Positions 1-64,000 of a stretch of 64,000 nt of DNA are shown here, piece by piece. This DNA is from an uncultured Acidobacteriota bacterium (GTDB taxonomy: Bacteria > Acidobacteriota > UBA6911). Location of the stretch: the NCBI GenBank assembly GCA_963827655.1, contig CAWHCF010000026.1:1-64000 (forward strand), given 5' to 3'. The notes under the pieces are model-generated. The model was not told where the DNA came from and searched no databases. It saw only the letters and a list, made by a program, of their open reading frames with translations. A program made the translations under genes and the position numbers. Each line of letters begins with the position of its first letter. Position 1 is the first letter of the stretch.

Positions 1-150
1 AGAGACATCCATCCCGGGGATTCGTAAACCCTTGGCGACTAGGCAGGAGTCGCCGAAGGTGAGAACCAGCTTCTGAATGGCCGACCATACATCCGCGATC
101 TTCAGACCGGACGCATCGGTCCAACGCCTTGCCGGCTCAGTCGTCGCGCT

Positions 151-612
151 TCAGCCCTCGACAGCGGTGGCGTTAGGCCGCAGGGGCGACGAGATCGCAA
201 ACTTAAATCCATCTGGGTCCTGCAACCGGAATATGCGTCCCCCCCAGGGCATGTCGGCGGGCTCCGCCTCGAGAGTGCCACCGAGCTCCTTGATCCGATG
301 CGCAATCGCGTCGACGTTCTGATCCGTCGTGATCTGCAGAGAGAATCCCTCGCCCTTGACCCGGTTCCATCCCTTGGCTCCGTCATCCTGACCTATCAAG
401 AGCAGCACGTCCCCGGCTTTCAGCGCCACGGCTCTCAGCTTTCCGTCGCGCTCATATTTTCGGTCGACGGTGAATCCCACCACATCTTGGTACCAAGCCA
501 GGCTCTTCTGAAGGTCCCTCACGGTCAGCGAGGCCGAGAGAGTGCGGGCAAGGAAGGGCTCAGGCCCGGCGCGCTTCGTGCTGCCGTCAGGGACGGACGA
601 ATTAGTACTCAT
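151..612 (-). CDS. VOC/glyoxalase family protein
   Basis: Motifs LTVRDLQKSLAWYQDVVGF and DMPWGGRIFRLQDPDG. Start moved to ATG 612, which follows an AGGAGG RBS. Confidence 0.88.
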   Translation of the reverse strand: MSTNSSVPDGSTKRAGPEPFLARTLSASLTVRDLQKSLAWYQDVVGFTVDRKYERDGKLRAVALKAGDVLLLIGQDDGAKGWNRVKGEGFSLQITTDQNVDAIAHRIKELGGTLEAEPADMPWGGRIFRLQDPDGFKFAISSPLRPNATAVEG

Positions 613-1235
613 GGGACCTCCTATATGTGCTTGCGCACGTTTGGACCTTGTCAAAGACCTAGAGTGATGCTCTAGCGGCTTTAATTCAGGTTGACGACGT
701 CGCTTCGAATGCAGCGACTTATTAGACCCCCGGACAATGCGGAAGGGCAAAATAAAATGCTTGCACTCGAACGACGGAAACCTCGAAACGGTCTGCGACA
801 ATAACGGATTTTAATCGGACAATATAGACGAACTTTGCTCGCGAAACCGAAACGTTCAAAGTCATCGGTGAAAACGGCCTTGCGAGCGAAGGTCCTTCGC
901 GCCAAGTTAAAGTGTCTACATAGATCCTCGGTAACGCCGTAGTGTTTAGGAATATTGCGGCCACTTGGGCGAGTAGTCGGCTAACCCGGAGAGGTGGAGT
1001 GGGCCGGGTCTAAAGTGGATGCTCCGCCACTTCTCTGGTAATACGTCCAAGTCGAAGCCAACTGGTCCGCTGTGCCGGTGGAAGAAGTGTCAAAGAACTC
1101 CATGCCCTGAAACATCGTTTTTAAAATCCCGGTTGTGATCGGTCCGGAGCCTCTGGTAGTTGCACACTGGTCGGTTTACTTAACACGGCTCCTAACCCAA
1201 GAGACTGCTTACCTGCGACTATCCGCAGAAAAGTC

Positions 1236-2000
1236 ATGGACAACGCCTATCCTGAGACCCTGAAAACATCGCGTCTGATTCTCAGTCAGGAACAGATCGA
1301 TGATTACATGACCAACGGTTACCTGCGGTTCGGGAAGATACTTGACGAGCATCAAATCAAGTTCTTACGAAATGAGTACGACCAGGAAATAGAGAAAGCG
1401 CGAAGAGAAGGCTATCTCACCGATCTGGCAGCGGCGGAAGACGACCAGCCGAAGACCGAAGACGCACAGATGCTGCAAGTCTTTGGAGTCTCCGCGCGCA
1501 ACCTCTGGTTTCGAAAGCTGGCCTATGCGGACAGGATACTGGATGTGGTCGAAGATCTAATCGGACCTAACATCCGCCTTCTTCAGGCTCACTTGCTCTA
1601 TAAACCTCCCTATCATGGCAGCGTTGTGTACTGGCATCAGGACAATCTCTACCACCAGTGTTTTCCCGCGAATATGGTGAGCGGCTGGTTGACCCTTGAC
1701 GACGTCCACGGGGACAACGGCGCCATGCAGATGATTCCGGGTAGCCATCTGCGTCCCAGTTGGGAAGACTGGGGAGAACACTGTAAGATCGACAACTCGA
1801 ACGCGCGCGTGGTCGAACTTCCTGCAGGAGGCATAATGTTCCATCATTGCCAGGTTCTGCATCGTTCGCTGCCGAATAACTCGGATCGGGCTCGTCGGGT
1901 CGTCGTCATACGATTCTGCCCGATTGGGACACAGTCACCACGCCTGCAAACAAAGGAATGGAATTTTTTTGTTCATCCGATCCTCCGGATGAGGATCTGA
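1236..2000 (+). CDS. Phytanoyl-CoA dioxygenase (PhyH) family Fe(II)/2-oxoglutarate dioxygenase
   Basis: WHQD iron motif, DNGAMQMIPGSH, distal H (LHRSLPN) and conserved Arg (RARR). Confidence 0.88.
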   Translation: MDNAYPETLKTSRLILSQEQIDDYMTNGYLRFGKILDEHQIKFLRNEYDQEIEKARREGYLTDLAAAEDDQPKTEDAQMLQVFGVSARNLWFRKLAYADRILDVVEDLIGPNIRLLQAHLLYKPPYHGSVVYWHQDNLYHQCFPANMVSGWLTLDDVHGDNGAMQMIPGSHLRPSWEDWGEHCKIDNSNARVVELPAGGIMFHHCQVLHRSLPNNSDRARRVVVIRFCPIGTQSPRLQTKEWNFFVHPILRMRI

Positions 2001-2022
2001 TGCCCACCCGCTGGTTACCGTC

Positions 2023-2180
2023 TTATATTTCCACCCACACATACACTGTGTTGTACCGGGCGGCCGACTGTCGTCGGATCACGCGCACTGGATCTCGTCG
2101 CGATCCCATTTCTTCTTGCCGGCGAAGGTGCTCAGCCGCGTCTTCCACGGTAAGTTCGTGGCAGGACTGCGACAAGTCTT
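2023..2180 (+). mobile_element. IS91-family (HUH/Y2) transposase remnant
   Basis: The frame from 2023 reads LYFHPHIHCVVPGGRLSSDHAHWISSRSHFFLPAKVLSRVFHGKF, the IS91 HPH-x-H core. No start codon and no C-terminal part. Confidence 0.8.
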
Positions 2181-2418
2181 TCTTTCTTGCAGCACGTGTT
2201 GCCCAAGGGCATTTGTACATCGCTGCAGTCCGGGCGCTCCAGCGCCACCTGCGCCTCCCGCTGCTGCCCAACAATCGACAGCGAGGCGCGCGTGGGCTAG
2301 CCAGCCAGTCGCGGCCGTGGCTGCACCTGCGCGTCTTTCTGGCCAGCCCGTGGACGTCGCGGACGAACGGGCGCTGAGCCCTCGCCGCGCTCAAACAGCT
2401 TCCCTACGGGCCGCGAAA

Positions 2419-3104
2419 CTAGTCAAACTTGCCGGCGCGGACGACATTGGGACGAATATAGGGATTCGTCGCGTTGCCGCAATTTGGCGCGTGAACACGG
2501 ACCTCCCTTGTCTGGCCCGGAGCAAGGGCGACATCGGTACTACCCCATAGCGTGTCTTGCGCGCAACTGAGCGAGCGTGCCGCTCCCGACCATCGTTGAG
2601 CACCCGAATTTCGGACCTCATAGATCACGTCCACCGTTTGGCCTGGGCCGCTGTTCGCCGAGTGCCATCCAACGCGATAACGATAGTCGACGCCCGCGGC
2701 GCGACCCCACCCGGACCAGTTAGTCATACGATAGCCACCAGCAGCTGGGGATGGCGTTACCGGAGCGGTCTGAGTTGTACCGTCACGTAGAGCAAGGTTG
2801 CACCAGTGCTTAGGGTCTTCAAAACCCGTAACTCCATACAACGTACGGTGCGCTGCGCCGCAGACTAATGGTCGGACTCTTGCGAAATCAACGTCGCGGA
2901 TCGATTGGCCCCACAAGCAATTCCTTCCATCGTAGGACGCACATGCGGGGTTTCCATCATTCGTAATGGCGAAAACAAGCCGGCCGCCGTTGGGCGGTGG
3001 GAACGTAGCTTCTTGCCAGCGCTCGCTCGCAAGCGCTACGTCGCCTACGTAATAGGAGAGGATGTGATCAACACGGCAACAACTATCAGCTTCAAGGTTT
3101 TCAT
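2419..3104 (-). CDS. Secreted protein: 4-Cys domain (paralog of the TIR protein C-terminus) plus a beta-rich, possibly Ig-like domain; apparent frameshift in the signal peptide
   Basis: ATG 3104 with an AGGAG RBS gives MKTLKLIVVAVLIT. The next frame gives ILSYYVGDVALA-SERWQEATFPPPNGG...CASYDGRNCLW, which is continuous with ORF 2419..2916. Confidence 0.72.
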
Positions 3105-3205
3105 GGACTGACTCCTCTCTTAGTAGAACTCGTCAAATTCCAGTTAAAAGATCGAAAGCAATTCGAAGTGATACATCCCGACTGATTGCCGCCTTGCGCT
3201 TTAGC

Positions 3206-4498
3206 CTACTTTCGAATGCCACTCACTTTTCTGGCCAGATTGCACCAGTGCTTGGGGTCTTCGTAGCCGGTGACACTCCACCTGGCGCGATGCCCTTCAC
3301 CGCAGACTAGCGGTTCCAGTCGTGTGAAATCGATCTGGTCGTAGCTAAGTCCCCACAAGCAATTGGCACCGTCGTAGGAAGCACAGGCCGGATTGCCGTC
3401 CGGCATGATGGTGAAGACCATGGGCCCGCCGTTAGGCGGTGGAAAGTCGTAGGACGGCCAGCGCGCGGCGTGGGTGGCGGCAGCCTTCTCCGCGGCCAGT
3501 ATCTTGGCTTCGCGGTCAGTATTTTCCTTCGCTAGAGCGTCGGCTTCCGTCTTGTCAGCAGCCTCCTTCGCCGCCAATCTGTCTGCTTCTGCCCTGTCAG
3601 CAGCCTGCTTCGCACGTATCTTTGCTTCACCGTCGCGCTTCTCCTTAGTAGCTAGCCTAGCCGCTTCTATCTCGTCAGCAGCCTGCTTCTTGGAAAGCTG
3701 ATCGGCTTGTAATTCGGCAGGGGCCGTCTGATCGGACTGGGTCTTGGCCTTAGGCTCATTGCTAACCGGCCGGCCGTTTGCTGCCGTCGGTGCCTCTGCG
3801 CTAGTGGCAATCTCGGGCGCCGTGGAAGATCTTGAGTACCAAACGTATCCAGGAAACGAGAGAGCGATCACCGCCCCCAACGCCGTGACGATGACACGAA
3901 ATGAGATTATAGGTTGACCGATAACGGCCGGTCCGGTTGTCTGCGCGCCTGGCTCCATCACCGCGCGGCCAGTCCCCGATGCTTGCGTTGCATTGGCCCC
4001 CGCTTTGGCTTTCTCACGATCCAGCTCCAAGCGCCTCTCTTGCACGTGCGGGCGCAATGCCTTTATGAGCACCTGAACATCAGATTCCCAACGAGCGTGG
4101 GTCAGCTCGACCCCGTTGCGAAAAGCAAGATCTGCCAGATCTGGTGTTAGCTGTTCCGCTCGCGGCATGCTTGCCCCCTGGACCAGCACGGGGATGACTG
4201 GGATATCGCGCTTCAGTGCTGAGGCAGTTTCAAGGCGAACGAAATCCATCGGGTCATCGAGTCGGCGTCGGCCCGAGTTATCCTGGGCATTGATCCAACT
4301 CTTGCCAATGATCGCCAGGAGGACACCGCAAGAGGCTACGTGCTCGTCAATGATCCGCCGAAAATCGCGCCCTGGCTCGATGCCGCCCACATCCATAAAC
4401 ACCGCATCACTACCAAATTCGCTTGCGAGATCATTAAACAAGCGTCCAGCTTGCCCTTCAGCGTCTTCTCTGCGATAGCTGATGAAGATTGCACGCAT
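3206..4498 (-). CDS. TIR_2 domain - transmembrane helix - Ala/Lys/Glu-rich stalk - extracytoplasmic 4-Cys domain protein
   Basis: IFISYRRED, VFMDV..IEPG.DF and DFVRLE (catalytic Glu). TM segment VIVTALGAVIALSFPGYVWY. AAGGAG RBS. Confidence 0.9.
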   Translation of the reverse strand: MRAIFISYRREDAEGQAGRLFNDLASEFGSDAVFMDVGGIEPGRDFRRIIDEHVASCGVLLAIIGKSWINAQDNSGRRRLDDPMDFVRLETASALKRDIPVIPVLVQGASMPRAEQLTPDLADLAFRNGVELTHARWESDVQVLIKALRPHVQERRLELDREKAKAGANATQASGTGRAVMEPGAQTTGPAVIGQPIISFRVIVTALGAVIALSFPGYVWYSRSSTAPEIATSAEAPTAANGRPVSNEPKAKTQSDQTAPAELQADQLSKKQAADEIEAARLATKEKRDGEAKIRAKQAADRAEADRLAAKEAADKTEADALAKENTDREAKILAAEKAAATHAARWPSYDFPPPNGGPMVFTIMPDGNPACASYDGANCLWGLSYDQIDFTRLEPLVCGEGHRARWSVTGYEDPKHWCNLARKVSGIRK

Positions 4499-4537
4499 GC
4501 TTCTCTCCTTCTGCTTTCGTTTCTGGTGTTCGATCCA

Positions 4538-5329
4538 TCAACGACTCGGTGGGCGAACAATAGGCACTGAAGTAAACGAGCCCGATGGGTTAAAACGCAA
4601 CCCCAATGCCGTGAAAGCACCCTCACTTTGCAGCCGGATAATGCCCCGTCGATTTGAAGATGACGGAAACAGGTCTGTCACAAAGAAGGAAGCGTGTCCT
4701 AAAGCGAAAAGGCCTCCGCGAAACGAGGCGAGTTCGACGCCGCCGTCGTTATACAACGTGGCTGTAAAGAGAGATCCAGTCGAAGACTGATTTACCAAAG
4801 CCAGCCCTGTTTGGAAGCCGCCGGTGTTGTCATAAGGAAGCGCCATCGACAATGACTCTGCCGTATCAAGTGGAACAGTGCCTTCTGACAGCGCACCACC
4901 CGGTGAGTTGAAACGAAAGATTGCATAGCCGGTCACTGCGCCTCTCGCTTGAACGTCGGCCCAGCCAACCAACCTGCGTGGCACAGCCACGCCGGTCTCG
5001 AGGACAACGGATCCATTTGCAGCGATAGTCAGATCTTCGGACGATCGAAATACACTCAAACCAAACTGCGGATAGTCGAGCGGCAAAGTCAGGGGGCGGC
5101 CATCGTCGTCATAGAATTGAATCCGGGCGGTCACCGACACAGTCGACAAATTGATTAGCGTTATAGTGGTGACCCATCCGCCGCCGGAAGCAATGTGAGC
5201 CAGAGTTCCGACTCGTCGCACCCCTGCGGGCTCCTGAGCAAAACAGCTCACCATAGACAGGAAAAGAGCAAACATGGACAGGCCAGTTCGAACCAACCAA
5301 ACTCTGTAGATCGACATCGCTCGCCTCAT
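4538..5329 (-). CDS. Secreted hypothetical protein with two repeated beta-sandwich-like units (acidobacterial type)
   Basis: Signal peptide ending SCFA-Q. Paired motifs AHIASGGGWVTTITLIN and YDNTGGFQTGLALVN. Start is uncertain (5329 or 5317). Confidence 0.7.
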   Translation of the reverse strand: MRRAMSIYRVWLVRTGLSMFALFLSMVSCFAQEPAGVRRVGTLAHIASGGGWVTTITLINLSTVSVTARIQFYDDDGRPLTLPLDYPQFGLSVFRSSEDLTIAANGSVVLETGVAVPRRLVGWADVQARGAVTGYAIFRFNSPGGALSEGTVPLDTAESLSMALPYDNTGGFQTGLALVNQSSTGSLFTATLYNDGGVELASFRGGLFALGHASFFVTDLFPSSSNRRGIIRLQSEGAFTALGLRFNPSGSFTSVPIVRPPSR

Positions 5330-5918
5330 TTTCGATAACAACATGTATTCGCTCGGACCATTCCGGGTTTTCAGTCCCACGCTACTTGGCTGCAATCGGT
5401 GGGCCAAGACGCGAGTCAGAATCTCGCGCGGACCAAGAGTGCTTGATCCAAATCGAGATGAAGCTCCATTGGCAAACTTCTCGGAAAGGTAGATCGCTGC
5501 CTTGGGCGGGCTCAATTCTATCCGCTCAGATAGTCAGGCTATCTCGTCGGATAGTTGCGAAAAAACGTCGGGCGACCTGTCGTTCGCTGAAATCCAATCG
5601 GCGACAAGTGAAGGTAACCGCCCGACCTGAGCGGATCTTGACGTTCACTTGGACGAGTATGTCGGCTTATCGGACAAGTGGAGGGAAGCGAGGCGGTTTC
5701 TGTCGGACGCCCCGCCAGTTGTCCGGTTTGCCACGTAATAATGCAAGGGAGGCGGAGACCGGGCCTAAACGCTCGGCGATTGTTCGCGCTGAGGCGCGCG
5801 GGCGCACCGGAAGACCTCGTTACCCTGCCCACTTCTAAGATTAGTCGATACAAAGCGTCTGCCTTTTCAACCCAAGACGCAGCCCCGGAAGGCAGCTGAC
5901 GACCCTGTAAATAGCTCC

Positions 5919-5965
5919 TTGCAAGGTGTCGATAATCGAGGTATGGTTGTCGATAATCGAGGTAT
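5919..5965 (+). promoter_or_regulatory. Sigma70-like promoter overlapped by two identical palindromic boxes (probable PadR operators)
   Basis: TTGCAA(5919)-17 bp-TATGGT(5942). TGTCGATAATCGAGGTAT occurs at 5927-5944 and 5948-5965, each with the core TCGAT-A-ATCGA. Confidence 0.72.
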
Positions 5966-5968
5966 TAG

Positions 5969-6298
5969 ATGCCCAAACCGTCAGACTTGCTCCAAGGAAC
6001 GTTGGACCTGCTCATCCTCAAGACAATCGCCAGAGAACCGCTTCACGGCTGGGGAATCGCCAAGCGCATTCAGCTACTCTCCGGCGAAGTCCTCTCGGTT
6101 GGCCAGGGTTCGCTCTACCCGGCGTTGTATCGGCTCGAACAACAAGGTTGGATCAGCGCGGAATGGAAAGACTCCGATCTCGGCCGTTCTGCCAAGTTTT
6201 ATTCGCTGACGCGGGAAGGCAAAAAGCAACTAGAGCGTGAACTGAGAAGCTGGGAACGGCTTTCCTCTGCCGTTCAGCTTCTGATCGAGAGCGCCTAG
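5969..6298 (+). CDS. PadR family transcriptional regulator (acidobacterial type)
   Basis: DLLQGTLDLLIL, LHGWGIAKRI, QGSLYPALYRLE. Lies directly upstream of an ADOP permease. Confidence 0.95.
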   Translation: MPKPSDLLQGTLDLLILKTIAREPLHGWGIAKRIQLLSGEVLSVGQGSLYPALYRLEQQGWISAEWKDSDLGRSAKFYSLTREGKKQLERELRSWERLSSAVQLLIESA

Positions 6299-6307
6299 GA
6301 GGAAGCC

Positions 6308-8956
6308 ATGCGATTAGGCCGGGTTGCCGTCCAGCGTTTCCGCTCACTCTTCCGGCGGTCCCAGGCGGAAGCAGACATGCAGCGGGAGCTTGATCTTCAC
6401 ATCGAACAACTCACAAAAGAGCACATCGCCGCCGGAATGAGCGAGTCCGAAGCTCGTCTGGCGGCCCGGCGTGAATTCGGATCTTTGGAGGTCACAAAGG
6501 AGCAGTGCCGCGAGATGCGCCGCGTCAACCTGATCGAAGATTTGATCAGGGATCTGACATATGCCTTTCGCGTTCTAAGGAAGTCGCCGGGCTTCACCCT
6601 GACGGCAGTTTTTTCCCTGGCCCTGGGTATCGGAGCGAACACGGCGATTTTCAGCCTCGTGGATGCGGTGCTGCTGCGAATGCTGCCGGTCCGCGAGGCG
6701 CAGCAGCTGCTGGAGGTGAGCCGGACGGGCGGAAGGACGCTCAGCTATCCCATATTTGAAATCATCCGGGATCGCAATCAGGTGTTCTCGGGCGTGCTGC
6801 TCACATCTTCAGGCCGATTCGGAGGCAGTGCGCGGCTTGGCGATGTTGATTTTGGCGATGTTCACTTCTCCCCGGTTTCGGGAGACTATTTCGCGGTTCT
6901 GGGCGTTACACCTGTCATCGGGCGTGCTCTGACCGAGGAGGACCTTGCCGCTGCAAATACGACGGTGATCAGCTACGGATTGTGGCAGCGGGCCTTCGCA
7001 GGCGATCCCGCCGTGCTGGGCAAGGCGCTGCGAGTCGGTAGCCGAACGTACACGATTGTAGGCATCGCGCCCAGGGGTTTTACGGGTATCGCCACGGGGC
7101 AGCCGGTGGATCTTTGGGTTCCGGCGACGTTCTGGAGTGACCGGCAGTCTTTCCAGAACCCTGTGGCGATGATGTTCCGGGTGGTGGCGCGGCGCAAGCC
7201 AGGTGTCTCGGAGGAGCAGGCGCGCGCGAATATGGAGCTCCTGGCGCGGCAGTGGAGCGCCGAGTGGAAGTTCGAGCGGCCGATGCAGGTCGAGGTGGCG
7301 CCCGCAAGCGGCGGGCTGACCCAGTTGCGGCGGCGGTTTTCACGTCCGCTCCTGGTGTTGATGACCGTCGTTGCGCTGTTGCTGCTCATTGCGGCGGCTA
7401 ACCTCGCGAACTTGCTGCTCGCTCGGGCATCCGCCCGCCACCGGGAAATAGGCGTCCGACTTTCGCTGGGCGCGAGCCGGACGCGCCTGATCCGGCAGCT
7501 ACTCACGGAGAGCTTTGTCCTGGGTGGCGTGGGAGGAGTGGTTGGTCTGCTGCTTGCGCCCGTCGCGGCGACATTCCTCGTGCGGTTTCTGTCTTCCGCG
7601 CTGGGAACAATCGAGCTTTCGTTCGGCATTGACGGACGGGTGCTGGTGTTCACTCTGTCCACTTCGATCGCTGTGGTGTTGCTGTTCGGCCTTGCTCCGG
7701 CTCTTGCTGCCACCCGATCTGATCTTTCTCCGATGTTTAAGGGGGGAGCTTCCTGGTCCGGACGCGGCGAAGGATCGGCCAGACCCGGAGAGCTTCTTGT
7801 CGTGACGCAGGTAGCGATCTCGTGCGTGCTGCTGGTGGGCGCGGTACTGTTCGCGCGGAGTCTGCAAACACTCACGCATCTGGATGCCGGTTTCCAGCCG
7901 GATAACGTTCTTCTGCTCCAGGTTTCCACGTCGGAGGAAGGGCCAAAAGGGTTGGAACGCGTGCGGCTCTATGGGCGCGTGCTAGAGCGTGTGGCTAGTG
8001 TGCCGGGCGTCCGATCGACGGCCCTCTCCAGCGAGAGACTCTTTTCGGGCAACTCATGGACGGAAGCGGTGAACGCCCCGGGCTTCGCGCCCCGGCCAGG
8101 GGAGGATCGGGAGGCGGTTTTGCTCGTCATATCTCCGGGGTTCTTTCGGACAATGGGCACATCGATGTTGCGCGGCCGCGACTTTGACTCGCGCGACGAC
8201 GAGCGCGCACCCAAAGTCGCGATCGTGAACGAGGCGATGGCCCGCTATTATTTTGGCGGAACGGAAGCCCTGGGACGCACGTTTCGCCTGGAGCACGGCG
8301 CGTTCCCCCAACCGCTGACGGTCGTGGGTTTGGTGCGAGATGCCAAGTACAAGAGCCTGAGAGAGGCGGCGCCGCGCATGGTCTACCTGCCCTACCTGCA
8401 AGCGCCCGACGCGCTGGGCGGGGCGAACATCGCTGTGCGGACGGCGGCGAATCCCCAGAAGATGGCGGATCTCCTTTGGAAGGAGGCTCGGGGTGAGAGC
8501 CCGCACCTTCGCTTTCAAGGAGCGACCACGCAGGCGCGTCTCGTGGAAGGGACGATTGCGCAAGACCGCATGCTGGCTCAGCTCTCGAGTTTTTTCGGAC
8601 TCGCCGCTGCCGCCCTGGTGTGTTTGGGACTGTATGGGTTAACAGCCTACGAGGTGTCGCGGCGTACAGCCGAAATCGGTGTGAGGATTGCGCTCGGTGC
8701 GCAACGGAGGGATGTGCTGCGCCTGGTCCTGGGTCGTTCGATGGCGTTGGTAGGGAGCGGTGTAGTTCTGGGACTCGGTGGCGGCGTGGGACTTTCACGC
8801 CTCGTAGAGAGCCTGCTGTTCGGAGTGCGTGGCACGGATGCGGTGACGCTGCTTCTGGCTGCGGCGATGCTGCTGGGCGTTGGCGCGGCGGCAGCGTACT
8901 GGCCAGCGCGACGGGCCGCAAGCGTGGATCCGATCACTTCACTAAGATACGAATAG
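6308..8956 (+). CDS. ADOP (acidobacterial duplicated orphan permease), MacB/FtsX-like
   Basis: Permease prefix [24 protein letters not shown], two REIGVR.LGA repeats, and C-terminal PARRAASVDPITSLRYE. Confidence 0.95.
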   Translation: MRLGRVAVQRFRSLFRRSQAEADMQRELDLHIEQLTKEHIAAGMSESEARLAARREFGSLEVTKEQCREMRRVNLIEDLIRDLTYAFRVLRKSPGFTLTAVFSLALGIGANTAIFSLVDAVLLRMLPVREAQQLLEVSRTGGRTLSYPIFEIIRDRNQVFSGVLLTSSGRFGGSARLGDVDFGDVHFSPVSGDYFAVLGVTPVIGRALTEEDLAAANTTVISYGLWQRAFAGDPAVLGKALRVGSRTYTIVGIAPRGFTGIATGQPVDLWVPATFWSDRQSFQNPVAMMFRVVARRKPGVSEEQARANMELLARQWSAEWKFERPMQVEVAPASGGLTQLRRRFSRPLLVLMTVVALLLLIAAANLANLLLARASARHREIGVRLSLGASRTRLIRQLLTESFVLGGVGGVVGLLLAPVAATFLVRFLSSALGTIELSFGIDGRVLVFTLSTSIAVVLLFGLAPALAATRSDLSPMFKGGASWSGRGEGSARPGELLVVTQVAISCVLLVGAVLFARSLQTLTHLDAGFQPDNVLLLQVSTSEEGPKGLERVRLYGRVLERVASVPGVRSTALSSERLFSGNSWTEAVNAPGFAPRPGEDREAVLLVISPGFFRTMGTSMLRGRDFDSRDDERAPKVAIVNEAMARYYFGGTEALGRTFRLEHGAFPQPLTVVGLVRDAKYKSLREAAPRMVYLPYLQAPDALGGANIAVRTAANPQKMADLLWKEARGESPHLRFQGATTQARLVEGTIAQDRMLAQLSSFFGLAAAALVCLGLYGLTAYEVSRRTAEIGVRIALGAQRRDVLRLVLGRSMALVGSGVVLGLGGGVGLSRLVESLLFGVRGTDAVTLLLAAAMLLGVGAAAAYWPARRAASVDPITSLRYE

Positions 8957-9306
8957 ACTGGTGCATCTGAAACGCATTACACGCAATCCAGAGTCTTGCG
9001 CGGTTTAGCAGTGACTGCTCAGAGGCTTCCCGAATCTGCCGCAGAGGAGAAAGGTGCGGAAGTTCCTGTGAGCAGTCGCTACCAGATGCGTTTGGACGAG
9101 GGATTGGTAGGCAATTCCACGCCCGCGACGAGTAATATGCTGCCTCATACAGCTTTAAGTTGATCCCAGCAGCAGTTGATGATGGAATCAACCAGGTGGG
9201 GCCTGTGGGTGGTAGAAGCGAGCGGCCAGTTCGAGCGAAGGGCAAGCGAGTCTCCATGTTTTCGAACCGGGCGCCGTAGTGCTTCGTTGCTCAGGAGGGA
9301 TTACCG

Positions 9307-9678
9307 ATGTCAATTCTACTGGCAGGTTTGCTCGTTCTGGCGCTTCCCGCAGCTACCGATCTGTCGGGCAAGTGGTCCGGCACTTTCGAAGCCAAGAACG
9401 CGCGGGGCGAGACGAGAAGTCAGCCGATCCTCGTCATTCTCAAACAGGAAGGCGTCAAACTCTCAGGCACAGGAGGCCCCGACGAGAGTGAGCGGCATCC
9501 GATCCTGAACGGCAAGGTAGACGGGGACAAGGTTACGCTGGAAGTGTCCGCCGGGCACGCAAAGATCTACTTCGACCTCAAAGCGACGGAAACCGAGCTC
9601 GCGGGTCAGATGCGCCGGGTTCGTGCCGATGGCACGACTTCGGACACTGTGAAGATCATCCTGAAACGTGCGCAGTGA
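9307..9678 (+). CDS. Small secreted beta-rich hypothetical protein
   Basis: Signal peptide, DLSGKWSG motif, AGGAGG RBS. Confidence 0.75.
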   Translation: MSILLAGLLVLALPAATDLSGKWSGTFEAKNARGETRSQPILVILKQEGVKLSGTGGPDESERHPILNGKVDGDKVTLEVSAGHAKIYFDLKATETELAGQMRRVRADGTTSDTVKIILKRAQ

Positions 9679-9770
9679 CCGGGCGGCTTCAGCGCCGGGT
9701 TCGGATCAACTGGTGAAGCCGTAGGATTCCGATCGTCAGACGTGCGGTGAAACCGGCAAACGAACGTTTC

Positions 9771-12230
9771 CTACTCCCACCTCAGGGCAATGAGCGGATC
9801 GACACGGGTCGCGCGGCGGGCTGGAAGATACGTGGCCGCGAGCGCAGCACTCAGAAGAACGACTGCCGCGAAGATGAAGGCCGCCGGGTCGGTTCGCGTC
9901 ACCCCAAAGAGCAGGCTTTCCATGAACCGGGTGAGCGCGGTGGCTCCGACGAGCCCGGTGATGATACCCATGCCGGCAAGACCCATTCCTTCGCTCACAA
10001 CCATTCGAATGACGTCGCGGCGATCTGCGCCAAGCGCCATGCGCACGCCGATTTCACGGGTGCGTCGGGTGACGGAGTAGGACATCACGCCATAGATACC
10101 GATAAGAGCGAGAATCATCGCGAGAGCCGCAAATGAGCCCAGCACCAGGGTGGTGAAGCTCGGACGCGCGATGGATTCCGCAATGAATTCCTCCATCGTT
10201 CGGTTGCGATAGATCGCCTGCGCGGGATCCATCGCGAGCACTTCCTTCTTGATAGATGTTGCCAGTGCCGCGGGATGTACCGTGCTATGCACAGCCAAGG
10301 TCATTCCGCCGAGCTGGAACTGCCGATACGGCAAGATCATCTCCGGACGCGCCCCTTCAATGAAGCCGCGATGCCGAACCGAGCCGACTATCCCGATGAT
10401 CTCGCGTGGGCGCCCGTAGAGAAGCACACGCCGGCCGATCGGGTTTTCCCCGGGGAACAGCTGTCCCGCCATCGTATGGTTGATGATCACGACCGGCGTG
10501 CTGTTCGGATTATCGAATTCCGTAAAGTCGCGCCCGTCGAGCAGCGGAATGCCCAAAGTTCGAAAATAGCCTGTGCTGGCGATGCGCAGATCCGCCTGCG
10601 GTTCTTCGCCTGGCTTTGGCTTGGGCCTGCCCTCAATCACGACCGGCATGTCGTAATCGATACCCACGGGATTCAGGGGCAGCGCGGACACGGCGCCCGC
10701 GGCCTGAACGCCCGGCAGATTTCGCACGCGATCGAGAAGCTCCGCGACAAACGCAGAAGGCTTCGACAGCGGAACAGGTGGCGAACCCGGGGGCGGCGCC
10801 GGACGGAACTGAGTCGGGTCGATAGGATATCTCGATGCTGGAAGCCCGAGCTGCATGGTCAGAACTTTCTCGGGCCGAAAGCCGTGATCCATGTCCTGAA
10901 GATTCAGGAGCGTTCGGATCATCAGGCCGGCCCCGACGAGAAGCATCAGCGAGAGGGCAACTTCGGCGACGACGAGCATGGAGCGTCCGTAACTTCGGCG
11001 TGCCGACCCGGAGGCATTGAGTGAGCTTTCTTTGATCGCGGCGCTCAGATTCCCGCGCGAAGCTTCGAGTGCCGGCGCCAGGCCGAAGAGAATTCCCGTC
11101 AAGACGGAAAGAGCGGTCACGAAAAGAAGGACACTCGAGTCCACCGTTACCTGATCGATGCCAGGCAGGTCCGGAGGACTGAAGTGGACGAAAAGGTCGA
11201 GTGCCCACCAGGCGAAGAACGTTCCGGCGAATCCACCGGCGATCCAAAGCAACAGACTCTCCGTGAGGAGTTGCCGCAAGACGCGCCAGCGATCGGCGCC
11301 GAGGGACGTTCGCACCGCGATCTCATGCCTCCGAGCTACGGCTCGCGCCAACAGAAGGTTGGCGACATTCGCGCAGGCGATGAGCAAAACGAAGCCGGAC
11401 GCGCCCAGGAGCACGGACAGGCCAAGCCGGACATGCTGCACCATCTGGTCATGCGCGCCGAAGACCACGACCTCCGGGTTGCTTGTCGCATCCTGCCTCG
11501 CGATTGCCTTAGCGATCGATCCCAGATTCGCCGCGGCGGATTCGATCGTCGAGTATCCTTTTAGCCTGCCGATGACCCTCAGCGAGTGAAAACGCCGCCC
11601 GATGAGGTCTCCCGGATTAAAGATGAGAGACGAATATATATCGATTGCGCTGCGCCTGTCGGGGAACGCGAACGACGGCGGCATCACCCCGAGAACCAAG
11701 TAGCTGGCGTCATTGAGCGTGATCGACCTGCCAATCAAGGAGCGGTCGCCGCCGAACCGGCTCTGCCAGAAGCTGTGACTGAGGACGACGACGCGGTCGC
11801 GTCTCTGATTTTCCTCTTCGGTGAACGTGCGGCCGATTGCCGCCTCTACGCCCAGCGTGCGGAAGAAACTGCTCGTTACGGTGAGCGCCTGGATCTGCTC
11901 GGGATATTCAAAGCCGGTCAGTGTGAAGACGCCATAGCGAAAGGCTGCCATATCCTCGAATTCGGTATTCTCTTTGCTCCAATCCGAGTAGTTCAGGGGC
12001 GCAACCGGGTCTTTGTCCTTACCAATCGTCGTGTTTCGCTCCCAGACCACCACGAGTCGATCCGGATTCCTATAAGGCAGCGGCTTCAGCATGATTGTAT
12101 TCACCACGCTGAATATCGCACTGTTGGCACCGATGCCCAGCGCTAACGTCAGCAACGCCACGGCCGTGAATGCCGGATTTCTTATGAGAGTGCGGACGCC
12201 GTATCGAATGTCCTGGAGCAGGGTTTCCAC
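9771..12230 (-). CDS. ADOP duplicated orphan permease
   Basis: GTG start at 12230 ([12 protein letters not shown]) after [19 protein letters not shown]-terminal [17 protein letters not shown]. Confidence 0.93.
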
Positions 12231-12232
12231 TG

Positions 12233-13288
12233 TTAACCTCCACGGCTCTCGGACGCTTGTGGCGGCAGCTGGCGCAGCGTCCGTGCGGTCCGTTCGCCCA
12301 ACAGCGTCAGCCACGTGGCCTGAAGCTCCAGGCCCGTCCGAAACATCTTGAGGAACGACGGGGGCAACATTGAGAAATCAATTGTCTCCCGAGCGCCCCA
12401 GTCCGGCCGCCGGCCATCGACATCGGTGAACCCGTAGTCGCGACTCAGCTCCCAGGAACTCCACAGTTGCCCCGTGCGGTCGAGCATTTGAGGATCCAAC
12501 GCGAGTGCCGCTACCGCACGGCCCACGTACAACGGTGATTCCGACTCCAGGAAGTTGCTGTCGTCCTTGCCGGCGTCTCGCCAATTGGCTTCCGTCACGC
12601 CCTTGGCATCAAGCATCGCCTCCGACCTCAGATACCCTGGCGTGATCGCGACCGCCGTCACTCTGTGGGCGTGGAGTTCCGCCGCCATATGCAGCGCCAG
12701 CCCCTTCGTGGCTAACTTGACAGACCACGCCAGCGGATTGCCGCCACCTCCAAGGATGTCATTCTCGGTGACCTCGACGATAAGCCCTCGCCGCCTCTGG
12801 ATCATGTGCGGCGCCACGTGCTTGGCCGTCACGATGTGCGACACGAGCGCCTGTCTGAATACCTGGTCGGCGTGCGCGACGTCGACCTGCCAGAAAGATC
12901 CCCACTGCCCCATCAGGGGTTCTTCGCCGGCGATGCTGTTCACGAGTACGTCCAGCCGGCCGTGCCGCTTCACAATACGCGTGACCAGCGCCTCGACCTC
13001 AGCCTCGACGGTGTGATCGACGCGCACCGCCATCGCGTGTCCGCCTGCGGCGGTGATCAGGGCGGCCGTTTCGTCGATGGTTTCGGGCCGCCCGTACGGC
13101 GACGGACGGCCCGTCACACTCCGCCCGGTGCAATACACGGTGGCGCCAGCTTCGCCGAGCGCCCGCGCAATCCCACGACCGGCACCCCTGGTGGCACCAG
13201 CCACGAGGGCGACCTGTCCACGGAGGTGACCCGGGCGCGGCCGAGTCGCGGAATGCGAGGGCCTACGAGCACGTGAACGCGTCGGCAT
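12233..13288 (-). CDS. SDR family oxidoreductase
   Basis: [15 protein letters not shown] Rossmann motif, GRLDVLVN, and [10 protein letters not shown]. Confidence 0.88.
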
Positions 13289-13482
13289 GCGAACGCTCCT
13301 TTGGGCGGCGAACGGCCATCACGCAACGGTCGCTCACCAACGAGGCCAATTAGAGAACCGTCGTTTACTATTTGTCAAGCCATCGGTCCTCGTCCCGCAC
13401 CATCGCCGATGCCGACATCCCTGCTCGCCGCCAGCCGCGTTCTCTCACGGGTCGGACCTGCGCGCTCACGACGGCCGTCTTC

Positions 13483-15129
13483 TCAAATCTCTCCTTTTCC
13501 AGCGGATTGAATGATGTAATCGGCGGCCCGGTACGCCAGCGCCGCGATTGTGCATGTCGGCTGCTGGCGCGCGCACGTGACAAAGCTGCTGCCATCGACC
13601 AGAAACAGATTCGGGACATCGTGGGCGCGATGATACTTGTTGATCACGGACGTCCGCGGGTCGTTGCCCATCCGGCACGTGCCCATGAGGTGCCCACTGA
13701 AGGTCAGATCGTCGACTTCGCCGCCCCAGATTTTTATGGCGCCCGCCGCTTCCAGAATTTCGCGCATACGGTCGCGGCAGAAAGCCATCACTTTCAGGTC
13801 ATCAGGGTGGTTCTTGAACGTCATGCGAAGCGCCGGAAGTCCCCAGGCATCTTTGAGGTCCGGGTCGAGGCTGATAGAGTTGGACTCAACCGCGAGGCAG
13901 GTGGTGTGTGCGAGCAGGGACATCGTATGAGTGAAGTAATGAGCCAGAGCGTTTTTAAAACCTTCACCCCAGCGCGGCACATCTTTCGGGAGGCCCCGCA
14001 GAGCAAAGCCGATCGGGTATTGATCGAAGCGGGCGTCGATGCCGCCACCCCCGTAAAACCCGCGTTTGGGATCAGAATCATAGTAATCGTGGATGAGACG
14101 CGAGACGTGAACGCCACGGTAGTCATTGAGCGGATGTTCAAACAGTGCGTGCAAGATAACGCCCGTGTCGGCCTGGAAATATCTGCCTACAACGCCGCTC
14201 GTGTTCGCCAGCCCGCTCGGAAAGCGATTGGACTTGGACATCAGGAGCAGACGCGGGGTCTCCGCACCGTTGGCGCACACGATCACCACGCGGGCCTTCT
14301 GAAAGACCTCTTTCCCGCGCGCATCAAAATAGACGGCTCCGCTGACATGCCCCTGGGCATTGATTTCGATTTTGCGAACGTAGGAATTGGGCCGGATCTC
14401 GCAGCGTCCGGTCTTCTCCGCAGCGGGAATCACGGCCACGAGGGAGGAAGATTTGGCCCCCACTTCGCACCCAAAGCTCTTGCAGAAACTGCATTGCATG
14501 CAGGCCGAGCGGCCGCGATAGGGTCTCGAGAGAATTGCCATCGGCGCCGGGTAGGGATGAAGCCCGAGCTTTCTTGTGGCGCGCTCGAACAGGACACCGG
14601 AGGATTTCACCGGCAACGGTGGCAGGGGGTAGGGCTGCGATCGGGGAGGATCGAACGGAGCGTCGGTCAGGCCTGAGACGCCGAATTCCTGTTCGACCTT
14701 GGTGTAGTAGGGTTCCAGGTCGGCATAGCTGATCGGCCAGTCCTGAAGGTCGGCGCCGGACACGGGCCCCCAGCGCGTGCGCTCGCGAAAGTCAACTTCT
14801 TTGAATCGCCAGAAGTTGCCAGTGAAGTGAACGGTTCCTCCACCCACCACGCGCCCGTATAACACCGCCGGCTGGCGCACTGCCTTGTCGGCTTCGGTCT
14901 TGCGAAAAGTGTTGGGCTGGCGCTTCCAGTCGTTAATGAGCTGACCCTGAAAATATCCTTTGATTTCGTCATGCACGAAATCCTTGTCGCGCAGGTAGGG
15001 GCCTTGTTCCAGGACCACGACCTTGAAACCCGCGGTCGAGAGTTCCTTCGCCATCACACCGCCGGCGGCTCCGGAGCCGATGACGAGAAAGTCAACCTTG
15101 TCGGAGGGCCGGAAAATCGCGGCGGTCAC
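13483..15129 (-). CDS. GMC family FAD oxidoreductase (glucoside/gluconate dehydrogenase flavoprotein-like)
   Basis: VIGSGAAGG, VVGGGTVHF, and HLMGTCRMG. GTG 15129 overlaps the stop of the upstream gene (GTGA). Confidence 0.92.
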   Translation of the reverse strand: MTAAIFRPSDKVDFLVIGSGAAGGVMAKELSTAGFKVVVLEQGPYLRDKDFVHDEIKGYFQGQLINDWKRQPNTFRKTEADKAVRQPAVLYGRVVGGGTVHFTGNFWRFKEVDFRERTRWGPVSGADLQDWPISYADLEPYYTKVEQEFGVSGLTDAPFDPPRSQPYPLPPLPVKSSGVLFERATRKLGLHPYPAPMAILSRPYRGRSACMQCSFCKSFGCEVGAKSSSLVAVIPAAEKTGRCEIRPNSYVRKIEINAQGHVSGAVYFDARGKEVFQKARVVIVCANGAETPRLLLMSKSNRFPSGLANTSGVVGRYFQADTGVILHALFEHPLNDYRGVHVSRLIHDYYDSDPKRGFYGGGGIDARFDQYPIGFALRGLPKDVPRWGEGFKNALAHYFTHTMSLLAHTTCLAVESNSISLDPDLKDAWGLPALRMTFKNHPDDLKVMAFCRDRMREILEAAGAIKIWGGEVDDLTFSGHLMGTCRMGNDPRTSVINKYHRAHDVPNLFLVDGSSFVTCARQQPTCTIAALAYRAADYIIQSAGKGEI

Positions 15130-15653
15130 CGGTTGTCCTCCTGGTCGTAATAACCGAACGGCGGCGCGAAATGGTGTGAACTCTGAAAGCCGATGTGCTT
15201 CCACCCGGTTTGATTTCGATTGCCACCGTACTCGGGGTTGGCAAGGAAACCCATGACAGTGTGGGTTCGGAGGGCTTCGAAGAATGGGGTCTTGTCGATG
15301 GCACCGAGCAGAGAGATCTGCTGGTCTGGGTTGAGAGCGGCGATCGACTGAGAGCCGGGGAAGAGTTCGCGTCGTTTCTTTTGGACGGCAGCGAGCCCTT
15401 TGCGGTAAACATCCCGTTTGTTCCTGTCGAAGGTCGCAAGCGCCTGGTCGATGAAGTAGATCACATGGGCCTCTCGGGCTCCGGGCGAATCGGTCGAAGG
15501 AATGATCTGCGCGGTCAGGGCTTCGATTTCAGCGGCATCCCTTGAGGCAAGGCTCTTGAACGGCTGTCCCTGGGCAGAGGCGGATTGAGCCCCCTGGGCG
15601 GCAAGCATGATTTGAAGAAACCGGCGACGCGAAAGAGCTTCCCTTGAAATCAT
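15126..15653 (-). CDS. Gluconate 2-dehydrogenase subunit 3 family protein (Tat signal)
   Basis: SRRRFL Tat motif, IIP..DSPGA..A.V..FID, and P.YGGN....GW..IGF. Coupled to the GMC gene. Confidence 0.88.
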   Translation of the reverse strand: MISREALSRRRFLQIMLAAQGAQSASAQGQPFKSLASRDAAEIEALTAQIIPSTDSPGAREAHVIYFIDQALATFDRNKRDVYRKGLAAVQKKRRELFPGSQSIAALNPDQQISLLGAIDKTPFFEALRTHTVMGFLANPEYGGNRNQTGWKHIGFQSSHHFAPPFGYYDQEDNR

Positions 15654-15879
15654 GCCGTCCATGATACACCAGGCTAACAAACGCACGTTAGCGCTCCAGC
15701 GCGCATCCACGTATTACACGCGGTTAAGGCATCGTTCCAGCGCCATTCGTGAAAATCCTCCGGTATCGACAATGAGAACTTCAGAGCAGACCCTGCCGTC
15801 GCGCGCTGCCACGCAATCGGCACTATAATCCAGGCATGTTTTTCAAGAAGGTTGGTACTGCTGAGATGCGTGGTGGCCT

Positions 15880-16542
15880 TTGATGGAAAAATCAGAAGTC
15901 CGGATCACGAGTACGATCCTCTCAGGGAAGCCCAAAGAGGAGAGCGCTCCCGTGTCTATCCTGATCACAATGGTTCTCGTATTCATTTCAATGCTGTGCT
16001 GGCAGGATCCGGAGCTCTTCCAGCTGCTGTCTGCTTCTCGTCAGCAGGTTTTCGCTGGGGTCGAATACTGGAGGCTGCTTACTACGATCGCCGTCCACGC
16101 CGATCTGTCGCACCTGGCGGTGAATGCAGGCTTCGTGGTTTTCTTTGGCTATTTGTTGTACGGGTACTTCGGCTTCTGGATCTATCCGATTGCCATGCTG
16201 ATCCTGGCTTCACTGACCACGCTCCTGTCTCTCCTCACCTATCCGCCTCAGGTCGTGCTGATTGGGGCATCGGGACTCGTTTATTTGATGATGAGCTTCT
16301 GGCTGGTCATGTATTCATTCATCCAGAGGACGGTGCCATTCAAAAAACGACTTCTTCGCGTGATTGGGATAACTCTGATCGTGTTCGTCCCGACAACCGT
16401 ACACCCGGAAGTCAGTTACCGCACCCACGCCATCGCCTCCGGAGTGGGAATCATCGCCGCCATCGCCTGCTTCCAATCCGGAAAGAAGCGCTTTCGTTCT
16501 CTGGAGGTAGTTGAGCTGGAGATGCTCGATGGCCTTGAGTAA
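15880..16542 (+). CDS. Rhomboid family intramembrane serine protease
   Basis: EYWRLLT, H...SHL..N, IGASG and distal H...G motifs with about six TM segments. Confidence 0.88.
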   Translation: MMEKSEVRITSTILSGKPKEESAPVSILITMVLVFISMLCWQDPELFQLLSASRQQVFAGVEYWRLLTTIAVHADLSHLAVNAGFVVFFGYLLYGYFGFWIYPIAMLILASLTTLLSLLTYPPQVVLIGASGLVYLMMSFWLVMYSFIQRTVPFKKRLLRVIGITLIVFVPTTVHPEVSYRTHAIASGVGIIAAIACFQSGKKRFRSLEVVELEMLDGLE

Positions 16543-16940
16543 TCGTCGTGCCGCAGACAGGAGCTATGAGGGCCAAGTCTTCAGCACTGGCGCGCGTGCA
16601 CGATCGCTGGCCGACGCGGCGCATGTATCAGAGTGGGCCACTTGTCACGTTCCTTCGCGGCGATCATCGGACGGCCCTTGCGGGGCGAGATGCGGCAGCT
16701 CCGGATTCAAACGGCGCGTCAATTGTTCGAAGAAACATCGCTGAAAATCCACGCCATCAGCTGCCGTGTCGGACGTCGCAGGTCATCGCGCAGTTCCGGC
16801 GGCTAACCGGAATGGAGCCGGCGGTGGCGTCAAGGAACGGGCGTGCCCCCTGAACAAACAAGCAGCACAGATCAAGTGTCTGCATTTGCCATCAACGCGA
16901 ATCCTATTGGCGAGCGATAAGCGCTGGCCGCTGCGGCACG

Positions 16941-18134
16941 CTACCGTATCGGCAGCGGTTTGATTCGAAGATTTCGGAAATCGAGGTTCGTGGTCGGGTC
17001 GTGCGCCTGAAGCGCAATCGGACCTGGAGCCAGACGCGCCTCCTTCACTGCGTTGGAGCCCTCAGTCCGAGCGTCGTCGTATTTCGTGACCTCGATCCCG
17101 TTGATCCAGACGGCAATGTGCCGTCCTGCGGCGACGATCGTCTTGGTGAAGAACTCCTGGTCGTTCGGCACCACGCGGCGAGCTGGCTGGAAGTGGTAGA
17201 GCCCGCCGGTGCCGAAGTCCACGGGCTGGGTGCGGTCGCTGTCTTTGAACTGGTTCCGTATCTGCACTTCGTATCCGGTCCAGGACTTGCCCTTGTCGCC
17301 CCGGAAGAAAACTCCTGAGTTGGGATGATGATCTTCGTTCTGGGCGTTAGCGCGGACCTCGAGCTGGAGGACAAAGTCGCCGAACTCCGCTATCGTCTCC
17401 AGCTGGCCGGGCCCCTTCTCGACATGGATGGCGCCCTCTTTTACGGACCACTCTGGGATCGCCCGGCCCTTGGGACGGTCGACGCTCGTCCACCCGGTCA
17501 GGTCCTTGCCATTGAAGAGCGGCTCCAGGCCGAGCGGCCGCAGCGCGATGTTACGAAACTCGATTTCAGCCCCCTTGACGAATTGCAAGCCTATGTAGCC
17601 GGTTTGGGCCGAGCCGTCGCGCGCGTCGACTACCTTCTTGCCGTCGAGTTCCACGACCAGGTGGTCATTGTCGGCTGTGATCTGATACCGGTGCCACTCT
17701 TTGGCCTTCACTTGGCCGCTCGGGACCTTGACCCGCCCGACCAGGCTGCCGGTGCCGAAGTCCTTGTTCATGTTGTTGATGTTGACCTGGTAGCCGGTCT
17801 TGGTCGGATCCCCTTCGCTCGCGGCACGAATGAAGATGCCGCTGTCAGTTTCGACCGTGTTCATGCGAAACTCGACCCTCAGGACGAAATTGGCAAACGG
17901 AGTCGCGTGCCGTAGCCAGCCATCAGCGCCCGAGCTCGCTCTCAGCACGCCGTCGGCAGTCTTCCACTCGGCACCCCCTTGCGGCTCCCAGCCGAAGGTC
18001 GACTCGCCATCCCACAGCAGGATCCAGCCGGCGCTGACCTCCTCGGAGCTTAGAGTATTTGGAGCGCTCTCCGCGCCGAGTGCCGGCAAGAGCGCTACCA
18101 GTGAAAACGCCAGATAGACTGTGAAGTTTCTCAT
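16941..18134 (-). CDS. Secreted tandem DUF1080 (3-keto-disaccharide hydrolase-like) protein
   Basis: Two repeats: DSGIFIR/NSGVFFR, GYQV/GYEVQI, G.I.LQ, and FRNI/FRNL. Confidence 0.9.
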   Translation of the reverse strand: MRNFTVYLAFSLVALLPALGAESAPNTLSSEEVSAGWILLWDGESTFGWEPQGGAEWKTADGVLRASSGADGWLRHATPFANFVLRVEFRMNTVETDSGIFIRAASEGDPTKTGYQVNINNMNKDFGTGSLVGRVKVPSGQVKAKEWHRYQITADNDHLVVELDGKKVVDARDGSAQTGYIGLQFVKGAEIEFRNIALRPLGLEPLFNGKDLTGWTSVDRPKGRAIPEWSVKEGAIHVEKGPGQLETIAEFGDFVLQLEVRANAQNEDHHPNSGVFFRGDKGKSWTGYEVQIRNQFKDSDRTQPVDFGTGGLYHFQPARRVVPNDQEFFTKTIVAAGRHIAVWINGIEVTKYDDARTEGSNAVKEARLAPGPIALQAHDPTTNLDFRNLRIKPLPIR

Positions 18135-18487
18135 GCTCACTCCTCGCTGTAGCGACATTGGGAAAATTTGACCTGGGCGTCGAGGATATCACTACTGCCT
18201 GGGGATTTGTGGCGAAAGACGGCTTTCCCCGTCTGAGGGCCGCCGCTGCCGGACAGTTTCAACGACCTCGGCAACGTTGAAATCGTGTCAGGAGGACTGA
18301 AATACTCACCTGAACCGGGCTGAACAGTGATGCTGCGGAATCCCGCCCATGTCGCCCGCCGGCGCTTTTCCTTGGACTGTCCGCGAGTACTGATACGGTC
18401 GAGGCCAGAAGCAGAAGACGAGGCCATGTTCGCCTTCTTACTTCTGGCATCGTTCATGCAGTCTTCGAACTTAGGGTTCGCCGGTTC

Positions 18488-19970
18488 CTAGGAGTTGAGG
18501 ATGCCTTCCCAGCCCTTCCGGTACTCACGCCGGATAAACTTGTCGGCTTCCGGCGCGTTACGGGCGCGCATGTTGACGTAGTCCCACTCAATCTTCTTTC
18601 CGGTCCGGTAGGCCACGTTGCCGAGGTGGTTCGACTCGGTGGTCCAGCCGGCATACTGGAAGTTCGAGCCGGGCGCCGGGCCGAGGCCCTTGCACGCCAG
18701 GATCCATTCGTTATAGTGGCCGGGCGAACGCGGGAGTGTCTCCGGCGGTATCTGGTAGTCCTTGAACTGTTCTTCGGGCAGCAGCTGGGGCGCGCCGGTC
18801 CCGCTGAACAACATGCCCTTGTCGCCGATGAACAGCGCTGCGCGGTCGCGCTGAGGAATTTTGCCTGCGTGATACTGTGGCGGCCGGCTCTCGCCCTGGT
18901 GCCAGATGAGCTTGAACGGCGGGGCCGAGCCGCGGGCCGGGAACTCATAAGTCACAGTCATGGTTGCCGGCGCCAGTTCCGGGTGGGCCTTGCCCATAGG
19001 GGACACGGCCTCGACCGTCAGAGGCTGACGGATGTCCAGCGCAAAGAACACAACGTCGTTGTCGTGGCTGCCGAGGTCGCTCATCGTGCCGTTGCCGAAG
19101 TCCCACCATCGGTACCAGCGTGGTCCGGGCAGGTAGGTCGCATGGAACGGCCGCGCCGGCGCAGGCCCGATCCACAAGTCCCAGGCGATATTCGGCGGGA
19201 TCGGCATCTCTTCCTTGAACCGGTCGGTGATCTGGATCCCGTTGTAGAACCCGTGCGGCTGGTCGAGCTTGAGGGCAGACTCGGCGCCCTGCAGTCCCCA
19301 CGCGCGACCCGCCCAGACGTGCACTTCGCGCACCGGCCCGATCGCACCGGCCATGATCAGTTCCTTGACCTGGCGGCGGGACGCCGAGGCGTGGCCCTGG
19401 TTGCCCATCTGAGTCGCGAGCTTTGGGTGCTTCGCGGCTGTCTCGCGAATTAGCCTCGCCTCCGAGATGTTGTGGGTGAGCGGCTTCTCGCAGTAGACGT
19501 GCTTGCCATGCATCAGTGCCAGGTATGTCGCCAGGGCGTGCGTGTGCTCACACGTGCTGACCATGACGGCGTCGAAGTCTTTCGGGCTGTCGAAGACCTT
19601 GCGGAAATCGTTGTACTTCTTTGCATTCGGGAACCGCTGAGCCGCGGCGTCCACGGCCGCCTGGTTCACGTCGCAGAGGACCGTAATGTTTTCGGCCGGG
19701 ATCCCAGTGGGCGCGGACGGGGTCGATGGCCGGCGCCCCTTCCGGTGCGGCCCCACGACCACGGCCGGCGGCAGGGCCGTCTCCGTTCATGTTCGAGATG
19801 GCGCGGCCGCCGCAGGCGATCATCGCGATGTTCAGCTTATTGTTCAGGTTCTGGCCCCGCAGAAATGCCGGCGCGCCCGTGATCACGCCGGCGGCGGCCA
19901 GGGCGCCGCCGACCAATTCGCGTCGGGTTATTTGACGCTGTAGCATCTTATTGGTGATCGTATTCTTCAT
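18488..19970 (-). CDS. Gfo/Idh/MocA family oxidoreductase (Tat-like signal); frameshift near 19720
   Basis: TRRELV and LNIAMIACGGR in ORF 19548..19991 join to HVYCEKPL, TQMGNQG and DLGSH in ORF 18488..19762. Confidence 0.88.
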
Positions 19971-20580
19971 GGTGTGCTCCCTTCGGTTCAATAGGTGAAA
20001 TAGGCGGCCCTTGGCATCCGGATCCAGCTACTCTGCTTAACTTCTGAGAAATGCGGGAATGTTCCCGAGCCCCATGCGCATTCGGACGAGCAATATTACT
20101 CCAGGGCGAGCCAAAAAGCCGTAACCTTCATTCGGAGTGGAACAATCGGGTCGACGCGGGATGCGCGCGGGTCATGATTGAGACTGTTGCAAAACTCGGC
20201 TAGTTGATGTGCGGACGGGCTATCAAGCCCGTCCGGCGAAGCAAGCTTTGTGCCGGTCCTTCGGACCTCCGTGCCATCTGCAGCACAAACCACGCCCTGA
20301 CGGGCGTGGCTACTCACTGCCGGGCCTTCGGCCCTGGAGCCACGCGACCAGCGAGAATCTGAGTCTTGCAACAGTCTCTAATGCCCCGCGCCACAAAAGC
20401 CAAAAGGCTGCCGGTCGATCCGAGCCGTCCAGCTTAATTTGTATCACAGCTTCTCAGGCCGGGGACATCAACCAAATCAGAGCCTGAGCATCGAAGGTGC
20501 GGCACTACTTGCATAAAGGTCCAGAGCTGCGGCCAGCCCGCGCAACATTGCCCTGCAGCACCCAGCGATGATCTGGGGCG

Positions 20581-21498
20581 TCATCTCGGCGGCGGAGCCT
20601 TCGATGGCGGCGTGGGTTGGCCGTCGATAGTGTTCGGCTCCATCAGTTCCACGCGGGTGCCGTCGGGATCGAAGAGATTGCATTGCCGCCGGCGATTACG
20701 GCCGACCCGAATCTCCATTTTGCGATCGTAGGTCTGGCGTGCAGGCTTGGCTTCGAGCATCGCCACCGCCTTGTCCATATCCGGCACTTCCAGGCAGATG
20801 TGGTGCGCCGAACCTCGGCGGTCGGGTTGCGGCAGATCTTTGTAGAGCATGAATTCGATATAGTCAGTTCCGTCGGGCACCCGCATGTTCACCCAGGAAA
20901 GTTGTTGCTCGTCGCTGCTGCCCCGCCAGAATTCTGAAAATCCGAGCACGTCGCCGTAGAACTTCTTCGCCGCCGCGAGATCGCCGACCAGGATACCCAG
21001 ATGGAGCATCCGGGTAGAGACCCGTTCCGGCCCCACATGCTTTCCCTTTTCGCGCATGGACCAGCCGCCGGACTCGTACTGCACGATCTCCACGGTGTGG
21101 CCGTCGGGATCCGTGACATTGAAGTTGGAGTTGCCGATGCGGCCCTTGGGCACACGGTCCGGGACCTTGACGCCTCGCGACGCGAGATAGAGCCGCATTG
21201 CCTCAGCATCCTCGGTGTAGACCGAGATGTGATGCAGGCGGTCCGAGCGGCTCTCCCGTTCGGGAAAGAGTTCGATATATTGGTGGTCGTTGATCTTGAT
21301 GAACGTCAGGGAGAGTGAGCCGTCAGGGTTCTTGAGGTCGAACGGCTCGCCATAGCCCAGGAACTCCTTGTAGAAACGGCGCGACTTCTCGACGTCGGCG
21401 GTGAACAGGGCGATATGCGCCAGGCCGAGGATCCTGGGACGCTGGGGCTCCGCGGCCGCAATCGAGGCAAAAAGGAGCAGGGTAATCGATAGCTTCAT
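20581..21498 (-). CDS. Secreted two-domain VOC family protein
   Basis: Signal peptide. Repeated H-I/L..., DPDGHTVE and DPDGTRVE motifs. Confidence 0.88.
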   Translation of the reverse strand: MKLSITLLLFASIAAAEPQRPRILGLAHIALFTADVEKSRRFYKEFLGYGEPFDLKNPDGSLSLTFIKINDHQYIELFPERESRSDRLHHISVYTEDAEAMRLYLASRGVKVPDRVPKGRIGNSNFNVTDPDGHTVEIVQYESGGWSMREKGKHVGPERVSTRMLHLGILVGDLAAAKKFYGDVLGFSEFWRGSSDEQQLSWVNMRVPDGTDYIEFMLYKDLPQPDRRGSAHHICLEVPDMDKAVAMLEAKPARQTYDRKMEIRVGRNRRRQCNLFDPDGTRVELMEPNTIDGQPTPPSKAPPPR

Positions 21499-21541
21499 TT
21501 GGCAGGTCTCCTGCGCGAAGCCTTAGAGACGAGGGCCTCAT

Positions 21542-21570
21542 AGGCGGGTTGCAAACTAGAAAACCCGCCT
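21542..21570. terminator. Hairpin downstream of the tail-tube gene (terminator- or REP-like)
   Basis: 9-bp stem AGGCGGGTT/AACCCGCCT. No clear U tract. Confidence 0.35.
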
Positions 21571-21576
21571 GGTTTC

Positions 21577-30164: not shown

Positions 30165-33100
30165 ATGAAACAAACCTTTATAGCTCTGATGCTGATGCTG
30201 GTCTTTCTGGCCGCGATGGGTTCGGCCTTGGCGCAGGATGCCGCTATCCAGGGAGTCGTCACGGATCCGTCGGGCGCTTTTGTGCCTGATGTGGCCATCA
30301 CCGTGACCAACATAGCTACCGGTGTCGTGAGTGCGGTCAAGACCAATGAGCAAGGCTTCTACTCGGTTCCTTTTCTGATGCCTGTGAGGTACAAGGTCGA
30401 GGCGATTCAAGCCGGCTTCGCTCCCCAGACTCGAGAGCTGAAGGTCGACGTGAACCAGACCGCCCGCGTCGACTTTACCCTGCGTCTCGGCGCCGTCGCC
30501 GAAAGCATCGAGGTGACGGCGGCGGCCGCGCTGCTCGAATCCGAGAACACCAGCGTCGGCCAGGTAATCGAGAACAAGCGCATCGTGGAGATGCCGCTGA
30601 ATCTGCGCAATTATCTCGAACTGGCACAGCTCTCGCTGGGGGTACAGCCGGCGCGTTCGCAGGGCTACGGCGCCCGAACCGGAGGCGAGGACGGCACCGA
30701 AGGCGGATTCATCGCCGTGGGGACAGCATGCTTACCAGACCAACGTTCTGCTCGACGGGGTCGACAACAGCTCACGCGCCTCAGGCGGGCCTCTCGGTTT
30801 TCAGGCTCAGGCTGTGAAGCCGGCGGTGGACTCGGTCGGCGAGTTCAAAGTCGTGGTCAGCAACAACTCGGCCGAATACGGATACCGTATGGGGGGCAAG
30901 GTCCTGGTCTCCACCAAGTCGGGCACCAATGATTTCCATGGCTCGGTTTACCATTTCCTGCGCAACGACAAGTTCGACGGCACGAACTTCTTCGCCAATC
31001 GTTCCGGGTCGACCAAGCCCACCCTGCGCCAGAACCAGTTCGGGGTCACCTTCGGCGGTCCGATCATCCGTAACAACACGTTCTTTTTCTTCAGCTATCA
31101 GGGTACCCGCATCCGAAGGGGAAAAAGCTTTCTCTCGACCGTTCCGGGTCCCCTGGCGCGATCCGGAGACTTCTCGCAGGAGGGTGTGAATAGAGACCGG
31201 ATTTACGATCCTCTCACCACAACGGGTACCGGAGCCGCGGCCATCCGCACCCAGTTCCCGAATAACGTCATTCCGTCCAGCCGCTGGGATCCGGTCTCCG
31301 CCGCAATCATAGCCAACTATCCCTTGCCTAACATTGCGGGAAGAGAGAACCTCCCGAATAACTTATTTCTTCTCTCCCAGCGACATCGACGACGGGGACC
31401 AGACCGACATTCGCGTGGACCATAACTTCACCGACAAGGACCGGGCGTTCTTCCGCTGGAGCATTCGCAGGGATTTCAAGCTGCAAAACGGCCCGCTGCC
31501 GATTTCGGCCAACGGCGGCGGTCTGGGCCAGACCGTGGACCTGCCCGCCGACAACCTCGCAGCCAGCTGGACCCGCACTTTCAGCGCGACCCTGTTCAAT
31601 GAGTTACGGTTTGGATACACACATTACCCGACCCGGTTCGACATTTTGATACCGGAGAACCTGAACGCCAAGTATGGCATCAAGGGCGCTCCGGGGGATA
31701 CCTTCAACGACGGGCTGGACCACGGGATGGCCCGGTTTACGCCTGCCGGATACAACGAGATCGGTTCCCGCAGCTTCTGGCCCAACGCGAATTACATGGA
31801 CAACTATCAGATCAATGACAACCTGTTGATCCAGAGAGGCAGGCACTCGCTGAAGACCGGAGTGGAGTTCCGGCGCCTGGACATTTTCCGTGAGGCGCAG
31901 CGCTTCCGGCGAGGCCAATTCGCGTTCAGCAAGGTGTATACGTCCGAGAGACCCAACGACGCCGCCAGCCGGACCGCGACCGGCAACGGCCTGGCCGACA
32001 TGCTGCTGGGATGGTCCAGCCAAACTACAGTCGGGAATCAACTCAGCGAAGACGCCATCGCGCCCTATTGGGGCCTTTACTTTCTCGACGACTGGAAGAT
32101 CAATTCGAGATTGACCATGAATGCCGGCGTGCGCTGGGAGCTGTTTCAGACGCCATACTTTCCGGACGGTGTCCCTGTGGGGCCGCTCGGAGTCAGCCGG
32201 TTCATCACCGAGTTCAACGGCGTGGGACCGGGCAATCCGCGCTATGAGACGTTCGAGCGCCCCAAGGATGGCCGCGACTGCGGCTGCAAGGAGGACTTGA
32301 ACAACTTCGCGCCGCGTTTGGGCCTCGCCTACAAGCTCACCAATTCGACGGTCATCCGGACCGGCTTCGGCATCTTCTACGGCGAGGCCGACTACCTCAC
32401 CAGTGAAACCGCGCGCTGGATCAATCAGACCCCGGACTTCACCGAGGTTATCGTCACCGGCACCAACGTCGCGCAGGCCGCCTTCGTCACAGGATGGCTT
32501 CGCGCCGGTAGTGCTTCCTGCGACGGCGCCGGTGCCGGGCACCAACATCGAAGCCTCCTCCGACGAATTGCCCAACCAGTACTCCTCGCAATGGTTCCTG
32601 GACGTGCAGCAGGAACTGCCGGGAGATATTCTGCTTGTGGTCGGCTACCAGGGTTCCAAGTCCACGCACCTTTTCCACTCGCGAAACATCAACAATGGCG
32701 GGCCTCACCCCACGATCCCGGCATCTCAGCGCCGCGTGCGTCCGACCTGGAACGCCGTGAACCTCAGGGAAGCCGGCTCAAACGCCAATTACAACGCGAT
32801 GGTGGCCAAGGTCGAAAAACGATTCTCGAAGGGGCTGACGTTCATCACGTCCTATACCTGGTCGCACAGCATCGACCAGGGAAACGAATCCCTCGACGAA
32901 AACCTTTCGGGAAGGGCTAACCAGTACAACCTGTCGGCCGAGCGGGGCAATTCCAGTCTCGACCGCCGTCACAACTTCATCAGTAGTCTTACCTACGAAC
33001 TGCCGTTCGGGCGTGGCAAGCCATTCGGGAGCGCCTGGAACGGAGCGCTCGACGCCGTCCTGGGTGGCTGGCAGATGGGCGGCATCATCAGCCTTCGCAC

Positions 33101-33497
33101 CGGCTTCCCCTTTGACGTGACTTACCCCGGCGATCCTCAGAACAGCGGGACTACAAATCGCGGCAACCGGATCGCCAGCGGCAAGCTTGACAACCCGACC
33201 ATCGATCAGTGGTTTGACCAGTTCGCCTTTGTCCAGAGCGCGCCGGGAGTCTACGGCAACACCGGCCGCAATGTCCTTTACGGACCCGGATTCAACAACC
33301 TCGACTTCATCCTGGCCAAACGGTTCATCATGCCCTGGAAAGAACACCAGCTGCAGTTCCGGTTCGAGGCGTTCAACTTCACGAACACGCCGCACTTCAA
33401 TCAGCCGGTACGCTGGCCTCCGGGCCCCAACACCGCAACCATCAATGCGGCCGACGAGCCGCGGCGCATCCAGTTCGCGCTGAAATACAACTTCTAG
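30165..33497 (+). CDS. TonB-dependent receptor (carboxypeptidase-regulatory N-domain, Oar-like); at least three frameshifts
   Basis: Pieces 30165..30932, 30814..31425, 31334..32920 and 32403..33497. Motifs MPLNLRNY, TKSGTN, FAPRLG and terminal IQFALKYNF. Confidence 0.9.
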
Positions 33498-33552
33498 CCG
33501 GCGCCGGAGCGCTTCGCGGCGAAGACGCGAACGGCACGGGAGGGAGGCAACC

Positions 33553-34530
33553 ATGACTTACGTCTGTAGCCGGCGGCAATGGCTTGTTTCACTGATCCCC
33601 GCGGTTGCGTGTTCGCGCTGGGCTCTCGCGGCAGCGGGTCAGAAACCGATGCGCGGCGTCTTCATCATCATGGCGACGCCTTACACGGCCGCGAAAGAAG
33701 TCGACTACGAAGATCTCGCGCGCGAGGTCGACTTCCTCGACCGGTGCCAGGTCCACGGGATGGTCTGGCCGCAACTGGCGAGCGAGTATTCGCGGCTGAC
33801 CAAGGAAGAACGGCTCCAGGGCATGAAAGTCCTGGGGCGTGCGGCAGCGGGAAAAAAGCCGGCGCTGGTGCTTGGAGTGCAGGGTCGCAACACGGCCGAG
33901 GCGCTCGAGTATCTCCAGTGCGCGGAGGAGGCGGCGCCCGACGCCGTCATTGCCATTCCGCCTACCGAGGCCAAGTCGCTGGATGATTTTCGTGAGTACT
34001 ACACGACCCTGGCACGCAAGACGAAACGGCCCTTCTTTGTCCAGACCACCGGAGGGGCCCCGAAGATCGAGCCCACGGTGGAGTTTCTGGTCGAGCTGGC
34101 CCGCGAATTTCCGCATTGCGGCTACGTGAAGGAGGAATTCAGTCCGGTGATCGATCGAATGAAGGCGCTGGCTACCCATCGCCCGACGATAAAAGGAGTC
34201 TTCAGCGGGCAGGCCGGGCGGGGCATGATGTATGAAATGCGCCTCGGATTTGACGGCACCATGCCGGGCGCTCCTTACGCGGACATGTACTCTCAGATCT
34301 GGAACTCTTACCAGGCAGGCAAGGAGGAAAAAGCGCGCGAGTTGTTCAGCCGGCTGCTCCTGATGATAAACCTGGAGCAGCAAATCCCGGGCACGCGCCA
34401 GTACGTGATGCACAAGCGCGGCGTCTTCAAGACGACAATGTCGCGCCAGCAAGAGTTCCACTGGACACCCGAAGCCAAAAAGGAAATCGACTCCACGTGG
34501 GCGGCGCTCAAGCCGCATCTGATCGATTGA
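33553..34530 (+). CDS. Dihydrodipicolinate synthase-family lyase/aldolase (Tat-like signal)
   Basis: GVFIIMATPY, SEY..LT.EER, and Schiff-base Lys in GYVKEE. Confidence 0.85.
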   Translation: MTYVCSRRQWLVSLIPAVACSRWALAAAGQKPMRGVFIIMATPYTAAKEVDYEDLAREVDFLDRCQVHGMVWPQLASEYSRLTKEERLQGMKVLGRAAAGKKPALVLGVQGRNTAEALEYLQCAEEAAPDAVIAIPPTEAKSLDDFREYYTTLARKTKRPFFVQTTGGAPKIEPTVEFLVELAREFPHCGYVKEEFSPVIDRMKALATHRPTIKGVFSGQAGRGMMYEMRLGFDGTMPGAPYADMYSQIWNSYQAGKEEKARELFSRLLLMINLEQQIPGTRQYVMHKRGVFKTTMSRQQEFHWTPEAKKEIDSTWAALKPHLID

Positions 34531-34558
34531 CGATTGACGATTGACGATTGACGATTGA
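34524..34558. repeat. Heptamer tandem repeat (CGATTGA)x5
   Basis: Five perfect copies. The first contains the stop codon of the upstream gene. Confidence 0.92.
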
Positions 34559-34583
34559 AAAATACGAGGTCCGCAGTACAGAA

Positions 34584-34627
34584 TTCTTCGTGTTTCTTCG
34601 TGTCTTCGCGTCTTGGTGGTATTTGTT
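34584..34627. repeat. Intergenic repeat family copy
   Basis: TTCTTCGTGTTTCTTCGTGTCTTCGCGTCTTGGTGGTATTTGTT. Confidence 0.85.
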
Positions 34628-34741
34628 CCGCGACGCTAACCCCAAACAAAGACGCGGAGCAGCTGGAACCCGAGGCGATGGAAAAGGCTAAAAGTGAGGA
34701 TGCCCAGGTCGAGTAGGGAGATTCGAGATTCAAAGGAGAAT

Positions 34742-36924
34742 ATGAAACGAGGTCTTATCATGAAATTCATTCGAAACGCTGCGGTCGCGGCTGCGGTGGC
34801 TTGTTTCGCGGCGCAGGCGCAGGGTCAGAAGCTCTCTTATCCTGAGGCTAGAAAGGGCGACGTGGTAGACGACTATCACGGCACGAAGATAGCCGATCCG
34901 TATCGGTGGATGGAGGACATCGACGCCAAGGAAGTTACCGAGTGGGTGGAGATTCAGAACAAGCTGACGTCAGGCTACGTCGAGCGCCTGCCCCTCCGCG
35001 AGCACTTCCGGAAGCGTATCACCGAGTTGTGGAACTATCCGAAGACCGGCCTTCCGTTGCGCGAGGCCGGCCGCCTCTTCTACTCGAAGAACAGCGGCCT
35101 GCAGCGGCAGTCGCCCGTTTACATGCGCGAGAATCTTGACGCCGAACCGAGGCTGGTGATCGATCCCAATGCGCTCTCGCCCGACGGATCCGTGTCGCTC
35201 GGGCAGTACGCGCCGTCACCGGACGGGAGCCTGATCGCCTACACGCTCTCCCAGGGTGGAGCGGACTGGCGCAGCGTGCATGTCCGCGAGATCGCCAGCG
35301 GCCGCGACCTGACCGACAAGGTCGAGTGGATGAGGTTCTCCGGCCTGTCGTGGACCAAGGACGGTAAGGGCTTCTTTTACTCGCGCTACCCGCGAGCCGC
35401 CCAAAGGACAGGTGCTCGAAGCTGCTCTGAAGGACCATGCGCTGTACTACCACCGCGTCGGGACCCCGCAGTCCGAGGATCGCCTGATTTACCAACGCAA
35501 GGATCTGCCGGCCTGGGTGGTCGGAGGCGGCGTGACCGAGGATGGACGTTACCTGCTCGTGTTCATCTCGAAGGGTTCTGACAATAACAACCGGCTTTTC
35601 TATGCGGACCTCGGCGATCCGAAGCAGCCGAATGTGGCGGCCGCGATCAAGCCGGTGGTCGAGACCGATGACGCGGAGTATTCGCCCATCGGTAACCGGG
35701 GCTCAGTGATCTACCTCAGGACCGACCGCGGACGCCCCGAACCGGAAGGTTGTCGCGATCGATCTTCAGAAGCCGGCGCCATCGGACTGGAAGACGATCG
35801 TGCCCGAGCGCAAGGAGGCGATCGAAGGCGCGGCACTCATCGGCGGGCGCGTCGTGGTGCAATACCTGGTGGACGTGCAGAGCCGGCTGGCGCTGTTCGG
35901 CCTGGACGGTCAGTTCGCAGGGTGAAATCGCGCTCCCCGCTGCCGGCACGGTGGCCCGCTTTCGTGGGGCGCGAGGACGCGCCCGAGATCTTCTACACAT
36001 TCAGCTCGCCGATCTATCCCACCACCGTGTTCCGGTACGACCCGGAAACGAAGCAGAGTACGGCCTTCGAGGCGGCGAAGCCTCCGGTCGATATCAGCCG
36101 GTACGAGACCAAGGCGCTGTTCGCCAAATCGAAGGACGGCACGCGCGTGCCGTTTTTCCTCACGGCACGAAAGGGCCTTCCGCGACGACGGCGCGAACCC
36201 GACGATGCTCTACGGATACGGTGGGTTTTCCGTCAGCACGCTGCCGGGTTATCGGACCGATATCCCCGCGTGGCTCGAGATGGGCGGCATCTGGGTGACG
36301 GCGAACATGCGCGGCGGGGCCGAATACGGCGAAGCGTGGCATAAGGCCGGCATGCTCGAGAAGAAGCAGAACGTGTTTGATGATTTTATCGCCGTCGCCG
36401 AACATCTCGTGAAAGAGAAGTACACGTCGCCGGCGCAACTCGGGATAACGGGCGCCTCGAACGGTGGGCTTCTGGTTGGCGCGGTCATGGAGCAGCGGCC
36501 CTGAACTCTTCGCGGTCGCGCTGCCGGCGGTGGGTGTGATGGACATGCTGCGATACGACAAGTTCACCGGAGGACATTTTTGGGCGACCGAGTACGGCTC
36601 ATCCAGCGATCCCGAGCAGTTCAAGCACCTGATCAAGTACTCGCCGCTGCACAACATCAAGCCGGGCGTCTGCTACCCGGCGACTCTGGTGACGACTGCG
36701 GATCACGACGATCGCGTGGTACCCGAGCCATTCGTACAAGTTCACGGCCGCCCTGCAGGTCGCGCAAGGGCTGCGACAAACCGGCACTGATCCGAGTCGA
36801 AACCAAAGGCTCTCACGGCTATCGTCCGACCGACAAACGGATCGCCGAGCTGGCCGATCAGTGGGCATTCGCCGCCGCGCAGATGGGGATGGCCAGACTC
36901 GAGACGTCGACGGCTGAAAAGTGA
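34742..36924 (+). CDS. Prolyl oligopeptidase (S9A), secreted; multiple frameshifts
   Basis: [22 protein letters not shown] (Ser), DHDDRVVP (Asp) and GSHG (His), spread over several frames. Confidence 0.9.
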
Positions 36925-36981
36925 GCGCTTGACTTGCGCCTCGTATTACCACGTCGTAATTTTTTGCTTTTTTTGGCAGCA

Positions 36982-37057
36982 TTCTTGGTGTTTCTTTGTA
37001 TCTTTGAGTCTTGGTGGTATTAGTTATACAGTACTAACCCACGAAGACACGAAGAAG
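36982..37057. repeat. Intergenic repeat family, inverted pair
   Basis: TTCTTGGTGTTTCTTTGTATCTTTGAGTCTTGGTGGTATTAGTT followed by AACCCACGAAGACACGAAGAAG. Confidence 0.8.
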
Positions 37058-37098
37058 CCGCTGCTCATTGCTCGAGGTTAAGCTAGAGAGGTATTCCG

Positions 37099-38520
37099 AT
37101 GAGAAGAGCCATGATCTCGATAGTCGCGGTTCTGCAACTGGCGCTGCTGGCGGCAGCCGATTGGCCGCAGTTTCGCGGGCCGAATGCCACCGGTGTTTCC
37201 GAGGAAATAAACCTTCCGGTAGAATTCGGGTCTGACCGGAACGTCGTCTGGAAAACGCCGGTTCCACTGGGCAACTCGTCTCCCGCGATCGCCGGAAACA
37301 GGATTTTTCTCACCGCATTCGAGAAGGAGGCGCTGTTGACCATCGCCCTGGATCGAGCTACCGGGCGAATCCTTTGGCGGCGCGAAGCGCCCAGGCCGCG
37401 CAAGCAGGAAATCGAGCGCCCGGCGAACGGCCCGGTATCGGCCTCACCTGTTACCGACGGCCAGAATGCCTGGGTATTTTTCCAGGATTTCGGTCTTCTC
37501 GCCTACGGACCCGACGGCAAGGAACTCTGGCGCATGCCTCTGGGACCGTTCAACAACCCCTTCGGCCATGGCGCTTCCCCGATCCTGTCCGGCGACACCC
37601 TTTTCATGGTTTGCGATCAGGATGTCGGCTCGTTCCTGCTCGCCATCGACAAGATGAGCGGCCGTGTTTTGTGGCGCGCGGAACGGCCTCACGCCCAGCG
37701 TGGCTACGCGACGCCAGTTCTCTACCAGCCTTCCAACGGAAAACTGCAGGTGATCGTGGCAGGATCTTACCGTCTTTCCGGCTACGATGCTGCGACCGGC
37801 AAGGAACTCTGGTGGATCCGGCGCCTTCCCTGGCAAGTAAAACCGACCCCCGTGGTGGCCGGTGATGTGGTCTATTTCACGACCTATTCCGGTGAATCGG
37901 ATCCCGGCGAGCAGGAGAACGTGCCCCCGTTCGAAGAGGCGGTCGCCAGGCTCGACGCTAACAAGGACGGCAAGCTTTCCAAGGACGAGATCGTCGATCC
38001 CAAAGTCAAAGCCCGGTTTGAGGAATACCTCGACCTCGACGACACCGGTTTTCTGGAAGAACGCGACTGGAAGCAATTCCAAGAGCGTCGTCTGGGAGAG
38101 AACTCGCTTCGCGCTTACAAGCTCGGAGGTGACGGTGACTTGACCGAGCGCAATTTTCTCTGGAAGAACTCCAAGTCGTTACCCAATGTTCCCTCTCCGC
38201 TCTTCTACCGTGGCGTGTTGTACACGTTGAAGGAGGGCGGCATTCTCACTTCCTATGACCCGAAGACCGGGGAAATCGGCAAACAGGCGCGCCTCCAGGG
38301 CGCGCTGGGCACTTACTTCTCCTCGCCAGTCGCCGCCGACGGGAAGATCTATGCGGTCAGCGAAGAAGGGAAGGCCGCCGTGATTCGAGCCGGATCACAG
38401 TGGGAGGTGATTCGGGTGAACGAGCTGGGCGACGGGTGCAAAGCCACGCCTGCGATCACCGACGGGAAAATCTACCTGCGCACCGATGACACGCTGTACT
38501 GCTTCGCGATGACTGATTAA
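37099..38520 (+). CDS. PQQ-binding-like (BamB-type) beta-propeller protein with an EF-hand insert
   Basis: DWPQFRGPN, repeated SP...G..LW blades, and EF loops DANKDGKLSKDE and DLDDTGFLEERD. Confidence 0.88.
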   Translation: MRRAMISIVAVLQLALLAAADWPQFRGPNATGVSEEINLPVEFGSDRNVVWKTPVPLGNSSPAIAGNRIFLTAFEKEALLTIALDRATGRILWRREAPRPRKQEIERPANGPVSASPVTDGQNAWVFFQDFGLLAYGPDGKELWRMPLGPFNNPFGHGASPILSGDTLFMVCDQDVGSFLLAIDKMSGRVLWRAERPHAQRGYATPVLYQPSNGKLQVIVAGSYRLSGYDAATGKELWWIRRLPWQVKPTPVVAGDVVYFTTYSGESDPGEQENVPPFEEAVARLDANKDGKLSKDEIVDPKVKARFEEYLDLDDTGFLEERDWKQFQERRLGENSLRAYKLGGDGDLTERNFLWKNSKSLPNVPSPLFYRGVLYTLKEGGILTSYDPKTGEIGKQARLQGALGTYFSSPVAADGKIYAVSEEGKAAVIRAGSQWEVIRVNELGDGCKATPAITDGKIYLRTDDTLYCFAMTD

Positions 38521-38799
38521 GGACGGGCTTCGGCCCGGTTAATGGCAACCGCCCCTGCAGCGCGCACAGTAAGAGTTCTCGGCACCCCCCTTGTAGTAGC
38601 CTGTCATTGATTTTGGATGTGGGCTACGCGTGCGAACTATTTCGCCCGAATCGACATGGCTCGTTCTTCGAGTTTTTCTGCTTCCGATGAGCGTTGTGTC
38701 TTTCGAAGCAGGACGGCATAGTTCTCCAGGACAACGGCCACATCCGAATGATACGGACCTCGTGCCTCCTCGATGATGCTGGTCGAGAATTTTCGCTAA

Positions 38800-39008
38800 G
38801 GGGTCGCGCAGAAATAAGTTCGCATTCTGCCGCAGGCCCCCGGGCCCGCTGGCGAGGCGCGACGATGCGTACCCGGTGCGGTACGTGAGGAGCGAGCAAC
38901 AAAGGCCAACGGACCTGCGGGCCGCAGCCCGAAGCGGCGCGATCATCAGTGTGCTTGATTGACCACCGAATCTCGCGCCGGAATGTGAAGTTATTTCTGC
39001 CCGAGCCC
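38800..39008. mobile_element. 209-bp MITE with 28-bp terminal inverted repeats and a TAA target duplication
   Basis: Left end GGGGTCGCGCAGAAATAAGTTCGCATTC versus reverse-complemented right end GGGCTCGGGCAGAAATAACTTCACATTC (4 mismatches). TAA at 38797-38799 and 39009-39011. Confidence 0.8.
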
Positions 39009-39073
39009 TAAGTTCAGCCAACCATTCATCGTTCAAAGTTGAAATTGGGAAAAGAGTAGCCTGTCACCGATTT

Positions 39074-39746
39074 TTAGAATCGAATGACGATTCCGGCAGA
39101 GAGCTCCGCCTGTTGCGAGTAATCGGCGTCGCCCACGACCCAGCAGCCCCAGGGATAATAAGGGCTGCACCAGATTCCCTCTGGATCCGATTTGATGTAC
39201 GTAGGAGTCCAGCGGACCCCTGCCTTGACGCCGAAGTTGGGAGTAAAGAAGAACTTCACGCCGCCGCCCCATGTTGTTGAAAACCGAGTCGCACCGTCGA
39301 CTTCGAAGCCGCCAATATCCCCGAAGCCGTAGACAGTGCTACCCAGGCCGCCGAAGAAATAGGGCCGGACCTTGGAATCCCCGCTCCCAAAGTGGTATGT
39401 GAAAGTTCCGTGATAATTGTCAAGATTCAGGTCGCCGAACTCCTGACTCCCTCCTCCCACAAGCTGGCCTAACAATTTGCTGCTCTGGCGGGTCCACTGG
39501 AAACCAACCGCCCAATTCTCCGAGGCCAGATAATTGACGTCAAATCCCCAGGAGGAACCACTCTTGGGATCCAACTGGTCAACGACCTGGCCCCCGCCGA
39601 TGGCAGTGGGCTGGACTCCAATGCCTTCACTGCCGGTTCTTCCTCCGAACACACCGAGTTCGAATTTTTTTGGGTCCTGAGCCATCGCCGCGTTCGCACA
39701 GATCAACAGGCTTAAGCAAAAAACGATTGTCGTGTTTGTGGTTCAT
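39074..39746 (-). CDS. Outer-membrane beta-barrel protein (OmpA/OmpW-like); apparent frameshift in the signal peptide
   Basis: VRPYFFGGLG, alternating strands and a C-terminal Phe. ATG 39746 is out of frame with TTIVFCLSLLICANAAMAQ. Confidence 0.82.
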
Positions 39747-40806
39747 TTTTGTCCTCTTTTGATATGGGTTTTTCTTACAGGCGGTCGAGAAACCTCGACG
39801 CCACGCAGCATAGATACGTGGCTCCTCCGCTGGCATCAGGTAGAGTGTGTATTTCCCGGGGGGATTCCCTCCAGGCGGAGTCACAGGGGATTCTCTCCGG
39901 TTACGGACGTACTGCAGACCGAATTTCTTGCGTGTGGTTTGGGCGATCCCGCCGAGCGGCCCTGCGGCGGCGTCGCGCCTGTCCTGATACAGGTGAAATG
40001 CAAGGAGTCTAAAATCTCTTGAATGGAAGCGAAAACAGACGGCCATGCCGTCCAACCTGTCGGCGAACCGCTTCGGATCAAGCCCCGGCTCACCGTGATT
40101 CGTCCAGATCGGGCACGCGCCTGAAACTGGAACTTTCGGGGAGGGGCACAATATAAAGAGGCAACGGTCATGGAATGTCTTCGGGTTGACTTCGTTTTCG
40201 CCCTTCGGTCTCATCGACACGTCGCTTCTGAGTGCCCGGCGCCGCTACCTGATCCTGGTGGCCGCAGCGGCGCCCATGCGACGTCAAACCTGGTAAGCTT
40301 CCGCTATCGGGTTGGCGGCTATAAGCGGACAATGGCGTGAATCCGTGGCCGAGCAGCCCCTTCGGCAGCGCCGCTGCCCGGCCAGGGATTCATCCTTCAT
40401 GGGGGAACGCTACCCGATGTTCCTCGGTCCAGGATGGGTCCCGACTATGCGGATTACACGGCCTAAGCTTGTGCCCCCTCGGCCGCGAGATGAAAATAGA
40501 CAAACGCCGCCTGGGATAAAATCCATTAGATTTGGTATTTGACCCGAAAAGATTTCGGCCCGAGCGTGGGTCAAACCGGTATCAAGGTTGTGTATCTCCC
40601 CGAAATTGATTAAGTATTTTGCGTGAGCAGCCCGGTGGGTTTTCTGGGGGGTGTTGGTAACTGCCGCGCCAAAAACAACGCCTTTGGCATTCTGTCATAG
40701 CGAGCTTTGCGCCCTTCCTCGATCCGCAAAGTGTCTGCAAGAAGAAGCTACACCTGTTGCGTCAGACCGGCGTCGCGCGTACACTCCTCGCTGCGACGAG
40801 GAAAGC

Positions 40807-41649
40807 ATGGTTCAACTCGGACTTCTTTTGGCCGTGATCTGGACGATATGCGCGCAGGCGCAGCCGGCCCAGACCGCCAAGGACCGGAAGATCCTCGATG
40901 AAATCCGCGCTCATCGCTCGGGAATCGCGGTCTGGTGGCTGGGGCACAATGGATGGTTGATCAAGGCCGGCGATACCCTGATCGGGACCGACCTGGTTCT
41001 GGAGGAGCCGAACCGCCGCGCGCCTCCGCCGATTTCGGCAGCGGAACTGGCGGGCGAGCTGGACGTCTCTTTCGTCACTCACGGACATGGAGATCATTTT
41101 CACCGGAAGACATCTCAAGTCCTTTCCGGGCAAGGCCGCTGTGTGTTCGTGATCCCCAATAGCTGTGTCAAAATCGCCCGCGATCTGGGCATCGATGAAG
41201 CCCGCCTGCGGATAGCGACCCCCAGAGAGCCGTTCGAAATGAAGGGCGTCCGGGTACAGCCGCTGCGGGCCATCCACGGAAACCCGAAGTTCGCGGTGCA
41301 CGCACAGGCCAACCTGGAGGATTGCGGCTATCTGATCACGATCGGCGGCAAGACCTTTCTGCAGCCCGGGGACTCGGTGCTACTGGAAGACCACCTCTTT
41401 CTGAAGCACGTTGACGTACTCTTCTTTTCACCCACCGAGCACAACATGCACATCGACCGCTCGGTGATCCTCATCAACGAGCTGCAACCGGACTACATTC
41501 TGCCCCAGCATCGCGATACGTACGTCGAGACTCCGCAGAACCGCTACTGGACTCACGGCTACGCCCGAGAGGTGCAACTGCTCCTTGCGAAGCCGCTCCA
41601 GGAGAAGTACCGGGTTCTCGAACCGGGCGAGCGTCTGCTGATCCAGTGA
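40807..41649 (+). CDS. MBL-fold metallo-hydrolase (UlaG-like), secreted
   Basis: WWLGHNG, THGHGDH, PGDS and LPQH motifs, with a signal peptide. Confidence 0.87.
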   Translation: MVQLGLLLAVIWTICAQAQPAQTAKDRKILDEIRAHRSGIAVWWLGHNGWLIKAGDTLIGTDLVLEEPNRRAPPPISAAELAGELDVSFVTHGHGDHFHRKTSQVLSGQGRCVFVIPNSCVKIARDLGIDEARLRIATPREPFEMKGVRVQPLRAIHGNPKFAVHAQANLEDCGYLITIGGKTFLQPGDSVLLEDHLFLKHVDVLFFSPTEHNMHIDRSVILINELQPDYILPQHRDTYVETPQNRYWTHGYAREVQLLLAKPLQEKYRVLEPGERLLIQ

Positions 41650-41685
41650 CCGGGATCCAGCCTTGGTGTCGAGCGGGTTACCGGG

Positions 41686-41743
41686 TCTTCGTGTCTTAGT
41701 GGTTAGCGCGTAAAAAACAAAAGCCACCACCAAGACACGAAGA
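41686..41743. repeat. Intergenic repeat family, inverted pair between convergent genes
   Basis: TCTTCGTGTCTTAGTGG and CCACCAAGACACGAAGA form a hairpin. Confidence 0.8.
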
Positions 41744-41767
41744 TGCTAAGCCCCTATTTTGTTCAGC

Positions 41768-44700
41768 TCATCGGGGAGATTCGGTGGTTTTTTTCCCTTC
41801 CCCTGCCGCTGTGTTGGGGGCGTGATAGTTCGGATACGGCGGACGCTTGGGTCGGGCAACCGGGTTTTTCTCCAGTTCTCGCAGAACCAGCTCGACCGCC
41901 GCTTCCAGCTGAGGATCGCGACCTTGCCGCACCAGTTCCGGATCCTGCTCGACTTCAATGTCCGGCGCCACGCCGTGATTCTCCACTTCCCACCGCCCGT
42001 TCGGGTTCCATACTCCTGAACTGGGCGCCGAAACGAACCCGTCATCCATCAGAGACGGCGCGGCTGCCCTTCCGACCAGGCCGCCCCAGGTTCGCTTGCC
42101 GATCAGCTTGCCCACGCCGGCGCGCTTGAAATACCAGGGCATGGCGTCACCGCCCGAACCGGCGAATTCGTTGATGATCATAACCTTCGGTCCGAAGATC
42201 GCGCCCTGGGGTTGAACTTCGTCCTCGCCATCTCGAGTCGCCACCAGGCTGAGCAGCGGCCGCCTCAGGTACTCGATGATGTCCGTCGCCAGCGCGCCGC
42301 CGCCGTTGAAACGCTCGTCGACAATGGCCGCCTCTTTGCCCACCTGAGCGAAGAAGTAGCGGTTGAAATTGGTGAAACCTCCGAATGCCGTGTCGGGCAT
42401 GTATACATAGGCCACGCGCCCCTTGGTCATCTGATCGACCTTGCGGCGGTTGGACTCAATCCACGCCAGGTTCCGCAGCGCCGTCTCGCTGGGCACCGGT
42501 ACTACCGTCACCTCGCGCGCGCCGGTGCCCGAGGGATCGGAGCCAACCTTCAGCAGCACCGACTTGCCGGCGGTGCCCTCGAAGAAGCTGAAGACATTAT
42601 CGGTGTCGCGCAGTTCGCGCCCGTTTACCGCAAGCAGGTATTCGCCCGCCGTGACATTCACCCCGGGTTGGGTCAGGGGCGCCTTCAGCTGGGGGTTCCA
42701 GTTTTCGCCGTTGTAGACCCGCGCAAGACGGTAGCGGCCGTTTTCCAGCTTGTAGTCCGCACCCAGCAACCCGGTCTGCACTCGCTTGACCTCTGGCGAA
42801 TCGCCGCCCCCTGCGAAAAGGTGCCCGACGGTCAGCTCGCCCAGCATTTCCTGGAATAAGTAATTCAAATCGCGCCGCGCGCCCAGCGACTCGATGTAGG
42901 GCGCGTAGCGCTTCTCTGCCGCCGCGAGGTCCAGCCCGTGGTAGCCGGGATCATAGAAGAAGTCGCGCTGGATGCGCCAGGCCTCGCGGTACATCTGTTT
43001 CCATTCGGCGCGCGGATCCACCTTCACTTCGAGCCCGTCCGTCCGGAGCGCGCCCGTCGTTGGTCCGCCGGGCGGCGTGGGTGGCGTCTGTGGCGGAGCG
43101 GCCCCCTGAGCCGCCGCCATGGGCCTGGGCGCGGCAATGATCCAGCGCTCGCCCTGGCGGTACAGCATTTTTTCGCCGTTATGCGAGATCTCGAAGCCGC
43201 GCACGCCTCCGATGGCTACGTCTGATTTGCGCGACTTCAGATCGTGCCGATGCACCGTGAGACTGAATTCCACGCCGGGCGCAAATGCAGGCGCCTCGAC
43301 CGCATACAGCACTCCCGCCTTTCCAACCTGCAGCGATATATATCGCCGCGGCGGCAGGGGCAGCGCCAGAATCCGCTGATCGATGTTGTCGAAATCGATT
43401 TTTACATTGATAGTCTGCGGCTTTGGAGGGGCGGCCGGTTTTGATTCTTCCTTCTTGTCATCGGGCTTCTGGCTGCTGTCTTCGCCCTTGGGGCTGCTTG
43501 TCTCCGGTTGCCTGGCTTCGGGTTTCTTTTCTTCTCCCTTCTCCTCGTCACTCTCCGGCGCCAGTGGCGACGGATCGTCCTTCGAAAGCACGAGCAGATA
43601 GATGCTCCGCGACATGGGCCGGCTGAAGCTGTGGATATCGGGCTGAAGCGAGGGCCCGGCATCCGTGCTGGCCGTGAAATACAGGTATTTGCCGTCTTTG
43701 TCGAAGACCGGGTAGCGCGCATCGCTCATGCCGTCGGTCACCTGAGTGCTCTTGGCGTCCGCGAGCGAGTACAGGTAGATCGCGTTCATGTAGTTCTTCA
43801 ACCTGCGCGCATACGCCAGCCACTTACCGTCCGGCGACCACGCCGGCGTGAGCTCGCCTGATCCACCCCATGTCCAGTATATGTCTTTGTCGACACGCAC
43901 CGGCTTTGGTTGTTCGATATCGACATACCAGATGGCCTGGTGGTTATCCACGTACGCGATTTTCTTGCTGTCGGGCGACCAGCGCGGGGTGAAGTAGAAC
44001 CCTGGCGTCTCGCCCAGCTTGATCTTCTTCGCGTCCCCCATGCCGGTCTGAGCGCGCACGTGCAACTCGTACTCACCCGACTCGTCGGAGAAGTAAGCGA
44101 TCGTCTTGCCGTCGGGGGACCAGACCGGGTCGCGTTCCATCACGGCCATGGTATTGGTCAGGTTTCGGGCATCTCCCTTCTCCGCAGGCACCGTGAGGAT
44201 CTCGCCGCGCCCTTCGAACAGGGCGCGCGCTCCGGTGGGTGAAATGTGCGCGCTGCGCAGCCGGTTGTTGACGTTCACCATGCGCGGTCTCATCTCCAGC
44301 AGGTCCGCAGCGATCCGGACATTCACCGGCTTGGCCTTGCCTGTCTTCAAGTCGTAGAGATGCAGCGCGCCGAACTGCTCGTAGACAATCGCATCAGGAC
44401 CGGCGCCGGCCGACTTGAAGTCGAGCCCCCGGTTTTCAATGACTTGTTTCACTTGCTTCGCCGCGGTGTCGTAGGCGAACAGCGTGGCTGGACCGTTGCG
44501 ATCCGAGAGGAAATAGACCTTATCTCCCAGCCACATCGGGTTAAAGTCGTTCGAATTCTCGCGCGGGACTTTGACGACCTTGCCGGTCGCCAGTGCCGCA
44601 ATCCAGATCGGAGTGGTGCGGCCGCCGCGATACCGTTTCCACGCAGTAAAGGCGCGTTCGAGCGGAACATAGGCCATCTGCGATCCATCGGGCGAATATG

Positions 44701-45177
44701 CCGCCTCGGACCCCATCGGCAGGTCGATCCTCTGCGGGAAGCGCCCCTCCAGATCCACGGTGAACAGCTCTCTGAAGAACGAATGCGAGCTACGGGGGGA
44801 TGTGAAAAGTATGCGCTTTCCGTCGGGCGTCCACCCGAGAACGTTGTCTGGCGCCGGGTGCCACGTCAGCCGCTTGGGAACCCCTCCGACTGAGGGCATG
44901 ACAAACACATCCACATTGCCGTCGTACTCACCATTGAAGGCGATCAGCGATCCATCGGGCGAGAAAACCGGGTTGTTTTCCGCCCCCGCGCCGACGGTGA
45001 GCCGCCTGGCCTCGCCCCCTTCGCGCGCCACACTCCACAAATCACCGGCATACACAAAGACAATGTGCGTCCGGCTCAACGTCGGCTTCTGGGACAGGAT
45101 CAACGAGCCGGCATTGTCGTCCGCCAGGCAAAGCCCGCAGCTCAGAAAGAAAACAGGTACGGAAGGGTGCGAGTCAT
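41768..45177 (-). CDS. Tricorn-like S41 peptidase (PD40 propellers plus PDZ); apparent frameshift in the signal peptide
   Basis: WKRYRGG, GLLGAD, DERFNGGG, AGSGGD and GKRTWGG. ATG 45177 follows AAGGAG. Confidence 0.93.
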
Positions 45178-45562
45178 GATGGTCTCCTTTTCCAAGGATT
45201 CAATGAGAGAAGAAGCGGACACAGTAGCATGCCGCCTGCACGGGCAGCCAAAAACTGACGAGGTGGTATAGGTTCCCCCGGGAGTAGCGCTTTGTTAGAC
45301 GTCGCCTGCTGCGCTGAAAAGTTGCGTTAAGAAGCGCTTGGTGTTGCTTCGGGGCTATGAAGTCCTGGTGTGTATTTGTATTCGCAGCGCTGACCACCGC
45401 CAAGATTGTTCTTGCGTCCAGTCCGAACGTGTGAAATCCTCTGCGCGATGAAAATCTAGCCGCGTCACCGCCTCGTAGCAAGACGTCATTCATATCCTTA
45501 GTCCCGGCCTGAAGCTCGGGCCTGCCCGGCGGGAAAGTCGCCCGCTGCTTCCAGAGAGTTTC

Positions 45563-46519
45563 ATGAGAGAAATCGCAATCGAAGTCGAAAATCTGGTTAA
45601 AGTCTATCAACCACGCAGGCGCTCACCGGTGCGCGCGGTCGACGGAATGAGCTTCACGGTCGAGCGCGGCCAGATTTTCGGTCTGCTCGGTCCCAACGGA
45701 GCCGGCAAGACTACTATCATCAAAGTGCTGGCGACCCTTCTGCAGCCCACGAGTGGCAGGGCCCGGGTTCTCGGCTGCGACGTTCTGGAGCGCCCGCTCG
45801 AAGTGCGCCGGCGCATCTCGGTGGTCCTGCAGGAGAGCGCGGTCGAGATGTTTCTGACCGTGCGCGACAACCTGCTCACCTTCGCCCGATTCCACGGGAT
45901 TCCAGGCCATGAGGCGCGGCGGCGCGCTCTTGACGTGATGGAGCGTTTCGCAATCGCGGCCGAAGCGGATCGCAAGGTCCAGGACCTGAGCGGGGGATAT
46001 CGGCGTCGGGTCCAGGTGGCTAAGACTTTCATGGTGGAAACGCCCGTGCTGTTCCTCGATGAGTTCTCCACCGGAATGGATCCAATCTTGAAGCGCGCGA
46101 TCATGGGATACTTGCGCGAGTCGGCATCGAGCGGCCGCACGATCATCCTGACGACCCAGATCCTCAGTGAAGCCGAAGAACTCTGCGACGACATTCTCAT
46201 CATGAATCACGGACGGCAGGTGGCGCGCGGCGACCTGCGCGCGCTCAAACTGCTGTCCCAGGGTGTGTACGAAGTGGCGATTACGTTCGACCAGCTGCCG
46301 GCTTCCATCGAGGCCGATCTCGAGCGCTTCAGGCCTCTGCGCGTCGGCCTGAGTCAAAACACGGTAGAGCTGGCGCTGAAGGCTGACGAGGGACAAGTCC
46401 TGGAACTCGTCGGCGAACTGGCCAGGAAAAGCCGGGTCCTGCATGTCGAGATCGGCGGCGCGAGCCTGGAGGACATCTTCATTGAGCTCACCGGGGAACG
46501 CCAGGAGGTAAGCCCATGA
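45563..46519 (+). CDS. ABC-2 exporter ATP-binding protein
   Basis: GPNGAGKTT, LSGG and FLDE. Confidence 0.93.
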   Translation: MREIAIEVENLVKVYQPRRRSPVRAVDGMSFTVERGQIFGLLGPNGAGKTTIIKVLATLLQPTSGRARVLGCDVLERPLEVRRRISVVLQESAVEMFLTVRDNLLTFARFHGIPGHEARRRALDVMERFAIAAEADRKVQDLSGGYRRRVQVAKTFMVETPVLFLDEFSTGMDPILKRAIMGYLRESASSGRTIILTTQILSEAEELCDDILIMNHGRQVARGDLRALKLLSQGVYEVAITFDQLPASIEADLERFRPLRVGLSQNTVELALKADEGQVLELVGELARKSRVLHVEIGGASLEDIFIELTGERQEVSP

Positions 46520-47268
46520 AGGCGATTGCTGCCGTGCTCTATCGAGAGGGCAAGATCCGGTTTACCAACTCCCTCTGGATCTTCTGGGACCTGCTCTATC
46601 CGCTGGGGTACCTGCTGGTCTTCGGCGTCGGAATGAATTACGCGATGGGATCGCCGTTTGCCGGCGCAGCTCTCGATTACAACGCGTTTTTTCTTGCCAG
46701 CGTCCTGGCGATGGCGTGCTTCGGAATCGCGTCCAACTCGGCCTGGGGATTCTTCGTCGACCGCGACAATGGCATCTTTTACGAGATGCTTACCTATCCG
46801 CTCAGCCGGGCCGAGTTCCTGATCGGAAAGGTAGCGTTCAACCTGCTGCTGGGAATCATGCAGGCGGTCATTACGGTTGCGGCGTCGTGGGCGATCCTCG
46901 ATGTCCCGGTGCGCGCCGACCTCGCGCCGCTCCTCATCCTGGGCGTCGTGGGCGGGACGGCGGGCTGGTTCTTCTTCTATGCCATCTTCGCCCTGAGGAT
47001 TCGTCGCAACGACCTGTTCAACACGGTCAATTCAATCTTTTACTTTGTGTTCCTCTTTCTCAGCTCGATGTTCTACCCGCTGGAGCCTCTTCCGACCTGG
47101 TTTCGCGTGGTCGCCCTGGCCAATCCCGTCACCTGGCAGGTCGATCTCTTGCGCTACAGCACGATCGGCATGGGCGACCCCTGGCTCGTGGCAGTCGAAA
47201 CGGCTTGCTTTGGGCTTTTCTCCCTGGCCGCCTTGGGCTACGCCATACGCTGCCTGCGCCAGCAGTGA
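46516..47268 (+). CDS. ABC-2 exporter permease
   Basis: Six TM segments, FLSSMFYP..LP.W...NP.T. ATGA overlap with the ATPase gene. Confidence 0.9.
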   Translation: MKAIAAVLYREGKIRFTNSLWIFWDLLYPLGYLLVFGVGMNYAMGSPFAGAALDYNAFFLASVLAMACFGIASNSAWGFFVDRDNGIFYEMLTYPLSRAEFLIGKVAFNLLLGIMQAVITVAASWAILDVPVRADLAPLLILGVVGGTAGWFFFYAIFALRIRRNDLFNTVNSIFYFVFLFLSSMFYPLEPLPTWFRVVALANPVTWQVDLLRYSTIGMGDPWLVAVETACFGLFSLAALGYAIRCLRQQ

Positions 47269-47493
47269 AACCAATTAGGGACGTCCCCGATTTTGGGGCG
47301 TTGCAATTGTAATGAGCTTTAGGGTATCGAGTCGCATAGTCTTATAATCCTTTCGATCCTTGGAGAGGTTTCCGTTCGCGCACTCGCGACAGAGACACAA
47401 GAACGTTCTTCTCCAGACCGGTTGTCAAGACTCAATGCGCTGGCTGTTTGAGGATCGGGGCAGCCAGAAACCCATGAAGGAAGGTAGCTGAAC

Positions 47494-47817
47494 ATGGCAT
47501 ATACGTTTCAGGAACTCAAAGGGAAGACCGTGGCACAGATGCGCGAGATCGCGGCGGGCATCGATCACGAAGCCTTGCAGGGCCATACCCAGATGAATAA
47601 AGAACACCTGCTGGCGGCCCTGTGCAAGGCACTCGGGATCGATATGCATGCGCACCACGAGGTAAAGGGCATCAACAAGGCTGAAATGAAGGCTAAGATC
47701 CGGGATTTGAAAAAGAAGCGCGACCAGGCGCTCGCGGATCACAACCACCCTCAATTGAAAGCGGTCCGGCGCGACATTCACCATCTCAAGAGGGCAATGC
47801 GGAGAGCCATGGTTTAA
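47494..47817 (+). CDS. Small basic His-rich hypothetical protein with a Rho-N-like N-terminus
   Basis: ELKGKTVAQMREIA...MNKEHLL resembles the Rho N-terminal helix pair. RBS present. Confidence 0.7.
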   Translation: MAYTFQELKGKTVAQMREIAAGIDHEALQGHTQMNKEHLLAALCKALGIDMHAHHEVKGINKAEMKAKIRDLKKKRDQALADHNHPQLKAVRRDIHHLKRAMRRAMV

Positions 47818-47818
47818 A

Positions 47819-47895
47819 TTTGTCATTTTTCACTGGTCATTAGTCATTTGTCATTGACAGCATCCGAAAATGAGAAATGATGACCAATGACCAAT
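47819..47895. repeat. Degenerate heptamer repeats (TNGTCAT)n with inverted (ATGACCA)n
   Basis: TTGTCAT..TGGTCAT TAGTCAT TTGTCAT, then ATGACCA ATGACCA. Confidence 0.7.
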
Positions 47896-47950
47896 GGAGG
47901 TGTTATTCTCGCCCTCGGCCAAACCAACATACTCGGGCATGGAGGTGCTG

Positions 47951-50900
47951 ATGTTTATCCGCCGGACCGTTTGTGCGACTTGCTTTCTCTTCATTGCGTT
48001 TCATGTTTCTGCCCAGACTCCTTCGGGTGAAATAACGGGTCACGTCCTGGATCCCAGCGGGTCGGTGGTGCCCGGAGTTACGGTCACCCTTACCAACCCC
48101 GCCACCAATGCTGTCAGGGCAGTACACACTAACGAGTCGGGCTGGTACTTTCTCCCGGCGCTGCAACCGGGTGTCTACAACCTGAAAGTCGAGTTGAGTG
48201 GATTTCGAACCCTGGAGCGAAAGGATGTCCAGGTCCAGGTGGGAAGCTCAAACCGCATCGATTTCACGTTGCAGCTGGGCAACCTGGAAAACGTGCTCGA
48301 AGTCCTGGGTGGCGCCCCCGTTCTTGAAACGGAGACGACCTCGGTCGGAACGGTGATCGAGAACCGGCGCATCGTCGAACTTCCTCTGAATGGGAGGAAC
48401 TACCTCCAGCTCACTTCTCTGATTCCCGGAGCCACCACCAATGGCCCGTCGTCGTCCCAGGGAAAGCAACGGATGGGGGGCCAGCGCAACAGCTTCGCCT
48501 TGAATGTCAGCGGCCAGCGGATTCATTTCAATCACTATTCGCTCGACGGCATCGAGAACACGGATCTCAATTTCAACAGCTATATGCTGCTCCCATCCAT
48601 CGATGCGCTGCAGGAATTCAAAGTGGAGAGCGGTCTCTTCGAAGCCGAGTATGGACGCGCCATCGCCCAGGTCAACGTGTCTACCAAGTCGGGCACGAAC
48701 GACCTGCATGGCGCTCTTTTCGAGTTTGTGCGCAACTCCGCCCTGGACGCCAAGAACTACTTCGACCGTAAGGACCAGTCGATCCCGCCATTCAAGCGCA
48801 ACCAGTATGGTTTTACGGCCGGAGGTCCCATCGTCATCCCGAAGATCGTGAACGGAAAAGACAAGCTTTTCTTTCTGACCAACTGGGAAGGGCTGCGCGA
48901 ACGCAAAGCCCTCACCAGCACGATCTCGGTTCCGGTCGCACCCGAGCGCAACGGCGACTTTTCGGCCAATCCCAGCATCATCTACGATCCGGCGACCCGC
49001 ACCTTCGATGCGGCGGGCAACGTGATCGCGCCCCCCACTCCTTTCCCTGGCAATATCATTCCCCAGAACCGAATAGACCCTGTCTCGCGCAAGCTCATGG
49101 ATTTCTTCCCGCTGCCTCAGACTTCCGCGCGCGCGCTGAACTTCGTCAACAACGAAGGACGGAGGATCGACGCCGACCAGTTCACCTACCGGATTGATTT
49201 TACCCAGAGCCCGAACATCAGCTGGTTCTTCCGCCAGAGCCTCTCGTCCGAGCTGGGCTACGACCCGTTCCCGGTCCCCGACATGGGGATCAATACCGAC
49301 ACGGACGTCAACCAGGGCGTTTTGAGCAACACGTGGGTGTTCGGGTCCAACAAGGTCAACGAGATCAAGTTCGGGTTGATGCGGCTGGCCAACGCCCACA
49401 TCTCGCCGCGCGCGAACAATCAGAATGTGGTCAAGGAACTCGGGATCAATATCCCCTCCGACAACCCGCTTTACTGGGGCGTTCCGAACATCGGTATCTC
49501 CGGCATCGCGGGACTCGGTGAAGAGAGCGACGCGCCCTTCATCAATTACGATACGACGATCCAGCTGATGGAAAACTTCTCCTGGACGCGCGGAAAGCAT
49601 TCGTTCAAGTTCGGCGGCGAGATCCGGCGCGTCCGCTACAACCAGATCGGCGGCGTCGTGACTCGGGGCCGATTCAACTTCGATAACCGCTACACACGAA
49701 ACCCCCTGGCGCCGGCGGCGCAGAGCGGCGGCGCCCCCATGGCCGACTTCCTGCTCGGACACTTTAACAACGCGGAGGGACAGATCGGAGCTCCCATCGC
49801 CAACTTCCGCTCCAGCTACTTCGCGCTTTATTTCCAGGACAACTGGAAAGTGACGCCGAAGCTGACCGTCAACTGGGGGCTGCGCTGGGAGAACGATCAG
49901 CCCTTCCTCGACAGATACGACGCCATCGTCAATATCGACTTTCGCTGGGATCACTCGATCGAACCCACATACGTGCGTGCGGGCACCGGCGATCCCTTTG
50001 AAGGGAACCCGGCCTTTCCGCTGTCTCCGGACATCAAGTATGTGAGGGACGGCCGCTTCGGCCGCCGCGCCTATATGAATGACCTGAATGATTTCGGACC
50101 GCGGCTGGGGATTGCATATCAGATCACGCCTCGGACCGTCCTGCGCACCGGTTTCGGCGTTTACTACGTGCGTGACATAGGCAATGCCGTCTTCGACATC
50201 GTCCGGAACGCGCCGTTCACGATCCGCCGCAACGAGCCGGCCCAGACCTTTCGTCCCAACCTGAGCTTCCAGAAACCATTCGATCAAACCGGCGCGCCGA
50301 CGTTCATCTTGATAAACCAGTTTCACGAGCCGACCTCATACGTGAACCAGTGGTCTTTCGGATTGCAGCAGGAGCTGACCCGCGACATGTCGTTTGAAGC
50401 CAACTACGTGGGCTCGTCAGGGGTCAAGCTTCGGCGTTTGACGACCTACAACAACCCCGAGCCCAGCGATGCTCCCAACATCAATTCGGTTCGGCCGTTT
50501 CCCAAGTTCGGCGGGTTCCAGAATATGAATGCTCCCAGCCACTCTACCTACCATGCCTTGCAGTTGCGCCTCCAGCAGCGCTTCGCTCACGGTTTCACTA
50601 TTCTGAGTTCCTTCGCCTACGGAAAATCGATCGACAACGGGAGTGGAATCCGGACGACGGACGGCGACACGCTTACGCCTTCGAATAACTACGATCTGGA
50701 ACTGGACCGAGGTCTCTCGGCGTTTGATTTCCGCCGCAGGTGGACCAACTCCTGGCTCTATGAGCTGCCGTTCGGTAAGGGAAGACGGTTCATGAATCTC
50801 GGTGGTCTGTCTAACGTGCTGCTGGGCGGCTGGCAGTTCGGTGGAATTCTGACCTTGCAGGACGGCTTTCCACTCACCGCGCTATGCAGTTCGGGCACTC

Positions 50901-51286
50901 CTCAGAATGGCGGCGGCGCCTGCTACCCGGATGCCACCGGCATCAGTCCCAATTTCGAGTCAGGGGAGGACCGGAAGCGCGAGCGATTCTTCAACACAGA
51001 TGCTTTCATTGATCGAGGACCGATTGGGCCGCGGTACCGTTACGGCAACTCCGCCCGCAATACCATCATCGGACCTGGCATCATCAATCTGGACGCCTCC
51101 TTGCACAAGAAGTTCGATATTACCGAGACGACGTACGTGGAATTTCGCACGGAGTTCTTCAACATGCCCAACCATCCGATCTGGAATCCTCCGGGCCGGA
51201 CGCTGGGCCAGCCTGACTACGGAGTGATTACCGGCACGAGAATCGACTCGAGGCAGATCCAGTTTGCGCTGCGGTTGGTCTTTTGA
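47951..51286 (+). CDS. TonB-dependent receptor (Oar-like), intact
   Basis: LPLNGRNY, TKSGTN, FGPRLG and IQFALRLVF. GGAGG precedes ATG 47951. Confidence 0.95.
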   Translation: MFIRRTVCATCFLFIAFHVSAQTPSGEITGHVLDPSGSVVPGVTVTLTNPATNAVRAVHTNESGWYFLPALQPGVYNLKVELSGFRTLERKDVQVQVGSSNRIDFTLQLGNLENVLEVLGGAPVLETETTSVGTVIENRRIVELPLNGRNYLQLTSLIPGATTNGPSSSQGKQRMGGQRNSFALNVSGQRIHFNHYSLDGIENTDLNFNSYMLLPSIDALQEFKVESGLFEAEYGRAIAQVNVSTKSGTNDLHGALFEFVRNSALDAKNYFDRKDQSIPPFKRNQYGFTAGGPIVIPKIVNGKDKLFFLTNWEGLRERKALTSTISVPVAPERNGDFSANPSIIYDPATRTFDAAGNVIAPPTPFPGNIIPQNRIDPVSRKLMDFFPLPQTSARALNFVNNEGRRIDADQFTYRIDFTQSPNISWFFRQSLSSELGYDPFPVPDMGINTDTDVNQGVLSNTWVFGSNKVNEIKFGLMRLANAHISPRANNQNVVKELGINIPSDNPLYWGVPNIGISGIAGLGEESDAPFINYDTTIQLMENFSWTRGKHSFKFGGEIRRVRYNQIGGVVTRGRFNFDNRYTRNPLAPAAQSGGAPMADFLLGHFNNAEGQIGAPIANFRSSYFALYFQDNWKVTPKLTVNWGLRWENDQPFLDRYDAIVNIDFRWDHSIEPTYVRAGTGDPFEGNPAFPLSPDIKYVRDGRFGRRAYMNDLNDFGPRLGIAYQITPRTVLRTGFGVYYVRDIGNAVFDIVRNAPFTIRRNEPAQTFRPNLSFQKPFDQTGAPTFILINQFHEPTSYVNQWSFGLQQELTRDMSFEANYVGSSGVKLRRLTTYNNPEPSDAPNINSVRPFPKFGGFQNMNAPSHSTYHALQLRLQQRFAHGFTILSSFAYGKSIDNGSGIRTTDGDTLTPSNNYDLELDRGLSAFDFRRRWTNSWLYELPFGKGRRFMNLGGLSNVLLGGWQFGGILTLQDGFPLTALCSSGTPQNGGGACYPDATGISPNFESGEDRKRERFFNTDAFIDRGPIGPRYRYGNSARNTIIGPGIINLDASLHKKFDITETTYVEFRTEFFNMPNHPIWNPPGRTLGQPDYGVITGTRIDSRQIQFALRLVF

Positions 51287-51611
51287 TCTTTGCTAAGAAA
51301 CACATCGCGGCCTACCGCTCGTCATCCATCAAAGCCCTTCCAGGCTCTACCCAAGGTCTCCTTTCGGATATAGGCTATCCAAACAGATAGAAGCTCGCTC
51401 TCACCCGCTGCGCGTTCCTTCTTACAGGCTGCGTCGCAGATTTTTGTCAAGTGCAAGAAGTTCAATTCCTTCCAGGAAGTGGGTTTTGTCTGGCGATCCC
51501 ACTGTCACGTTGGCCCAGCGTTTGCAATGGCTCGCTCACGCGTTCCGAAGTCATATTGGCTTCGGAGTTGGGCAGTGAGATTGAACGTCACGTTGAGGAA
51601 AGGAGCATTCT

Positions 51612-52115
51612 ATGAAGTTAGCAGTAGTTGCGTTAACAGTAGTTGCATTATTGGGCGCCCTGCTCCCGAGTCCTGTACTTGCGGACGCACGGTATGCTGT
51701 CGTCCACATTACCAACAACACTTACTCGGACATGTCATTCTACCGCAGGTGGGTGTGGAACTACGGAAAGCCGAATGAAAGAGTTCAGATCGACTGGCGG
51801 ATGACCAAGATACCACCTGGGGCGACATACACAGTCCACTTCGCTTACGATGGCGCGCATAGGCGCAGCCCTGATCTGATTGTGGTGTTCGACTCGGATC
51901 GAAACAACGGGACACATTGGGAGATGGTGAAGCTCCTCCGAGGGGCTTCTGAAGACTACCGGGACAGGAACTCTGGATTCACTTATAACCTGGAGTTCGA
52001 CAATGATCGCAGGGAGTACGCAAGCCTGCGCGCGAGGAATGGAGGGAGCGTGACCATCCTGGACCGTCGGGCGTCTCGTCCAATGAACGCCGAAGAATTC
52101 TCATTCCGTCGCTAA
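51612..52115 (+). CDS. Secreted hypothetical protein
   Basis: AAGGAG RBS, classic signal peptide ending VLA-D, and a beta-rich mature region. Confidence 0.72.
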   Translation: MKLAVVALTVVALLGALLPSPVLADARYAVVHITNNTYSDMSFYRRWVWNYGKPNERVQIDWRMTKIPPGATYTVHFAYDGAHRRSPDLIVVFDSDRNNGTHWEMVKLLRGASEDYRDRNSGFTYNLEFDNDRREYASLRARNGGSVTILDRRASRPMNAEEFSFRR

Positions 52116-52395
52116 GGGCAGCATCAACGCAGGCATTCGACTCTGTATGGAGTGGGCGGCGCGGCGGGTGCACGGTACCGAGTGCACACCGAAGCCTCAA
52201 GATCTCTGGATGCTCCAGGTCGCGCGCAATCTCCGCGCCGCTGCCGGATTTCTGCGGGCAAGAATTACCTGCTGACGGATTGCGAGAGAGGTTTTACGAC
52301 TCGTTCCGGTTGATCCTTAAGCAGGCCGGGGGGCATGGGCGAAAGCCTCGACTGGCGCCAGAATAGCTCCGTGAAGCCAAAGTGCAGTCATCAGC

Positions 52396-53823
52396 TCAGA
52401 CGATCGGCTCGATGACCGTTCCGTGCAGCTCGGTAAGGCGTTCCTTTCGCCCCTGGTGCAGGTAGCTGAGGGCGTCCTGGTCGAGTCCCAGCTGGTGCAG
52501 AATTGTGGTGTGAATATCGCGAAAGTGGTACGGATTTTCAACGGCGCGCAACCCGATCTCATCGGTAGCGCCCACCACCTGGCCTCCCTTGATGCCGCCG
52601 CCGGCCATCCACATCGTGAACCCGAGGTTATGGTGGTCGCGTCCTTTGCTTCCCTGTGACTCGGGGGAGCGCCCGAACTCGCCGCCCCAAAGTACCAGCG
52701 TGGTGTCGAGCAGCCCGCGCCGCTTCAGGTCTTTCAACAGCGCCGCTACCGGTTGATCCGTATGGGCCGCCATCCTCAGGTGGTTCTCTTCGATGTCGTC
52801 GTGCGCGTCCCATTGCAAGTTGCCCGGCCCCCCACCCGAAACGGGGCAGACAAACCGCACTCCTTTTTCAACCAGCCTGCGCGCAAGGAGGCAGCGGCGC
52901 CCGTAATCGTCGGTCGCCGTCTTTCCGATTCCATAAAGATCGAGCGTCTCTTGCGGTTCGTTCGACAGGTCGAAGACCGCGGGCGCTTCAGTCTGCATCT
53001 TGAAGGCAAGATCGTAGGAGTTGATGCGCGCCGCAAACTCCGTGTCGTCTTCGGTCAGATTTGCCTCATTCAGACGCCGGATCAGATCGAGCGTTTTCCG
53101 CCGTTCCTCGAGCGAAACGCCCTCCGGCAGGTCGAGATTGAGAACCGGGCGTTTCCCGCTGCGCAGCATGGTCGGTTGATACACAGCCGGGAGAAACCCG
53201 TTCAGATACATGGGCTGTCCGGCTTCGAGCGCTCCCTTTGGATCCGGCATCAAAACATAGGCCGGGAGCGATTCGCTTTCCGAGCCGAGACCGTAGATGA
53301 CCCAGGAGCCCATGCTGGGAAAACCTGGAATGACACGACCCGTGAAGAGCTGATACTGCGCCGCCGAATGCACCACCATGTCGCCGTGGCAGGACCGGAT
53401 TACCGCGATATCGTCGATACACTCGGCGGTGTGCGGAAACAGATCCGAAACCTCGATTCCGCTCTTGCCATATTTTTTGAATGTGCGCTTGGTTCCCAGG
53501 AGCTTTGCGTCCGGACTGATGAACTGATACTTGGCTTCGCCGAAGCTCTCCGGGCGCTTCTGGCCGCTGAGCTGGTTCAGCAGCGGCTTCGGATCGAACG
53601 TCTCCATGTGACTGGGTCCGCCGCCCATGAAGAGAAAGATGACCGACTTGGCCTTCGCCTTGTCGGGCATGTGCGGCCGCTTGGGCGCAAGCGGATTGAT
53701 GCTTGCCGCTCGCGCGTCTTCTTGATGCAGCATCGCGGCGTACGCGAGCGCTCCAAAACCGCAGAACGCATCGCAGATGAAATCGCGTCGATTGCGTGTT
53801 AGACGAGTATGTTCGGGCATCAT
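52396..53823 (-). CDS. DUF1501 domain protein
   Basis: AKSVIFLFMGGGPSH.ETFDPKP, WDAH, GEFGRSP and GRDH. Confidence 0.93.
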   Translation of the reverse strand: MMPEHTRLTRNRRDFICDAFCGFGALAYAAMLHQEDARAASINPLAPKRPHMPDKAKAKSVIFLFMGGGPSHMETFDPKPLLNQLSGQKRPESFGEAKYQFISPDAKLLGTKRTFKKYGKSGIEVSDLFPHTAECIDDIAVIRSCHGDMVVHSAAQYQLFTGRVIPGFPSMGSWVIYGLGSESESLPAYVLMPDPKGALEAGQPMYLNGFLPAVYQPTMLRSGKRPVLNLDLPEGVSLEERRKTLDLIRRLNEANLTEDDTEFAARINSYDLAFKMQTEAPAVFDLSNEPQETLDLYGIGKTATDDYGRRCLLARRLVEKGVRFVCPVSGGGPGNLQWDAHDDIEENHLRMAAHTDQPVAALLKDLKRRGLLDTTLVLWGGEFGRSPESQGSKGRDHHNLGFTMWMAGGGIKGGQVVGATDEIGLRAVENPYHFRDIHTTILHQLGLDQDALSYLHQGRKERLTELHGTVIEPIV

Positions 53824-53849
53824 TTTCTTTGTGTCTTGGGTGGCAGCTC

Positions 53850-55872
53850 TCAGTTTACATACAAGAAGGCGTTCAGATTAAGCACCGCCAGGGCAAACTC
53901 TCGCAGAGACTGGCTCTTGAGAAAATCAAGCGCTGCCTGCGTTTCCTTGGAGTTCGGCGGGCGTCCCGAAACCAGGCGATAAGCAAGATCGACCTGCCGG
54001 CGGTGGTCAGGTCCGGCATCAGTTTCGAGCCTCTTCGCCAGAGATTCCGCTTGCTGATTGGCAAAGGCGCCGTTCAGCAGCTCGAGCGCCTGGGTGGCAT
54101 GGGTGCTCGATTCCCGCCGTGGACAACTGGCCAGCGCATCCGGCGCGTCGAATACTTCCATGAATGGCACGCGCAGGTTTCGTTTGGCGATCAGATAGAT
54201 GCTGCGTCGCGCATGTTCTGTGGGATCGGGAGTGACGGCCCACTGCGACGGCTTGTAAAGCGCGTTCACCAGTTCTTTGTCGATCGGCACGATGACGCTG
54301 GGTCCGCCCATCTTTGGATTAAAAGCTCCAGAAACGGTCAGCATTGCGTCACGAATCTCCTCGGCTTCGAGGCGCCGCCGGTTGAACTTCCAAAGCAGGG
54401 TGTTTTCCGGGTCTTTCTTGTTGGCCTCGTCGTTCAAGGCACTGGAAGATTGCTGGTAGGTGCTGCTGAGCAGAATCAGCCGGTGTACCGGCTTTAATTT
54501 GAACCCGCCGGCGACGAATTCATTGGCCAGGTAATCGAGCAGCTCCGGGTGCGTCGGGCGGGCGCCCCTGCGCCCGAAGTCGTTCGCAGTGGCCACGATT
54601 CCACGACCGAAGTGATAGTGCCAGGTTCGATTCACCATGACCCGGGCGGTAAGCGGATTTTCGGGATCGACGATCCATTTCGCCAGGCTGGTGCGCGGGT
54701 TGTTCGCGCTCGCCGGCTGCTCCGGGCTCCCGTCAGGCAATAGCACGCCGAGGGGTCGCATGCCGACGCGATCCCCTTTCTTCTGGTACTCGCCTCGAGC
54801 CAGGATGTGAATGGGGCTTTGCTTCTCCGCCTCATTCGCAGACGCTGAATAGTGCCGGGAGGGGCTCAGGCATGCGTTCCTGCGCCTCTTCAATCTTCTT
54901 CTGCATGGCCTGGCGCTGTTCGCCTTTCAAAGGCCTCATGGCTTCGCGCAACCGTTTGATTTCCTGCTCTACCGGCTGCGCCTTTTCCTTCCAGGATGCC
55001 TGCTCTTCGGCGGTGGCATTCGGCACATCCTTGTCGTGCGTGGCAGAAAAATAGGCCTGGATCCGGTAGTAGTCGCTCTGCTTGATGGGATCAAACATGT
55101 GATCGTGGCAGCGCGCGCAGCCGAGCGTAACGCCGAGAAGCGAGGAGCCCACGACGTTGGTCATCTCGGTAAGAACCTCATTGCGGCTGCTTGCCACTTC
55201 CTGGTTACCGGCGTTCTTGCGCAGGGGCCCCAGGCGATTGAAGCCCGCAGCAATCAGCGTTTCCTCCTGACTGGGGCCGATTTCATCGCCGGCGAGTTGC
55301 TCGACTATGAATCGGTCGTACGGCTTGTCGTCGTTGAATGCTTTGATGACGTAATCACGGTAACGCCAGGCGTCTTTGCGGTGGGTGTCGTATTCGAAGC
55401 CGTCGGTTTCGGCGAAGCGCACGACGTCGAGCCAATGCTGCCCCCAGCGCTCGCCGTAATGAGGGCTGGCCAGGAGGCGTTCAACCAGCTTTGGGTACGA
55501 ATCGGGAGACTTATCGGCGATGAACTCGGCTACTTCTTGCGGCGCCGGCGGAAGGCCGATCAAGTCGAAGTAAAGCCGCCGGATCAGAGTGCCCCGGTCC
55601 GCCAGTGGAGCGGGGCGGAGGCCCTCTTTCGTCAGCCGGGCGAGAATGAAGGCGTCAACCGGGTTCTTGACCCAGTTCCGGTCGGCGGGGAGTGTGAAGC
55701 GAGGAATGTCCGGCTGGCTTCGTTTGACAAAAGCCCAGTGCTGGCGCTGCGCGGCCGTGAACTCCCCGAGCGGCGCCGTTTTTTCTTCTGCGAACAAGTA
55801 CGGAAGAAGAACAGCTCCAATGAACCACAGATAAGGGCGCACTGAGGGTCTCTCCACAAAGATGCTGGACAT
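53850..55872 (-). CDS. DUF1549 + DUF1553 (PSD1-type) protein; frameshift near 54840
   Basis: YGERWGQHWLD and CARCHDH.FDP join to NPLTARVMVNR, PTHPELLD and RRLEAEEIRD. Confidence 0.92.
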
Positions 55873-56081
55873 TATACAACGGATGCCAGTTCATGCATAA
55901 GGATCTCTCGCGCCTCGACAATTTTCATATCTGACTTTGGAGTGCGCAAGCTTGCGTGCGCCTTGTGCTGCGGCAGCTTGCTGCACTCTCGTTCCGATGG
56001 AATCTCGGCTCCGCCCCGATCTGCGCCTGAAGTATAATCGCAATCAAACGCCCGATAAGCATTCATACGGAGGAAGCTATC

Positions 56082-56861
56082 GTGATCACGCTAGCCCGGT
56101 ATCAGGCTGGAGAAGTTATTGTTCAAGAAAACGACTTTGGCGAAAATGCCTACGTCATCGAACAAGGGCAGGTTGAAGTAACCAAGGAACTGGACGGGCA
56201 AAGCGTCCACCTGGCTTATCTTGGGGCCGGAGAAACCTTTGGCGAAATGAGCATGATTGACGAGAAGCCACGCAGCGCAACCGTGACTGCCGTTACCGAG
56301 ACTGTAGTAAGTGAGATCCGGAGGGAAGACTTTTTCAACAGCTTTCAGACCGACCCAAAAGTGGCGCTCGCGCTTTTAAAAGTGCTCTTCGAGCGTTTGC
56401 GTGAGGCGGATGCCAAGATCTTGCAGCTCCAAAAAGCTGACCCTCAGCACGCGGGGATCCCGAAGGAAGCCTTGGCCGTAGTCCCCCCTCGGGGACAGCT
56501 CACTATCACGCTGGAAGGGGTAACGCCGCGAGCTGCCGCCGCTCTACCGGTAACTCCTTTTCAGATCACACAATTTCCCTTTCGTATTGGCAGACTGAGT
56601 CCAGATCCGCTTATCTATAATGATTTGATGATTCCCGACTCCGTGCCGCTGCAAATCTCTCGGCATCATCTTGCCTTTATCGCATACGAAGATCGTGTAG
56701 GGGTTGTGGACCGAGGTAGCCGCCTGGGTTCATGGGTAGATGGTCAACAGCTCGGTGGGCCGTCCGGTCCCTCTGGCCCCCTGTTTTTTACAGGGTCGGA
56801 AGGGCTTCTTGTGTTAGGGAATCCGGACTCCCCATTCAGATATCGGGTTAGCCTCCGCTAG
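56082..56861 (+). CDS. Cyclic-nucleotide-binding plus FHA domain protein
   Basis: FGEMSMIDEKPRSATV phosphate-binding cassette. FHA motifs FRIGR, ISRHH and DRGSRLG. Confidence 0.85.
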   Translation: MITLARYQAGEVIVQENDFGENAYVIEQGQVEVTKELDGQSVHLAYLGAGETFGEMSMIDEKPRSATVTAVTETVVSEIRREDFFNSFQTDPKVALALLKVLFERLREADAKILQLQKADPQHAGIPKEALAVVPPRGQLTITLEGVTPRAAAALPVTPFQITQFPFRIGRLSPDPLIYNDLMIPDSVPLQISRHHLAFIAYEDRVGVVDRGSRLGSWVDGQQLGGPSGPSGPLFFTGSEGLLVLGNPDSPFRYRVSLR

Positions 56862-57287
56862 CGACCAGCTCGGATCAGGCGTCGGGAAGTTTTAACAAGC
56901 CGCTGGGCCGCGGAAGGTGAGGATCTGGCACCGGACGCCGTGAAGCAGGGTAGCGAGAAAGCGAACGAGGGCGAGGACGCCGCCAACGCCGGACCCGGAG
57001 TCCCAGCCCGCGAATATGTTTCACACAGACCCACCAGCTGGAGAAATTCGCTGGCTACTGCGACGCCTCCGCGATGCAAATCCCTACCTATACTCAAAGT
57101 GTGCCAAGATTCTTGCCTCACAGCGCGCGGTTGACTTAGGATGCCACTCGGCGGCGTGGTGAGGGACATAAAGATTCTTTTCCGAAGCCCGACTGACCGC
57201 TTGCTGACCTGAAATGACGCTTATTTTTCCTCGCCATTGCAATGTGCAACCGTACGCCTCTAAAGGCAGTGACATTATCGACCAGCG

Positions 57288-59909
57288 ATGATCGGTCAAA
57301 CTCTCGGCCAATACCGAATCGAGGAGAAGCTCGGCGAAGGCGGCATGGGCAAGGTCTACCGGGCCCGGGATAGCAGACTCGGACGCCATGTCGCGATCAA
57401 GGTCCTGCCTGAGAACTTCGGGCGCGATCCCGAACGCCTGGCCCGTTTGACTCGTGAGGCGAGGGTGCTGGCTGCCCTCAACCACCCCAATATTGCTGCC
57501 ATTTACCAACTGGAACAGACCGAGGGTAGGACATTCCTGGTGCTGGAACTGGTCGAGGGCGAAAACCTGCGGGTGCCGCTGCCGCTCAACGAAGCCTTAA
57601 GCGTGGCGCGGCAGATCACAGAGGCACTGGAGGCCGCCCATGAGAAGGGGATCGTCCACCGCGACCTGAAGCCAGCGAACATCAAAGTCACTCCGGAACG
57701 CAAGGTCAAGGTCCTGGACTTCGGCTTGGCAAAAGCGCTCCAAGAGCCCGCGGAGACGGACCAGTCGACGACCATCAGCATGGCCACGACGCGGGCGGAC
57801 GCAATTGTGGGGACGCCTGCTTACATGAGCCCGGAGCAGGCGGCGGGCCAGCCTGTGGACAAGCGGACCGACATTTGGTCCTTCGGCTGTGTGCTCTATG
57901 AGATGCTCGCCGGCCGCCGGGCTTTTGGCGGCCAGACGATCATCGAGACGCTCTCGGCGGTGGCGAAGGCCGAGCCTGAGTGGACTCGATTGCCGCCAGC
58001 CACACCCAACACGGTTCGCCAGGTGCTGAATCTCTGCCTCAAGAAGGAGCCTTCCCAACGTCTCCACCACATCGTCGACGCGCGCATCCTCATCGAGCAC
58101 GCGGAGATTCCCTCAGGAATATCCACAACCAGACGCGCGCCGCGTGGGCTGATCCTCGCGGGTGCGGTCGTGCTCGCGGCGTCGATCATGTCGTTCTACC
58201 TGGGCCGCCGCAGCGGTGCGGAACAGCCGCAGGTCGCCCGCCCTCTCACCCACACTGCGATCGACTTGACAGCGAATGCGCAGCTTGCCTTAGGTATTCA
58301 GGTTCCACTGACGGGCTTCGACAGCCCCGTCATTGCGCTCTCTCGCGATGGACGCTACCTCGCTTATGTCGGCCAGTCGCCCTCCGGCACGATGCTGTAT
58401 CTGCGCGAGATCGGAGCCTTGACCGTACGGCCGGTGACCGGCACGGAAGGCGCCATTTACGCCTTCTTTTCACCGGACACCCGCTGGCTCGGCTTTCTCA
58501 CAAACGACAAAGTCAAAAAGGTACCGCTACACAGCGGCGCGCCATCCATCTTGTGCGATGCGCGCCAGCCGATACGCGCAAGCTGGACACTTGACGACAC
58601 GATTTATTTTATCGACGTTTACGGCGGCCGCATTTCTCGTGTCGCGGCCGCAGGCGGCGGCCCAACAGTGGTGGCGGCGGTGCACACCGCAACACCGGAC
58701 GCGGCGAGCGGCAGTTTCAGCCAGGTCTTGCCGAACGGTGAGTGGGCGCTGATGACGAATTGGACGCGAAGCATCAGCGCAGACTACGCGGAGGTCGTGC
58801 TCCGGTCCCTGACGACCGGCGAATCCCGGGTGTTGATCCGGGCTGGATACGACGCACGTTACATCCCGCCTAATCATGTGATGTTCGGGCGCGGCGGAGA
58901 CCTGTTCGCCGTCCGGTTCAATCCTACGCGTGGCGAGATCGAAGGCGACCCCTTCCCCCTGGTGAGCGGCGTGAGCATGGTATCGTTGTGGGGGCAGGTG
59001 CACGCCGCGATCTCGGAGAACGGTCTCATCGCATACGTTCCGGGCGGGGATCTCGCCATCGGACGCCTGGCGTGGGTGGATCGCCAGGGGCGCACCGAGT
59101 TTCTGGCCGCGCCCGCGCGGCTGTACAGTGTGTTCGATCTGGCGCCGGATGGCGAGCGGTTGGCCGTGCACGTGGCCGACGTCACCGATTACATCTGGAT
59201 CTACGACCTCAAGAGGGGCGAGGGGCGGAGGCTGACCGCAGGCAAACACAGCGGCTGGCCGGTCTGGAATCCCGACAGTAGAACAGTCGCATTCTCCGGA
59301 TGGGAGACGCTCGGACGGCACAGCATCTCGACGCAGCCGGCCGACGGGGGAGGCGAAGCCAGGGAGATCCTCGCGCCCTCGCAGGAGAGCCGCCGCAGGA
59401 GCCCCTCGTCCTGGTCGGCTGATCATCGCGTGCTGGCACTCGATCGCTGGGGGGGTGTGAGTTTCCTCAGCCTGAGCGACGCAGAAGTGCGCCCGCCAGA
59501 TCCAAGCCCTAACGAGTGGGGCGCAGACTTTTCGCCCGACGGCCGCTGGGTTGCCTACGTTTCAGAAGAACTTGGGCGCTCAGAGATATTCGTGCGCTCG
59601 TTTCCCGAAGCCAGCACAGTTCGTCAGATATCGACCGAGGGCGGGGTAGAGCCGGTCTGGTGTCCGTGCGGCGAGTTGTTCTGGCGTCATGGCAACCGCT
59701 GGATGTCGGTCGTCGTGCGAACCCAGCCCGCACTGAGTTGGGATCCACCGCAGTTTGTCTTTCAGACCGATTTTATCGACACGGAGGGCCGATCCTACGA
59801 CGTGTCGTCCGACGGCAAGCGGCTGCTCGTGGTAAAGCGTGCCGAACCCTACGAGAGATCGCGCATCTACCTCGTTACTAATTGGATGGAAAAGGTGCTC
59901 CGGCGCTAA
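57288..59909 (+). CDS. Hanks-type Ser/Thr kinase with a hydrophobic segment and a PD40/TolB-like propeller
   Basis: GEGGMG, VAIK, HRDLKPAN, DFG and YMSPEQ. Repeated SPDG/SRDG blades. Confidence 0.95.
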   Translation: MIGQTLGQYRIEEKLGEGGMGKVYRARDSRLGRHVAIKVLPENFGRDPERLARLTREARVLAALNHPNIAAIYQLEQTEGRTFLVLELVEGENLRVPLPLNEALSVARQITEALEAAHEKGIVHRDLKPANIKVTPERKVKVLDFGLAKALQEPAETDQSTTISMATTRADAIVGTPAYMSPEQAAGQPVDKRTDIWSFGCVLYEMLAGRRAFGGQTIIETLSAVAKAEPEWTRLPPATPNTVRQVLNLCLKKEPSQRLHHIVDARILIEHAEIPSGISTTRRAPRGLILAGAVVLAASIMSFYLGRRSGAEQPQVARPLTHTAIDLTANAQLALGIQVPLTGFDSPVIALSRDGRYLAYVGQSPSGTMLYLREIGALTVRPVTGTEGAIYAFFSPDTRWLGFLTNDKVKKVPLHSGAPSILCDARQPIRASWTLDDTIYFIDVYGGRISRVAAAGGGPTVVAAVHTATPDAASGSFSQVLPNGEWALMTNWTRSISADYAEVVLRSLTTGESRVLIRAGYDARYIPPNHVMFGRGGDLFAVRFNPTRGEIEGDPFPLVSGVSMVSLWGQVHAAISENGLIAYVPGGDLAIGRLAWVDRQGRTEFLAAPARLYSVFDLAPDGERLAVHVADVTDYIWIYDLKRGEGRRLTAGKHSGWPVWNPDSRTVAFSGWETLGRHSISTQPADGGGEAREILAPSQESRRRSPSSWSADHRVLALDRWGGVSFLSLSDAEVRPPDPSPNEWGADFSPDGRWVAYVSEELGRSEIFVRSFPEASTVRQISTEGGVEPVWCPCGELFWRHGNRWMSVVVRTQPALSWDPPQFVFQTDFIDTEGRSYDVSSDGKRLLVVKRAEPYERSRIYLVTNWMEKVLRR

Positions 59910-60143
59910 ACGAGTGAACGTCATGAGCATCTCCGCCGAAGCGCACGTTGCGTCGACGTCGACCTCGCAGCCGTCCTCGGTCCCCCGGACCGGCGTCTGG
60001 TACGCTCGGAAGCAAGGCCCTCCGGCGCGCACCCAGGAGGTGTCCATGTTCGCTCGTACGCGCTAGAATGGCCGAGGTTGCTCTGGGTAATACAAGCCGG
60101 GGGATGCCCGACCAGCGGCGACTAAGCCTGAGACAGGAGGCAT

Positions 60144-63100
60144 ATGAGACCGTTTATTCTGTGCTGCGTGATTTCGATTCGGTTGATGGCCGGCGTGGCT
60201 TTCGGCCAGACTGCCAGTATCACGGGATTAATAAAAGACCAGACTGGAGCGGTTCTGCCGGGAGCGACAGTGCTGCTGGTAAATGTTGAGACCGGGATCC
60301 AGCGTACAACTCTGACTAACGATGAGGGATATTACACGCTCCAGCTATTACAGCCTGGAGACTATCGGATTTCGGTCCAGGCGACCGGCTTCAAGCCGAT
60401 CGTTCGCTCGGGAATAAAGCTCGAGGTGCAACAGATAGCGCGCATCGATTTCGCCATGGAGCTTGGAGAGCTTACCCAAGAGATAAATGTTACCGGCGCG
60501 GCGCCTTTGCTCGAGCAGGAGAGTTCCTCGTTGGGAGAAGTAATACAGGGCCGCAAAGTGGAGGACCTGCCCTTGAACGGGCGCAACCCCCTCGCCCTGG
60601 TCGCGCTGGTGCCAGGCGTCGTGCCGCAGGGCCTGTCACAAGTCGCTCCGGCGGTGCCGAATTTTTATGCCTTCGGGAATTTCCAGATCAGCGGCGCCCT
60701 GGGCAATCAGAGCGAGATGACGTGGGACGGTGCGATTCTGAATGGTCCTTTAATGAACGGTATCAGGTTCGTCCCCACAGCAGATTCGATCGAAGAGTTC
60801 AGGGTGCAGACCAATAACCTTTCCGCCGAATTCGGCCGCAGCGCCGGCGGTATCGTAAGTGTGGTTACCAAGTCAGGAACCAACGAGTTCCACGGCAGCG
60901 CGTATGAGTTTCTGCGCAATAAGGTGCTGAACGCGAATACATTCTTCAACAATGCCAGGGGCGTCGAGAGACCTGATTTTACTCAAAACCAGTTCGGGGC
61001 GACATTCGGCGGACGCATAATCCGCGACAAAACATTCTTCTTTACCAGCTTCGAAGGTTTCCGGCTGCGGCAGGGCCGCTCGGAGATATTCACCGTGCCT
61101 ACGATGAAAATGCTGGCGGGCGATTTCTCAGAGATCGGGCGAAACGTTTATGATCCGCTGACGACGCGGCCGGATCCCGCTAACCCGGGCCAGTTCATTC
61201 GCGATCCCTTTCCTGGAAACATCATTCCGCGGGAACGCATTGATACAGTCGCCGCACAATACGTGGCGCAGCGAATGTGGGCATTGCCCAATAGTCCGGG
61301 AGCCGCATTCAACTGGGCCGGCAATACCAAGGTGCGCGCGAACTCCGAGCAATTCACTGCTCGCTTGGACCATATGCTTGGTGAAAAACAGAAAATCCTG
61401 GGACGCTACTCGATCTGGAAAGCGGGCACCCCAGGACCGTTTGCCTTTAATAACGGACTGATAGTGCAGGATCAGAGCATATTCCCGGACTTCCGGCAGA
61501 CCCAACAGGCTGTTTTTGAAGATGTCGTATCCTTCTCTCCCAACACGATTGCTGATTTCCGTTTTTCATACATGCGCTTCGGTTACGATCGCCGCCCGGG
61601 AACCCAAGGCCAGGACTTGACCGCGCTGGGCCTCCCCGCCAATCTGAACGGTCAGATACCATCGGAGTTCCGGCATGTTCCCAATGCTTTCCCTACAGGT
61701 TTCGCCTTTCTTTGGGGTGGTAGCGTGATCTTCCAGGCTGAGGATGTTTACCAGGTTGTGGCCAACTTGAGCAGCATCAGAGGCCGGCACAGGATCAAGT
61801 TCGGAATTGATTTTCGACCGATACGTTTGAACTACACGCAGAGTAACGATACCACTGGCGCTTTCACGGCCAACGGGCTGTTCACCGCCATCGATCCTCT
61901 CAGACCTGCGGGAACCGGGCATTCCTTTGCCGACTTCATGCTGGGGTACCCAAACTCAGGTCAGATCAACACTCCCGCTCGCCTGGCGCAGCAACGCTTC
62001 TACCGCGCTTTCTATTTTCATGATGACATCCATGTGACCAGCACCCTGACGCTCAATCTCGGCGTGCGTTATGATCAGGATGGGGGTTGGAGTGAACGGT
62101 TCGACAGGCAGAGCTTCTTCATGCCGGATGCCGAACATCCACTGGCGGCAGAAACAGGTTTGCCGCTAGTCGGCAGGTTGGGATTAGTCAATTCGCCTGA
62201 TCGCGAGAGCCGCCTCCTGGCGGACACCTTCCTGGGGCAGATTGCCCCGCGATTCGGATTCGCTTACCAGCTTTCCAGCAAGCTGGTAGTCCGAGGAGGG
62301 TATGGCATTTTCTGGCTGCCCAAGACGATTGCGCGCCGAGAGGTGGTTGCCGAGGCGACCGGCTTCAGAACTACGCTTTTTGTCAGCTCCCTTGACGGCC
62401 AGCTGACACCGCTCGATCGTTTAAGTAATCCATTCCCAGGCGGTGTATTACAGCCGGTCGGACGCGATCCAATTTTTCAAGCCCTGCTCACCGGTCAATC
62501 CTGTCCGCAGCACGTTTCCCGACGAATATGCCTATTCGCAGCAGTGGAACTTCAACGTCCAGCATGAACTTCCCGGCGACTTGTTGATTGATGCGGCCTA
62601 TGCCGGCCTGAAGGGCACCAGACTACCCCTTCCTACAGTCCAGCTCAACCAGTTGCCGGTCGAGTTCTTGTCGCTGGGCAGCGGCCTGAACGCTCAAGTG
62701 CCCAATCCTTTCTTGGGCTCGATCAGTTCGGGACCATTGTCGAGGCCCACTGTTGCGCGTGGTCAACTGCTGCGGCCTTTTCCACACTACAGCGATGTCT
62801 TGATAAGAACCCGTTCGCCGGCAGCTCGACGTATCATTCAATGCAGCTGAAAGTGGAGAAGCGCTTCAGGGGCGGTTCCGGTCTTCTGGCCAGCTATACG
62901 ATATCCAAGCTGATCACTGATTCCGAAACTCTTACTACCTGGCTCGAAGCCGGAGTAGCCGGGTTTCAAAACTTCCATAACCGGAGGGCCGAGCGATCGA
63001 TTTCCAGTCAGGATGTTCCTCAGCGATTGGTTCTCAGTTACGCGCTGGACTTGCCCTTTGGGCGTGGACGAAGATTCCTCGGCGGCGCCAGTGGTGGGGC

Positions 63101-63575
63101 GGATAAGTTGATTTCAGGATGGGCGGTCAATGGCATTTACACCTTGCAAGACGGAAATCCCATATTCTTGACCACCGCGACCAACTTGACCAACTCTTTT
63201 GGTGGCGGGTCACGGCCTAACAATAATGGCCAGAGCGCGGAACTGACAGGCTCCGCGAAAGAGCGGCTGAATCGATGGTTCGATACTTCGGTGTTCACCC
63301 AGCCGCCGGCTTTCACCTTTGGTAACGTGTCGCGAACCCTGCCGGACGTGCGCACTCACGGGATCAACAACTTTGATTTTTCTATTTTCAAGAATACATA
63401 CTTCGGACCTGAGGCCAGATTGAATCTGCAATTCCGTGCCGAGTTCTTTAATCTGTTTAATCGAACTAACTTCGGCACTCCGGGTCAAATCCTTGGAACA
63501 CCGCAATTCGGGATTGTCAGTTCGCAGCGAAACGAGCCGCGGCTGGTCCAGTTTGCCTTGAAATTTGTGTTCTAA
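60144..63575 (+). CDS. TonB-dependent receptor (Oar-like); frameshifts near 62500 and 62815
   Basis: LPLNGRN, TKSGTN, IAPRFG and terminal VQFALKFVF across three ORFs. Confidence 0.92.
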
Positions 63576-63578
63576 AGA

Positions 63579-63622
63579 TTCTTGGTGTTTCTTCGTGTCT
63601 TTGAGTCTTGGTGGTATTTGTT
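63579..63622. repeat. Intergenic repeat family copy
   Basis: TTCTTGGTGTTTCTTCGTGTCTTTGAGTCTTGGTGGTATTTGTT. Confidence 0.85.
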
Positions 63623-63625
63623 AAG

Positions 63626-64000
63626 TCAGGGTCGGGCCAGACTGCCGCGTTCGGGGGGCACAGAAGGCTTGTCCTGAACCGCGGCGACGACCAGCTCCAG
63701 AGTCCGAAGGGCGGCGGCGTCTTCCTCCACCGTCCTCTTCCAACCCTCCCGCGAGCCGTCATACTTGAAAACGGACTCTGGCGGCGGGGGAACCCCGGTG
63801 TTCCTGGCATCGTACTGCTCATCGCGCCCGCCCAGCTTCCAGATCACGAGGTCGAGCGAGGGTACGACATAGAAGCTGTGGCCGCCGGACCCGGTTTTCC
63901 AGAACGCGTCGCGCGGAGCACCCGTCACGTGGCCGTCGTCATTGATGTTGAACTGCAGGCTGTACGGATAGTGCGGGTTGTACGGCGAGCGCCGGCTGCA
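63626..64000 (-). CDS. Serine hydrolase / beta-lactamase-related protein, C-terminal part (runs off the window)
   Basis: PRDAFWKTGSGGHSFYVVPSLDLVI matches the C-terminal motif of class-C-like serine hydrolases. Confidence 0.7.
   Translation of the reverse strand, partial: CSRRSPYNPHYPYSLQFNINDDGHVTGAPRDAFWKTGSGGHSFYVVPSLDLVIWKLGGRDEQYDARNTGVPPPPESVFKYDGSREGWKRTVEEDAAALRTLELVVAAVQDKPSVPPERGSLARP

Follow-up and report, generated by a model that had tools for sequence, protein, structure and literature searches.

TIR and H2 Systems Described So Far

SARM1 forms a soluble octamer of ARM-SAM-TIR architecture that NMN/NAD gates, and its catalytic residue is E642. Toll-like and IL-1 receptors are single-pass membrane proteins with a ligand-binding ectodomain outside and the TIR domain inside. 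The known bacterial TIR systems, as far as we are aware, sense intracellular cues. Poxviruses have eleven entry-fusion proteins, H2 being one of them. An older survey of bacterial TIR architectures, Spear et al. 2009, reportedly may list forms containing a transmembrane (TM) segment. As for the bacterial defence TIRs, those of Thoeris (ThsB), TIR-STING, SPARTA and TIR-SAVED, published accounts attribute to them a conserved Glu and an activity that depends on oligomerisation. In the literature outside subscription journals and supplements, no description was found of a family joining TIR domains to periplasmic sensors, or of an H2 family in bacteria and giant viruses.

Organization of the Locus

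The DNA studied, called the window below, is a stretch of 64,000 nt from an uncultured Acidobacteriota bacterium (UBA6911; GCA_963827655.1, contig CAWHCF010000026.1, positions 1-64,000, forward strand), a soil bacterium with a genome of 8.2 Mb. The initial annotation concerned positions 2,419-5,329, where it placed three co-oriented genes with gaps of 39 and 101 bp; the minus-strand ORFs were found at 4538-5329, 3206-4498 and 2419-~3104, and the gaps agree when counted to the ATG at 3104. The features are as follows:

4538..5329, minus strand: gene 1 (P0003, 263 aa), whose product carries a signal peptide and matches nothing in Pfam
3206..4498, minus strand: gene 2, 430 aa (P0001), with TIR, one TM segment, Ala/Glu/Lys-rich stalk and C-terminal H2-like 4-Cys domain
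4055..4489, minus strand: SARM1-like TIR domain of gene 2 (residues 4-148), predicted to lie in the cytoplasm
4229..4231, minus strand: codon of Glu90 (DFVRLE) of gene 2, putative catalytic glutamate
3839..3928, minus strand: transmembrane segment of gene 2, residues about 191-220
3464..3721, minus strand: stalk of gene 2, residues 260-345, rich in Ala/Glu/Lys/Asp/Arg
3227..3463, minus strand: residues 346-424 of gene 2, the H2-like 4-Cys domain, with Cys at 372, 380, 399 and 419
3045..3104, minus strand: start and signal peptide of gene 3, which reach a stop after 19 codons and do not share the frame of the gene 3 body
3054..3058, minus strand: gene 3 frameshift site, a short Ser-codon tract whose length varies among relatives
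2419..3042, minus strand: gene 3 body (P0002), in the -1 frame relative to its ATG, stop at 2419-2421
2785-3021, minus strand: H2-like domain of gene 3, followed by a Pro/Thr-rich linker
2422-2745, minus strand: beta-sandwich domain of gene 3, after the Pro/Thr-rich linker
2023..2187, plus strand: IS91-type (Y2_Tnp) transposase remnant, matching no more than positions 13-66 of the 183 in the profile and lying immediately downstream of gene 3

Gene 2 has a Shine-Dalgarno of its own, GAAGGAG, upstream of its ATG, and AGAGGAG precedes the gene 3 ATG at 3104. Beside genes 1 and 3, its neighbours in the window include a PadR gene and a permease gene; ordinary metabolic and transport genes surround the locus, which is not a defence island. 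Gene 1 comes from a large family that has expanded across the phylum: 35 of 41 related genomes contain matches, as many as 43 in one genome. The gene stands alongside a TIR gene in none of 80 related loci, and it is unrelated and not part of the system.

The TIR Domain of Gene 2

Regarding the TIR domain, Pfam TIR_2 (PF13676) matched residues 4-133 (E 1.7e-10, 41.9 bits against a cutoff of 28), and the nearest solved structure by sequence was the TIR of SARM1 (E 8.2e-5, residues 4-148). Both have the FISYRR start motif, the BB-loop Gly (Gly43, corresponding to G601) and the Glu at the catalytic position (Glu90, corresponding to E642), the latter pairing being counted from the HMMER alignment in which SARM1 564 faces query residue 4. 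The catalytic Glu that had been read in DFVRLE agrees with this alignment, and it is invariant in 80/80 family members; 43 TIR columns, Glu90 among them, show no variation in these 80 members, which come from several phyla, a pattern to be expected of an enzyme. The domain is a likely NADase output. It is predicted to be cytoplasmic because it has no signal peptide and lies N-terminal to the only TM segment. Unlike in SARM1, the gene 2 TIR stands at the N terminus, and a TM helix and an extracytoplasmic domain come after it. A 2026 preprint places the SARM1 TIR within a bacterial lineage.

Gene 2 has the conserved Glu in common with the TIRs of Thoeris, TIR-STING, SPARTA and TIR-SAVED; it differs from them in that it is neither fused to nor partnered by ThsA, Argonaute, STING or SAVED, and in that its input domain would be extracytoplasmic. 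Membership in the Thoeris ThsB family is not supported, the scores being far below the family cutoffs: NCBIfam ThcB4 gave 38.6 bits against a cutoff of 220 over residues 2-62 only, and PADLOC ThsB gave a sub-threshold match (E 4.4e-6) over residues 2-61 only. No ThsA-type effector (SIR2, Macro or TM with SLOG) adjoins gene 2, and none is a conserved neighbour in the 80 loci. As for phages, no link emerged from a scan of viral contigs with two TIR peptide patterns, which confirmed one distant relative only.

Membrane Topology and Receptor Analogy

The single TM helix of the initial annotation corresponds to the sole hydrophobic peak of the protein, residues 191-220, where the only Kyte-Doolittle windows of at least 1.6 occur. 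The stalk that follows is probably helical, judging from its composition (28 Ala, 11 Glu and 11 Lys in the 86 residues 260-345); its length varies among relatives, with gene 2 orthologues ranging from 291 to 467 aa, and one public contig skips 78 nt of it at 3595-3674. The most plausible topology has the TIR in the cytoplasm and the 4-Cys domain in the periplasm; an outside location of the latter is favoured by its four invariant Cys and by the company that the same domain keeps elsewhere, where it follows signal peptides or accompanies trypsin-like peptidases, CBM5/12 or lectins.

This layout recalls the Toll-like and IL-1 receptors, and clustering driven by the ectodomain is a natural analogy for the activation of gene 2. 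There are also differences: the order is inverted, with the TIR N-terminal and the ectodomain C-terminal, the TIR belongs with the enzymatic SARM1 type and not with the scaffold type, and no adaptor genes are evident. Membership in the receptor family itself requires N-terminal LRR or Ig domains, a TM helix and a C-terminal TIR, and gene 2 reads TIR-TM-ectodomain; LRR and Ig domains were absent from it and from the ectodomain tally of 80 family members.

A Family with Interchangeable Ectodomains

Gene 2 is one of a very large and as yet unnamed family of proteins from soil bacteria, each with a SARM1-like TIR, one TM segment and a variable ectodomain. The family is defined here by the conserved TIR cassette, one TM at about 165-240 and a C-terminal extracytoplasmic region, and gene 2 has the cassette, one TM at 191-220 and a Cys-rich C-terminal domain. 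There were 392 relatives among species-representative genomes, and 5053 clusters at E <= 1e-20 among 8000 candidates scored. In 80 members from Acidobacteriota, Betaproteobacteria, Verrucomicrobiota and other groups, the TIR was 70-86% identical to that of gene 2 (its paralogues in the same genome reach only 43-56%), and a TM-like segment was present at residues 165-241 in 68/80; by a crude hydrophobicity scale, the remaining 12 ORFs have no clear TM. The ectodomains of the same 80 comprise PASTA (19), CzcE (13), the 4-Cys domain (11) and BTRD1 (2), with PBP_like_2, SBP_bac_1, Ricin-type lectin, Tachylectin and VHL occurring once each; the orders TIR-TM-PASTA-PBP and TIR-TM-CzcE were confirmed in examples. 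The TIR-TM-4Cys architecture is itself found in many genomes, which removes one of the grounds on which the annotation might have failed, that of a fusion seen in no other genome.

The comparison with the PASTA-domain Ser/Thr kinases (PknB type) is one of logic: these are one-component proteins with an enzyme in the cytoplasm, one TM and wall-binding repeats on the extracytoplasmic side, PASTA occupying the same position in the 19 TIR proteins. The output is a TIR instead of a kinase, and gene 2 carries the H2-like domain and not PASTA. Since the other ectodomains of the family are classic periplasmic binding modules, the envelope-sensing role suggested for gene 2 fits; the three-gene unit to which it had been assigned does not, as neighbours are not kept across related loci. 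Clustering of ORFs from the 80 loci gave no conserved neighbour, and synteny was limited to close kin.

The H2-Like 4-Cys Domain

The C-terminal domain with four Cys was recovered as annotated, Cys 372, 380, 399 and 419 being invariant in 10/10 gene 2 orthologues, and 438 representative clusters match it at E <= 1e-3. Its structural model (pLDDT 92) superposes on the ectodomain of vaccinia H2 (8ini_B) with Z 8.2 and rmsd 3.0 over 79 of 91 residues; other H2 chains followed (9l7w_A, Z 7.5; 9uzo_D, Z 6.8), and the next unrelated chain had Z 3.5. In Foldseek against the PDB, all 7 top rows were H2 entries, yet with E 0.25 or worse. The copy in gene 3 behaves alike, residues 25-105 of the model of an intact orthologue matching H2 with Z 7.8. 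On the strength of these models, the 4-Cys domain is related to the ectodomain of the poxvirus entry-fusion protein H2.

By profile, Pfam PF03356 (Pox_LP_H2) did not match the window's own copies (P0001 and P0002 at E <= 1, P0004 at E <= 0.1). It matched 25/83 relatives of the domain at E <= 0.1, and in 4 of 10 relatives examined singly it exceeded the 27.6-bit cutoff (43.6, 34.5, 28.4 and 28.2); giant-virus proteins are intermediate between the bacterial domain and poxvirus H2. A weak profile alignment to 8ini_A (E 0.84) places Cys399 and Cys419 on two H2 Cys that, by the numbering of an H2 preprint, are 20 residues apart, and the G-x-x-G-Y of the domain on G-Y-S-G-Y of H2.

By the models, the bacterial domain and H2 (PF03356; PDB 8INI, 9L7W, 9UZO) have the same fold. 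Going by the weak alignment, they may also have in common the C-terminal Cys pair with 20-residue spacing and the G-x-x-G-Y ... H-W-C motif; each contains four Cys, and in both the ectodomain follows a membrane anchor on its C-terminal side. They differ in the first Cys pair, 8 residues apart in the bacterial domain versus 46 in H2, in the fusion of the bacterial domain to TIR, peptidases, lectins and other modules, and in that nothing points to an A28-like partner or a membrane-fusion role for the bacterial domain.

Gene 3, a Frameshifted Secreted Paralogue

Gene 3 does encode the ungapped copy of the domain that had been described, with 52/79 identical residues (E 1e-37; the initial annotation counted 52/77). 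Its reading as one secreted-protein ORF did not hold, for the signal peptide and the body lie in different frames as assembled: translation from ATG 3104 runs through 19 signal-peptide codons to a stop at 3045-3047, and the body occupies the -1 frame, stop-to-stop 2419-3132, with its first canonical start, TTG 2916, inside the H2-like domain. Compared with two metagenome contigs that are 96-97% identical, one base is missing between 3057 and 3058; two public contigs bridge the site, the first with +1 base and the second with -5, and both keep the reading frame.

Proteins of the gene 3 type (225-245 aa) form 78 clusters in varied contexts. By eye, one such context (L087) contains an ORF resembling a P4-type integrase, and another (L090) an ORF resembling an IS66-type transposase. 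The closest protein, P0155 (226 aa), is intact; in the model of the intact orthologue, residues 135-226 form a generic Ig/Fn3-like sandwich. In a sample of the phylum the type was found in 0/400 other genomes, and the H2-like domain, weakly, in 1/60 relatives. The best reading of gene 3 is that of a separately mobile secreted protein, made of signal peptide, H2-like domain and beta-sandwich, and not a general partner of the receptor. Given the rarity in relatives, the low identity of the TIR paralogues in the same genome and the adjoining IS91 remnant, genes 2 and 3 were probably acquired together next to that remnant.

Interpretation of the Locus

The explanation preferred here, held with about even confidence, is that gene 2 is a self-contained single-pass envelope sensor-effector with a TIR NADase output, gene 3 not being a general partner and gene 1 being unrelated. 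The conserved TIR-TM cassette would be joined to interchangeable binding modules (PASTA, CzcE, solute-binding proteins, lectins or H2-like); in gene 2, the TM helix and the variable stalk would hold a predicted disulfide-bonded domain of H2 fold in the periplasm. A ligand or a change in the envelope would cluster the ectodomains and bring the TIR domains together; once assembled, these may cleave NAD+, causing its depletion or yielding an ADPR-type signal, and the affected cell would stop growing or die.

It is unlikely, by comparison, that genes 2 and 3 form a two-component module in which the secreted H2-like protein binds the gene 2 ectodomain or its ligand, as the co-receptor or decoy of the initial annotation, and so controls the TIR. 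The only two H2-like genes of the 8.2 Mb genome are immediate neighbours, co-oriented and 101 bp apart, with chance adjacency roughly estimated at about 2 in 7000 genes, and two kin contigs (L085, L115) retain both genes, with an intact gene 3; this points to some linkage, functional or by co-transfer, which is secondary in the preferred explanation. Moreover, G-x-x-G-Y ... H-W-C, the motif in which the domain is most conserved, falls on the part of H2 that a vaccinia H2 preprint describes as necessary for A28 binding, and the heterotypic protein binding by which H2 is there said to work would suit a partnership. However, the adjacency is confined to the near-identical kin of the window: at the TIR-4Cys loci of other species the domain is single in 11/11, with a second copy within 6 kb in 0/11, and neither a TIR nor a second copy occurs at any of 35 non-kin secreted-type loci with >400 bp upstream. 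In addition, the gene 2 domain shares 80% identity with its counterpart in a Piscinibacter TIR protein and 66% with the gene 3 copy; the two copies fall in different subfamilies, and so do not come from a recent local duplication. With the unit not conserved, the paralogue frameshifted in the assembly and the subfamilies different, the co-receptor or decoy mechanism is left without comparative support.

The remaining alternatives concern the TIR. That it makes a cyclic ADPR-type messenger for an effector encoded elsewhere, in the manner of Thoeris and with no NAD+ depletion, is rather improbable: many bacterial TIRs are signal synthases, according to a 2023 study (Sci Adv 2023, PMC10022894), and the first 60 residues of gene 2 are weakly like ThsB/ThcB4-type TIRs, but the ThcB4 score is far under its cutoff, none of the 80 loci has a ThsA-like or other conserved neighbour, and the closest solved relative is the NAD+-consuming TIR of SARM1. 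Still less credible is an envelope-anchored binding or adhesion protein without a ligand-gated switch, its TIR being an oligomerisation scaffold or a housekeeping NAD-processing domain. The H2-like domain is indeed a widely shuffled extracellular module (peptidases, CBM5/12, lectins), the locus lies outside a defence context, and the TIRs of animal TLR-type receptors are described as scaffolds; against this, the gene 2 TIR is SARM1-like and not TLR-like, 42 TIR positions besides the putative catalytic Glu, and that Glu itself, do not vary in 80 members drawn from several phyla, and the interchange of sensor-type ectodomains (PASTA, CzcE, solute-binding proteins) argues for the coupling of an input to an output.

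Significance

A wider reading, possible though doubtful, joins three elements: a large undescribed class of Toll-receptor-like one-component sensors in soil bacteria, with a SARM1-type TIR NADase, a single TM and swappable ectodomains, that would impose NAD+-dependent arrest or death upon envelope attack or a periplasmic cue; an H2 superfamily, not recognised before, that is common to bacteria, giant viruses and poxviruses and includes the gene 2 ectodomain; and a secreted H2-like neighbour that may tune the receptor. If true, a component of the poxvirus fusion machinery would derive from, or have been exchanged with, a bacterial extracellular binding module. The bacterial and giant-virus H2-like family would offer an evolutionary handle on one poxvirus entry-fusion protein, and the bacterial domain a tractable non-viral model for studying the H2 fold. 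As for the TIR-TM family, it is directly testable in simple expression systems and would be a candidate relative of the bacterial lineage thought to have given SARM1 its TIR; a widespread family of SARM1-like TIRs with periplasmic sensors would be the closest bacterial analogue of TLR receptor logic.

Anatomy of gene 2

Positions 2419-5329 of the window hold three genes, all on the minus strand, and the receptor-like protein is encoded by the middle one. The features of the locus and its surroundings are as follows:

2023-2187, plus strand, partial Y2 transposase of IS91 type (E 5.7e-14 to positions 13-66 of the 183 in Pfam Y2_Tnp)
2419-~3104, minus strand, gene 3
3206-4498, minus strand, gene 2, 430 aa, with its own Shine-Dalgarno sequence
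4538-5329, minus strand, gene 1
5969-8956, plus strand, PadR regulator followed directly by an 882-aa MacB_PCD/FtsX permease
9771-12314, minus strand, second permease of the MacB_PCD/FtsX kind, 847 aa
21577-22482, minus strand, ORF with a Phage_T4_gp19 tail-tube match (E 5.6e-11)

Regarding the protein product of gene 2, residues 4-133 match Pfam TIR_2 (E 1.7e-10; 41.9 bits, cutoff 28); a single hydrophobic segment occupies residues 191-220, Ala, Glu and Lys are enriched in residues 260-345, and the four C-terminal cysteines (372, 380, 399 and 419) show no variation in 10 orthologues. The solved structure nearest to this TIR domain by sequence is that of SARM1 (E 8.2e-5, end-to-end alignment); with positions counted along the sequence alignment, Glu90 of the DFVRLE motif corresponds to E642, the catalytic glutamate of SARM1, and Gly43 to G601. 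The Pfam match, the Glu90/E642 alignment, the hydrophobicity and the invariant cysteines confirm the anatomy proposed in the initial annotation, namely a TIR domain with its glutamate, one TM helix and a C-terminal four-Cys domain. PADLOC and NCBIfam gave partial TIR matches only.

The Ala/Glu/Lys stalk is polymorphic in length, as one public soil contig lacks 78 nt at window positions 3595-3674. The genome of the window has four further TIR paralogues, 43-56% identical, on contigs C32 (58141-58593 and 69229-69678), C33 (1813-2244) and C41 (223694-224134); judged by eye, one combines a TM with an uncharacterised C-terminal region, and in two others the C-terminal region is soluble.

A family of TIR-TM proteins with interchangeable ectodomains

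A pattern scan with one genome per species returned 392 relatives, and the best 80 loci were analysed. Their TIR domains are 70-86% identical to that of gene 2, and the hosts are Acidobacteriota, Betaproteobacteria, Verrucomicrobiota, Rokubacteria, Gemmatimonadota and MAGs labelled deltaproteobacteria; 43 TIR columns, including the catalytic-type Glu90, are identical in 80/80 members. A TM-like segment lies at residues 165-241 in 68 of the 80 ORFs and is followed by 100-600 more residues; the 12 ORFs with no TM call are mostly short or under a crude hydrophobicity threshold.

As for the region beyond the TM, the ectodomains are of sensor type and vary widely: Pfam found TIR_2 in all 80 members (a tally that excludes the second, weaker TIR ORF of locus L012), PASTA in 19, CzcE in 13 and BTRD1 in two, along with PBP_like_2, SBP_bac_1, Ricin-type lectin, Tachylectin, VHL and others as single occurrences, while the four-Cys domain of the window is the ectodomain of 11 members. 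The domain order in the examples checked is TIR, TM, two PASTA and a solute-binding domain, or TIR, TM and CzcE. In a large protein collection, 5053 clusters had E <= 1e-20 (of 8000 candidates scored), all of them named 'TIR domain', 'hypothetical protein' or by evident mis-annotations; a scan of viral contigs with the TIR alignment gave one distant relative. Given the TIR conservation, the position of the TM, the ectodomain tally and the cluster counts, gene 2 belongs, as one variant among others, to a very large family that has no name, in which a SARM1-like TIR and a single TM are joined to an interchangeable extracytoplasmic binding module.

The four-Cys domain is related to poxvirus H2

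The 91-residue four-Cys domain was compared with 1.84 billion representatives, yielding 438 clusters with E <= 1e-3, of which 158 had E <= 1e-10; a search of a protein atlas with the same domain gave no usable match. Among the 150 matches listed, it is the C terminus of a TIR-TM protein in 14, one of these with a different TIR; elsewhere among them it follows a signal peptide (alone or with a C-terminal extension) or trypsin-like peptidases, is accompanied by CBM5/12, lectin-type or lipoprotein modules, or forms tandem arrays in long proteins.

The family alignment was made from 82 of the 150 listed matches (<= 330 aa), and the AlphaFold2 model of the domain (83 sequences; pLDDT 92, pTM 0.82) has three strands and two helices by DSSP. 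In an exhaustive structural comparison with 48,161 PDB representatives, the top match was the ectodomain of vaccinia H2, a poxvirus entry-fusion protein (8ini_B; Z 8.2, rmsd 3.0 Å, 79/91 residues), followed by two other H2-containing entries at Z 7.5 and 6.8, and then by a chain at Z 3.5; the model of an intact gene 3 orthologue matched H2 at Z 7.8 in the same comparison. Foldseek found nothing in the PDB at E <= 1e-3 with either model, and the relationship to H2 is based on VIA-align, Pfam and BFVD. Of 83 family members, 25 had a match to Pox_LP_H2 (PF03356), the Pfam model of H2, at E <= 0.1 (3.9e-11 for the best), and four of 10 members examined singly passed its gathering score; the ectodomain of gene 2 has its fold in common with H2 and, by a weak alignment, its motif, whereas the two domain copies of the window fall below this model.

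The family profile matched 8ini_A weakly (E 0.84); in this alignment Cys399/Cys419 fall on the H2 Cys pair 20 residues apart, and the family motif G-x-x-G-Y ... H-W-C lies over G-Y-S-G-Y ... H-W-C of H2. The H2 structure preprint describes H2 as a type II membrane protein with its four cysteines paired as C102-C148 and C162-C182, and its LGYSG region as required for infectivity and A28 binding. The first Cys pair is 46 residues apart in H2, compared with 8 in the bacterial domain.

Among predicted viral structures (BFVD), the best matches were giant-virus proteins, namely two unnamed entries and one from Catovirus (A0A6G6XPS3, A0A6M6DEW5 and A0A1V0SAM2; E 5.6e-6 to 1.5e-4, TM-score 0.66-0.73, 26-35% identity); Tupanvirus came next (A0A6N1NPK8; with it, the range is E 5.6e-6 to 2.9e-3 and 21-35% identity), and then the poxvirus H2 orthologues. 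The giant-virus proteins fit the bacterial H2-like model better than these orthologues do, and are a possible bridge between the bacterial branch and that of the poxviruses. Since four independent lines agree (PDB fold ranking, Pox_LP_H2 matches, profile alignment and giant-virus structures), the four-Cys domain is, as judged from sequence profiles and predicted models, part of a superfamily that spans bacteria, giant viruses and poxviruses.

In the proteins P0171 and P0191, the position of the H2-like domain before a gene-3-type beta-sandwich is occupied by a repeat with a cysteine (G-[FY]-V-W-R-E-A ... D-x-V-C-V), which adjoins the H2-like domain in P0024 and P0026 (TIR-TM protein). The secreted modules (Cys repeat, H2-like domain and beta-sandwich) are shuffled among one another.

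Gene 3 and its frameshift

Gene-3-type proteins form 78 clusters of 225-245 aa, in which a signal peptide precedes the H2-like domain and a Pro/Thr linker joins this domain to a beta-sandwich that has two further conserved cysteines. The only resemblance of the beta-sandwich is to generic Ig/Fn3-like domains from glycoside hydrolases (Z 6.0-6.7, many ties; Foldseek E 4.6e-3), and PADLOC and NCBIfam have no family for gene 3. Its body is identical to the C-terminal region of gene 2 at 52 of 79 positions, with no gaps (E 1e-37), which bears out the ungapped domain copy and the identity count first reported.

The anatomy and identity counts of the three-gene observation hold, but gene 3 is frameshifted as assembled: ATG 3104, the source of the 101-bp gap and with AGAGGAG in front of it, begins a reading frame that reaches a stop codon at 3045-3047 after 19 signal-peptide codons, and the domain-bearing body lies in the -1 frame, where the first canonical start, TTG 2916, is within the domain. 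Compared with L085 and L115, two near-identical metagenome contigs (96-97% identity over 1.5-1.8 kb), the window is one base short between 3057 and 3058, in a short Ser-codon tract; in P0155 (226 aa), the closest protein in the library, the tract is shorter and in frame. Four public runs were aligned to the region: X1 leaves the site unbridged, X2 lacks coverage there, and both site-bridging contigs are in frame (+1 and -5), with the form of the window in neither. Among the public sequencing runs screened, none had more than 0.61 of the words searched for. The window otherwise looks well assembled, as long ORFs cover 87% of it and neither permease gene (847 and 882 aa) is broken. The shift has one of two origins: gene 3 was inactivated very recently, or the consensus is wrong at this site of polymorphic length; programmed -1 frameshifting was rejected because the sequence has no slippery heptamer and the relatives are simply in frame.

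Another public soil contig carries a 21-nt insertion at 2755, in the Pro/Thr linker of gene 3, equivalent to the repeated TTQTAPV of protein P0156. Finally, at a locus from a MAG (L010:6001-7463), the TIR ORF stops after 199 aa and the H2-like domain lies ~600 nt further along; a frameshift or a split gene may account for this, and it shows that other assemblies, too, have breaks in members of this gene family.

Relationship between the genes of the locus

The initial annotation described three co-oriented genes and proposed a sensing module, with the gene 3 protein as a secreted co-receptor for gene 2 or a decoy for its ligand. Gene 1 does not belong to such a module: its relatives occur in 35 of 41 related genomes (the window's own genome and the unpublished G046 are counted among them), reach as many as 43 matches in one genome and are often repeated modules of large proteins, and it is missing from every one of the 80 TIR loci and 47 gene-3-type loci. 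It has no Pfam match and no family in PADLOC or NCBIfam.

As for genes 2 and 3, the fusion of TIR and four-Cys domain recurs in 11 loci of other species, but the adjacency is found only in the kin L085 and L115, leaving the co-receptor or decoy reading with no comparative support. Among the 47 metagenome loci of gene 3 type, these two alone have a TIR or a second H2-like copy; neither occurs in the other 35 with >400 bp upstream (21 with >1.5 kb), and the contexts vary, with a P4-type integrase at L087 and an IS66-type transposase at L090 (both identified by eye). Each of the 11 TIR-4Cys loci has one domain copy within 6 kb, and clustering of all ORFs of the 80 TIR loci found no neighbour kept beyond close kin; the family has no conserved partner. 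In a tree of 155 sequences, limited to those proteins, out of 216 with at least one copy of the domain, that have it once and near full length, the gene 2 domain groups with TIR-linked copies and is 80% identical to a Piscinibacter protein, and the gene 3 domain falls inside a nearly monophyletic secreted type; because the two copies belong to different subfamilies, a recent tandem or local duplication was rejected. The predicted complex of the gene 2 ectodomain and the gene 3 H2-like domain scored 0.12 against a mark of 0.32, a value counted neither for nor against binding.

A lineage-specific functional link between genes 2 and 3 is possible, and in its favour the two H2-like copies are the only ones in the 8.18 Mb genome and lie side by side (by rough estimate, a chance of ~2 in 7000 under random placement). 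Co-acquisition of the two genes is nevertheless a sufficient explanation of their adjacency, because the domain is nearly absent from relatives (one weak match in 60), the other TIR paralogues are 43-56% identical and an IS91-type fragment is adjacent; a sample of 400 other genomes of the phylum yielded no match to the C-terminal part of gene 3. The frame of the IS91-type fragment opens at 1993, overlapping the last codons of the PhyH gene (1236-2000), and the fragment is ~230 bp from the gene 3 stop, on its 3' side; it may mark the edge of an acquired block.

The locus is flanked by VOC and PhyH enzymes, the PadR and FtsX/MacB-type permease pair, oxidoreductases and sugar enzymes, and with such flanks a defence-island context was rejected. 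PadR-permease pairs are typical of Acidobacteriota. The ORF with the Phage_T4_gp19 match could come from a prophage or a contractile injection system further along the window. A scan of 2300-5700 gave no promoter-like sites (1.3 expected) and three terminator-like sites (3.9 expected), which says nothing on operon structure.

Proposed mechanism and comparison with known systems

The TIR domain of gene 2 is probably cytoplasmic, because the protein has no signal peptide and its orthologues have Arg/Lys clusters just before the TM; the H2-like domain would be periplasmic and oxidised. A ligand or an envelope event would cluster the ectodomains, leading the TIR domains to assemble, and these would hydrolyse NAD+ so that the cell is arrested or killed; this last step is modelled on the established behaviour of SARM1 and of the TIRs of bacterial defence, for which oligomerisation is described as required. 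Regarding the ligand, the company of peptidase, chitin-binding, lectin and lipoprotein modules suggests a surface or a polymer, while analogy with the function of H2 suggests a protein binder acting through the conserved G-x-x-G-Y loop.

In its working, gene 2 may be likened to Toll-like/IL-1 receptors (ectodomain, one TM and cytoplasmic output); however, its order is inverted, it has no LRR or Ig domains and its TIR is of SARM1 type, and it is not a member of that group. PASTA kinases have a similar layout, and gene 2 is not one of them either; nor is it a Thoeris system, as the model scores are far under the cutoff and ThsA is absent.

In conclusion, the receptor-like reading of gene 2 gains strong support at the level of the family, whereas the comparisons give none to the reading of gene 3 as its partner or decoy. 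In searches of the open literature, neither TIR-TM-PASTA/CzcE proteins nor bacterial homologues of H2 were found to have been described; older architecture surveys may already list TM-linked bacterial TIRs. What stands out most as new is how large and modular the TIR-TM-ectodomain family is, together with the H2-like nature of the four-Cys domain.
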